DNA of 64,000 bases, from NCBI GenBank assembly GCA_977030845.1, contig OZ365112.1:11098001-11162000 (forward strand), written 5' to 3'. Made by a program: the position numbers and the translations under genes. Shown piece by piece: positions 1-64,000 of this stretch (its first letter is position 1; the number at the start of each line of letters is the position of its first letter). The notes beneath the pieces are model-generated. The model was given only the letters and a program-made list of their open reading frames with translations, did not search any database and was not told the DNA's origin. Origin of the DNA: Fimbriosthenelais zetlandica (lineage: Eukaryota).

Positions 1-599
1 TTCAACGTGGGTGGAAAAGCACATTAATGCCATTTTAGACCCATAATATGTGGCTATAGTACAGTTTCTTTAAACATTCTGCTATTGAACAATTAAAGTC
101 CCATTGAAACCTCCTGAATATAGTTTTACCATTGTCCTTTTAAACCCAATATTTCTAACTGGGTTATCAAAGGCCAGCCATGCGTCCCACAACCTGTGGT
201 AAGAAACATGCAAGAACCATTGCTGGCCATTGAACATAGCAAGCCATTGTGTACAGACTGTTTTTCCTTCTCGTCCGGAGATAGCTGAAATGTATTCACT
301 CTGGCGCTTCACTGAATAATATCATACTTTCCATATACTACTTTTTCACATGTCTGTTTCCATAAACTACAACAGGTGTGGATAAAGAAATTGTGAGAGG
401 ATTTAGTGACCCTGTCTGATACCCTGTGTCTGATATTACTATCTATGTATGCCTCTCACGATATGACAATAGGATGTAGCTATAGTAGCGTCATATCACT
501 GTATTGCTCCTGCTTCAATTACTGGCTGTATTAATTGTCCACTGTAAATATTGTATGTTATGGCCGTTGCATAGACAGCCTTTAGATAAGGCAATCTAG

Positions 600-1076
600 T
601 CAATACCTTTTATTGTTCTCGAAGGAACGTCCATATAGAGCACTCGACCAGTTTACCGGGATTAGTCTGGAGGAATAGTCCAATATATCCTGTTTTATCA
701 ATTTCCTATCCCGATTTCCATTAGCCTGATACGCAAATGGAGACAGCAAGGTGCCATTTAAACCATTTTTATTAATTTTGAATCCTACAAATATAGATTC
801 AATCTGGCTAATGAAAATGCGTACAATATCATCGGATATCTGAGTTTTTAGCCTGTTATTTCTACTTTTCCCACCGAGTTTTCCTATAATCGTTTCTCTG
901 GAATATGGCCAGTCCATCACAGTCCTATTTAGACCAATTTGTGATCTAGTTCGTTGTTGAGCCAGGACCTCTGAATCAACTAAAACACTAATGCCATCCC
1001 CAGTGAGCCAACCCGACACACTTGTTGCTATGTGTAAGGGGAGGCCCAACACGGGGAGGATTTTGGTGGAACTCTG
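600..1076 (-). CDS. Possible terminal coding exon of unknown function (about 158 aa)
   Basis: Open frame with protein-like composition that starts right after ttttaaactgacag|. Its length is near what chance can give in 64 kb and no family was recognised. Confidence 0.3.
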   Translation of the reverse strand, partial: QSSTKILPVLGLPLHIATSVSGWLTGDGISVLVDSEVLAQQRTRSQIGLNRTVMDWPYSRETIIGKLGGKSRNNRLKTQISDDIVRIFISQIESIFVGFKINKNGLNGTLLSPFAYQANGNRDRKLIKQDILDYSSRLIPVNWSSALYGRSFENNKRY

Positions 1077-1632
1077 TCAGTTTAAAACATCTGGGACTTT
1101 TTTTTAGAAACACGCAGTCAACACGAGAGTGACCTTTGAAGCTGGAGTTATTCACTAGGGTAACATTGCCCCTGACAGAGCTATTTTTCATAGTTAGCTG
1201 CATGTCAACAGCAGAGAAAAACAGCCATGAATCATTGCCATGAAGGATGTGCCTGTCATTAAATCAGGATAAGTTCCTGTGAACAGATGCCTCTGCATCT
1301 AGTCTAGTGCTCACTCTCTTGATGTAGGGAATACTAAAGGATGGATACTGTATAATTCAGATATACAGATGTGTGACGCTTGTATAAGGCCTGCTCCTAT
1401 AGCCCCTGGTAAGGCTCAATCTCCGCTCATACGTTTATTCTACACAGATTTATTTTCTTTCATTACTTCTTTCAGAAGGCTGCATTTCGTGTGTCTCTAC
1501 TTACCGATTATTTACGCCTTCTCCTCAGCCCACTTTCCTATAATTCGAGGAAGAAAGAGTGGCATTATGTTCATTTTTTGGCGATAAAAGGCAAGTTCCC
1601 CTATAAGGTAAAATAATACTTGCATGGGCTCG

Positions 1633-1682
1633 TGGCGATGGGGAGGGGGACCATCGCCCCGCCCCCCCCCCCCCCCCCGCCG
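1633..1682. repeat. GC-rich hairpin (GGCGATGG/CCATCGCC) plus poly-C tract
   Basis: Perfect 8-bp stem followed by a long, nearly pure C run; possibly a MITE remnant. Confidence 0.6.
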
Positions 1683-2134
1683 TGCCTCTGGGTCGCTCAA
1701 ATAGTAATTTTTGGGACAAGGCTGGAACCCAGCCTTTACAAGGGATACGGCAGCAGACCTGATGAAGTTTGTACTTGATGACCAATAACGAAACACTAGT
1801 TCATAGAACTGGCATAATATATAGCTATCAATTGTAGCAGATTCTATAGAGGAACATGATTGTACTGGTCCTGCCCAGTTGCTGAAACATGAATCCATCG
1901 CCCAACCACGGGACAAGAGGAAACAATTGTGCCACGAGCAGAGCTATGTTAATTCATGCTCCTCAAGTAGGGCTCCCCAGGGTCGCTTTACCGAAGTAAG
2001 GTATGTAACATCCAGTGCTTACTGCTTTGGTCCACAGGGGAATTTCCCATGGAGGACACTACAGGCGTTGCTTATTGCACGGGCCATGCCATTAGATGGC
2101 CGAGTATGCCTTGATCAAAACTCAATATAGACCC

Positions 2135-2176
2135 GGGGCGGTTTCAAGGGAAATATGTGCTACATTAGCCCATAGG
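2135..2176. mobile_element. Partial copy of the short MITE-like family
   Basis: GGGGCGGTTTCAAGGGAAATATGTGCTACATTAGCCCATAG aligns with the reverse complement of the 57521-57607 element (GGGCACGTTTCAGAAGGAAGATGCGCTACATTAGCCCATAG). Confidence 0.6.
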
Positions 2177-5100
2177 CTCATCATTGGATGGTGTAGAACT
2201 TGTCCATGAAAAAGCCTCCAGCTGTCCCTGCTCCTCGTGGGAAAATGCTGTGATGCTTTCTGACTAAATATTTCACTGATAGAATGCACAAAATAACCTG
2301 TATCGCATCGCAATTTGCTAAACAATGTAAAAAAACATAAATGTAGCAATGGAGATCTTGCATTTAATCAAGGACGTCATTTTGCTTTGGTTGCTTTGTT
2401 AAGCCTAATTCCTTTCTCCAGATCCAATGTGTAATAGATGAATTTAATCAGGGTAATAGACCGCTAAGGCTTTTACCAGACCTGATACTTTGAATTTGGC
2501 ATGACTGTAGGCTAAGTATACTTATATGATGTATGGAAATGGTTTCTAGCAGAGGTTGCTTTGATGTAGCCATTATTGCCTGACCACCTGTGATATATGT
2601 CATTGAATAATGTAGAGAGACATTCTATGGCTGGACATCTATACATATGATCTGATTGTGAGGAATAACAGGTGGGATATTTGTGGTATTTTGGACGTGT
2701 GAAATTTGGCGATCAATGACTGGTTCCGGATAGCATAGAGATCAATAGACACGGATAGTGGGTGACAATAGACAAAGCAATATCATAATGGCCAGGTCTA
2801 GGCTTCAAGCTTCAAAGGTCCAATGGTATATGTCACTCAAGGGCAACAATAAGTGCTTTGGTGAGTCAGCCATTGTATGATTATTGATTGTATTCAGCAA
2901 ATATAAGAGACCGAAAGTAGAGGAAACTGCCTATCATAGCAGAGGCTTGTATTATTAATAATATAATGCACTTATAACCTTATGTAACCATAGCTTATGA
3001 AATGGCCCCCTGAGTAATATATATTATGGATCCAGCATGGGCTTTAATATTGTACTTAATAATGGAGCATAATGATGTTCACTAATCCCACTGTTGGCCT
3101 TGGAATAGAACACGCATACGATTGATGGATGAAATAGAATGCATGAATTGTTGATATCCAGTGAAGATCGATGGGTCATCTTCTCCATCATTCTGTCATC
3201 CTCTGATTATTTTTCGCTACTCACACGTGAATTTTTACACACCTCCATGTTCCATTGCCGCATGTTCTATGCTTCCTGATTAGTTTGAAATTGTGTGCGT
3301 TTCCTCTTCCCTCAATTCCAAAGATATTTCGTTTTCCCAGCCAGACAGGGTTTTTTTTAACAGATTGGATTATTCAAAATGCTTATTGCACTGCCTCAGG
3401 ACGGCTCGAATCTAGTATTTATATGACCAATTCCCAAAATGTTTAACCTATCAATTAGTTGCATTATTTAGTTATGCTATTTTGTATTCCTCCTTAATTA
3501 GATCGTTTAGCTCCTCACACCTCAGCGTGGAGCTATATGACATTGTACATAATTTGGACCAAGTCTGATAATGATATATATCTATAGATTTATGTCTATG
3601 CAAAGGCATATGTGTAGGTGAAAACATGGGAATAACTGATCGATAGCATCATCATAGGTGAGATGTTTCTGACAAGATATGACTAAATGTAGCCGCACAT
3701 TATTCATTCACACGTCCTCTTAGTACATGTTTATCAATAATTGATATGACAAATGGTTGACGTTTTATGATCCCTGTCACATTACAGTCACTCTGCCAAC
3801 AAGACCAGGCTTAGTTTCACTACAATATGGAGAGTTATGGCCATATATCACCCATAAATAGTAAGTTCTGTTTGCTTATTAATTGTTCATATAGTCCCCT
3901 AAATGATGGTAAGAATACGGGAGGTCGCTGGTTCAAACACCGAAGTGTTCCCTTTGATTGGGTGAGGAGGTTTTGCCACTGATAGTAATATTAGATAGGA
4001 TAGATAGTCAGTTGGTTTTGTCAATGATTGCATGCTTTTTCTACTGATGGTATAGGTTAGCTGGTTGCCTTTGTCAGTGATGGTTTAGGATGCTGGTTGC
4101 TTTTGTCTTCGTTTATTTATACCTATTTCCTGCTGACCCCAAACTGTTAAATCCTGGGCTCATGACCGTGTGCCCAAGTCACGTATGATTAGAAGACAAT
4201 GAGCTGTTAGTGGGGCAAGGAAAGCAGCTTGTGCACCTGTGTGTGAGCACCTCACAGAGTGTTCCTAATGGAGCCTATTGTCTGAACTCATGGGTTGGGC
4301 AGCAATTGATTGCCATTTATGCCAGGCTTTTGAGCACAAAGCTTCTATTGGCAGGCAATTTTGGGTCGATCAAACAGACGCTGACAGGTTGAGGTGGTCA
4401 TTGCAGGTCAAAAGAGCATCTCACAAACCTAGCTATAGTACACAGATGACAACCATTTTCTGGGTTCTATGATCTTGGTTATAACTGAATCGTAATTTTT
4501 GGTCAGATATCAGTAATTTCAGGTCATGAATCATTCATTTTAGGCCAAAAATGACCCTTTTGGATAGATGTACATGGCCTCTAAGCATTTTCTGTATGGC
4601 CTTGGTTATAACTGAATCTCGGCAATTTTGAAAAGATTCACATCTGAAGGTGAAAATTACTGACCTGTTTTTTTTCTTCGAAGATTAAACCTAATAAAAT
4701 TTGACAATCCTTAAATCAATGGCTCAACTTCCCTTGTGGACATAAGACATCAAAGAGAGGTGGGGAAAGGTGGTTGAAGCTCCTAAATAGTTCCTTGTTC
4801 CTTTCCCTTTGTCCTCTATAGAATGTGATTGATGTGTGGCGCCAAATCCTCGGAAGGGAAGGCCGCTCAATCCCATTACAATCCAACTGTGAGAAAGTCT
4901 CAGGCCCTCTCAGGGATGGCAAGGTAATCACTCCGCTTGTTGCACGCCACCATTTTCTGTTATGCCAACAAGGGAAAGGAGCTGAGGCCGTGGTGAATGG
5001 GAGGCCCAGTATGGAACAAGTCCAATTGAAAATGTCCTCTGAGACGTGCAGGAAAATCCCCTGCGAAATGAGGGCACGTTTCATGGAAATTGAAAACGTT

Positions 5101-8100
5101 CATATAATAATAGGTAATTTGCTTATGTTGAGCTAGTCTCGTGATATATGCTCCCTGTGAACATTCTAGTTTTTCATCATGACGATTTTTCGCATGTTTT
5201 CCCATAGTCCAAATGTTGAGAACTCACCTGTATAAATTATGGTGCAGCAGGCCCCAGTTTCCCATCTGGTAAAGACTGTCTTTGAAATTTACCCAATTGT
5301 CCAATCTATTCTCTTTGAAAAGCCTCCTTTATCCCTCTGTTCTTCACTTCTTTAATTCTATTTCAGGATCTTTAACACAGGTGGGATGTGTTTTGTGCCT
5401 CCAGGCCCCCGGTAGCCCATCTTTCATTTCTCCCTTCACTTTGCTACACTAAAACTACCTCTTCATCTCACCTGCTTGTCTCCTTGTCTATTCTTTATAT
5501 TAATGGACAATGGCTGAACTTTCAGGAGCTAGTTGAACGTGAATCTTAAGTTAAGACCCTATGTGTGTGTGAGAGCTTGAGGCCCTTATCGTCTTCAGAA
5601 CCTACAGGTGCAATATAGCTTAATACAATCCACATTAGTCTTCCTTATATTCTAACCTGCGGTAGATTATGATCAGGCGGAGGTTGATAATTTATTTATC
5701 AGATGTCTGTTTTCAAATTCTCGTCGGCCATATCCAGGTCACATGGTGCCTGGGGAGGGGTGACCTAGGGGCGGACATGGTCATCTTCTGCTACATACAT
5801 CATTCATGTCATCTCCTCACGGCTATCTGTGATGGAGGAAGCAAGCACTTTCACACATGCACCCGTCTCATGCTTCTCCTGGCTTTTCACGCCCTCCGGC
5901 GCCCCTCATATTCCCCCATCACCTCTATAGGGATCTCTGACATGCTCAGAACATCTTTTTATCATCAAAGTTTACCTTTACAATTTGATTATGAATATAG
6001 TAAGAAACACCTTTCCCATATGACCAAGCGAAAGATCACTAAGTTCTTGTGTGGGTATTATTTTTCGTCATCAAAGTTCTGTTGGTGGCTGGGGTTTTGT
6101 AACATTGCAAGTCTCGTCTGATCCTCTCGCATTAATTCGCGACATGGCGAGATCTTAAATAGACCCAGTCACCTCTCACAGACGATGGTTCTTATAGAGA
6201 GGATGATATCAAATCTACACTAGTGATTTTATTAGAGATGGAAAACGTGGCCCGAATTACAATGGTTTCATCCACTATTTTCTAACAGACTTTTCTTCAT
6301 GAAAGCCTCTCAGTGATTCTGCCAGACATGTTGTAATCCCTACCAAAAGTATGGAAGCCAATATGCCATGTTCCCTTCTTATAAAGCTTTGGATGAACCT
6401 ATATTTTTCATCTGCATAGCTGATAAAGAAAGGACTGCAGTATTCTATATCCAAGATATTCATTTTCACCCGAGTATTACTAAGGGATTTCTGACTTATG
6501 CTCTATAATAATATGTTGTAGGGGCCTGTTTCATAACAAAGTTTAACATAGTAAATCTCCACGTTCATGTAGGATATTTTCTTATGAAATGGTCCCTGGA
6601 TTAAATGATCCAGTGGAAATAAGAGATATTGGGCAGAAAAGCAATACCAGTCAACCCTGACAGTATTATGTGTTGACACTCCGGGTGGCAGGCAGTTGAT
6701 GGTCTTTCACCGATGTGTGTGATGTTGTACCAAGGACAGGCCGTAAGCTTCATTAATGTTTACTCGCTGGAAGAGGTATCGACGGAGCTGTGCGCGGGAT
6801 TAGTGAATGAGGAAAGTAATTATGTTTGATACTTGTGGTGCTACATCTAATACGATGTTAGTTTAGCTATCTCACTCCTCCCAATTCATGGCATTGGTGG
6901 GATATTAAGGATAATTGGAGGTTGTACATGTAGTATTAAAAGAAAATGGCGTAGTGAGGTGGGATAAAGTGAGAAGGGAGGAGTGAGTAAATGAGGGAAG
7001 TGGTAGAAAGGCATTTAAAATGGCAACAAGGAAGGAAATGTTGGGAGGGAAAGGGAAATTAGTGGTTAGATGTAGACAATGGGTTAGTTTCAGCATTGGA
7101 TCTAATTGCTTAGAATGCCACGGACCCTTTTCTCCTTGCCTCCAAATAAAATTGGTAGAATTTAAGCTGCGGAAGACATTTGCGGGAAAAGGTATATTCG
7201 CACGGAATTCTTCACTTCCAAATCACTGTTGGAACACGGGGAGCCGTTTAAAAAGCTCGGACCCTCTAATGCCTTGGTAAACGAAACACTAAACGCTGAT
7301 GTGGGCTGCTAGGGCTGAACTAGTTGTTCTAAATCTATTCTTTTGTTCATTTGCACGCGTGGTAAATATTTAACATGGATTTTACAGACGCTCCTGCACT
7401 CGTGTCAACACATGGTGGTAAAGGCTCTTCCCAATCGGTTGAAAATAATGATTGTTACCCCTACAAAGAACACGCAGAAAGATGGTTTTTCTACTCAATT
7501 ATGCAGGACATCATTGCCAGCATGTTCTAGCCATAAGAAGGAAAAAGTTACTGCAGTATTAGCCTGGGTGATGGATGGAAGGACTTTCAGTCCCGGAGCT
7601 ATTGGTTTAATGAGAAAGTGAAGGTTTTTGGAGAGTTTGGTATTAAAGGTGCGATGCTGGCCTGGCCTGAGGGGGCTGCGAGCTAGCCTGGTACTGGGAG
7701 GTCCATAATATAAAGACTTCCATTGGTATGACTCTCCCTGGATGGCTTTTAGGCCTTTCAAAGCATTCTTCCGCAATATATCACTTTTAATACAAAAACC
7801 ATTGTGCCTCGCATCAGCGTGGGACGCCCTTAAGACTGACTTCATAGTAATTAGCTATGAGTAGTATATGATAATTATGATATACGCGGGCACCGAGAGT
7901 CCTTCGCAGTCCATCCATCCCCATACATTATCTTTGAAATATCCAGCCCTTTAGCTCTGTAAATATTATATAAAGGGATTCATATGTATTCAATTCTTCC
8001 TGGCCTGAAGTCATATATCGCCGTTGCATGCGGAGGAATATAATATGGTGATGGTATGATCCAATGTGACATACCGCCTTTATACCATTCATGCCCCCCT

Positions 8101-8529
8101 TGACCCAGATATGTAGGCGTTTGAATGATGCCTCCACACACAGGAGGACTGGAGACATGCTTCTATGTCATTGTCCTACTCCATATACACGCAAACCTCC
8201 TCCTCCAGGGGCTGATTCATAAAAAATGCACTTGATATATATTCTTTGATGCAAGGATCCTTAAGATCTTTTTAATAGCCAGAATGTACTTCATTGAAGA
8301 TCCATTCTTTGAGACGGTCCTTCTTTGGCTTAATATGACAAACCAAATTTGCCGTATTTGCAAAAAAAATCAAATGTTGCAATCTATTAAATCTTTAAAA
8401 TAAAAATGAGGTATTCACCCTAATACAGACCCGGTTTAATTCTAACCCCGAGACCCCTTAGAAATAAAGACAAAAAGGGACTGAAAGAAATAAAGAGAAG
8501 CAATAAGAAAAGGAAAGTAGGATGTAATT

Positions 8530-8530
8530 C

Positions 8531-8563
<33 letters not shown>
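8530..8563. repeat. (C)n(CT)n compound microsatellite
   Basis: Directly visible. Confidence 0.9.
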
Positions 8564-11500
8564 CTGTAGATAAATCTCGAATCCTCCCCTGTTTCACTGT
8601 TTACTGTAATAATTAATGTAATGACTATTAATCCCTGATCATTTTTTCTGATACAGACCCAGACTGGCTATAATAAAGCATTGATAGCCAGCTGGCAGAC
8701 ACAGGTAGAGGAGAAGTGATTATAACAATCTGATAACTCCCCTCCTCCCTCTCCTTTTTACACTCATCATTGATTGCATACAGACAGGCCATCAGTGACA
8801 CCCACAGCTCAGATTAGTTTGTTAATACAGACAGAGAGATAAGGACTTAATGATAAGTAAAATATTCATAAGAGTTGTAATCGACTCTCCTGGGGGTACG
8901 TTTCAAAAGAAAAGTAGGAATTCACAGTTAATTCCCTGCTGTATTTCATCATTCCTATGAACCATTGCTGCCCTTTGAGAGGAGCAAGTTATTGTGCTCC
9001 GACAGTATGGTGTTTTTTTCGCGTAATATTTCAAAATAATTCCTCACTGGACTTTAAACAAATATTCAGATCAGACCTGTGCCATGGCCATTATTTTTAA
9101 GCTTTATGTCTGGGTGATATGTGGGATTGGAATTCATATAGGAGCGCCCAGCCTGGCCTGGGACCAAGTTTTAATCGGAACTAATTAATGTTTAATTGTG
9201 ACTAATTAATGTCATCAATATTCAGGCCCCGTGAGGTAAAGACCGACCAAACTAACAATAAATATGATTTACCTTTGTTTGCATCCAAGTGCCTCTTTGC
9301 ATCCGTACCAGCATTTAAAAGTTATAGCTAAAGAGGAATACATAAATGGATTACTTTGAAGATTAAAAATTGCGCTTAATTGGCGAATTTTTGATTTATT
9401 GATGCAATGGAACATTTTTATTATCCAAAGTTAAATTACATACGGGGTGCGGTGGGAATTTAAGCCTGGCCAGCAATTAGGTGGCCAGGATTTTTGGTGA
9501 GAAATATCGAGGGAAAAGGAGTGTAAAGGGGGGAATTAGAGAGGGAGGTACAGGGATAATGAGGGAGTAGATGAGAGCAGTTTCTGGGTCTAAATATAGA
9601 AGTATAGGGCATCAGGGTGAGCATCACCTGGGGGCCATGAAAAAACTATAAGGGTCTGATTAAGCCAGCTGAGCACGCTATGCTCAGGTGTCCCTCTGTC
9701 TACCTCACCTGCTGGATGGCCCATGTGCACATCTCTCTCATAAACTCAAAAAACATGGTGAAAAACAGCAACCATTATGGTTCTCCTACCAATGCTTACG
9801 GACCAAAGCATTGCATGAAGATCACAAGAATGTTTTTATGCTTGCTCTTTCATGCCCAGAACAATGAAAAATATCGTGCACAGCAGCTTTTCAAGATTCT
9901 TACATTTTTGTTTTGATTTTATTATTTGATTTCATTTGCGTTGTGGTTGGATATAGGGTGGTGCCTTATATATAGGCAGCTGCTTTGAGAGGACAAAGAA
10001 TAATATAAAAGGTAACTGTAAGAAATAGGATGATAATTAAGATAGAAAGATAATTCTTCTCCCTGATGGGAGGTGCGTCTCTGGTGCGTCAGGCAGATGT
10101 TTCAGATTTAATTATATGGACAAGATTAGAGCAATGCTTCCAGATGTGCCAATGATTGATTAATTTGCCCAGCAATAGTTCATGTTGATGTAGGCCTATA
10201 TATCAGACAAGAAACAGGCATCTTTACCCATATAGAACATTGTGGCAAAATGCAGGGCAATCAGTAAGGGCTTTATATTAAAGTGTGTACGTATGGTAAG
10301 TGTGAACATTAGGGGCTTCCCTAATGGCCAGCCTTAAGCCCTATGTAGATGGGATGCCCCCGATCAGAAAGCACCGGGTCAAAGAATTGCAAATTGCAGC
10401 CAGGCTTTCCTAAATGTGGGACACAAATATCACCGCCTTTCTTCCCAGCCTGTCTATCATTTCCCATCATAATTGTTGAGAAGTATTTGATTCTTGACCT
10501 TTATTTGATTTATTATACTTATTTAAAATCCCTTATCATCTCCGGATGCAGCTTATTTGAGGGTTTTTGTCCTTGGGCCTTGCATTATATAGAACCTGAA
10601 GAGACCTGAGACCATTGTCGTCAGGTTATGAAGGCATTAATGCTCCCCTGGGACAGTGGCCATCAAAACCACCCAAATGCCCTTTTATGGCTACCTTCAG
10701 GCTACATGAATGGATGATTTAGTGAGAAATGCATGCACGATCAAGCGAACCAGAGGCTATGATGCTTGACAGGTCTGTTGCTGAGGCAGGTGTTGATATA
10801 TTAGAGCTGAAATAATACAGATTGCCATGGGGTGTCTTCTGTCCAATGGGAAAATAGTGAAAATGTCTTCCCCCCAGTTGATCCCTGGAATTAGGTCAGG
10901 ATGAGGAGCATGCCCTCGGAGGTGACCCTGACTTCCAGCTTGATTAACTGCCGGGGTGAGCAGATGGGAGCAGTTCACATAACACGTCTCCTGACCTCCT
11001 ATAGGCAAATGTCCACTGGGATCTGGCTTTAGAGAACTTGTCCTTAAATGCCTGGACTAGTAGTATCATACCTGATTTCATAATGGAAAGTTTGTACATA
11101 CCTATTTACGATTGTAAATCAGAAAAGGCACCTCAAAGTGCTTCCCGTACATTTCAGGGGACATTCGTAGTAAACTTTTGCCAGATATTTAATATAGGAT
11201 AGATTGGAAAGGTCAGAATCTTGATCTAGGTGTTAGATCATGTGTATCAGTGTAGGTTTTCCTGACCTTCTCACTTTCACGTGTATCTGTTTCCGTCTGT
11301 TATATAGCCTCCCATGAGGTGACTGGTGCTCAGATTACAGAACACATTTCTGGCGTGAATCTATATCCAGATAGAATCACCAACATGGCATTGGATCGGG
11401 TGAGGGTGAGTCTCATAAAAATGCTAACAAGATTGTACATGGCTTTTCCAACCATAGGACAATATATCCATTTTTGAATTATTCTAGGGCTTATTTCATA

Positions 11501-13133
11501 ATGTCAGTACATTTGAAAATGGCCTTTTATTTGTGGAATATGATTGTCTTTCTCAGTGTGTTCCCTTACATTTATGTACATAGTTTGGCCTATTCGTACT
11601 CGTCATTGAGCTGTTGCATATATATGGTATTTCCGATCCTATACAGAATGTTGCAATGAGGCCTAGTCAAACATCACCCAGATTGACCCTGAAAAACATC
11701 AATTGTTAGGCAGTTTCCGTATTGCATCTATGAAATATGCAGGAGGATGTGACGCCGTATCCCGAGCAGACGTCCCTATCTCCATCCGGGCCTTGGTATG
11801 AATTCAAAAGTATCGCTATTGTGTGTCCAGTGGATGCCATAATGATGCTTCATCACACTAATATTGTACAGTTAGAGTGTCCCGAGACCAACCCGTGTGT
11901 ACAGTCCATTGTTAGGTCTGTCCATGTACTCAATTTACTATCCATTATCAACATAATTGCCCGTGATTTTAGTTACTTCTTGCCGAAGGTCCACATAAGG
12001 TTCCTCTGGGATTGCAGGATTTGGTGTGTTTTCTGCTGTAAAATACGATGCATTCACCATGGGTATCAGCAATTGGTTAATATTCCACACAAATTTGCTT
12101 TGACACAGCCCCCCATGTTCATCTTATTTTGATGAGATCGCATGCCATGAGACATTACTTGTCCTTGTGTCAATTTCATCCATAATTTGATGAAGTATTA
12201 ATTGCTGCATCGACCTCTTTCATTCTCGTCCAATCACCGGAAACTTGGCATCTGTTTACATAAAGAGAAATCTTTATCCCTGTCACTGCACAGAGAGTCA
12301 CAAATCCATATCTATTTCCTGTAATTTCCTCTCGGCCCGGCTACCTTGCACCTGTCTGTGATTAGTGCTGGCCATGAAGCATGCTTTCCCCTGTCCCTTT
12401 CTCGTCTTCCCCAACCTTGATTTTCCACGAGCTTATCAGGTGATTTATTACCTTACGTGCCAAGAAAAACAAATAGGACTCTCTAGGAAGAGATAAGTCT
12501 CTTCTTTGATCTTGAATCCTGCGTCTAAATAAGTGTTATTCATTTTGGATAAATAGTGATTACCCAAAGATGTACATTTCCCTTTCGCATGTAGTGAAGC
12601 TATATTATAGGATTTATCCCTGAAGTCCCAATATTCTGGTTATAAACATTTTGCTGGAGCACTTTTCCCACTTTTACCTAGCTCACACCTTTCACGCCTA
12701 TTTTACGCCCGTTTCTGGTCTTCCCTATCCCATTTCCTTACATTTTACCTAAATTGCTTTAAAAGTGACGGAAGAAAAAGGCAGGAAGTGGCTTTTAAAC
12801 TCGGTAGTTGTTGGAAAGGATTGCTGGCCTTGGACGCTGAGCTTGGTGAGAGCTTTCCAAGTGACAGATCCTCCAGTGGAAGCCGGAGATCCTCCCCGAG
12901 AAAAAAGTAAGGCGTATTTACTTACTGTAATAATGGGGGCTTTGCTCCATTGACAGTGTGAATGTGAGTGAAAAGTTTGAGCAGCTCATGCCAAGCCTGA
13001 GCCATTCAGATACAAACGGCTTTCTCAACCCCTCTCAACCAACCAATACCATGAATACCGATCCTTGTACAGGCCCGTATATATACACAAATATATTTGT
13101 GGGGTGACCATTTTGAAAAGCGTAGACCACATT

Positions 13134-13255
13134 TAAGTGGAGCTTGTCTACAAGACACTCTACTGCAAGTCAATCAATTGCTGCCAGAAAATGAAATGTT
13201 GCCAGAATTAGAAGGCAAGTATCAGCAATTGTGGAATCCCTTACCAGAATGTGGC
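13134..13255 (+). repeat. Partial tandem copy of the same dispersed repeat
   Basis: TAAGTGGAGCTTGTCTACAAGACA...ATGTTGCCAGA..AGAAGGCAA...CAGCAATTG recurs about 310 bp downstream in copy A. Confidence 0.75.
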
Positions 13256-13344
13256 TCCCAACACCAACCCGAGTGGTGACTGGGCATCTGTAATTTCAGC
13301 CCCGTCCTGTGTGGAGAGTAACATGGGTATAAAATTTTGCAACC

Positions 13345-13548
13345 ATTGCAACCCATGTATATCTAGTGGATATCTCAAATGACTTGGTACATTAATTGGG
13401 TACTAGCCAGGGACCATTGCCTTGTGATTCTTGCAGTGATTCTTGTAAGTGGAGCTTGTCTACAAGACAATCAACTGCTGCCGAAAAATGACATGTTGCC
13501 AGAGTCAGAAGGCAACATTCAGCAATTGGCATCTCCCTAAACAGAATG
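13345..13548 (+). repeat. Dispersed repeat, copy A (about 205 bp)
   Basis: Aligns by eye along its length with 58713-58927, including the exact shared block GGACCATTGCCTTGTGATTCTTGCAGTGATTCTTG and CTTGTCTACAAGAC. Confidence 0.85.
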
Positions 13549-16500
13549 TGGTCCACCAGGAAACAGTCCCCTGTCACTCTAACCGAGTCCTATGGTACAG
13601 GACTTCTTAATAGGTCGTAATAGATGATATAATAGATTATGAAACCGTTCCAGAATTCATCTTCTGGCATCATGCTCATTCAGCGCTTGGTCCTCATCAT
13701 GGTCAATACTAGACGGTCATATTCCCTGGGCATTTATCCTCGTATGTATGCAGGCACCATTTGCCTTTAGTGGCGAAATGGTTGATGATAGGCAAAACTA
13801 CCCATATATACTGATAAACCCTAGTTTATAACGGTCATAGAGTAATGGATAAAAGTGCTTAAGTACATTTATCTATCCCAGTATGTTTATCAGAAAGGCT
13901 CAAAATAGTATGGAGCGTCAATTGCAAGATCCGTGGGTCTTGGCCTAAACGTTGACAGAGACTTGGGCCTTACTTTCAAAGTAGCCTACATATGTTCATT
14001 TAACTGGCAAAACAAACTTTATTAATGCATTTGGAGTTCCATAAATATAATGTGTTCCTTGAGTTATTGAGAGGGGCATAAGCGAATGTTCGGTCGCCCA
14101 TAAGTCAGATGTCCATCTTAGATATGGATTTAGATATACATTCATTTATGACTACCACCCAATCAACTGCGAGACACCAGTCTTGTTTAATGTTAACCCT
14201 CCAGTAGCTGGAGCCTATTTATATGTAAATATATATGAACTTTCTAGACCCTGATATGTGGATGTGTCAGATTTGAAGTTCTAAAAAACAAGCAGTAAAT
14301 CATTTCAAAATCCCATTTATGCTGAAATAACCATGTGTATTATAACCATAGAACGTGTTATATGAACACTTTTTATATGCCATCCGTTGTTGGTTGACAT
14401 ATTCCCTCTCCACCTCTTTATATACTACGGCAACCTACATTGTGTAAATGTATACCATCAATAGTATTTTATGGGTCAATATGTGGGTTATCTGGCAGGA
14501 CAGGTGACAGATTGAGGCCTCTTCCCATATATGCTGTTTGTAGGTGTACATTTCTTTACTGGTAAAATCTATTCCCTCTGAGAAGACACAAATAACGCAC
14601 ATGATGTTTTGCCAACCTGCCAATTGATTTTTTAAGTGGAGGTAGTATAGGGAAAGTAGGGTTTTACCAAGGTCAAAAGGCCCATCACTGTAGGCATAAA
14701 GCCGAGTAGTATAGGGAAATGCGCAAAACGTGCAGGTGTCTGAATAACTGGTTATCTCATGCTCGGTACCATAAGTACTGGGAAATCCATGACACATTCA
14801 CAAGGAGTGGGAGTTTGCCATCCGCCCTCATTATGTACTAGGACCCCAGGCAGACGTCTGTGAATTTTCTTACATTAATTTTATCGATTAGATAGTCTTT
14901 TAGTGCCTCATCGAGTGGGAAGTTTTGCATATTGATAAGCAGATGTTGGTTGGGTTATAATAGTGCATAGTCAATAAGATATTGCTGTAAGTGGGTAGGT
15001 GGATTGCAATAAACGTGAAAGAAACCTTCAATAATTTACGCCTTTAACTATGGGTGTCACGCATAATCTCACGAGAATTATGTCGCCTTAGGGGAAGGTC
15101 ATGGACTGTGACACTCTGTCATAAACTGATTAAACTAATCTTATTAAAAATCTGTCTGAGACAAGATAGTCCGGTCACTCTTTTTATAGTATAGATCTTC
15201 CATTTTCAGCTATTAAATCCTGCCAAGTACTGCCAATCATTGAGAGCTGGGGAGGGGAGCTCTGACCTTCAGCTAACTATACAGCCACTAGTGTCAATAA
15301 AGGATGAACTACTTATTATTCAACTCCTCTTTTTAGCTCGCCAAAAAAAGGTGAGCACCGTCTGCTATAGATCACGTGAAATATTAGAACAGACCTATCC
15401 CCTGGGGGCTTGACTCGAAAGAAAAGGTGGGGAAATGATAGCAGTTCAGGGAAATGTGAATAAAATGAGATATCATGAGAAAATGTCGGTCGTGTTCTTT
15501 GATATAGGCCTACATTATGATACTCGATATATCTCGTGTCAAAGATGCACATTGGGATTGTTACATGATACATGATTATGATACATTCCTAATACATTCT
15601 TGTCAGATCCTGCTAGCTATTTACTTGAAAAACTGGATACGCTAGTGTTTGTGGCAACATACAACATTCTTCCTTCTGAAACGCGCCCCAGATGATGCAA
15701 ATGTTATTATCAGTGAGGTCCAGGTTTTTGACACAAGCAGAGTCACAGTACGTAGCATTTGTTTAAAGATTAGATGACGCTTAAAACGATCAACTGGTAA
15801 CCTTTCGTCACCAGAAACTAACCCGGATGAGCACTCTCTTGAATGGAGCTGGCATTTAAATCAGAGACGGGGATTACTGCTTCTAAAGTTTGCTAACTAT
15901 GGTGACGGCTTAAAATGAACTAACACAAAGTACTGACACTGATGGTTACAAAAATAGGACGCTTCCTGACCACAAGAGATTGTAATTAACCACAAATGTG
16001 TGAAAAAGATCTTGAGTTAATACTGTTTTTAGGAGGTGAGACTGTAAGAACTGACTCCACAAAATGGGCATATTGGGTGATAGACTTGGGCAGTTTTTAT
16101 CATCCAGTTTTGTTGCCTAGATCTTCCTATAGTACTAACTGTATAGAAACTCATTGCATCGGTATATAAAGATGTCCCTTGCCTACAGTACATTTGGCAG
16201 GTTTATTGTTCATCCTTTTGTGTTAGCTGAGAATAAGGTGTCCATAGTGAGTGTTCTAACTACTTTATACCACAGCCAGGCGCCTTATTGCTCACAGTGC
16301 CCCAGTCATAAAGTCTTCACTGTGTTTGCCTCATTGAAGGAGGGGAAGATATGAAGACAGCCAGGACTATTACAGGTCAGAACAAAGGTCAATACATTCA
16401 GGTTATCACAAAATGACTGCCAACAAACCTACCAGCATCTCTTAATTCCCACCGAGACTGAAAGACTGGATGTGAATGCGCAATGCTGGAGACATAAAGA

Positions 16501-17899
16501 AACCAGTGATATTCCCACATAAAATGCTGGCTGGTGCAGCTGGCATGATATCCATGCACTTTATTACATATGGGTGATAATAAAAGTAGATATCCAATAT
16601 TCCACCTGTAGGAACTAACAGGGCCGGGTGACTCTTGTAATGAGTCTTTATTCCTATTCTTTACAAGGGTGTACTTCTTTACAAATATGCATGAGGCATT
16701 ACCACCACTGCAATTTATGGCAAGTTCCCAAGTGCAGTCACGCTAGCATGCCAATCACAGTGGTAAATTATGGTCAATTTTCTCGTGCATTTCTTATAAG
16801 AATAAGGCCGAGCCTATTCGTGGAGCACATGTTGATTTCCATGTTTGCGGGATGGTCAGATGTCTGATCAATATTCCCACGTCTCTGTTCTCGCATAAAT
16901 GACTTTGCCCTCCTTGGTCAGAGATCAATTTGAGAAAGAAAACAAAGTTTTTATTATGGACTTGTTTGAATTTTGGCATGCCATTGAAATGGCTGCTTCT
17001 TTCTGCACATTGTTTTTCATCCACATACCATAATACGAACCTACATGTATATATACTACTTTCTTTGGTTCCATTTATTCGATCTGACTTCCTATAAGGA
17101 AAATTATGCATAGAAGGAAATTGAAAGCCAATATCCTCTATCGGGTTTGAGTATTAATACTAGCGAGAAGTCTTCGGGATCTCATATTGAGCAGATGAGA
17201 ACTAGGTCAGTTCAACATTCTGATGATTTTTCTTATACCACCAGGGGATTGTTTCAAAAATGAAAAAATTATAATAGTTTCATCCGAAACTAACATTGTC
17301 CTTTGAAACCCATCGCTTGAGCAGAAAGCTCCCAGGTACTGTTTCATGGACGATATCACAAGAAAATGCTCTCGGAGCTCTACTGATTTTTCTGTGATTT
17401 GAAATAGATTTTAATTTTGAGACTTGCCCTTCTCATCTTTGGTGTCAGTCGAACACAGCCGCTGGCAGATTTGCTCCACCAGAGAAGGCAGATCAAACAG
17501 GATCTCCTCCCTCCTGCTCCTCCTGCTGAGCTGCTCTCAGCTTCTGCCCTTGATGTGAGCAATATTTACCCTGTTTGTTCACCCGTCCACACTTCCTGGC
17601 CAGGCTGGGGTCAGGCGGTGTGGTCTTACTGAGTGTTCAACCCAGGTATTGATCTGTGACTGAGACTTGGATGTGAGAGATGAATACCCCCGCCACCTCG
17701 TGCTCACCGGGGTTAGAGACACGCGTCCACTCATATATCTGGAGGTCTTATAGACCCGCATAATCCCCTGTCTACAAATTGGAGAGCCAGATTTACCCAA
17801 ATCCTCCACACTTGGAAATCGTCCTCAAATAAATCATCGTATTACAGCGCTGAATGTCTGCATGGAAGTTGTATTGGTTATATTTTCACTGGTCTTATA

Positions 17900-18512
17900 G
17901 TGGTTCTTGTACTTGTTCCCCCTTTTTTTCTTTGAACCCCTCTTGGAATAATTTTTTTGAACCCTTGAACATTGTACTTACTAACTCAAATGACAGTGAT
18001 TTTCAACTGACAGGTATTAAATATTGCACACTTTTGCAAGCTACCTATACAGTGCAAGTTAATATTTGCGCTTGTACTTTACAGATCTGCCCTAATGTAT
18101 GTGCTTTCAAGAAGGCTCTACAATATTTGTCAATCATGTGCACGGGCGTGGCTCTAAAATCCTTGAATATACAATGACTCGAGTGAAGAATCATTAACAT
18201 ATGAGATTTGCTCTGAAGATCTGTCAATGTACAAATTGATTTTCCTGATAAAAATATTACCCTTCAAATTGCTAAAAACTACATACAAAATGTGATACAG
18301 ACTATGAACCCAAGAGAGGCCAATTTAAAACCAAACACATATGTAAGCGTTGAAAGAAGCTTCAGTTTGTAAAAGTGGGGTGGGGGTGCTTACAGCCATC
18401 TTGTACTTTTCTCTTCTTCGTTTTCCCTTTTTACTTTTCTTTGAACCCCTGTTGAACAATGACTTTGAACCCTTGTTGGAATAATTACTTTGAACCCTTG
18501 TTGGAATAATTT
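17900..18512 (+). repeat. Two clusters of CTTTGAACCC(C/T)TGTTGGAATAAT-type direct repeats (about 17900-17970 and 18400-18512)
   Basis: CTTGTACTT...CTTTGAACCCCT occurs twice about 510 bp apart; the second cluster has about three tandem ~25-bp units. Confidence 0.7.
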
Positions 18513-21500
18513 AATCAAAGCAATCGACTGAGCTTGTCACTGCCAAACGTTGTTATCTTTTATCGGGGCATCTTCCAGCTGCTAACCCTGGTTTTAAATT
18601 AATTCCCGTAATTGGATGATCCCAAGTCAGATTTAAATTGGATAGCAAACTGCTATTGAAAACGCTGGCTCAGAAAATGAAACTTAAACCAGTTTAAAGC
18701 AACTATTCATTCATTTTTAAGCTAGTTGATTAAAACACTGTCATCTGGGGCCAATGCAGCTACATTGACATACAAGGCAATGCTAAAACTATGGACTAGT
18801 AGCAGATATTTCTCCTCTAAAAAGTTTTAGTTCTCTTTCTTATGGTCTACCTATGATGTTTACTTATCATCAGTTTATTCAGAGATGTTTTCATGCTCCA
18901 ATAATATTCTTTTCTATTGATCATCTTTCTTTCTACTGGCAAGATCTGTGGCTCTCTTTAAAAATGTATACATAATGCATTATACACTGGTTACAACTTT
19001 TGTCCTGACTAAGGCCTTGACCCAAATATTTCTGTTTACTGTTGTGACTATTACTATAAGGCTCGTAGAAATTCTGTTTTGCCTCTTGGTATAGAAATAG
19101 ATGAGTTTATTTCAAAGCATAAGCATCTGTCTTGATCCCAAGTGTATCTAAATGAACTAGTTCTTTTTAATCTAATTTCCATAGATTAATTTAGATCGCG
19201 GCTAAAAAGACACTTCTGAGAGAAAAGTCATGAGAGGAAAGTCCTCAAGGCGTCACGTAGAATCTGTTTTTTAATGAATCACTGGCTTGTGTGGTATACC
19301 AGCTAGAGCCTATAGCCGTGCCACATGTGTATGGTAACCTCGGGAATTGATCTGGAGCTCTGAGACAGAATCCAGCCCAGCATATCTATGTTTAATACCC
19401 AGATGACAGGGCCCCAGGGTGTTTATAAATAATGACACCTCCCACAATAGAGAGCCGTTGAAGGCTAATGAAGATTTGATTAAGTCCTGGCAGAGATGAT
19501 GATAGTAATGAGAAAGATGAACATAAAACGTACCCAGATCTCATGAATAAGTGAGCTCAATTACACTTTATACGAGTTATATAGTTAAACCTAGAGAGGA
19601 TATGACCGCAATTGGTTTCTTTATTCGCTCCTACTTTACTCTCTAAAGGAGAAAATGAGTATTCATGAAATTTATTGTGTTATTTATTAGAGTTTGTGAT
19701 TGGCCTGTACTTAGCAGATGGATATATATGTAGGCCTACATGTATCAATTTTATTGAGCCACGACTACGAGTTACACGCTTGACCTACGTTGAATTGACT
19801 TTATAAAAATAAGAGATTTTTATTTGTACCAGAACCTGTTGCATTATTTGTTTACTTCGCAATACACCAGTGCACTGATACAAGGGGTATCATATTATTG
19901 GTCTGTTATAAGCTTCCTCATGTTCTTCAGAGTGTTCATATATTGAAGGATATTCCTGCTGAGCCATTTGTTAATATCTATGTCAATAATGACAAGGTTC
20001 GTCCATTAATGAGTCTTATTTTACGAGTCTGCCTGGTGCAATTGGCTGGAGCAAACGATTCATGAGAGAAAAAACATGGAATCAGTGCTTGTTACCTGGC
20101 AATGATAGCTGAGAATGGCATGTTTCAACCCCTCCCACTCCATAACTCACATTAACTGGCATAGACACACAGTTCACCTATTTCTTATCATGGCTTGTCG
20201 CCAAGTATAACCCATAGAAATTCAAGTGGTAAGTAATACAATTGGATATTCACGAATCCACAATGTATTACAATCCTTTCAAATTTGCTTCAGAACAACA
20301 TAAATAGGCCCAACCCAGACTCTGAATCCCAAATCATACATTTTATTCATTGGCCGCACTGTAGGCTGTTTACCATATTTGTTATTGGATACGGTGGCCG
20401 ATTGAACAATCGCTGTAGTACATCCCTGCCTTATTCCATCCAGTACTAAAATTATGACACATGGAGTGACAGTTTTTTCGTACCGCCTTGCCTGTCAAAG
20501 AAAAACCTACCTTCAGCTCCCCAATCCCTGTCAATTATGTATAAGAAGCTTTCTTCTCTACCATCAAGTCCCAGTCCAAATATTGGCCTGCTGATGGCCC
20601 TCATGGGGATACGACTTGGGGTCTGTTTCATAAAAAATAACCCACCTATGAGCTGGGCATTCTTAAATAAGTCATCCAGCTATCATGCACTCTGGTCAAT
20701 TTCAAGGTACACTCTCATCACATGGAAAGGAATTCTTAGCTTTCCAAAAACAAAAAACATTTTTTTTCTGGAACACCCCCTCAGTGAAGAGCTTAACCGC
20801 AAGTAGCATACAAGAGCAGGCTGCACTGAGAGCAGCTTGTTGCAGCAGAACCCTTCATGCGCAGGCGCGGAATTGAGGTTTGAGGGCTCTCTCAGATCTG
20901 AGGGAGCCAAGTGTGAAGTATTACATGAATGACATTGTATAGATGTCCCTCACTGAGGGTGGAGCCCAAGTCTGTAATCAGTATTATGACGAAAGATGTA
21001 CTCATCACTTTGATGCAGCATTTTGGTGACAAATTATTGGTTTGTATATACAACACTGATGATTATGGACGTTGGGATACTATTACATTGCTACAAGTGT
21101 TGCAGTTCAATGTCCATTCAGGCACATTGGAACCCTGTAATTGTCCTGTAATTGCCTTGATCATATAGTATCTATGATCATTTGTTTGGCCGATCGGACT
21201 GAATCATTTTGTGTGAAAAATAACCTATTGATTTGTCATGGAATTCATGCTATGAAAACTAAGCCATGAAAAAGAAACTTCCGAGTAGTTGTGGCACTTC
21301 TTAATTCAAGTACGCAGAAAATATAAATTATGCTGCCTTGGGGTGTGATAATTTATTGTTGGAACATGTTATATATAACCTAATGGTCAGACACGTCCCT
21401 TTAGGCTATACTTGGCCTTGATGGTCACTACAGGTATTATGCATCATTTACAAGCTGAAGCTTAATTAAAATTTAGTGATAAATTACCATAATAGAGAAA

Positions 21501-23439
21501 ATGCTTCTCCGATTATAAACCAGTGAATTTTTCTTCAGGACATGGTCACTATTCCATTAAATTTTCTTTAAAACAGTTTTTTCGTTAGAAGACAGTTTGT
21601 TTCGGGAACTATCATACAACAGTGCATTATATTTTGTATGCAACACTAACTGGAATGTCGGGGTGTCAGAGACAGGTCGGCCAGGCGCTGGCAGCATATA
21701 ATACATGTATTTGCATCCCTATCCATGGGCCGTACTCTGTATTTGACTTGGAGTAGGGAGCTGAGCAATGAAAGCCTTGTCCCTGGGGTCATTCTCTATG
21801 GTGAGTGAATAAATGGTCAAGTTTGGATCACAGATGTTCCCCTCTTGTACCCTCTGTACTGTCTGGCCAATGATATCCAGATAATACACATGTACCGGTG
21901 TAGTAGATATGGTCTTTCTATATAATGAACAATGGCAGTATATTCACTTGTCATCGGCTCGCTGTATATTATATTTGCCATTCTGTTCCTATCATCCAGT
22001 CTATTGTGCTGACTGTTCTATACAATGCAAATCTATACATCTATGTACACTGAGATTTCAATAATCTGTTGATACCTCCTCTCTCAATTATGATATCGTC
22101 TATAGCGTAGATAATTATTTCCTCTGCATTCTTGCTCATCGGAGCAAGTAGATAAATTTGTTAACTTAGGTTAAAAATTATGAATAGAGTTATTCAGCTT
22201 ATTCATGTTTAAATATTTTGGCTACTTGATGCTGGCCAGTGTATCTAAGTTGGCGCATGTCTTTTGATGCTGTTGTCGTTTGTTGGCAAGTAGACGTAAG
22301 CCTAATGTCATTCCTCCGTAATCAGCGTGTATGTGTGGCTAGCTAATTGCCCTCTGCCTCAGACACTTGGCAAGAAGCTCTTCACTAATAATGAGTCTCC
22401 AGACCCATCTATGTGAGGGGCGCCTAGAAAAGATGGCCTCTGACAGAGGAGATACAGCACAAATCCACTCACAGATATGTGTCATGCTTCCCATAGCTAG
22501 CAGGCTCACTGACATGGACAATAGTATAGAGGACCAGTCAGCCAGGGGTTTCCCCTCAAGACTTTGCTTCATGTCTCTTATAGTTGATTGAACACAAAGA
22601 TCTGATATGACTTCCTTTTAGATTTTATCGGGACACATGCCTATTCGATAGAAAGCATTATTGAAAGTTTCTTGAAGCAAATTGGAGGGATTCAGGAAAG
22701 GGAAAGGTAATATTGAAATAAAATGGAACTCTTTTGTGAAATAGATCAAATAGATGGAAGGTTTTTCAATTTTAGGGTAGAATGAATATATAGGTGTAAC
22801 ACTGGAAGGACAGAACAGAAGAACTTAACCAAAAAAACAGGAACGGTTTGTCGTTCACTTTGATACAAGGACACTATAGACGTAGCCTTGGTTTCATTAG
22901 TACATTCTGCTCATGCAATGCAAAGCCGACCATAGTCTTTGGTTAAAGCCCTGCTTAATACCTTAATGTAAAAGGTTGGGATTAAAGATAAATTATAAAA
23001 AAACACCATACATGCAGGAGTGAGAACTGCATTTAGTTGCTCAAAAATCAAGGCAATTCTATCTTACTTCATTATGCAAATGCTAATAAGCACTGCAATC
23101 CAACCATAGCTTGGCGGAAATATAACGGAGTAGAACGGGTGTGCAAGCTTTTCTTACCATTGAAATGAATGTCCCATTCCCCATAAAATTACACCCCAGA
23201 TGACATTTCTTCATCCTATCCTACCTTAATTGCCTGTAATATTAATGTAGGCAGTATACATATTCCACATATTAGAGAGGTTTTAAGCAATAACACATCG
23301 AAGTTGAACTACAGTTAGAACCAGCTGTATCTGTTATATGGTCCTCTAGGCTTTACTCATAAATAATATATACATTGCAGGGATTTGCCTTCATTTTTAA
23401 AAGGAGAACCCTATCATATTTTCAGTAAATTCGCCACCC

Positions 23440-25146
23440 TTATGAACACCAATTTATATCCTCTATACACTTGAATCGAAGCCATAGCATGAGCACTTGA
23501 CTCTCACGAGAAAGCTTCTCGAAGAGCGGCTCTTCTTCTGGTGTCCAATTCTCAGCAGCTGCCTGATTTACAAATGGGGGTGGCATAGCTCTTGTCCATC
23601 GGTTCCTTTTCATACGCTTTTGCTCCAAGACCATCAGCCTTAGAAACGTCCTATCCTTCCAATAGAGACATGATCCGCATGCTAAGCATACCCAACTCTC
23701 GCAGTCTTCACTACATATCCGTGTTGCACAAGATCCACTCTTGATTAATATCTCCTGGTCTTTGACGAGTTTAGTCAAAGGCTTCTGAGATCTTATGCTT
23801 GACATTTTATTGAGACCAGTGAACTCTATTATGTCCTCAAAGAATTGGTGCGTTGCTTTCTGATCTGTCAGATTGCGAGGTCCGAAAAATATTCTCCACA
23901 CCTTCCTGAATCGGTTCATCTCTTGTATCCATGGGTTCAGTCCTTCATCCACCATAAAGTCCATTCTGTATATCTCAAAACGGTTGTTCATGGGTATCTT
24001 AACTAAATCCTTTCCAAGTAGAGGAATTGTGTCATTCACTATCAATGGTTCCTTAGCCATAGCTGACTCGGTTACCGCCCGAATCATATTCACTGCTAGC
24101 TTTTCAGGATCATAACCTTTAGATGACAAATACCTGAAGAGAACTTGTTTTTCTGTTGATTCAGGGTTCTCTTCGAACATCTCGCTAAATCCTTCCTTCA
24201 TTCTGAGTGGAATAAAATTTGGTGGTTCTATGTAGCTGAATGTATTGGAAGAGTTGAAGGGTAGATATTTGTCATGGAAGCATTTGATGGGCCATTCCAC
24301 ATTGTAAACGTACATGGTGAGTGGCCATGATCTTGTTATTAACATCTGTAAACCAACATCAAATTTATAACCTTCAACTAACAACGGGTTCATCAAGAAC
24401 TCTGTCACTAGTTTATCGACTGGTGGTTTTTCGACCAACTCTGCTGTAGTTTTCAACTTCAGGCCTTTATGTGTCTGACTTTTAACCACCCATAAATGAT
24501 CCGACTTGTTCCTACCTTCCAAACTCATATACTTGTTGAAGACTTTTTCTTGGGATGGAAGCATGAATGTAGGTTTGATGAATGAAACGGGTCCATTTGA
24601 CACTAAGTTAGATTTAACATGTAAGTGCTCTAGTCCAGGTAGTGATAGGACCCGTTGATGTGGCTCTATCACAGGCTTCAGCTTCGGCATGCAGATGTCA
24701 TATTCCTTGTCACTATGCATCCAAAACACATCCCATTCTGCTGGTTCCTCCATTGAAAAAACAACACTAAATCCATAATTTCTGAAAGCGTCTATGAGAG
24801 GGAGATACTTTGAACATATCGCTGCTATTGTAGATGGGGGTTCTTTTGTTGAACCTGGCAAACACATCCAGAAAATTGGCACTGAAGCTGTTAACCATCC
24901 GTCCCTTTGGGTATAATCATCTTTTACTCCATTAATACAGGCTCTAATGATAGGAGTTATATTGACTGCTACCGATAGTGATGTTTTAAGTTTCTCAGCT
25001 GCTTTTAGTTGTGTTGCCTCTAGCGTGTCTAAAGAGGTGGACCTGTGGTCAACTGCGATATTCCTTGTGGATGACCAAAAAAAGATGAGCATGATCATAG
25101 CCGTGCCTGCTACAATCAGCATCCGACCCTTTCTGAACCTAATCAT
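23440..25146 (-). CDS. Tubulin-tyrosine-ligase (TTL/TTLL) family ATP-grasp protein, ttll-15-like, with N-terminal type II signal anchor; CDS in a single exon (568 aa)
   Basis: The 594-codon open frame is far beyond chance. The track start at 25224 is TTG and the first ATG is at 25146 (MIRFRKGR-MLIVAGTAMIMLIFFW). TTL motifs in order: WDVFW, HQRVLSLPG, WVVKS, EFLMNPLLVEGYKFDVG, FEIYRMDFMVDEGLNPWIQEMN (canonical [22 protein letters not shown]). A C-terminal Cys cluster CATRICSEDCESWVCLACGSC and KFD-x-G in place of KFD-x-R resemble the ttll-15-like group as I recall it. Confidence 0.9.
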   Translation of the reverse strand: MIRFRKGRMLIVAGTAMIMLIFFWSSTRNIAVDHRSTSLDTLEATQLKAAEKLKTSLSVAVNITPIIRACINGVKDDYTQRDGWLTASVPIFWMCLPGSTKEPPSTIAAICSKYLPLIDAFRNYGFSVVFSMEEPAEWDVFWMHSDKEYDICMPKLKPVIEPHQRVLSLPGLEHLHVKSNLVSNGPVSFIKPTFMLPSQEKVFNKYMSLEGRNKSDHLWVVKSQTHKGLKLKTTAELVEKPPVDKLVTEFLMNPLLVEGYKFDVGLQMLITRSWPLTMYVYNVEWPIKCFHDKYLPFNSSNTFSYIEPPNFIPLRMKEGFSEMFEENPESTEKQVLFRYLSSKGYDPEKLAVNMIRAVTESAMAKEPLIVNDTIPLLGKDLVKIPMNNRFEIYRMDFMVDEGLNPWIQEMNRFRKVWRIFFGPRNLTDQKATHQFFEDIIEFTGLNKMSSIRSQKPLTKLVKDQEILIKSGSCATRICSEDCESWVCLACGSCLYWKDRTFLRLMVLEQKRMKRNRWTRAMPPPFVNQAAAENWTPEEEPLFEKLSRESQVLMLWLRFKCIEDINWCS

Positions 25147-25154
25147 GTTCAATC

Positions 25155-25170
25155 CTGAAAAAATCGTCAA
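25155..25170 (-). other. Splice acceptor (ttttttcag|GATTGAACATG) 8 nt upstream of the TTL-like ATG; the exon starts at 25154
   Basis: Polypyrimidine tract plus CAG on the minus strand directly before the start codon. This implies an unidentified upstream 5' exon; the junction is in frame as phase 1, so a coding extension is possible. Confidence 0.65.
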
Positions 25171-25984
25171 TATACAAACAGTTGAGTCGCAGAAGTAGTT
25201 GCAAATCGTGATCTGTCTAACCAACTGTGCAACGAGGCATAATTATGGACAGTCAAATGAAAGCACTTCTTCATGATCCCCCCAAAAATGTCAAGCTTCT
25301 TTGACATGACATTATAAAAAAAATGTCACGTATAAAATCTGATCCTCCTTTAAACCTGCTGGGTCAGGTCTCTCTTTGAGATTTTGTGTCACTTCTCTGG
25401 GCGTACAATAAACGCACTGGCAATGTTTTTTTATGAGATTGATGGGGTCTTATTCACAACTTTTGAACCACAACTATGAATTGTGATTTAGAGAGTAACT
25501 TGTTATTTGAGAGTAACTTGTTATTTGAGCAAGGAACCCGGGAGTACCAAAAATACGGACAACCTTTCTGTCAAATAGTGGTTGTTGGTAGGCTACCACT
25601 GAGTGGTGAAGCAACCTTTTGTATGGACAACCTATTGAGCTATGTTTTCATTTTCCTTTCCATAATAGTGTACCGACCTGGCCCTGAAACGTCCAATGTC
25701 TATGTATCACATATTATGTTGCCATGGTCACGGTCTACCCCGTATGGTTCACAGTGTAAGACTAAGTTACACACTTTTAATTGATCATTAAATAGGCCTA
25801 TATGATATCCATATGTATCAAACAGTAGAAAACTGCTGGTTGAAACCAGGTTTATTGAAAATTAACAGTATTGCACTCTCTGATATCTAAAACAATACAG
25901 GCGTGTCCAAACTTTTAGTCTACATTGCTTAGTTCGTCTGAATGAATGATTAGATTTGGATAGTGAAATGATTATAAATAAGTT

Positions 25985-26710
25985 ATTGAAAATAGGCTGG
26001 ATCCTTGTAGGGATGGGACCAGGCTCAGATATATTTGCTTAGGATACTTTATTTAAAAACAAATTTGAATTCGTTATAGAAGAATTAACAGATATTTCTG
26101 GTAAAAGATGTTATAGGTACCACAATTTTGTGGCTATTGTACCATGTAAAATAAATAGGTTGGGTATAGAGAACAGAGCAACAGAAGCAGTGGTATAGGA
26201 AGGTATTGTAAACTTGGATGCATGTGTCCTGTAGGGGAAAACTTGTCCTCCCTGCTCAGACTACGGTTTCTCTTGTACATGACAGTGAGTGTGAGGTATT
26301 TGTCTTTTGGACAGAAGGGGACGGAGTTTTGCGTGTTGTCTTATGGAGTGTGAGGTTAATTTAATTCAGGTGTTTTTTTCTGGCGGGTTTTGGTGAATGT
26401 CATGACCTTCATTTTCTTTATATTGATTGTCAGCTTGTTTTATTGTTGACAGGGATTCAAGGGCATGTTGCAGTTTTTGTTGTAGTGCATTTGGGCAGCA
26501 TTGGGAGAGGTAGAGAACAGTATCGTGTTCGTAGACTTGGATTGGGACTTCAACCGGTAAGGTAATTGACATAGATGAGGATGAGTAGGGGGCCAAGAAT
26601 GGCACCTTGAGGGACCCCATGCAGTTAGCAGAGGGAAGCTGCCTGAAAGGTGGTTATTGCATCTCACGCTTTGATTTCTATCAGGGAGGTAGCTGCAGAA
26701 CCAGCTACCG
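25985..26710 (-). mobile_element. 5'-truncated, frameshifted non-LTR retrotransposon (CR1/L2/Crack-like) ORF2 RT remnant
   Basis: Piecing minus-strand frames gives WFCSYLPDRNQSVRCNN / GVPQGAILGPLLILIYVN / IQVYEHDTVLYLS (decayed YADD) / LQQKLQHALESL / NKLTINIKKMKVMTF / LRPLLSK / RTHASKFTIP...KLW...ILSKYI* (stop 26025-26027). This is the standard order of LINE RT and C-terminal motifs. Confidence 0.9.
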
Positions 26711-29700
26711 GTCCGAAAGGCCGAGTTTATTTAATAAGGAATTAAAGGAAGAGAAAGGTCTTTATATGGCATTATGAACTTTCCCAAAAAATTGTGCACA
26801 GTATCTGTATTTAGACAAAAGTATTACCCTCTTGAATAGAGAACAAGAATGTGGATCCGTGTCTTGTATTACAATTCTCGTATGAAACGGACAGATTCAA
26901 GTATCTGTATGTGGCAACATCGTGGTCTTTTTCATAGCAAAGACGGTATACATATAGCTAATACAAGTGTATGAATTAATGTAGCGCAATATTCTTTTTT
27001 GAGACGGACCCGAGCTCTACTCTACTGAAGGTTCTGCTTTTTTAAGAAGACTAAGAAAAAAGCAGAATTCAAGCAGCGAAATAATGGATAGAGAGATAAA
27101 GAAAGATTCCATTAGAGTATAGATTGGTATGGTGTCATTTCAAAGCTCATGTGAGCACATCCTATAATGTTGGACTGATATACCCAAAATGAAACGCAGG
27201 AGAGCTTCCTTTATTTTGTTCCATCGTTTTAATGGAAGAGATGGAGGAGGCAATGGAGGGGCGCATTTGGCTTTATTCGAAAGGCTTATAATTGTATCAT
27301 ACAGTATATTGCTTATCTGATTTTCAAGCAAACAGCTCACAGAATCGGGTGAGAATGTATTTGGTGATATAAATACCAGATTCTATTATATGTTCGCTTG
27401 AAAGACCGATTCTGTGAGTGCTCCTGTGATTATGCAATGCTCCTATATTGTTGGCACTTAGTAACTAAGTTCTGCTATAGTTTCTTTCTGTTTACTCTGT
27501 TATTTATTTACTAGAGACCTTCTGTCTCGAGGTAATATGCTTAGAAATATGCAAGTTAATATGCTTATCTAAATCATTTCTGGGCAATTTCATCTCCCTT
27601 TATTGAAGGGATATAAATCTACCTCAATTGTCTTTCGTCTGGATAAACACTTTGAAACATATATTCACTTCATTTTATTCATGGGTTTTCTACTGGAGGA
27701 GTCCGCTGGGAAAGGGCTTTTTTGCTTGGAAGAGGCGAGCAAAAAGCGAGCCCCAAGTTTATTAAGTGGAAATTGCTTATCTATCCGCCTGAAAGGCGAA
27801 CAGATTGGATGTAAAGCTATTGGAATGAGTAGGTTTTTCATATGGGTTGGAAAGCCTTGTATCAAATTCCTTCTACATCGCTATCAAAGCCACAGATTGA
27901 CATTTGGACCAAACAACGATATTTAACTTGTTATATGGAATTTTCACGCGGTTCCACCACTCCAAAACAAATGTATAGGCTATACCATTTAAATGTTTCA
28001 TAACATAATTCAATTCTACTTTCCCAAGGTCAGTAACAAAACCACAAAAACATCCCACCTCACGTGTGGCTTACCCAATCCAGCCTTGTCGCATGAATGA
28101 TTTAAATGATATATCCCTGGGTACTATATCATACACAAAGACCCTACAGTAGTATGAAGGAGAAGATCGCGTGCACTTATCTCCAACAACAGGCTTTTTA
28201 GCTTGATGTTAGGTGTCGTTAACAGCCTACTTGTTTGGTTTCCTAATATTTTCTTCGGGAAAGTAGGCTGTGAGATGGACTGCATATAGGGCACAATATA
28301 GGCCCATATTGGGAGGGACAGAACTCCCAATAGCAAGGACAATGATAGCCAAGTTGGCTATTGTCATGTTAGTAACATTAAAGTTTGCTTTGTCTTAAGT
28401 CACTTGGTTTTATGCAGCATCCTTGGTTTTATGTTTTCGAATAAGATGTCAAAGCTTTGAATTCCCTTTCCAATTCGAGTAGGAAGTTAAAAAAATCATG
28501 AGCTTCCTTTATCCCTGATAAATAAATTTATGCAAATATACCTTTATTTCATCCTTCATATGCTTTCAAAACGAAATGAAATATCTATTAATTCTCTTCT
28601 CATAATCCACGGCACGGTTTCCATCAGTCTCCCTCATGGGAGGTGCCGATTGTCTCTCCAATCTCATCCCTGATCCCTGAATTCATTTACAAATAAAGAA
28701 CAAATCTGACTGTTGGGAGATTTGACATTTGAGGAAGATTAATGACTAGCTCTAGTGATGAATTACAGTGGGATCGACTACAGAATACAGACGCTTCTCT
28801 TTGATTCAGATCGACTGACGCTAACAGCCCCATCAGACGTTAATGATTCCCATCTTTGTCCTTACCATGGACTTGATGACAATCTCCCATATCCTAATTG
28901 TGTATATAAGAATTTATTCTTCTCCCAAATCCTTCATGGCATCGATATGATATCATTCCAAGTACATGGATGCGATTCAATAATTCTTTCAATACTGATT
29001 TCTATCTGAAGTGATGTACTACTGATTGTAACAGTTTCTACTGGTCAGTCTAGATTTTGATGATTTTTGAGCAGCAAGCAATTTTTCCAATGAATATGCA
29101 TGTTGATAACCAATGCTAATTCATTGGTAAACAAACTGCATTCTGTTATGAAATGAAGCATGGATCCAATACTGGCCTGAGGCCGTGGCTGTGAGTGGTG
29201 AATGGAGTAGGGTGAACCCAAGCTCTCAGGATAATGACGATCACTTTATTCTGCTGGAATAAATATTGTATGAAAGGGGTCATGATCCTGGTAGGCCAGC
29301 ACACGCCAGACTAAAGGGGGACATTCATATGACACCAGCTTCCCCCCGTTTTACATAGTTTCCCCATTAACTTCTCAGATTTTCCTAAAGTGTCGACATA
29401 CACTGTCCTTCCTGGAAGATGAAAAATATGAAATATGGTAAAAACCTTCACTTTGGGAGTGGTGGAAAGGTGTTCATTCAATGAAGTTATCCCTGGCCGG
29501 AGGGAGCCATAAATGACACCTCTCCCATGGTATACCGTGAAAGAATGTTCACAAAGAGCGTTAATTAATCAGTGGTGTTCACTAATGGAGATTTTACTAT
29601 AATGTGGGTGGACGAAATTGATGGACCAAATTGTGATATATACAATTTGATCAGGCAGATCATACATATCAATGATAGGCCTACATATGATATGGCCTTG

Positions 29701-29736
29701 CTTATGTCTGTATCGCACAGGTGCATCATGGGAGCA

Positions 29737-29804
29737 GGGGCCTGTTTCAGAACAATCATTATCAATGCTATGTCTATGGGAAATTGTTTCGCTGAAACTG
29801 GCCT
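29737..29804. mobile_element. Second two-ended copy of the short MITE-like family
   Basis: GGGGCCTGTTTCAGAA ... TGTCTATGGGAAATT ... CTGAAACTGGCC. Confidence 0.6.
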
Positions 29805-30789
29805 TGGTATCTATTCAGGCGATGATAATCAACACAGCTAGACGAGAGTTTTTTTTTCAGAATCAATGCTGAATACAGCTTTTATTGTAAGCTCCGACTT
29901 TGATCTCTGCACCCTCCTTTTTCAACCCCTCCATTATACATAGAGATATCTGGGTCAACAAAGGTGAAAAAAGCTTCAGAGGAGGTAAAGGTGCAGGGAT
30001 TGATGCTCACAGAGAAGATTTATTACCTAGAAATATGAGATCCTGCTTCCAGACTCCACCCAATGTTTCCTTTCAAATCCCGTAGAAAAAACTTGAACTT
30101 AAAATAGTGGAAGTAAAAAGGCCACAATGGTAGCTGTGTTTGTGTTTTAAAAATGAGGATGTCCTGACAGTGCAAGTCAATGAGTTCTAGGCTAAAGGGG
30201 CACTAAATGATGTACCTGACATAATAATTATTCTGCCTAGTGCTGTATGACATTATATGTTGGCAATTCATAAAGTCAATAAATTCAGTTTTCACCCTAT
30301 AATCTATAATTGTAATAGATATCTCACAGTTTCTGAACAGTTTTCTAAACATTGAAGCCAGACACAGACAGAACCATTTAAAATATTCTATAGCATTTCG
30401 ACAATATACATAGCCATGTCCCAGCCATACCATGTACTGATTGCATCATATCATCAGTATTCCTAACACAATACCAGCCTGTGTATATAGACCTTTTTTC
30501 TTGCCTCTGATGTCACGGGGTGAACCTAATAAGGAAGTGCATAATATATAGCTCTACAGTGCAGACAATATCCTATCTCTCTGCCTCTGTCAGCCTCTTA
30601 TCCCTTTGTGTATTTATCACCTATATAGCACGCCTGTCTAGACCTTCCTTCCACCTCCATCAGTGCTCACCACCGTGAGATATAAGGCAATCATTCATTG
30701 CCTACAGTCTCCATTAGGCAATGTATGCAATAGATGGCCATGTCCTGGACTTTATCACACCAGTGCTCATGTTTGAACTTGTTCAAAGT

Positions 30790-30853
30790 GGTGGTCAATG
30801 GTGGTCAATTTGACCACAAGCATATGACTGCTGACCACAAGCCTATGACTGCT
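30790..30853. repeat. Small tandem duplications (GGTGGTCAAT x2; TGACCACAAGC[A/C]TATGACTGC x2)
   Basis: Directly visible. Confidence 0.75.
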
Positions 30854-31338
30854 GTCTGCCTGTCTCGAAGGCTATTTATATGTAATGTGTATCTAGCTGT
30901 TTCTTAAAGATCTCATTTTGCTCAATGCTCAATGGCTGATAATGCTAAGCTTTGTAAGCAAAGAAATCCCTTAATTCTCTATCTCCACAGCAGTCTTAGA
31001 GTTCTAATATATAGATTAGATCTATGCGATTTAACCAAGGATACTCTAGTAACTCTACTATCCTGGATTGAAGGTTAAGTAGCATTTAGGAAAACTGTTC
31101 AGGGAAGTCACTTTCATAAAAGAAGGTCGTTTTTTTGCAAAGTAACTTTCAACCCTTGTGGATTTGCAGAAATTTGTTTTGGGAGATCACGAGCTTTGGT
31201 GCTTGTCATTAGAATCGCTTGTGCTTTAATGTAAAGACCAGGGCCCTGAAGCATTTACTCACAGTCGTTTCAGGTTCCCTGCTAATGATATATATGATGG
31301 AATTCTAACCATCACGGTACATCAATACTTATCCTTAC

Positions 31339-31481
31339 AGTGAGAGAGGCTGGGAACATTTCATGGTTTTTAGCTGGATCAAAAGTGACAGAAGTGCCAG
31401 GAGCGGCATCAGAGTAAACAGTAACATCAGGGATGAAGCGTTTTATGGGAGTTGGGTGGTGACACATGTCATTCTCATCAC
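31339..31481 (-). CDS. Candidate exon of an unidentified minus-strand gene (GDENDMCHHPTPIKRFIPDVTVYSDAAPGTSVTFDPAKNHEMFPASLT)
   Basis: Acceptor tattcaccacag| and donor ACT|GTAAGG; protein-like 47-codon frame; phase-compatible with a neighbouring candidate exon at 31532-31682. Confidence 0.35.
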
Positions 31482-34400
31482 CTGTGGTGAATATGACGGG
31501 TAGACATACATGGAGTTACTCATAGACATACCAGTCTTCAAACAGGAATAACAACTCCTAGTCATACATAAATCCAGGTATTTTGTAAAGGCGGGAGAAG
31601 GGCTCCTGACCCCCTGGACTATACCCCTTCTGGATGTGACTTTATCCAGAACTTTGATATTGAATTTTGTTTCGGAATTCCTCTGCAAATTTTTAATCTA
31701 TTTTGCCTATTCAACCCTTGTCGTGCGGCCCATTGTGCACAACCTTATTCTGATGTATGGAAGCAAGTTAAATGGCTCCAGTGAGAGTCAAACCCAATAA
31801 AGTGTTTTCTGCACTTGACCTTTTCGGCCTGAAGACAAACTGGACGTTTCATTGATCGGTCATGCTCTCTCTACATGGATCTCAGTGATGGACCCGTTGT
31901 GTGGGACTGTAAAAAGAGAAGGGTTGTGCCATGACATGAATTAGGAGTTAGCTGAATGAAAGTGGTTGATGTATTTAGGGTGATAAACATCTGACATGAA
32001 GGGTGGGCCAGCACGTGTAGCTCCTTCACATGATTTGTACCATTGTTCAGGTCCTTGTTCACTATATGAGCTCTATCATGGACCATTGCTCTTATGCAAA
32101 TAACCCATCAGTTGAGTCACTCATCTACTACTCCACAGTCTGCTATTGATGCAGAAAATTCACTTTCTTCTTGCATTTAGAATGTGAAAATAGGCCATCT
32201 TACTGCTGCTTTTGCCGTCCTAATGCCGGTGCATTAAAAAACTTCTGATTCTGCGTGTTAACTTCAAAGAACAGGTCTTCTCGTTGTTTTCCTTTAGTCA
32301 GTTGAATTATTATGTCTTTGTACTTGGCGAATAAGCCTCACATGTAGGATTTAAGGATAATTTACTAAAGCCACAACTCTGATGGAAACAAGGCATTTCT
32401 TTACCGACTTTCTCCCTCTGCCGCAGGTGACATCTTGTTTGTTTTCTCCCAGGGGGAGGCTTTTTTCAGCTCATATTATTTCTTTAATTCTCCTCGACAT
32501 CACACATTCATGGCCGCCTTTATCAAATAAATGTATTAATCATGTTAGCGGATGCCACTGGTGGTGAGACAGTGCCGGGAGGTGAGGACTTTAATCAGGG
32601 ATTGGTTTACAGGCCTTTATTAATCACAGGGTCGGGAATTGGCTTCCAAACTTCTTCCAAGCTTCCAAACTTGTGGACAAGTGAAGGGCCAGTCTCATAA
32701 CAAGTAATATATCAAATGCTTATGAAACACATTGGGATATCTACACTTTTATCGTAGTGTAAAATTTTGCATTGGTGATTCAGTATTTGCTATAGAAAAA
32801 TACTTTAAAACATTACAAATTTAAGTAAGTGTGATAGTGGAAAGTTTAAAAGGGGCAATTGAGAGGTGAAGTGGCGAGTGGTTTTTGGAGTCATTACTGA
32901 GGTGACATTTAGTTTACACTAGGTAAACCCGAGCGAAGGCATATCATCCTCCATATATTTACCGTTCCCCAACTACTGATGGTTCTCCCCGACTCGACTA
33001 GAAGACCCCATGAAGTCTTTAAGTGTTTCACAAATGTGTGCTTAACGTGGCCCTTGTAAATGCCAGCCACAACCAGAGTAAAATGTCCTCCTTATTTTGA
33101 TGAATAGAGGGAAATTAGGTAGCCTGCTTTATAGCTTCACTTTATTTTACTCATAGGGAATATAAGCTAGCTAGTGCTCATTGGCCAGACAGCCAGCCTG
33201 ATGTGGGACTTTCATCTACTTGACATTCATAGGTCAAGATAAAAAAAAAGTATTGGACTTTGATAATATCCTCACATCTATTGAATATGATGAATAGATG
33301 TCATAAGACGAGCTCAGTTATTGAGCAGCTCATGTGGTGGGTAAATCCCCTTTTATCGCTCACGTACGTGTACAAATAGAGGCCAGTAGTCAAATAGCTT
33401 CCATCACGTCTGTAAGCGAGAAATAGAGCTGGCCCAGGGGCATGATCCGCCGCCTGAAAGGTGCAGTAGACAAGTGATGGGGAGACCGGAGCGATTGAGA
33501 GGACAAGTGGGAATCTATGCATAGATCTGAGCGGCTCATTTGGGCCTAAAATGATGCATTTTGGGGAGACCTTATATTGGTCAGCGGTGAGGTGAAATGC
33601 CCTACATGTACGGCTAATATAATTCCCCGCCTCCACCTGAAGCTAACGTTCCTCATTTGCCTTTTCTGTCAGTTTTATCTGGCGGATACATGACCGCACC
33701 TTGGGCGATCGTCCGATCTCATTTTGTCTCATTGCTCGACCTGTCGTCTGTCGTTGGAAAACCTCCCGTTCCTGTTTCACCAGAGGCAATGCCAAAACTA
33801 CAAATAGAGTCTGAAGTGCTGACAGCTGTGGACAAGCTAATCAGAGAATGAAATTCTGCACCTTGGGGATGGGGGGATTTGCCAGCTACCTGTTAGAACT
33901 TGGTACAAGTTCTGAATAAGTCTGGCAGAAACACTATTTAGTAGTAAAGGGGAGCAGACAAGCCTTACCAACTACAGTAACTATACTACCTCGTTAAGAA
34001 GCCCTCACATCTGCAGAGGCTGTTACCAGGAACTACTCATTAGCATTTTTTATTGTAAGCCATTTACCCAAGTTACAAAAGGAAAAAGAACATGAACATT
34101 AAGTTGTCAGGTTGCCGTTCTGAGCTTAGTGTCCGGTAGTGAAATGTCCTATTGTTTTCCATTCTGCCTCAGCAACAGACAGCATGCTGGACTTCTGTTC
34201 TGTGTTGACAGGTAATTACTGTATTGGTCTGGAAGATTATCTTTCTATCGTGGTGTAATATGACCATCCTGTATGATCTGCTATACTGCATGACTCAGAT
34301 ATCCATTTTGTCTGGTTTCTTTTTTATTTTATCTACATATATATATAATAACTCCTGATCAAGTATATTTTGCAAAAAGTTATTTGGCTGCAAACAGCTG

Positions 34401-37043
34401 TACTTCGTGCTTTCCAAACAAATAATGAATTCCTGTTGTAAATGCATACTCCAATTTAAAACAGTTCATCTTCACTGACCGATTCATTGCCTGTGGCACT
34501 AGAAAAATTGATTTCATTATAAATTGAGAAATATTGTCAGTATTTTAAGAGATCTTTACCTCGTGTTCAAAGCTTACTTTTAATTTAAACCAACTGGAGA
34601 GACTGACGGTGGGTCATTCATCAGGGAAGTTGAGTTGGAAGCAGACCGTGGAGTGTTATAAACTGTTGTTATATCCTCTGGAGCAGTATAGGCTCCACAG
34701 TGATCAATCACAATATCACGGTCTCTACTGCACATTGTGTATTTCCTGATTGATACCTTTAAAGCTGGATGGACGGCGCAAAAGTTTACTAGGCATTTTC
34801 CATTTTGTCTGGGGGATTTTTGCAAAAAAAAATTTTCTAAAAAGGTCTGTAGGAGAATTACATGTATTTCTATTGATATCCCGAAATGGTAATTATAGAA
34901 ACGTTAGAAATATTTTTTTATAGAAACAATTGCCTATGTTTCTAGTATCAATGTCTTTTTTCTAAATACTGATTTTTGGTTTTCCCTGCACAGGCGGATC
35001 GAGGGGGATGAGAATTCCCAGCCCCTCAATTATTAATATTTTAGGATCACAGGGCCTGACCCCCTTTTGAACAGCGAACAGTGCTGTCCGCAACCCCATC
35101 TCCCTTTTAGCCAGTACCTCCCATCGAAAAGAAGCCCACAATGGCTCCATCAGTAACCAGCTGTATGTATATAGAGAGATTTGCTCCCATCTCTACCTCT
35201 CTACCCTTATTTAGCGATACACAGGTGGCTTACTGAGCCATGTATACCTGGGTATTCACCATGCTTTGATCGCAGTGATTTCCAGGAGTTGTTTCTTGTA
35301 CCTTTAATACCTTCACCAAGCCCTCGTTTCTCGTTTGATGTAAAGAAGGGCAGCTGTTACATCAAGCACCTGCTCAATGAAAGAGAAACACAATCCTGGA
35401 GCCATGCCAGCCAGGTGCTGCTTCTTAAGACCATCTTGACATGGATATATGCCGCTTTTTATCCTCTTTTATTCTTCCATCCAACCATTTAACCTTGTAT
35501 CAATGCCCATCTTGTATAATAAATTGCCTGCCAATACAAGGCTTGACGATGGAGATTTACCAGAAAAAAAATCTCTACAAAAGGAAATTGATTCTGATGT
35601 TGAGACCTTCTTTCATATTCATTGCTGCTTTCCTTCCATCAATCATCATGAATTGCCATCCAATGTTATGCCAAGAGATGTTTGATTAAAAATACAATTA
35701 AATGTAGATTTAGATGCCTTTCGAATATGCAGACTCGTGTCTCCTATCATATCCAGTGATGAGAAAGTGAAAAGGCGTGGCAGTTTCATAACTCTTTCTA
35801 CACTGGTTGTCTAATTGCACGCACCAATGAGAAAGCCCATCACTTGCACAGATGACAACTTTGAGAGATCCAGAAATTATGTCACACAGGGAATAATTGC
35901 TCTCTATTTGCATTACCTGTTTCAGAAGGAAAGTGAGCCCCATACTACCCCATACTATAAGCTTAAACTGAGGGCTGTTTATTACAAAACAGACCCTGGG
36001 TTTAATTTGAAATCCCAATCAAGAATAGTTTATTAATGAAAATACTTCTGTATTTCCATCATGCCTCTGGTTGAACTAGAGTAATTTCATTTCTTATCCT
36101 TCATGGCAGATCTAGGTCCTTCCTCATTGTGGGGCACGTGACTGAGTTATGAATATTTAATAACTCCATGTCAACCAATGAATCGATGTGCCACACACGG
36201 TATAATAAATATCATCTTTTTGAGGGGATTGCTTTTGAATATCACGTACCAATGAGTGGTGACAAGCTGATTTCCATATGAAATCTATGTTATCAATGGA
36301 TACCCTCCTAGCGCTATCTTTTGTTATAATATAGGTCAATACATACAGAATTTTAATGGTAAAATCATTATGGCAGACTAGCTGTTCCATTCAGCATGAG
36401 GAGAGGTAATATGGGGATTCAATTATTTATAGAAGATCCTAGTATAAAGATAGAACTGAACAAAGGTTGAAATCGACTTAAGTGACTCAATGGGAAAGAG
36501 CTTAGATCTAGCGTGTTCAAATCGATTGCAACGCTTCTTCAGTTCAGTCTAGATATCTAATCTCCAACTCAGTTCAAGAACATGCTCAGATGTGATTTTT
36601 GAAACAAGTTCACTGGATTCGAATTTTAGAAATGAAAAGTTTCTAAAATGTATTGTAAAAACTTAATTCAATTGAGTACGTAAACATCGAGTTAGAATGA
36701 ACATAGCTGCAGTAAAGGATGTATTAGAGGCAGAGAAAAAAGTGGCTAGTACTGATTGCAGTCTGAGCACATGCAAAGAGTAGGTGGTGGAGGGTGAGGT
36801 AGGCGTATATAAGTATGCATATAGAGTTTCTGGACCTGTTAGTGACAGGAAGAGTTGCTCCTGGCCGGGTGGTGTTCAGCATTAGCTCGGGGACCTGTAA
36901 CATGCGATATGGTGTACATATAAATTGTCATACCATTACAAATGAGTGGAAAAGTGTAGAGTTGTGTGTGGGGGTGGATCCATATAGAAATATTCTCTCA
37001 ACCTTGTACATAACTTTAAGCTAGCCACACTAGTGGCGTCTAA

Positions 37044-37254
37044 AGCCAGGAATACACTAATCCGTTTCTGTATCCGGAGCCATCCGATAGCTGTCCGAAA
37101 CTAAATTTCTATTCACGCCAAATGCTTGCAATTTGAACAGTCCTTTACACCTAGGTAATGCTAACCACTGACACAATTTCAATCTTTTGATGTCATTAGA
37201 AAAAGGGTATCAGATGGCGACGGATCGGAGAATCGGATTAGTGTATTCCCGGCT
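37044..37254. mobile_element. PIF/Harbinger-type MITE (211 bp)
   Basis: Terminal inverted repeats of about 45 bp (AGCCAGGAATACACTAATCCG... / ...CGGATTAGTGTATTCCCGGCT), flanked on both sides by TAA (37041-37043 and 37255-37257), the TWA target-site duplication typical of PIF/Harbinger. Confidence 0.85.
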
Positions 37255-39439
37255 TAACTCTAACAGCAAAATTGTGTGAAATGCAAACATGCCTTGAAAC
37301 GCGTCGGGATGCTCCTACAATGTTTGCATCGGAGTCGATGTGTCCGTACAAAAAGGCAGGCATATACTAAAATGGTCTTGCATTGCTGCATGCTTAATTC
37401 CTATACCATATACTGTTCCCTTCACTAATGGGAATACTAATCAAATGCGTTTTCTGTATATTACTTGTAACACATTTATATGTTGGACAGTAAAGCACTA
37501 ATCAATGCTGACATCTTAGGCCACAAGCAACTGGTAGAATCCAAAAGGCATCCGTATGTTATTTTTCTCAAGGGAAATTTAATGCAAATTGTGCATTCAT
37601 TTAAATGATCATGCATTAAGATACCTGCCCGATGTGTACCAAGTTGTACTACGAATATGTATTACGTTGCCCATTTAAATATCTCATATAATGTAAAATT
37701 CTCCAGGAGTATGTATAGCAGTTGTGTTCAAAGTTGCCAAAAACCTAATTGATACGTTCAAGTGGCCTTACATGAAATGCATGCCTCTCCCCATTCAGTG
37801 ACCTTATTGGCACTGGTTGTATTCCTGAGACCCGTACCATAGGAAAGATACACTGTATATAATTGTAGCATAGCTTTCTTTGCAAACCGCCCCTGGATCG
37901 ACATTCAATACTAAACACTTTACTCATAGATTGTCCCGGACTGAAATACATTCATTGTCAGCAGGATATATCTAGATCTGATTGTTCCATTCTGACTAGT
38001 ATTGACTTATAAACATAAGGTTATATAGATTCAGGCTAAACCGTTCATACCATTTGAATGAGGCCATGAGCATGTGTTTAATATTGGAGTACACACAGAC
38101 TTACAATTATGAGGACCTGGGATATTAGCCATATATTTTCATAGCCATGGAGTACACAAATATAACTGAGCTGTAACAGCACGTAAGTTAATTTGTTATT
38201 AATTTTGATCAGTGTTAATTTTGATGCTTCTGCATACCAACTGCTACCATTCCTCTTGAGTACATACATTGGGTGTAGAACCATATACCGTACTCTAAGC
38301 GGTATGTACACGGGTTCACATTTCTCGCCGGGTCTACAACTGTTGCATGACTAGATTGCCTCCTTTGACACCTGGGTAACCGTGTCGGGGTGAAGATTGA
38401 TCACTCCATCACGAGTTTTGCTGATGACCCTTTTACAGAATTGTGAGTTCGGTTTGTTAAATTAATTTAAAATTATTTTGTTTAACAGTATAACGTTTTG
38501 TTGCTGCTGTGGGAATCATTAACATTCTAGCTTTATTTCCTTTTATATTTTCTGTTACTAGATACGTAGGTCATTGCACAGCCATTATGATAGACTATAA
38601 TGGATTGTTGTACAATGACCTCTATGCAATGACTTCAACTTATAACTGCCAACCGTCCTATATAGTTGAAAATAATGTACGATAACATATAAGTAATATT
38701 GCAATTAAAGATATTAAATAAATGAAAGAATGCAGAGGAACATCCCCAGACCCTCTAAATAAACCTCTAACATTATATTATACATTATGTAACTACATAA
38801 TATCGTTCTCGCTGATGAGAGCATATTAATACATGTCTACATGTAGGTCTGCTCTGTAGTCATTCGCTGCTGTGCAAACAGGCACTCACTGGCAAATAGA
38901 ATATCATAGAGCAGTTGACCAACATATGAGATTGAATTGCTCTCAGGGAAATGCAAAAAGATTAATCAAGATTATACATATAGAGCGAACATTTATCACC
39001 ACTGAATAGTCAGAAAAGATATATACATTTATAAATGTTTATAAATGAGATTATGTAATGTGCAGTATCATCATTTCTCTTGATATATAAATTTCTATTC
39101 AATCATGTAATACTGGTTACTCTGATGCGTAGTGTTTCCTGTTGAAATAATTCTGTTTACCCCTCTGAGGCCATGCATTATTCAAGTCAAATAAAGTCAT
39201 CAGTCGTACGAGCTTGGTAATGATGATTAGTACCATTTATCAGCCCTCTATATGGAAATGAGGAAAGCAATACCAGACTAAAGCATAACAAAGCCTGGAC
39301 TAAGCCGCATCCCGGTTAAAATTCATCATGTCGTTGCTATATACAACGTACGGGCCCACTCAAGGGAAATCAAGCCAAGCTTTCGCGTTCAATGCGCACC
39401 ATATGAGGGACTTTTATAAGATTTCTTTGCTGATTTCTG

Positions 39440-39496
39440 AGTGTCCCACAGGGTGAGAAAAAAACTCTGGTTGTAGATTGTTTCAACAATATGCAG
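39440..39496 (+). other. Candidate 5' UTR exon upstream of exon 1A (start approximate)
   Basis: Donor CAG|GTAAAT at 39497, a TATA-like ttttataag near 39412 and local CpG enrichment; it would give a 429-nt intron to the acceptor at 39925. Confidence 0.3.
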
Positions 39497-40058
39497 GTAA
39501 ATATTTTCGAAGACGACTTATTTTTAATACCCTCCAACTGTAAATACTCAAATTGAAGTTGAAAGAGAAAACAGATAGAGTTTCACTTAGGTCAATGCAT
39601 GACCAGCAGTATCATCTAACCCTTTCTCTTAAAACCCAACCCTAACTCAGGCACATTTAGGTATGTACCCTGAGGCTGCTCTTCAGGCATATGGTGTGAT
39701 GAAATATGGAAATACTCTCCCGCGGAAACATGCCAAACTGGGACAACACCCCAACCTACAGGAAATATCAATACCCAGTGTCAAATATCCATCACTGCCC
39801 CATTCTGTGTTATAAACATTCATTGCTGTGCCCACTCGAAATGTTGACCGTACATGTATTTCCATCTGGGAACATTCTTTGTATATTAGTATATCTAATT
39901 TTGCATACTTTTTGTATATTTGCAGGTCTACGAGAAACACTTGAAAAGCAAACCTCAATGGATAGCTGCTTATACTGAAGGAAGAGCTTTTGAAAAATTT
40001 TCTGATGACAGAAAGTGCTTTTTTTGTATAAATTAAGGCAACAAGACTCAAAAGCAAA

Positions 40059-40885
40059 ATGCCTGGAGGAATTCATCATCCGAATCAATATCATAAGTCA
40101 CCCCACCAGTCTCCACAGCACAGACCTAAACCTCCTGGTGCCCCTGGATACGGTCCTCAAGGTCAACCCTATCAAGGTCAAAACCCCCAAGGTTATGTTA
40201 ACCAAGGTCAAAGTTACGCATCTCACCACCATGGACACCAGGATCATGGTCCTCCAAGCCATGGGGCTGCGGGTCAAGGGTATTACTCTGGAGGTCACGG
40301 TAAGGGGTCTGGAGGTCATTACAGTCCCCATCATGGCAGTCCGAGTCACTCAGCCTATAAAAGTCATGACGGCTACATGTCCACCCCGTCAATGCACGGG
40401 AGACCCAGCTCACCGCGCCCGGGCTCTCCACGGCTCTGTGACCGCCCCTTATCCCCTCACATGGAACGTAGGGCATCATCACCTCGACCAGGTAGCCGGC
40501 CGACATCCCCCCGACCCGCCAGCCGACCCACGTCCCCCCACCCCGGTGACCGTCAACGTCCAACCTCCCCCAGACCCTCTGACAAACCCACGTCCCGCTC
40601 CCTTGACCACCCAGCCCCCCAGCGTCATGGCCACAGCCCTCCTCTCTATGCTCATCACGGTCCCCCTCCCCCTCATCACGTTTCCCCTCATCATGTTAGC
40701 AGGCGGGACCCTGGAGGATCACCTATCGCCACCTCACGACAGCCTCGTGATCGTGCCTACAGGCATCGCCCTCCACCCAAACGTATACAGCGCCAGGACA
40801 GTCGCTGTATGGCCATACACAAGAGTTACGATGATGATAAGATTGTCATGCCCACAGGACTACCTACCAAATATGGCAATCCCCA
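40059..40885 (+). CDS. First coding exon (1A) of a plus-strand multi-exon gene; His/Gly/Gln/Pro-rich disordered N-terminus with RPxSP repeats
   Basis: 276-codon GC-rich frame, AAAATG start context, strong acceptor tttgtatatttgcag|G (exon begins 39926) and strong donor CA|GTGAGT at 40886 (phase 2). The protein is coherent low-complexity sequence (MPGGIHHPNQYHKSPHQSPQHRP...RPTSPRP...KYGNP). Confidence 0.8.
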
Positions 40886-41840
40886 GTGAGTATTTCTTCA
40901 TTTCATTTATTTTTCGCTCATTACATTTTCCCAATCTGACTGTGCCCTATTATTTCAGAGTCATCCAGTAGTTTTTCTATAGATGTTATCCTTTGTATTT
41001 TCTCCATTTTTTTCTCCATCTTGTTCTATGCCCACACATTGAAACTTAATCCGACAAAACGTCAAACAAATAAGAGATGGCGAAGTATTAGGTAACACCA
41101 CGCGTATAGAACTCGGAGCGGGCTTATTAAAGGCACGAGCTGAACATTAGGTTGGATGAAGTGCTTGTGAGGGACCTTATCTCGTGTTATCCATGCACAT
41201 GCAGCGGAAAGTGATCAGAAAATCCGATTTGTCTCCCACAACTTTTCCATTCCGCACAATTCCCTGCATCATATATCAATTTATTCATGTCTTGTCGCCT
41301 GGGAATTGAGATTTATAATTCAAAGATAGGACTTGATGAATTAGATAGTGTGTAGAGAATGTCATGTTCCCACCCTTTATCTGATTATAGATATGATGAA
41401 AGAGGCGCTCAAGAGTCACTCTCTCTTGAGACATCCTATTTTACACTATTCAGTCTAGTGTTGACAATAATCTATTTTACTTGACAATCTTATTAATTAT
41501 GAAATAGTTGTGACGAATGAAAATTAAATGAGTGTTGAATATTGATTAAAATTATACTGCGAGAACCTGCAGTAGTTTAATTATTCAGTGCATAGTCAAA
41601 TGCATCCATTCTTCACATGGCCTAATTTTGAAATAAGAAACATTTATATTTCCCCAGCCCTTTCATCTGATGTTCCTGCATGTTTTCCCATGCAGTTTGT
41701 GTTTGATTGAAGTATATCTAACAAAATGCCTGATAAATCATCATGAAATGCTTATCTTTGATTAATAACTTGTCATGAGAACCAAGTTGTATGATGCTTG
41801 TATTTAACCTACCAAAACAAGCCTCCCAACAAGCCGGGAA

Positions 41841-41863
41841 ATGCACGGAAAGAAGAACACAAA
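41841..41863 (+). CDS. Candidate short alternative first coding segment (1C: MHGKKNT-K) or internal exon end
   Basis: ATG CAC GGA AAG AAG AAC ACA AA|GTAAGA: strong donor at 41864 in phase 2, matching exons 1A and 1B. It is very short and has upstream ATGs. Confidence 0.3.
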
Positions 41864-44800
41864 GTAAGATTTAATCTGAAATTGCTTGTATTCTATTACA
41901 TGCTTGGAGATCGGGCGCTTAAATAGTTCTCCGGTGCACAATTAACCTTTGCTTTTGTAGCATAACATATGTGCAAGAGATAGCAACACTTCATATCCCT
42001 CTTATTACAATAAGATGAGGCCCAAATCCCATTCCAACAGCTAAATCCGAAGATTTAGAGAGCCTAATTGTGACGTAAGTGAATATTAATTCTATATGAA
42101 GGATATTTCATTATCAACCATGTATTTGCCAATAGTAAGTCTACTGTTGGCTTAGCACATTTACCTGTGGGTATGTAATATAAGCCCATAGACGTTCAAC
42201 TATTGATTATTGTTGCGCATCTTCCTTGTGAAACAACCCCTTGATACCCCTGTTCCAAGCAGGAAACAAGCAAGAGTTTAGAAAGCTTCATTGATGAATG
42301 AGCGGCCTGAGGGGAGAGGCCTGAAAATTAGGTTTTGTTTCTTGTAAGTAGAGGCTTTAAAGTTACGTATCGCTCCCGTAGTTGATCTAGTGGGAGTCTG
42401 TAGTGGGCATGTACGCTGGTAAACTGCCATGGGCATCTACTACCCCGTCCGTAGTCTCAAGCGTGCGGGGGCTGGTTCAGAAAAAATAATCATCACCATA
42501 CTCCCTCCCACTGTCTATTTCGTTTGTGTAATGATCACTATGCATTATTGATTCAATATATTTTATACATATAATAGTGACCATCACTGTTTTAAAGATT
42601 TAATCAATTTGTAACAATTTTACCCAGAGTGGTTGATTAATTTTTTAACCTGCCCTGTTGGTGCATGGGTGGGTAAGAGAATGGAGGGGTATACATGGAA
42701 GGAGAGTGATCATAGAGAATCCAGGGCTGGGGGGTAATGCCTACCTACAAAGCATATTGGCTTAAGATCAGGATGTCCGCATGAGGTTTTTGCTTTTACT
42801 CATGCAAGATTGCAGCATGAAAGATTGCAGCATGAAAGGCAGGATCTTTATATGTAGGTGGTATTTAGCATCTGATATATGGGGAAAGTAAATCATGTTT
42901 ATGGCTGTGTTGGTGATAAGAGGTTGAGACGATGTTGGGTAGTTTGATACCCGGGGCAGCCTGTAGTGAAAGGTGGACTGTATTAGACCATATCTAATTA
43001 ATAATAAAGGGCATATTCGCTATCGCCCTAGGACAATGCCATGATCGAAATTGTTCTATAAATGAATGAATGATTGGATTGCCAAGCTTGGAGACGGTGT
43101 TTGGCGAAGATTGCATTAACAGCACTTAGTGGAAATTGATCTTTAAGTAATAAAATCAACACGTCTGGCCGGTAGAATGGATGTATTTTATCGCCACCTC
43201 GATGACACATATTCACAAAGTCTCCCTGGGAAATTACTTGGATTGCACGAGCACTTTCCCCTGGGAAATCTGCAAATGCTTTTAAATATTTACTGTAGGG
43301 AAGAGATGGCTGCATGAGGACTAGAGGTGAAGAATGCTTGATTCTACTTAAACAATTACTAATTACTTTATTGTAACTTAGTTGGTTACGATAATATATG
43401 TGATTACTAGTCTATAACATTTATTCCAATTTTAATCAAATTGGACCGGTTGGAATAAATTTACATGAAATTAAAAATCCTATGAAATTACTTTTAAAAA
43501 TAAACGGCAGGAAATATGATTCCTTTTATAAGCCTCCATAATGTCGCCACACAAAAAAAAATCTGGTGGATTATCTTTCTCATCTCCAAGCATGTAATGA
43601 GTCCGATTTCAATCATCTCTTGTTCCATGTCGCCTCTCCCCGCATTAAGTGCCTACCAAGCCTACTCAGTATTCTTACATTTTAATTTTTTTAAGTATCC
43701 AGCATGAACCATGCGAGAATACATCACATTCACATAATTGTGCATTAGGGCTTGCAATCATAAACGCGCAGATAAAGCCGGCCATCGATTAGAGGCCACT
43801 ATATGCCTCAGTGTTAAAAGCCCATAATGTACGATGCCTCACAACACTAGGATCCTCCCTGGAGATCAATGCAGCACATGTAATTTTTCTCGGAAAATTC
43901 ATTACACTCCTCTGTCGTCCACTCTCCTGAATAATGTCTTTCAAACGGTTTGATTTATTTTTTTCTAAAGGCCACCTTTAAAATGCTCTTTTCTGTGGTT
44001 TCCTTTGAAAATCCACTCTTTCCGATTGCTTGCCTCCTTCAGGGGTTGGTATAATAACAAATATGAGCCACTTTAACGCGTAGGAATACCACATGCTATT
44101 GAATCGTGGAGGGTTCTCTATACACTGAAAAAAGTGGCTGACAGTTGGTATTTGCCCACCACCTCTATTAGCACCAATTGCCCGTGAGTGTATACCCCGC
44201 CAATATGTATATTAGACCGCCACAATATTAGGCACGTTCCGACGGAGAACAAGCTCCATTCACTGCCTCTGACTGAGCAGCTCTCTGCCAGAGCAAATGT
44301 TGGAGCGTATACAATGAGCTTTTAGATGTGATATACTCCTATGGCATTCCCTCCATGTATGTTATCTTCGATCATCCATCAACTTCTCTTTTCCCCTTAA
44401 CTTTTTCTCTTTCATTCTTCGTAGTGAAAGAATCTATGAATGTACGTGTTTGCATAGGAAGACACACAACATTTTTTCTACAATGATTTAGCAATTTTTG
44501 TTCTGAGACAAACCCCACTATGGTATTGTTGAGCTCCTCCTCTCTACCATTGTACACGTTAGACCAGATTCAGCTTTTAAAGAAAGACATACAATGCTTC
44601 ATTTTTCTCGTCCAATAATTGAACTAATTCTGAAAGAATTTACTGTGCTGTGTTGCTGGCTTTATGTTATAATAAAAATATAGGAACTGAATCTAAATGT
44701 AGCTTTGGGATTTCATTAGATATGACTTATGGTTTGGAATTATTTATTGCTTAACGCAAAGAAAGCAGATCATTATATTCGGAATAATGTTTATGTTTTC

Positions 44801-46472
44801 ATCATTAAATTTTATTTTATCTATACATGTAACTCCATTATATTGTCTATGCCATATGTTATTACATATGGTACAACATTGCGTGTCTGTATTCTGGTTT
44901 ACAAAAATACGCTTTTATGTATGTACATAGGGAATGTTAACTCTTGTTCGGTTTGGTTTTATTGGCCTTTAACACCGCAGCAATATCAAGGGTCATATCG
45001 CTCTTCTCTATAGTTCTTTCTTGCCCTTAATTTCCAATATACTGGAAAACCCGCCTGCTGTAATTGACCCCGCGTTTATCAGGGGAAAAATGAAATTCCT
45101 AAATTGACCCTACTACAGTACTAGAGCCTGAGATGATATACCTTTAAGGTATATTTTGATTATTGTGTAAAGTAGCCCTGGGATCATACATACACGTCCA
45201 TTCCTATTAGTTTCAACATAGGGCGAAAACCGATATCAACAGAGTTTGTCCTTCAGGCTGATAAATGCCATCACATTTGGGATCTATAATACAATCCATA
45301 TGGCTGTTTCAAAAAAAATATAATATTACATTGGTTAACTTACACTAGAACTTAAAATAGAGCATTTGTAGTACATGGAAGAATCCTTTGCTCGCCAATT
45401 CAAGGCATTGTGATGTTTTATAAACAAAACTGTTCCGCATTTGCCAAATAGCTTATAGTCTATACATATTTTTCTGTAACAGTTTCGTGTTTGTTCAGTT
45501 CGGGATTGCTTAATATCTATTAGTGGCCACAAACTCGAATTCAATGTAACGTGAGATATAAAAATGTAGGGAAAGTCTGCAAGATAAAATACATAAATTA
45601 TCGAGCGAGGATTTTGTCCAGTACTAATCAAAGATCCACACTGTGTTTGCCTCATTATCTCTTGTAGAGACGGATTATGGGCTTCGTTAGGATTAATTAA
45701 TCTTCTCTCAAAAGTATCACGTTTACTTCTGGCCATTAGGATATCCCCCTTAACGAACAGACAACATGGCAACTTTACTCATGAAATATTTCCAATAACA
45801 CCTTTTTTCCTTTTTCTAAAGTATATTTTGGATATTTTCTTCTTTCCCACTACTCCTGCCACCTGTTATATATTGTTAGATTACATTCACGTTCCCAGTT
45901 TCTTTTGATTACTTAAATGACTTTCTTCTCATAATACCTTCCCCCACTTCCCATATTCCTTCTTCGCTTGTTCAGTTATATTCCTTGAGACTATTACATG
46001 CATTCATCTCCATATCGATATAGAACACACATAGAAAATCTCATGGGAATAGAAAGCCATCTTCCCAAGTACAGTGCAATCTTTGTCAAGGAATAAAATC
46101 TCTTCTAATACTGCTGCAAATCTTTTAGAACATAATGCTGACAAAATGGATCTGATGTTAGGAAACATAACATCAAACGTTTGAAATCCTCAGGTGCGGT
46201 TTTTGAGTGAAAGGTATTAGAAGTGTTGGCTCATGTAACGTCTCTCCTAACACATGCTCTTCCTCTCCTATTCTACCAGCCATGAGACTCATCCCCTGTG
46301 TTTACCTATCAATCGATGATACCAACAAAGTATGGCTCTAGTTGCCAGGGGGACAGCAATCAATGGATTCCCAGGGTAGCGAGGTATGAGTATTGACACA
46401 ATGACAGCTTGTTCCCTGCTTGTCTTCTCACCACTATCACCTGTACCAGAGCCGACAGGTAGTGTTACAGGT

Positions 46473-46830
46473 GGGCCTCTTACACCTTCAATGTGGCAAA
46501 TCTCTGGGCCTCTTACTTGTGCATCCTCAATATAACCCTTGCCGATCTATGGGTCTCGTATACCCTAAATATTACAACCCTGGCAAATCCCACGGCCGCT
46601 TACACCTTCAATATAAAATCCTTGCAAATGTCTGGGTCCGTTACTCCTTCAATGCCTGACCCTGGCAAATCTCTGGGTCCCTTACTCCTTCAATGTCTGA
46701 CCCTGGCAAATCTCTGGGTCCCTTACTCTTTCAATGTCTGACCCTGGCAAATCTTTGTGCCCCTTACTAGGCTACTACTTCAATATAATTATGACACATC
46801 TCGGGACTCCTTACGCCTTCAAGAAACATT
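46473..46830. repeat. 41-bp minisatellite, about 8 degenerate copies
   Basis: Unit GACCCTGGCAAATCTCTGGGTCCCTTACTCCTTCAATGTCT starts at 46658, 46699 and 46740 (period 41), with more diverged copies on either side. Confidence 0.9.
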
Positions 46831-47689
46831 GGAAAATCTACTCTATTCCCATAGAGTTTGGGCATTCTCAGATATAGAACATTGACTATTGTAGTGCAAA
46901 ATTTCCCCTAGAAAGGCTGCTGTTGTTCCTCTCCAGATGGAGCAAGTGTTGTGCTACTGATACAGTAAACCTGGGGGAGCCACTGAAGTGAGAGGTTAGT
47001 GAGCATGGTAGGCAATTGGTGGCAGCATTGTGCTGGAGCAGCTCATGTGATTCCACCAAGTGTTGGTAAAGAGAAGCTCAAGACCAACTCAGATTATGCT
47101 ACCTGGTCTTTTGCCTTCATAACTTCTCAGTTGGTATTTCTATATATATGATACTTAAAGTTGTTAATATGATGAAAACATTGGTCTCGATTGGACGTGG
47201 TCTAATGGCGAATTTATGCATTTATATACCAAATATAACAAAGTTGATTCTATATTTTCCTTTAGATCTGACCCCCATGCAGTGGTTCCACGATTATGAA
47301 TGTCCATATTATAATTATTTGTGAAGCCAATTTCTTAAAGAATTCTTTCGTAGTTCTAAGGAACCTCTTTTAAAACGGCTTTTTGTCTTTACAAACCCAC
47401 CCCCGCAGCAACAAGCTTTAGTGACCAGCCATATATTGTTGAAGTACATTTTCCTGTGCGCAATCTTGGTCCAGTCCCAGGAGAGTCTCTTGATGGCTGG
47501 TGTCTTCTCGCGAGCTGCTCACGTTGAGCTCGGAGAGGCTTGCTGCTGTCAGCCTTTGTCTTAGCTTGTTACAAAGCTTGTCTATCCACCTTTAATGGAT
47601 GACACTTGTAACTTGCTTGTAGGAGTTCATCATGCCCTCTGCCTACTGTTATTAGCCTACCAGCTTCTCCATATGAAGGTGGCCAGATA

Positions 47690-47860
47690 GGTGGGTGAGT
47701 GAGAGATTGGGTTGGTGAGTGAGTAAGGGTGGGAAGATCATATAATGAGTGAAAGGGTGATGAGTGAGTGAATGAATGAGTAGGTGACTAAGAGAAGGAG
47801 TGAGTGAATGAATGAGTAGGTGAATAAGAGAAGGAGTGAGTGAATGAAGGAGTGAGTGTT
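47690..47860. repeat. (GAGT/GAAT)n-rich simple repeat with a 36-bp duplicated unit
   Basis: GAGTGAGTGAATGAATGAGTAGGTGA(C/A)TAAGAGAAG occurs twice within a purine-rich tract. Confidence 0.8.
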
Positions 47861-48128
47861 GGGCGACTATTTTCTATGGCATGACTATGGGTATTTCAAG
47901 ATGAAAGAATGAATGAAAATATGCCTAATATAAATGAATGAATGACTAATCGAGTTGGTTCCAGCAGAGCGCAGAAAGGCTTAATAGTCTGCCCATCTAG
48001 GCAAGTATGAGTTTAGGATTTACATGCTAATTGGGAAAATATCATCTCCAGCATCCAGGGGTTGGTCACATGCCGGGGTAGGGAGGTAAGGTGGTTAGTG
48101 GAGACGCCCTGGTTGAGCTACTGATACA

Positions 48129-48186
48129 GGGTGGTGGTGGTGGTGAGTGGTGGTGGTGCTTGTGGTGGTGTTAGTGGGTGGTGGTA
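48129..48186. repeat. Degenerate (GGT)n trinucleotide repeat
   Basis: Directly visible. Confidence 0.8.
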
Positions 48187-49537
48187 GGGCATTGCATCCC
48201 GCCACTATCTCTCCTGAAGAAGCAGGAGGAGGAGGTACCTGGTCAACCACCTGTTTACACATCTATTGTTCCCACCTGTTGACGCTCCCACATGGCCATC
48301 CGAACCCCAGGATTCACTCTAGGCCTAAATCTTTTTACTTCTGTCTCCAAATCTTGGCTCAATGCTCAGCAGTGGAGTCATAACCATACATTCCAGCAGT
48401 ATTCCACAATATCAGGTATCTGAAATTCATAAACTGCAAGTATTCCGCGGCATTTTATTTTGAAAAATTCCAAATCAATAGTTTATTGGATTCTTCATGC
48501 TTCAATGTACCATAAACAATGAGGCTAAACTTAGTCGCTCAATGAATATTGTGGATACTAATACATTAATGTCAGAATGGATGGCTAGGTTAATATTTTA
48601 ACACATGTGAGCACCAGACATTCGCGGAATGGAGTTCCATGTCATGTTGTGTACCTGATTCCATGTGAGGGGAATATTGGTCAACATTCCCACGATTCCT
48701 CCCTCTGTGTCAAGGACGAAAGATAATATTTACTATACTATAGTGGACCAACTAAAACTCAACATAAAGGATCCAGTTTCTATTTACATGGACCGGGATA
48801 TATATGTATAATATAACACCACTTCTTTGGGATTTGTCTATACATGAGGCAACAGGTGCTTCGGGATAGGAAACCCATATAAAATGTGATACATGAACTG
48901 TTACGTAGTTCTTCAAGGGCTTAGCAATGAATTAAGTTGGATAGAAGGGGAGAGGTAGCAAATACGAGCCTATTCTGACAGGGTTCTATGTCAAGGTTAA
49001 TTATCTAACTGTATGTCGCGGACGAGTGGTGTATGGATGGAGTCACTTCCCATATACCCACTGACTCATGTGGAGTAATAGTCCTTGACTGCTATGGAGT
49101 TAGGGTGAATCCAAGAAGGGAGTGGAGGATAAGGTGGCGGTGCTGAAGTAGACCTAAATGCTCGGTGGTGACTCGCTTTACCTGTACTGGCATAATGGAG
49201 GTAATGGCTCAGACATGGGTGTGGTCAAGATGCAGTGTGGTGCTTTTGAAGACACCATCACACACATGTGAGCAGTTCAATTCATAAAGACCAGACCCAG
49301 AGCTACAGACAGAGTCAGTCAACCCAACATCGACTGCTGACACCTTCTATCCAGGTCATGCATGACATTTTTCAGTATTGAATGACATTTCTAACCCTGA
49401 TTTTCCTCAGACACATCTGTTGAAAGTGACATGTTGAAAAGTGAACAGGAAGAATCAGTTGTAAAGTTGAATCAACAGTTGCTATTCAACAACAGGTGGG
49501 TGAGGAGGACTGTCTGGGCTGATGAGCAATCCTCATC

Positions 49538-49614
49538 TGCTTAATCCATCCCAGGATTAGCTGAATCCCTACTGAACCCTCCCAAGGGAGTAATCCTCGC
49601 GAATGGATTAAGCA
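49538..49614. other. Imperfect inverted repeat (about 24-bp arms) 35 nt upstream of the exon 1B ATG
   Basis: TGCTTAATCCATCCCAGGATTA ... TAATCCTCGCGAATGGATTAAGCA. Confidence 0.7.
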
Positions 49615-49649
49615 TCACCAGTTGCACAAACAAATTTTAATCTGCTACC

Positions 49650-49972
49650 ATGGAAAAGGCTGGATTAGCTCTTCCAGAGTGGGCCCAGAAGGTACGGAGG
49701 AGGTCCTTCTGTACAAGCCCGGTCAAACTTGATTCCGGATCCAGAAAATCCTCCTTGAGTGAACCTCCACGAACCGAAGAAAGGAGGAAAAGTGCCAGTG
49801 ACCTACCGAAAGGAGTATCACTCGATGCCGGAAGTGGCATTAGGAGACCGTCTATATATATCACTATACCAGATTCCTTTCCTCTGACCCGGAAGAAATC
49901 TGTCTCAGACGGGTCGCCGAAAAGTCCCTCCCGGAAAGATTCAGTCAGCTCAGAGCCTGATCAGGGACCAAG
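49650..49972 (+). CDS. Alternative first coding exon (1B); Ser/Arg/Lys-rich disordered N-terminus with multiple PKA-type sites
   Basis: Kozak-like accATGG, GC-rich 107-codon frame (MEKAGLALPEWAQKVRRRSF...SEPDQGPR) and strong donor AG|GTGAGT at 49973 (phase 2). Confidence 0.75.
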
Positions 49973-52307
49973 GTGAGTGAGATTAGGTCCTAATTTACCC
50001 TCCGTGTCGACATAGCCTTTAGACGACATCACCCCAGAGAATCACTGTGAATTACTAAGCTATCACTCCAATTTATAATACCTTTTGTTATAATAACCAA
50101 TAATAAGTGTGGGGGATGGCATGTATCTTTGATTTAACTGTACTCATTCCTTGACACACAATATGTTGAGTTATTATTATGAATGCAATCCAATATTCTA
50201 ACTCAAATCGGATGTTTTATGAAGCGTTCCTAGGATGTCATCAGAGGTCCTCAAATAACCCACATACTGACTGAGCAATGCCCCCAATGATGAATTGAAT
50301 ACTGGCGGTGATTGAGGGATAGAGTTTCCTTTAAGAAGCAGGATTATAGTCAATATGCAGGTGTTCTATGGTTACCAGGGATAAAGGAGGTCATCTGAGT
50401 TGACGTTGATGACAATGACATGGTGGATTCAGGTTAACTTGAGAATCCTCTCCTCTTTTTCAGCTCAAGACTTGTAGACCTAATGACCTGGTTTCACCTC
50501 CATGCAGGCATGCATTGCTTAACAAAAATCCCTCTAATTGGCCCATATTGTCCCTTTTATACTATCCCATTGTTCCTTTGTTACTCTCTCATTCTCATTT
50601 CTCCCCTTCCTCATATAGTGCCTTAGTGGCCATTATCCCTTCGTCATATTTTCCCATTCTCCCTCTCTTATATTGTCCAATTTTCCCCTCAAATTTTCCA
50701 TATTTCCCTGATCTTTCCACCAAATAAGTTGGCCAAATACTAAATGTAATTGTCTGTATAACGAGATCCCAAATTGGTACTTTGCTCGTGTTTCAAAAGG
50801 TGGAATCTTTCAACATAGCGCCGACTTCGAGTGAATAGAACCTGATGGTAAGGTTCCGGTAAATATGCTGTCCACAGAGAAAGGACCTTCGTCTGGTTTG
50901 CGGACAGAGAGGAATACCACCAGAGGGGACCGCTCCTGTAGCTCTATGTAGGATCGAGATAACCAGATCTGGATGTTGTCTGGGCTCCATTTCTGTTTTA
51001 TCTTAGTCAGTCGGATGAAAAATTGAGTTAGAAATGGCATACAAATTCCAAAGGTCTGGTGCTGTATCATCCCCTGCGACCAGGAAGGTCCGCGGTTTTA
51101 TTCAACACTGAAAGAGTCGTGAGCTCTCAGATAATATAGATTGCGATAAAGTCACTCAATTTGAAAATCTTCCATGCATATTTTAAAGCGCAGAACTAAT
51201 TTCATATTGATATAAATTGCTGCTCAGAACCCACATTCCACCTTTAGAAATACCATGGAATCTGATGCAAACACATTCACAAGTTCTGCCTGATTGTGTC
51301 TAGAGTGAATCGTTCAAAGTATAACGTTTTTACGTAAGACCAGACCCTTTAGGGATGTTGGAAGTTGGAGTACGACCTACCTTTTAGCACAATGAAACTT
51401 GTTAATTTCATTTTCCAAAGGCAGAACCTTGATTAAAGATGCCGTAAGAACATCACCGATTATTAGACTAAAATCTGTCATAACCAGATATAATCTATCA
51501 TACACGCTCCACATGCACTCAAGGTGTTGCATAATACAGAATTGCACCTGAAATCTGTTGCCTCCCACAGATATCCTACACCATTCATAAGTAGATGCTT
51601 TCATATGGAGGTAGGGGAATGGAGGGCTACGTAAGAAGGCAGTAGCTCTCGGGTGGGGCAAGCATATGATGGTAATGATAATGACACATAAAAGAGAGAT
51701 TGCATGTTAAAACAGCGCCCTAGGGCTACTATAGACTTGAGGGCAGGTCCGTTCTCCACTATAGCAGTGTATACGTGATCATGCCTCGTCACATAGTCTG
51801 TAATAAGGCTAATGGTGATGTACCCTCAACATAACGTGTCTTCTTCTCCGCCGGAAACTCTAACCCTGAAGTCTTTTCTCCACCTCAGGCTACAGGTACA
51901 AGCCCAGTCCCTCAATTGTATCCCTATGCTGAGGCATATTGAATATCACCCAAGTTTGCTGCTGACAGATAATACGCGCTCTTATCAGATTGCAATGGCA
52001 TATTGCAGAAATGTAGGGCAAAGAAGGGGTGAGTTAGGGTCAGCTAACGTATGGTTCCCCACTCTGATGAAGTTTCAGTTATTGAGTTCATCCCCTTAGA
52101 TTGAACACGAACAGAGATCAGTTTTCAAGGGAGGACTCCGCAATGTTTTCAGATTGCCTCATGAGTGAATAATAACCATTGGAATGGGAGCCTATGCATT
52201 TTCAATAATAAAAGATTGCTCCAATAAAATAAAAGATTGCACCAATAAAATGTATCTGATGACCTACAAATGACCTCAGAATAAAATATACTCCATTCTG
52301 CATATAG

Positions 52308-52357
52308 GACGTTGCATAAACTTGCGAAACATGTTAATGAACAGCTTGCAGAATCTG
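52308..52357 (+). CDS. Candidate shared internal coding exon ([R/Q]TLHKLAKHVNEQLAES)
   Basis: Acceptor ctccattctgcatatag|G and strong donor TCTG|GTGAGT at 52358. It is open when entered in phase 2 (matching all three upstream donors) and exits in phase 1. The phase-1 reading (RCINLRNMLMNSLQNL) is also open, so the frame is inferred. Confidence 0.6.
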
Positions 52358-52841
52358 GTGAGTATCATGCATTTTCATCGAATTCTGCAAGTTGTTCGCT
52401 TGAAAATCTTGTTCCGTGAGCTTGATATCATATTGTAAAGTCACAAGTAAGATAGTAGATTTTATTAACAGAGCTTCGAATGGAGGTATTACTGCACTAA
52501 TCTTTTATATTAATGGTCTGTTTAATTATGGCATTCACCATGCCCAGATAATGCTCATAAGGTAGATAAGGAAGGTGCATGGATATATCCAGGATTCCCA
52601 CGCTGGTTATCTATGGGTTCTTTTGTGATGTAGGTGAAGTATTAGGGATATAAGGATAGCTATCTGAATTACTGTGGATTGGATGATAGATGCACAAGGG
52701 CCGTGTTCTCATCGAAGGGATTTAAGAGACAAGTATCCCATATATATTGACATGTATAGTGATAAGAGATTTAGCTTTGTTCCTTTATGAGATGGATTAT
52801 GTGTCTGAACCAAATAAAAGCAGGCCTGATTCCTCTCCCAG

Positions 52842-53026
52842 ATACACTTGGCCACCAACATCCAAAGGGTGCACATCTTGCTGGGAGAGGAACAGGAGAG
52901 AGAGACTTCAATGACTGTGTTATTGTTGTCCCATTGAGGAAGACTTGGGCTGGCCACAGTATTGCATGTAGGTACATGCATGATGCCAGCGAGGTTGGAG
53001 GATTGATGATCCTAGGTAGAGGATCG
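52842..53026 (+). CDS. Candidate downstream exon (DTLGHQHPKG...GHSIACRYMHDASEVGGLMILGRGS)
   Basis: Acceptor ttcctctcccag|AT is phase-1 compatible with 52357; donor TCG|GTATGA at 53027; open frame (track ORF 52787-53032). No family recognised. Confidence 0.3.
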
Positions 53027-56000
53027 GTATGACGACACTGTAGTAGTGTATTGAAGAGGACGTGTCACCACGACGTCATGAGGGACCTTCAGCCATGCCT
53101 ATACACGTATGAACTTTTCGAGCTCTGCTAAGAAAGTTGGTCATAATTTTCCTGATGTTTACGAGTAATATAAGTACGTTTCATCTCTCATGAGAGGAAA
53201 AAGCATCCATTGGTGTACTCCCTGCCCATCTAATTCTACTATTGTGATATTAATCAATGTCATATGATACATATAACACAGACCGACTGATTACCAGCCA
53301 GGCAAAAGCCATGTGAGGCCAGACATTATGGTGGACAAAGAATTCATTAACCTCACCATGGTCCCCCTAATATCATAGCCCGATAACGATCTACCTATGG
53401 TGGATATTCATAGTCTTTCGTAATAATGAGACAGAGAGCCCTGATGCCTATATGGGTAATAAGGATTAATGATCAATGCAGTTTTTGCTGCTCAGTTTTT
53501 AAAAATAATATAACCATTTATATTGCTTTAGTTATACAATTGGTACTGACTGGAACAGTGGAAGAGAACAACCTTTTGTAACCATTCTTTTTACTATTAT
53601 TTGTATGATATGCTGGTCTCCTACGATATATCCTGATAATATGCTACTATTTCTTAGATTATTCCATAAGTTCACTGAAATATTAATGATTAGGGTGGAT
53701 ATAGAATTGTTCAGTAGCCTATATATATGATTTTGAAGGCATGTTTTTGTTGTTTTCTGTGCCAGCAGTGACACTACAAAAATCCCAAAGGTGCATATGT
53801 TATTTTCTTTCAGTAAAGCATACTATGTTCTTGAAAACATGCAAGAGGCAGATTAATGAGCTGCTGTATAAACCATCGATGAGTGTCCTTCACTATGGTG
53901 AACAATTGCCAGCCCCGGGACTTCCATTCACTGAGACAAAATAGGGAAAGAGCTTAGCATTAGGCCTGGCAGATTAACCAGCATTAGTTTCTTTGTCATG
54001 CGCTCCTCTGGTGGCGTGTATGTGAACGATGACAGGCTGGAAGCCCTCTCATCGCAGGTTATAGTCGCTCTCACAGAACAGGGCATTTTAAAACTTGTCC
54101 CGGACGTTAAATTACTTTGCATGCCTTGGAAGTGTAAAATGCATTAATATCGCCCTCAGTGCAGTTAAAAATGCAGTTGAGTCTGCACTCGGTAGCCATG
54201 CATTATTTGAGGTATTTTCCATGGTATTCCCCTGTACCTGGCTGCTGGTGATATAAAGAGTTAAGCTGCGCATGCCTTAATGCATAGAGAAACACTGGTC
54301 CATCTAAAAGGCTTCCCCTCCCTTCTCAGCCCAAGGGCTTGTTTGGAACAAGGTTAATACGGAACTCACGTCTATTGGCTTCTCGAAAATCAACTCTGAC
54401 ATTATAAACTTATTCCAGTGGTAATATTTTCATAACCGAAGTAATTACCGTGTAATATTTCAAAACCAAACTATATAATGTTATATTGAAACACGGTAAA
54501 AATAAACATAAATAAAACCCTTCCAGACTGAGTCATCACAATATGTGTTTTCTGTGAAATAAGACCCATCAGGACCACATGGAACTAACTCGGACCAAGG
54601 TCAGTGGAAACAGTATACATAGTGGTTCCCTACTGGTTGGCCACATAATGGCATGGCTGGAGTTGTCGGTAGGCCTGTAATGGATCTAACAAAAAGTCAG
54701 CGGGTGTTCTCACTGAATGATCCCATGAGGATCCAGTATACGAGATGTGCATCAAGCAGCGGCTAGCACGCACTTAATCTAACCCAGCCTCACTGACAGT
54801 GTGTGCTTACCACAATGTGCACTGCCCACGGTCAGGTGGGAAATTCACACTGACAGGCCTCTTGTTTATATGGATAAGCTCTAAAAACTATGCCAAAACA
54901 CAAGGATGCCATTTCTGTGACTTGGTCCAAATGCTGTTCTGTTAATTATTCCTAAACTCAACAACAGATTGTGTTTGTGTTAATTCTGAAAGCAACAGAA
55001 TGGAAGCCATCGGTGAATTAACTTTCATTGCTGCCGTTGTTGTAAATGGTGTATTTGGTCTGGTTTTGATGGCTTTTCAAACAAGTTAATTCTCTGGCAA
55101 ATAATATCTATGGTTCTCGGTACTAAGAAGTAATATCAGATGAACAATTCTGACTGGACTTATATTCAGACACTCATTGGATTGCACCCTTCAAGTATTT
55201 AACACAGAAAGTCTGGCTTGCCCGGGGTCTGTTAGTAGTATAGAAATGGTCAACTGACGCGGGATGTCCATAAAATAGCTTGAGGCTCCCATAGAACTCC
55301 CATAGATTACTCTCTTTCACCTGAATTGCCCGAGATTCAGTTACCCTCTTTCATTCAGCATGAATTCTATCAGCTCATATTATTTCGGACATTTAAAACT
55401 TTTCAGGTTAATTGTATATCCCATTTGTAAATAGAACTACAATTAGCTTTAATTATATGAACTTTGAATGTTGTACAAGTTGTGAATGTTAGTATTTGCT
55501 ATCCAAAGTTCTATAGGGCCTATACTTGGCATTTTTTCATATGACATGAAACCTACCTATATATTCACTTATTCATTGTTCATGCGGCAGATTTTTTTTT
55601 ACTTAACCGCCCCTCACCTCCTCGTGTACTATCTACTTTCGACATTCCTCCCACTTTCATCCCTGTTCATCCATGGTCAGTGTTGAAGTGACAGTTTGGT
55701 CAACCTCACTAAAGAAGCATCCCCCTAAGAAGCCAGCTCAGTGGGCCGCTCGATCATGTCCTGTTCGTGATCTGCGGAAAAGCCAAGCAGACAGCTTTTC
55801 AAACCCTTCATACTTAATAGATACTGTCTGTGATGTTCAACCAGCAGAGAAAGATGAGACTGAGCCCAGTCGTTCTCGCTCCTACCTCGTCCTGTCAATA
55901 AGTATTTGTGATGAAGAGTTGGATGTCAAGCACTGCGCTTTAGATATGGTATGGTTGCATGAAGGGAGGTGCCATTCAGTTAACGGCATGCTCGGCTAAT

Positions 56001-57520
56001 TGATCATGGTCACGCATGGTGTGTGGGTGGGGGAGGGACATAATATCGGAGAAATGGAAATGGATGGGGGTGGCCTTTTGGGGAGATGTAGGTCGAGAGT
56101 CGGTGGACGAGATAGGAAGGAGAGAGGGCTCGGGGGATAGAAACCGGATGGGAGAAGAAATGTAAGTGAAGGAGAATGATATAGGGGCAAGAGAAACGGG
56201 GGATTTTGAGGGACCGGGAGTGGAAAGGGCAGAGGAAAGGAATGGGAGGATGTGGGAATAAATGTGTTGAGGGAATTAGAGGGAAGTATTTATATATATA
56301 GCTGACTTAAGGAGCAAAAGATCAAAGGTCATATGGGAATGATTTAAGGTCATCACATGGAGACATGGGGTAGAGCCACTCACTGAGAGAAAACAATGAG
56401 CAACTCCCCATCTAAACGCTCATCTGCTCAGCCTTCCTCTAGTCACTCAACATCAAACAAAGCAGACGTCTTTGACCCGTAATGGACCCACAGCTTCCCT
56501 GCAATCATCACAGGGAAAAATAAGGTTTTTTATTGTAATAATCATGTTCTATATCAGTGAAGCCATCATCTTAATTAATTATACATATCCACTGTAATAT
56601 ATTAATGGGATATCGATGTTAATTATACCGGTGATGAATTGGGCGCTGAATATTCCCACGAGCAGTTGTCTTGAAAACCCTGTTTTTCATGTTAAAAGTT
56701 TGTATATTGTGGCGAGCATATAATTATACATTCCACAATATACTCTCACCAGATTCTGCCAACACCGCCATATATAGTTTGGATCAATTAGTACCTTTAA
56801 AAACTGACTGCTATTATTTCCTATTGGCTGCATGCGCCTTATCCCTATCTCTATATCGATCGCTGGCGAATATTTTCTTCTTCATTCACACTTCGTATAT
56901 ATAGACTGGCGCCTTTTCAGCCCCACAGAGAACTTCCAAGTCCAACATTGGCGATCGGCGAAGCTCCGCCCGCTATGTGTCTTTGACTACCATCCAAGTA
57001 GAAAATTCCCTCCTATATTTGTCCCTGAGGCAAAGGGCCTCTGGATGCTCAAAAGGAACTCTGAGAAAGAAGCTTTGCAATGCAATCAGTGTGCTTGGTC
57101 ACGGAAAAATGGGACTATAATATATATTCAGTAATATTTCTGATAAGACGATGATATTTCTCTGAGAGATTATGTTTGACTTTCCAACTTCATGACTTTC
57201 CAACTTTATGACCTTTCATACATCCCCATTACCTCGCATTTCTTTGGAGCAAAATGTTTGGGAGAATTCTGATGTGTACCATAAAATGCTAGATTGATAA
57301 AAATTCCCATGAGATTTAAATGGGAAGTCTGAAAGTCTATAATGCCTGGATCATTTTAAAGGTCCAACTATAGGGCCTGGAATGCAGTGAGTTTCCACCT
57401 ATTTCTAGCTGCAGTATGAGTGATATGGATACGGCCTTCGACCTCTACCACATCACTTTCAATGAATTTCCACACATCCTGCGTCCCGTCATAGAGATGG
57501 CAGCGTCCCTTTGGGCGTCA

Positions 57521-57607
57521 GGGCCTGTTTCAGCAGCGAGATGCGCTTTGTCAACCCATATAATATCTATGGGCTAATGTAGCGCATCTTCCTTCTGAAA
57601 CGTGCCC
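57521..57607. mobile_element. Short palindromic MITE-like element (GGGCCTGTTTCAG...CTGAAACGTGCCC family)
   Basis: Imperfect 87-bp inverted repeat, with inner arms AGATGCGC/GCGCATCT and CCCATA/TATGGG; related copies occur elsewhere in the window. Confidence 0.75.
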
Positions 57608-58712
57608 GGATCGTTTCCACTATGCTCGACACGACGCCAACCATTTGTGACAAATCCCTCCATTCCATATGTATACCCTGGCAATCACTTCTCCATTTCT
57701 GATAGAAAAACACCTCCCAGTCCCACTCTCTCTTAATAACTTGTGGTGAGAACAGCCTGCTACCTCACCATAGAAGCCCAATACAATGGTGGACATCATG
57801 GCCTAGGGCTATATTCTGTCACTGCTTTCTCCCATCCAAGAGCCACTATGTGTAAATGACAGAAAAACTTTTTTCCAGTGGAACATAATGACAGGACCAC
57901 CCATTTGCCGCGTTCCAGAGAAGCTCGCTTGTGGTAACAGTCAGGATTATTAAAGGCAAAGCTTTTTACACGAACCTTGATGAATAGAACCCATCAAAAA
58001 GACGTTCTGAACATTTCTTCAGCAAAGTATGCGGGTTGGAAATATTACCGAGTCCATATTATAGGCCTACTGCAATTTGCCCACGCAGCGGGAGATATGC
58101 CAGTTACTCTGGGATGATTGGCTTTTGCTATATGAAGTATAAAATGATGGCTGACCTTTTGAGGGTCAAGTCGAGGTTAATGGGGAAAGACAGAGGTATT
58201 ATGAATGAGAGTCAAAGGTCGGCGAAAATGGTGACAAAAAGAAGGAGTGGGTGATTATAAACGGTAGCTGGAGGTCTGGTTAAGATGGAATATGGTCACT
58301 CACGTGATCAGTTGATTGATGCAGAGAGAGAAAAAAGTGAGAAAAAAGAAGAAAGAAGGATAGAGAACAAGGAGCTGATGAGCAATGATTGATGTGGTCA
58401 GAAGCCGACATGTTCACTGATTACTGGACATAGTAAGTTAGTCATATTACATGATACTACTTTATACTAATGACCCCTTTACACTAAGGCGATTATTCAA
58501 TCAAACAAGATTTTTCTCAGCTGAGCAAAAGCGAAAAGATTCGCAAGGTGTATCACTTAAACATTAAAATGTATTAAACCAAAGTTTGAGACGACCTCTG
58601 GGGCCTGTTACAGCGCAAAAATGTCCCGAAAATGACTTAGCGGTGCTGATGGTTGTTTTGAAACCCCAGCCCGCTATGGCATTGGAGGAGATGGGTAGGA
58701 AAATGTGCAAGA

Positions 58713-58927
58713 ATTGCAAGTCATGTATATCTAGTTGATATCTCAAATAGTCTGGTACACTAATTAGGTACCTAACAAGGACCATTGCCTTGTGATTCTT
58801 GCAGTGATTCTTGCATGTTGCACTTGTCTACAAGACTATCAACTGCGAGTGCATCAATTGCCGCTAGAAAATATGTGTCCAGAATCGGAAGGCAAATGTC
58901 AGCAATTGAGATCTTCCTCAACAGAAT
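58713..58927 (+). repeat. Dispersed repeat, copy B
   Basis: Same orientation as and alignable to 13345-13548; both give the antisense peptide QESLQESQGNGP in the ORF track. Confidence 0.85.
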
Positions 58928-60759
58928 ATATCTGTGTAATCTATATTGAATCATGAAGCAGAATTCTAGCCTCACAATAGGATAGATCATGTGAGCTTCA
59001 GAGGTAGATTTACTGACATTAGTTCTGCCAATTTCCTGTTGAATTATTAATGATCCTCACAAATAGGAAATTGCCAATTAGACGACCAGAATTGAGGGGA
59101 AAAGACTATTTTCTTGTAGACTCAGCAGACCGACACGAATAATAATTCAAGCAATGGAAGGAAACGATCATTCTATCGAGCCCAGGATTTTTCTCTGTCA
59201 TGGAATAGCAAATTGCCTGGAATTAAAGATGTTTTTTTCATGGGAAATGTCAATGGAAGGGATGGGAGGTTTAATGTGGAAGGTGTTTATGTTAGTTACG
59301 TATTTGAGTGCTGCCTTAATGGTTTATCGACCGTCATTCAACAATTCAATGCATCCACTTTACAACAGGTGCAGAATGTCTGGCAATAAAGATTATTTAA
59401 TCATATTAAAATGTGTATGTATATGATGTTGGAACTGTCAATACATACTCTCTACCGTCCCTAATGAACTGTCTGGCTGCTTAGTTCCACTCAGTGTTGC
59501 TATTTTCTCATATCAAGCCAACACTAGCTTATGTCGGTGGGATTAATACTGAAGATTGAAAGACAATTCTCTGCAATATCCATCCCATTTTGTCATCCAC
59601 TTTAGTTAGAATGTCTCCAGACCCTGCCATAACCTTGAGAAGTTATATCTCCTCCCTACTTTCTCTAATATCTTCTCTTATCTCAAGCAAGGCATTTATA
59701 GTTTTCCTTTCCTTATCAGTTATCCATCCCATTAGTTATTTTTTTCAATCTTGATTAAGCGCACAGTACATTATATAATTTTACATTCTACAATGTAATT
59801 TTATATGTGAACTAATTTTATATTATATTATGTAATTTCTATAATTTTACATTTGTAAAATGGTAAATTGGATTTAAATTGAATGAAAGCCCACATTAAC
59901 ACATTCTATTATCAAATTTCATGCATAGCTCACTCCACCCTGATGTTTGCAGTAAGCTGATGTTAAACAGTGTCATTACTTTGCTCCTTTTGGCATCATA
60001 TAACAGTATTAACTTGTCCAATATGAATCCTCTCACTGGGCGAGTATATAATACTGAACACCCAGCAGTGTATCACCACCATAAACCGCTTATACATGAG
60101 CTGTGCGGATATAGATGCCAGCTTCTCCTCCCAGACAAGATTTGTTCACAAGAGAAGCTGAGCTGCATTCTAAGGTATCTCAAGCAGTCACATGCCCAGT
60201 GCGCCAACTCGTTGTTTCCATTCTGGGCTATTCTTGCCCAGGTGCTCACTGAATGCCTGGCAATTCGACTCCCTGAAAGTACTGATACATTTTACTCCTC
60301 TGTCTCCTAATAAGATCTGACTCAAGACCATAATAATTATGCTGTAACTATTAATGTGAATTTACAATAATTTATACATACTGATAACTATATATATTAT
60401 ATGTCAAATCTCTGTGAATGAAACACATAAATCTTTATGGCTGGCTTTCCTCTCTGCCCCTTGGGAATGCTGGAATGGTTTTCTTGCTCTTTTTCACCGC
60501 TTGTTCACTCCACCCCTGAGGGGCTAATGAGGATCTATGTGGGTCGTAAGAGCAGTCATGTCCCCAGGTGCTCTCCACTAAATCAATAGCTTAGAAACAA
60601 GCAGCTTCCAAGATCAACACCAAGATCTAATGACCAGTCTCTGATTGATTATACCATGAAAAATGGTGCACCAAAGCCATGTTTCGCCGTCATTATTCCA
60701 CTTGTGCGTGGAAGCCATCTCTGCCCGATTGCTCCATCCCCTCTAGCTGTCCTCTGTAA

Positions 60760-60809
60760 AAATTCCCCATAGACTTACCATTGCCAATGGTTCTTCTAAA
60801 ACAGGCCCC
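60760..60809. mobile_element. Partial copy (right end) of the short MITE-like family
   Basis: AAATTCCCCATAGACT...TTCTAAAACAGGCCCC matches the reverse complement of the 29737 copy. Confidence 0.5.
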
Positions 60810-60967
60810 AGGAATTTACCCATGAAAAATAACACTAGAACATTTTTGATCATATTACTTGACACACTTTGCCATGGCCATTGAATGCTTATTCGGAGTT
60901 AAAGTAAAAAACTGAAGAGCAACTCATCGTGAGAACATGAGAGTATTCCATGTATTCCATGCAATAG

Positions 60968-61024
60968 ATTTACCAAACCCATCAGGGTGTATCATTGGCT
61001 TACTGTGTATCGACAGCTCATGCT
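60968..61024 (+). CDS. Candidate small symmetric exon (57 nt)
   Basis: Acceptor ttccatgcaatag|, strong donor |GTAAGT at 61025, length a multiple of 3 and open in all three frames; frame undetermined. Confidence 0.3.
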
Positions 61025-62033
61025 GTAAGTCTAAAAAATATAAGTAAAATATTCATAACATAGTTTAGGAACTATTAATCAAAAATACTTTGGTGAAGCA
61101 TTATACTCCAGGCCTAATCATAGCTCGCGGGTGTCAGACCTAATCCATGAAATGAATTAGTTTCTGTCCCCATGCTCGGATGAAGCCTGCCAGAGATGAG
61201 GAATGCATTTCTGGCTCAGCCTTCCTCGCTAATCTGAATTAATACCAGTCCCTGTAGAGAGAATAGTCGACTTAGCGCAACACGAGAATCTGATCGTAAT
61301 GACGAACTGACTGCTGCTCATTGTTGGTCAAATTAGTCATGGTGAAGTCCTATAATTGCCTAATGCTCTGACCCAGTTGTTACATAATTGCTTGGCACTG
61401 TGACCCAGGAGCATAATTACCGGGTGCTTTGACCCAACTGTTGGATAATTGGAGCAATGTTTGCGACCAATTTATATATTTATGAGGTTCGAAATCCTGT
61501 TACTATATGGTTTCCAGATTGGAAAATCAAATGCACGTACTGTGTTCATACATTATGGTCTGTCGCCTATTGGTACTTGAGGAAAGGAAAATCTGTCGCC
61601 TTGAACAGAAGGAAATCAATTTGAAAGGTCTGTTTCTTCCTCAGCATGTCTTCCCAATTTTGGCCTGTTTTAATCAGGTTAATAGCATTTTATTCCTTCT
61701 GCTAACCATAGGCAGAACGATCCAATTCTAATAAAGTATGAACCTCCCTGACTGGTCCATGAAACTCTATTAATTCATTACAGTAACTTAGGATGGAATA
61801 GAGCCTCTTCAGATTTTTATAGAAACCATCTGTGGATTAGCCTTTGGTATCAATCATTTCCTTTCCACATATTTTTAGTACTGTGTATACTTGTTAACAG
61901 ATTCTGAATGAAGCTCCCTGAATCGCTACCCCTGTTCATTTTCTGATGAGGATAACTGAGAAGGAACTTCTTTTCCTTACCGGTCCATGACAGCTTTTAT
62001 CACGCAGGTTCATTGCTTGCTTCTACAATATAG

Positions 62034-62075
62034 ATTTTCCCCTCAAGGCCTGGCATGTATGCTTTTGGAAGAGAG
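62034..62075 (+). CDS. Candidate small symmetric exon (42 nt)
   Basis: Acceptor cttgcttctacaatatag|, strong donor GAG|GTGAGT at 62076, open in all frames; frame undetermined. Confidence 0.3.
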
Positions 62076-64000
62076 GTGAGTCCCAGCGGTATCAATTATG
62101 TGGCCTGAAGAGTGGAGGATGGGTATATATTGATAGAAGCATGCCAGTGTAGTGGAAAGCTTTGGTAAAAAGTCTTTATTTGTGATATTTAGGTATGATG
62201 GCCATCATTTGAAAGCCTCCATTAATCTATATGGAAGGAGGAAAAACCTGCTTAGCCCCCAGGTTTTGTGGGCCTCTAATGGACCCAAATAAGAGACAGC
62301 AAATAGAATAGCATGGTAATCTCAATTACTATCCCTATTTCTGTCTCTGGCCCTCCTTAGCTTCCGGTATATCCAATTTATTTGGTTATCAATCGAAAAG
62401 CTATTGTCATTGAGCATCAAGAAAAACTATATAATATATAGTGTCGCAGGCAAAATTGCAGCACTGGAGTACCAGCTCAAGATTGGAAACATAGCGTCCA
62501 TACAATGTCCAGCTTGTGATTTGTGTTATTTCTTTGTATACTGCATACATTGTACAGCTTGACATGCAGTGTGTCAGTACCTAAGACGTGAAGATTGATG
62601 GTGATCACCGCCTCTTGTATTACCACAGGAGCTTACCATGTTCCCACCCACTCATGTCTCACCAACAAGTTACCTCCATTCCTACCCTGGCCCGGATAAA
62701 CCCGTGAGCACGACTCATGTCAGTGCATGTTAGGAGCAGCTCCAAGGTTCACTGTGACATTGACAATATACAGGAGCACCGACTCGCTTCCTCACAACAC
62801 ACATCAGCAATTGCTCGTGTACCCGGGTTCCGGCATCTTAATGGCATTCCTTGATTACAAACTAAATGGCAGCCAGGGGCATCTCCAGACACCATTGACA
62901 TCCCCAGCTGATGTTCTGGGTCGGGAAATGAGAAGGCGAGATGGTCCAGTAATGTTTTCAATGAGACTACATGGCTCTTTACGTGTCAGGGGAGCTATAC
63001 CAGTGTTGGATGAGGACACTGGATTGCTCTGGTACTGCAGAGCTCTCATGAAATTGAGGCTTGTCCAAATGTCGGTCAGGACACAAGCTACAATTGAAAT
63101 ACAAACCTCTTTTTTACCTTAACTTACATTTCAAAACAAACTTGATTTGTCCTCTTCAAAAAATGTGGCTGTTTTAATGCAGTGTGGTTCACCATATTGA
63201 TCTAAGTAGGAGTAAATACTCCCGAAGGCTATTATATAGGCAGAGCGTACTGTAGCCTACCTTCCGGACGTAATCAAATTGAGATTTTGAAGTATGATGG
63301 ATTATATAGGCCGGCCATCGAGAATGATTAAGAAGTCCCACAAAGCAGATCATGGTTTATGAAGAAAAGAGTTAATTTCTCTTTGGAAGCATGTGGGCCA
63401 GCTTCGCCATGGTGCTAGAGGCATAGGACATTAATCTGAGTTAACTGAAATGTTCACCTGCCCCCCCCCCCCTTATTCGGTATCGATATGAAGGCTACCA
63501 ATGAGCTTTTTTGAGCCGTTTGTATACTGTTGCATACAACTCCTACTTTCCTACTTCCTAGTGTCTAAGCATGGCATAGGTTGCCATATATCCATATTAG
63601 TATTAAAATATACCACAATAATATGTGGGTGTGGGTCATAGGATGCTTTTGACGAGGAATTCCTTCCTTATTCCCTTTTCTTTCGACAATCCATTCCAAT
63701 TAATATAAGTTTCGTATAACATTAACGAATTACTAAGATAATAATCTTTGTTGTCATTTTATCATTGCTACTTTCCCAAAGATGCTATTTAAATACATGC
63801 TATCATAGTCCAAACGTTATTTTTTCCTTCTTTCAAACATTAGAAAGACAGTATTAATAAAGATACCCCTCTTAAAAGGATTTCTTAGGACCACCCAGCG
63901 TCCTTTGTGGAGCCAGATCACCACTTTAAAGTATTTATTTTTATGACCAAAAACTGGTGTTAAGGTCTCGTTTAAATAGAAACAGATGCTAGGAACTGCA

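Follow-up and report, generated by a model that had tools for sequence, protein, structure and literature searches.

Introduction

Can a TTL-type ligase operate on the luminal side of the secretory pathway, where it would not meet tubulin? The "tubulin code" is written by TTLL enzymes, and all characterised members are, to our knowledge, active in the cytosol or the nucleus. The question is raised by a gene on contig OZ365112.1 of Fimbriosthenelais zetlandica, located in the 64-kb stretch of DNA that was analysed (the window). A preliminary description of this locus, made from the letters of the DNA, had pointed to a TTL-family protein laid out like a Golgi type II enzyme with a divergent substrate site. 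We consider it fairly probable that the gene is an intron-less TTLL15 paralogue encoding a luminal ATP-grasp ligase of a non-tubulin substrate. The evidence for this reading, and for the alternatives to it, is presented below.

An Intact Single-Exon Gene

The complete coding sequence occupies positions 23440-25146 on the minus strand in a single exon, with 568 codons from the first ATG and the stop codon at 23440-23442, so the reading frame is open as originally described. The frame stays open for 26 codons upstream of the ATG, up to a TAA, and that stretch contains no further ATG. It is by far the longest ORF of the 64-kb window, the runner-up being a low complexity frame of 318 aa, and a Pfam scan of the neighbouring ORFs gave no matches. 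An acceptor-like TTTTTTCAG (25155..25163, minus strand) ends 8 nt ahead of the ATG. It may mark a 5'-UTR intron or, with lower probability, a phase-1 coding exon upstream.

The gene has one coding exon versus about 12–15 in the orthologue genes and probably derives from a retrocopy. Marks of retroposition (a poly(A) signal, an A-tail) were sought, and only an AATAAA 2.1 kb downstream was found, which is uninformative. The exon count, together with the fact that the protein is missing from the searched protein collections, where the best match is 27–31% identical, might also be taken to indicate a retrocopy that is decaying or not expressed and in which the frame is still open by chance. We regard this as very unlikely, since neutral drift to such a level of identity would have interrupted the frame of 568 codons and would not have spared the anchor, the Mg/ATP residues, and the complete set of eight family cysteines. 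An A stands at position -3 of the ATG, and similar divergent paralogues are represented in three sequencing runs by near-identical 4.65-kb contigs, whose matching ends would fit transcripts.

Membership in the TTLL15 Family

The assignment to the TTL-type ATP-grasp proteins was confirmed with HMMER, as residues 187-411 match Pfam PF03133 with 67.5 bits (cutoff 20.1; E 1.4e-18). Homologues were collected by an exhaustive HMMER search; a word-indexed search, run with either the single sequence or a profile, gave only two Bactrocera matches. The closest named relatives are "ttll-15" proteins of cnidarians, a hemichordate, amphioxus, lampreys, molluscs, insects, and a nematode, and the identity to any TTLL15 member is 21–31%. 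The best Swiss-Prot match to the predicted fold is C. elegans ttll-15 (UniProt Q21279), aligned end to end with a Foldseek E of 6e-32; the Foldseek match to TTLL6 has E 3e-19 and a TM by target of 0.7, and PDB searches gave matches to TTLL7 and TTLL6.

A phylogeny, a check suggested earlier, placed the protein among the TTLL15-named sequences; this clade split from the canonical TTLLs at 100* in a tree whose outgroup consisted of protist TTLLs only and in which our protein is long-branched. It shares the long branch with two other divergent sequences, and this branch and the single exon bear out the idea of a divergent, lineage-specific paralogue. All features by which TTLL15 proteins are recognised are present, namely the grouping in the tree, the eight-Cys tail, a basic N-terminal tail followed by a single anchor, and the G265/R394 pair. 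By these features of its sequence, the protein is a fast-evolving, divergent member of a pan-metazoan TTLL15 family extending from cnidarians to lampreys. The subfamily is ancient in animals and, while kept over this range, it has been lost in jawed vertebrates.

N-Terminal Anchor and Predicted Topology

The N-terminus starts with a basic tail (residues 1-8; 25123..25146, minus strand) containing four Arg/Lys residues and predicted to be cytosolic. It is followed by a hydrophobic segment (residues 9-24; 25075..25122, minus strand) with a KD17 of 2.20, which may be a signal anchor or a signal peptide and sits inside a helix modelled by AF2 over residues 10-58. Both elements agree with the basic N-terminus and the 16-residue hydrophobic helix noted at the outset. 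The stem (residues 25-90; 24877..25074, minus strand) is partly helical with low confidence (pLDDT 49–67 in 10-residue blocks), displays no conservation in the alignment with relatives, and is longer than in other TTLL15 members.

Topology was assessed from hydropathy and the charge rule. The charge flanking the segment is +5 on the N side and 0 on the C side, and the TTLL15 family means are +2.7 versus 0.0, with the N side more positive in 29 members, equal in 6, and less positive in 2. An N-terminal hydrophobic segment is present in 38 of the 43 full-length TTLL15 members: in 37, it is the sole such segment and lies in roughly the first 110 residues (KD17 >= 1.8), and in the 38th the segment appears once the transcript ORF is read from an upstream ATG. 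No comparable N-terminal segment is present in the canonical TTLLs that served as outgroup rows in the trees. The order of a type II protein, with a positive-inside anchor, a stem, and then the catalytic domain, can thus be read from the sequence. The lumen-facing layout that had been proposed for this gene fits it well but is not peculiar to it, being family-wide.

Short basic tails, signal anchors, flexible stems, and globular catalytic domains with cysteines are the hallmarks of Golgi type II enzymes such as glycosyltransferases and sulfotransferases, and secretory kinases such as Fam20C depend on luminal ATP. Our protein resembles the former in layout and, like Fam20C, would need ATP in the lumen, although its fold and chemistry are unrelated to either.

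A similar placement of the TTL domain is predicted for proteins from non-animal eukaryotes. In P0139, P0140, and P0099, a signal peptide precedes the TTL domain, which is followed by an EGF-like module and a C-terminal TM segment with a basic tail. P0087 is organised likewise, except that its available sequence starts without the signal peptide, and both P0087 and P0140 score above the Pfam EGF_2 cutoff. The four group with TTLL15 in the tree and share with our protein the Gly/Arg swap described below, a short ATP loop, an R-x-C motif, and a TTL domain predicted to lie outside the cytosol. They differ from it in being type I, in having the EGF-like module instead of the eight-Cys tail, and in retaining Lys at the TTLL6 K377 position. 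As far as topology can be predicted, the lumen-facing layout is ancestral to the TTLL15 family as a whole and to this related non-animal group, and nearly every TTLL15 member looks built for the secretory pathway, beyond the reach of tubulin.

The six N-x-S/T sequons at residues 62, 213, 298, 371, 425, and 533, which the preliminary description had counted among the luminal features, are all present but lend no support to the topology. Shuffled sequences would be expected to contain 3.15 (P = 0.08), and the observed/expected ratio in the TTLL15 family is 1.33 versus 1.27 in the cytosolic control set of canonical TTLLs. Two "conserved" sequons of the family are merely the catalytic N-M-S and N-L-S motif. 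Sequon enrichment was therefore rejected as luminal evidence; with a count not above chance and a family ratio no higher than that of the control, the sequons are silent on topology.

The Cysteine-Rich Tail and Access to Tubulin

The Cys-rich tail reported earlier was confirmed as a C-terminal domain (residues 456-568; 23443..23781, minus strand; pLDDT 94–97) with eight Cys at positions 473, 478, 482, 487, 490, 493, 560, and 567. All lie in columns near-invariant in the family, and none of the eight occurs in canonical TTLLs. Where relatives have lost conserved-column Cys, they have lost them pairwise: 482 with 493, 478 with 487 (twice), 473 with 493, and 560 with 567. This pattern is a suggestive hint of disulfides, and the tail is probably disulfide-stapled. 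A ninth Cys is present in 12 relatives, so that the even count does not hold throughout, which weakens strict parity as an argument.

The tail cysteines could instead bind metal, and the CxxCxxC spacing could suit such a site. On this interpretation, the protein would be a membrane-tethered, cytosol-facing glutamylase of tubulin or another cytosolic protein, with its helix on the surface of an organelle and its Cys cluster binding zinc. The family profile matches the glutamylases TTLL6 and TTLL7 best (E 2e-57 and 1.7e-53, respectively), and all databases name the TTLL15 family as tubulin polyglutamylase. Nevertheless, we find a cytosolic orientation improbable. The conserved Cys are lost in pairs rather than in fours, the charge bias is opposite to that expected of an N-out anchor, and in the relatives with cleavable signal peptide, EGF-like module, and C-terminal TM segment the same type of TTL domain is placed outside. 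The tail, with a net charge of +1 (family mean +2.1), is not cationic, and a microtubule-binding domain was not detected in TTLL-15 (PMC5051658). Loss of ttll-15 in C. elegans does not lower GT335 (tubulin glutamylation) staining, which the mutants retain (PMC5051658), and the specificity of TTLL-15 was stated as one that "has not been tested" (PMC7252309).

TTLL6 and TTLL7 (PDB 6VZT and 4YLR) share with our protein the ATP-grasp TTL core with the extended domain, the lysines, and the Mg ligands; they have no signal anchor and carry a cationic microtubule-binding domain instead of the Cys-rich tail. The cationic domain and the cytosolic access expected of a tubulin glutamylase are replaced here by a tail of charge +1 and a predicted luminal location, across a membrane from tubulin.

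A Rearranged Active Site

The TTL-type ATP-grasp catalytic domain, comprising the core and the extended TTL domain, spans residues 91-455 (23782..24876, minus strand) with pLDDT mostly > 85. The ATP-binding lysines K178 and K222 and the Mg2+ ligands D396, E409, and N411 all lie in conserved columns, which upholds the earlier recognition of the catalytic K, D, and ExN positions (K222, D396, E409, and N411); R394 and K333 are also retained. In the alignment, D396 and E409 were mapped onto TTLL6 D346 and E359, with TTLL6 K125 included in the same mapping of the ATP lysine and the Mg ligands.

TTLL6 R219 and R241 are each essential. The equivalent of TTLL6 R219 (TTL R202) is G265 (24352..24354, minus strand), and that of TTLL6 R241 (TTL R222) is K288 (24283..24285, minus strand), a position with Arg in 53 of 57 family sequences. 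The two gamma-phosphate arginines expected of a tubulin glutamylase are thus Gly and Lys here. At the same time, an Arg, R394, stands two residues before the Mg-binding Asp (R394 to N411; 23914..23967, minus strand). The combination of Gly at the R219 position with this relocated Arg was found in 87 sequences and the canonical combination (Arg, Gly) in 23; mixed states are absent, and no sequence has Arg at both positions. According to these alignments, the TTLL15 clade has moved an essential arginine.

Further changes concern the ATP loop, which has a 3-residue deletion and at which two alignments disagree on the TTLL6 Q180 initiase/elongase position, and the donor site. In TTLL6, two lysines, K283 and K377, hold the donor glutamate's gamma-carboxylate; K333 is probably the equivalent of K283, while the K377 position is Tyr in the family and Thr in our protein (both by sequence alignment only). 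With one of these lysines apparently absent, unlike in TTLL6, the donor may not be glutamate.

The anchor, the eight-Cys tail, the Gly/Arg swap, and the shortened ATP loop are shared with other TTLL15 members, and differences from them, besides the single coding exon and the longer stem, include two motifs. R-F-C of the family is K-C-F here (R288K, with the "RFC" Cys shifted by one residue), and E-V-N-M-S-P-N is E-M-N-R-F-R-K, with R-F-R in place of M-S-P after ExN and a 4-residue insertion following this region. The IKCF and EMNRF divergences highlighted in the preliminary description are both real. The Arg of EMNR is not exotic, though, as R412 corresponds to TTLL7 R352 (bioRxiv 10.1101/2020.06.07.139295). 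The clade-wide exchange of R219 for Gly and of Gly for Arg, which the preliminary description had missed, is the more important change of the active site.

Since the essential R219 and R241 are Gly and Lys here, the protein could be inactive, a luminal pseudo-enzyme that has kept the fold and perhaps ATP binding, has lost ligation, and plays a binding or scaffolding role. The loss of the S-P following ExN, the lack of the Asn of ExN in the closest relative, P0003, and the very long branch agree with such a loss. We nonetheless think it unlikely, because K178, K222, D396, E409, N411, and K333 are all kept, the change from R to K at 288 is conservative, and R394 is placed where it could replace the missing arginine. 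In D-Ala-D-Ala ligase, a catalytic Arg precedes the Mg-binding Asp by two residues. The conservation of the (Gly, Arg) state in about 87 sequences, from cnidarians to chordates, argues for a working active site.

Conclusions and Perspectives

In the reading that we favour, a luminal ligase of a non-tubulin substrate, the short basic N-terminus would be left in the cytosol and the hydrophobic segment would serve either as a type II signal anchor in the membrane or as a cleavable signal peptide. This would place the stem, catalytic domain, and Cys-rich tail in the ER/Golgi lumen or, after shedding, outside the cell. There, an active site rearranged in the whole clade, with Gly at the gamma-phosphate Arg position (TTLL6 R219) and an Arg two positions ahead of the Mg-binding Asp, would draw on ATP-Mg in the lumen to join an amino acid to a substrate carboxylate. 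The substrate would most likely be a component of the secretory pathway and not tubulin. A literature search returned no description of a luminal TTLL or of a luminal ATP-grasp amino-acid ligase.

More tentatively, and with less confidence than for the single protein, the TTLL15 clade and its relatives with signal peptide, EGF-like module, and TM segment may be extracytoplasmic ATP-grasp amino-acid ligases with an undescribed modification, and the name "tubulin polyglutamylase" may be wrong family-wide. The modification proposed on this broader reading is glutamylation-like or the addition of another amino acid, to secreted or membrane proteins or to other luminal carboxylates.

If the animal TTLL15 subfamily is indeed luminal, ATP-dependent amino-acid ligation would join the modifications of the secretory pathway as a new class. 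This would also explain why tubulin studies of C. elegans repeatedly gave negative results for ttll-15, and hundreds of automatically assigned "tubulin polyglutamylase ttll-15" annotations would have to be revised. The relocated arginine, finally, offers a natural experiment on the wiring of ATP-grasp active sites.

A Fast-Evolving Paralogue of the TTLL15 Family

The minus strand between 23440 and 25146 of the window carries an open reading frame of 568 codons, counted from its first ATG. This ATG has an A at -3, and the frame extends 26 codons further 5' to a TAA, with no other ATG among those codons. Nothing else in the window is comparable, as the second-longest ORF encodes 318 residues of low complexity, and a Pfam search of the ORFs neighbouring the gene returned no match. 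An acceptor-like TTTTTTCAG (25155-25163, minus strand) lies 8 nt 5' of the start codon, a TATA-like TTTTATAA about 165 nt 5' of it (within 25147-25320, minus strand), and two ATGs fall between them. The forward strand also holds a 276-residue ORF rich in Pro, His, Ser and Gly (40059-40889), which has no Pfam match.

The only Pfam match of the protein is the TTL family PF03133 (67.5 bits; cutoff 20.1), which bears out the TTL assignment of the preliminary description. The features listed there (a basic N-terminus, a hydrophobic helix, a stem, a TTL domain with its catalytic positions, six sequons and a Cys-rich tail) were all found, each in its place. A basic stretch (residues 1-8) and a hydrophobic segment (9-24) precede a poorly ordered stretch (25-90); in the AlphaFold model (pTM 0.83, mean pLDDT 85.2) they are followed by a confident globular domain (91-455) and a very confident tail (456-568, pLDDT 94-97). 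The closest solved structures are TTLL7, TTLL6 and TTLL11, then TTL, and a fold comparison with Swiss-Prot ranks C. elegans TTLL-15 (Q21279) first, the alignment covering residues 39-567.

A word-indexed search retrieved only two fruit-fly proteins named probable tubulin polyglutamylase ttll-15. An exhaustive search with HMMER brought up 1256 relatives; E was <1e-30 for 17 of these, and none of the 1256 exceeded 31% identity to the F. zetlandica protein. Some fifty of the top matches are about 500 residues long, align to its final residue and, where named, are called 'ttll-15' or 'TTLL15'. The named proteins come from Cnidaria (Dendronephthya, Clytia), Mollusca (Mytilus, Solemya, Littorina), Hemichordata and chordates (Ptychodera; Branchiostoma; three lampreys), several insects, one ostracod and the nematode Ditylenchus. 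In trees whose outgroup consisted of protist TTLLs only, a 100* branch divides the TTLL15 group, our protein included, from the canonical TTLLs. Mytilus and Ptychodera TTLL15 have about 15 and 12 coding exons, respectively, spanning 20-25 kb. The F. zetlandica coding sequence has one, so this paralogue probably arose from a retrocopy; an upstream exon in the gene is possible. The gene adds a new and divergent member to a known family and is most plausibly a fast-evolving TTLL15 paralogue.

Two of the matches, P0003 and P0004, group with our protein at 99*, and all three have long branches. The gene call of P0003 begins too late: the ORF of its contig (L001:835-2622) starts 37 codons further 5', at an in-frame ATG of the transcript contig, and the added codons encode basic sequence together with a hydrophobic helix. 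Contigs of this type from three runs measure 4648-4658 nt and have identical ends, as expected of a transcript, with untranslated sequence of about 0.8 kb on the 5' side and about 2 kb on the 3' side. The P0003 and P0004 contigs, L001 and L004, belong to one sample (ERR14368245) and one organism, which has two or more divergent paralogues of TTLL15 type. In P0003, the closest relative of our protein, the E-x-N motif no longer has its Asn. These sequences suggest a lineage-specific expansion, some copies of which may be non-catalytic.

A Conserved Layout Predicted to Face the Lumen

Topology was read by simple rules only, in a set of 43 full-length relatives with the Cys motifs, our protein counted in. 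In 37 of the 43, a hydrophobic segment (KD17 >=1.8) lies in roughly the N-terminal 110 residues and is the only one; counting the upstream ATG of P0003 makes it 38. No equivalent segment was found in the canonical TTLLs of the tree outgroup. Over 15 residues on each side, the mean charge is +2.7 before the segment and 0.0 after it; the N-terminal flank is the more positive in 29 sequences, equal in 6 and lower in 2. The more positive flank of a membrane segment stays on the cytosolic side (the positive-inside rule), which argues for type II insertion, with the N-terminus in. The segment of many relatives does not begin until residues 20-55, too far from the N-terminus for cleavage, so it fits a signal anchor. 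The F. zetlandica segment, 16 residues long and starting at residue 9, may be a signal anchor or possibly a cleaved signal peptide; in either case the protein beyond it is predicted to be luminal.

Another group, of non-animal TTL proteins among the weaker matches, points the same way. P0139, P0140 and P0099 start with a typical cleavable signal peptide, after which come the TTL domain, an EGF-like module, a hydrophobic helix and, last, a short tail of basic character; P0087 shares this layout, but its available sequence begins without the signal peptide. Pfam EGF_2 scored above cutoff in P0140 and P0087. EGF-like modules are extracellular and disulfide-bonded, so the TTL domain of these four would lie outside, in a type I arrangement. 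In the alignment they carry the sequence signatures of TTLL15, and in the tree they fall on the TTLL15 side of the 100* branch; their architecture would be an independent pointer to an extracytosolic TTL domain. The gene of P0140 lies in a non-animal genome assembly and has another TTL gene as its neighbour. On contig L007, the gene of this group (2001-4410) lies next to one more TTL gene, on the minus strand at 376-1629, with a thiamine pyrophosphokinase gene next in line.

Eight tail cysteines are near-invariant in the TTLL15 family and absent from canonical TTLLs. Among 59 sequences covering the whole tail, 41 have eight Cys, 12 have nine, five have six and one has four. Losses at the eight conserved columns occur pairwise (482+493 in P0039; 478+487 in P0046 and P0091; 473+493 in P0064 and P0092; 560+567 in P0098), which fits disulfide partners and not two four-ligand metal sites, although the cases are few and the pairing is not fully consistent. 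Tail disulfides are therefore probable from the sequences. The six sequons, previously taken to support luminal placement, carry no such weight: 3.15 are expected by chance (P 0.08), and the sequon excess of the family does not surpass that of cytosolic TTLLs.

An Altered Active Site

The Lys of the W-I-x-K motif, which we take to bind ATP as in ATP-grasp enzymes generally, is K222, and is Lys in the family too. In TTLL6, K125 contacts the beta/gamma-phosphates of ATP, R219 coordinates the transferred gamma-phosphate and R241 holds the gamma-phosphate and the donor alpha-carboxylate, both arginines being essential; K283 and K377 serve the donor gamma-carboxylate, D346 and E359 are Mg2+ ligands, and the acceptor carboxylate is neutralised by H362, or in TTLL7 by R352 at the same position (bioRxiv 10.1101/2020.06.07.139295). 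From this structural study and HMMER alignments to TTLL6 and TTLL7, K125, D346 and E359 map to K178, D396 and E409, and K283 probably to K333; the family has the same residue at each, as at N411, the E-x-N Asn conserved in all TTLLs of the alignment.

At the position of R219 (TTL R202) stands G265 (24352-24354, minus strand), and Gly is found there throughout the TTLL15 clade and the signal peptide-TTL-EGF-TM group. Two residues before the Mg-binding Asp, at the TTLL6 G344 position, canonical TTLLs have Gly and the TTLL15 clade Arg, here R394 (23965-23967, minus strand). Among 152 matches and our protein, the two positions read Gly and Arg in 87, Arg and Gly in 23, and never Arg and Arg; the covariation is perfect across these 110 TTL proteins. 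In D-Ala-D-Ala ligase the catalytic Arg precedes the Mg-binding Asp by two residues, and a relocated gamma-phosphate Arg is for this reason a reasonable reading of the R394 position.

The second essential Arg, R241 (TTL R222), is kept by 53 of the 57 family members; our protein has Lys there (K288), as does P0003 in the alignment. This is the change noted earlier as IKCF in place of RFC. Since it comes on top of the clade-wide Gly265, the F. zetlandica protein may be catalytically impaired. The altered substrate site suspected in the preliminary description is likewise seen, as the acceptor pocket is unlike that of its own family: directly after E-x-N, at the position of TTLL6 H362, the family has Met, where our protein has Arg (R412). 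At the K377 position, placed by sequence alignment only, the family has Tyr and our protein Thr, which suggests that the donor amino acid may not be glutamate.

Implications for the TTLL15 Family

In the literature searched, TTLL-15 is labelled a glutamylase on homology alone, and some database names read 'monoglycylase TTLL15', so the naming is not based on assay. TTLL-15 has no mouse orthologue and no detectable microtubule-binding domain, and a ttll-15 deletion mutant keeps GT335 staining (PMC5051658); adding ttll-15 to multiple ttll knockouts did not lower axonal polyglutamylation (PMC11216746). A luminal, secreted or membrane-anchored TTLL was not found in that literature, which largely leaves out subscription journals, so novelty is unproven. 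The observation of a TTL-type protein with the sequence layout of a lumen-facing enzyme is confirmed, and its interpretation, put forward for one divergent paralogue, is partly supported and widened to the whole family. Judged by its conserved architecture, the TTLL15 family appears to be one of ATP-grasp ligases located within the lumen of the secretory pathway, and to be mis-described at present.
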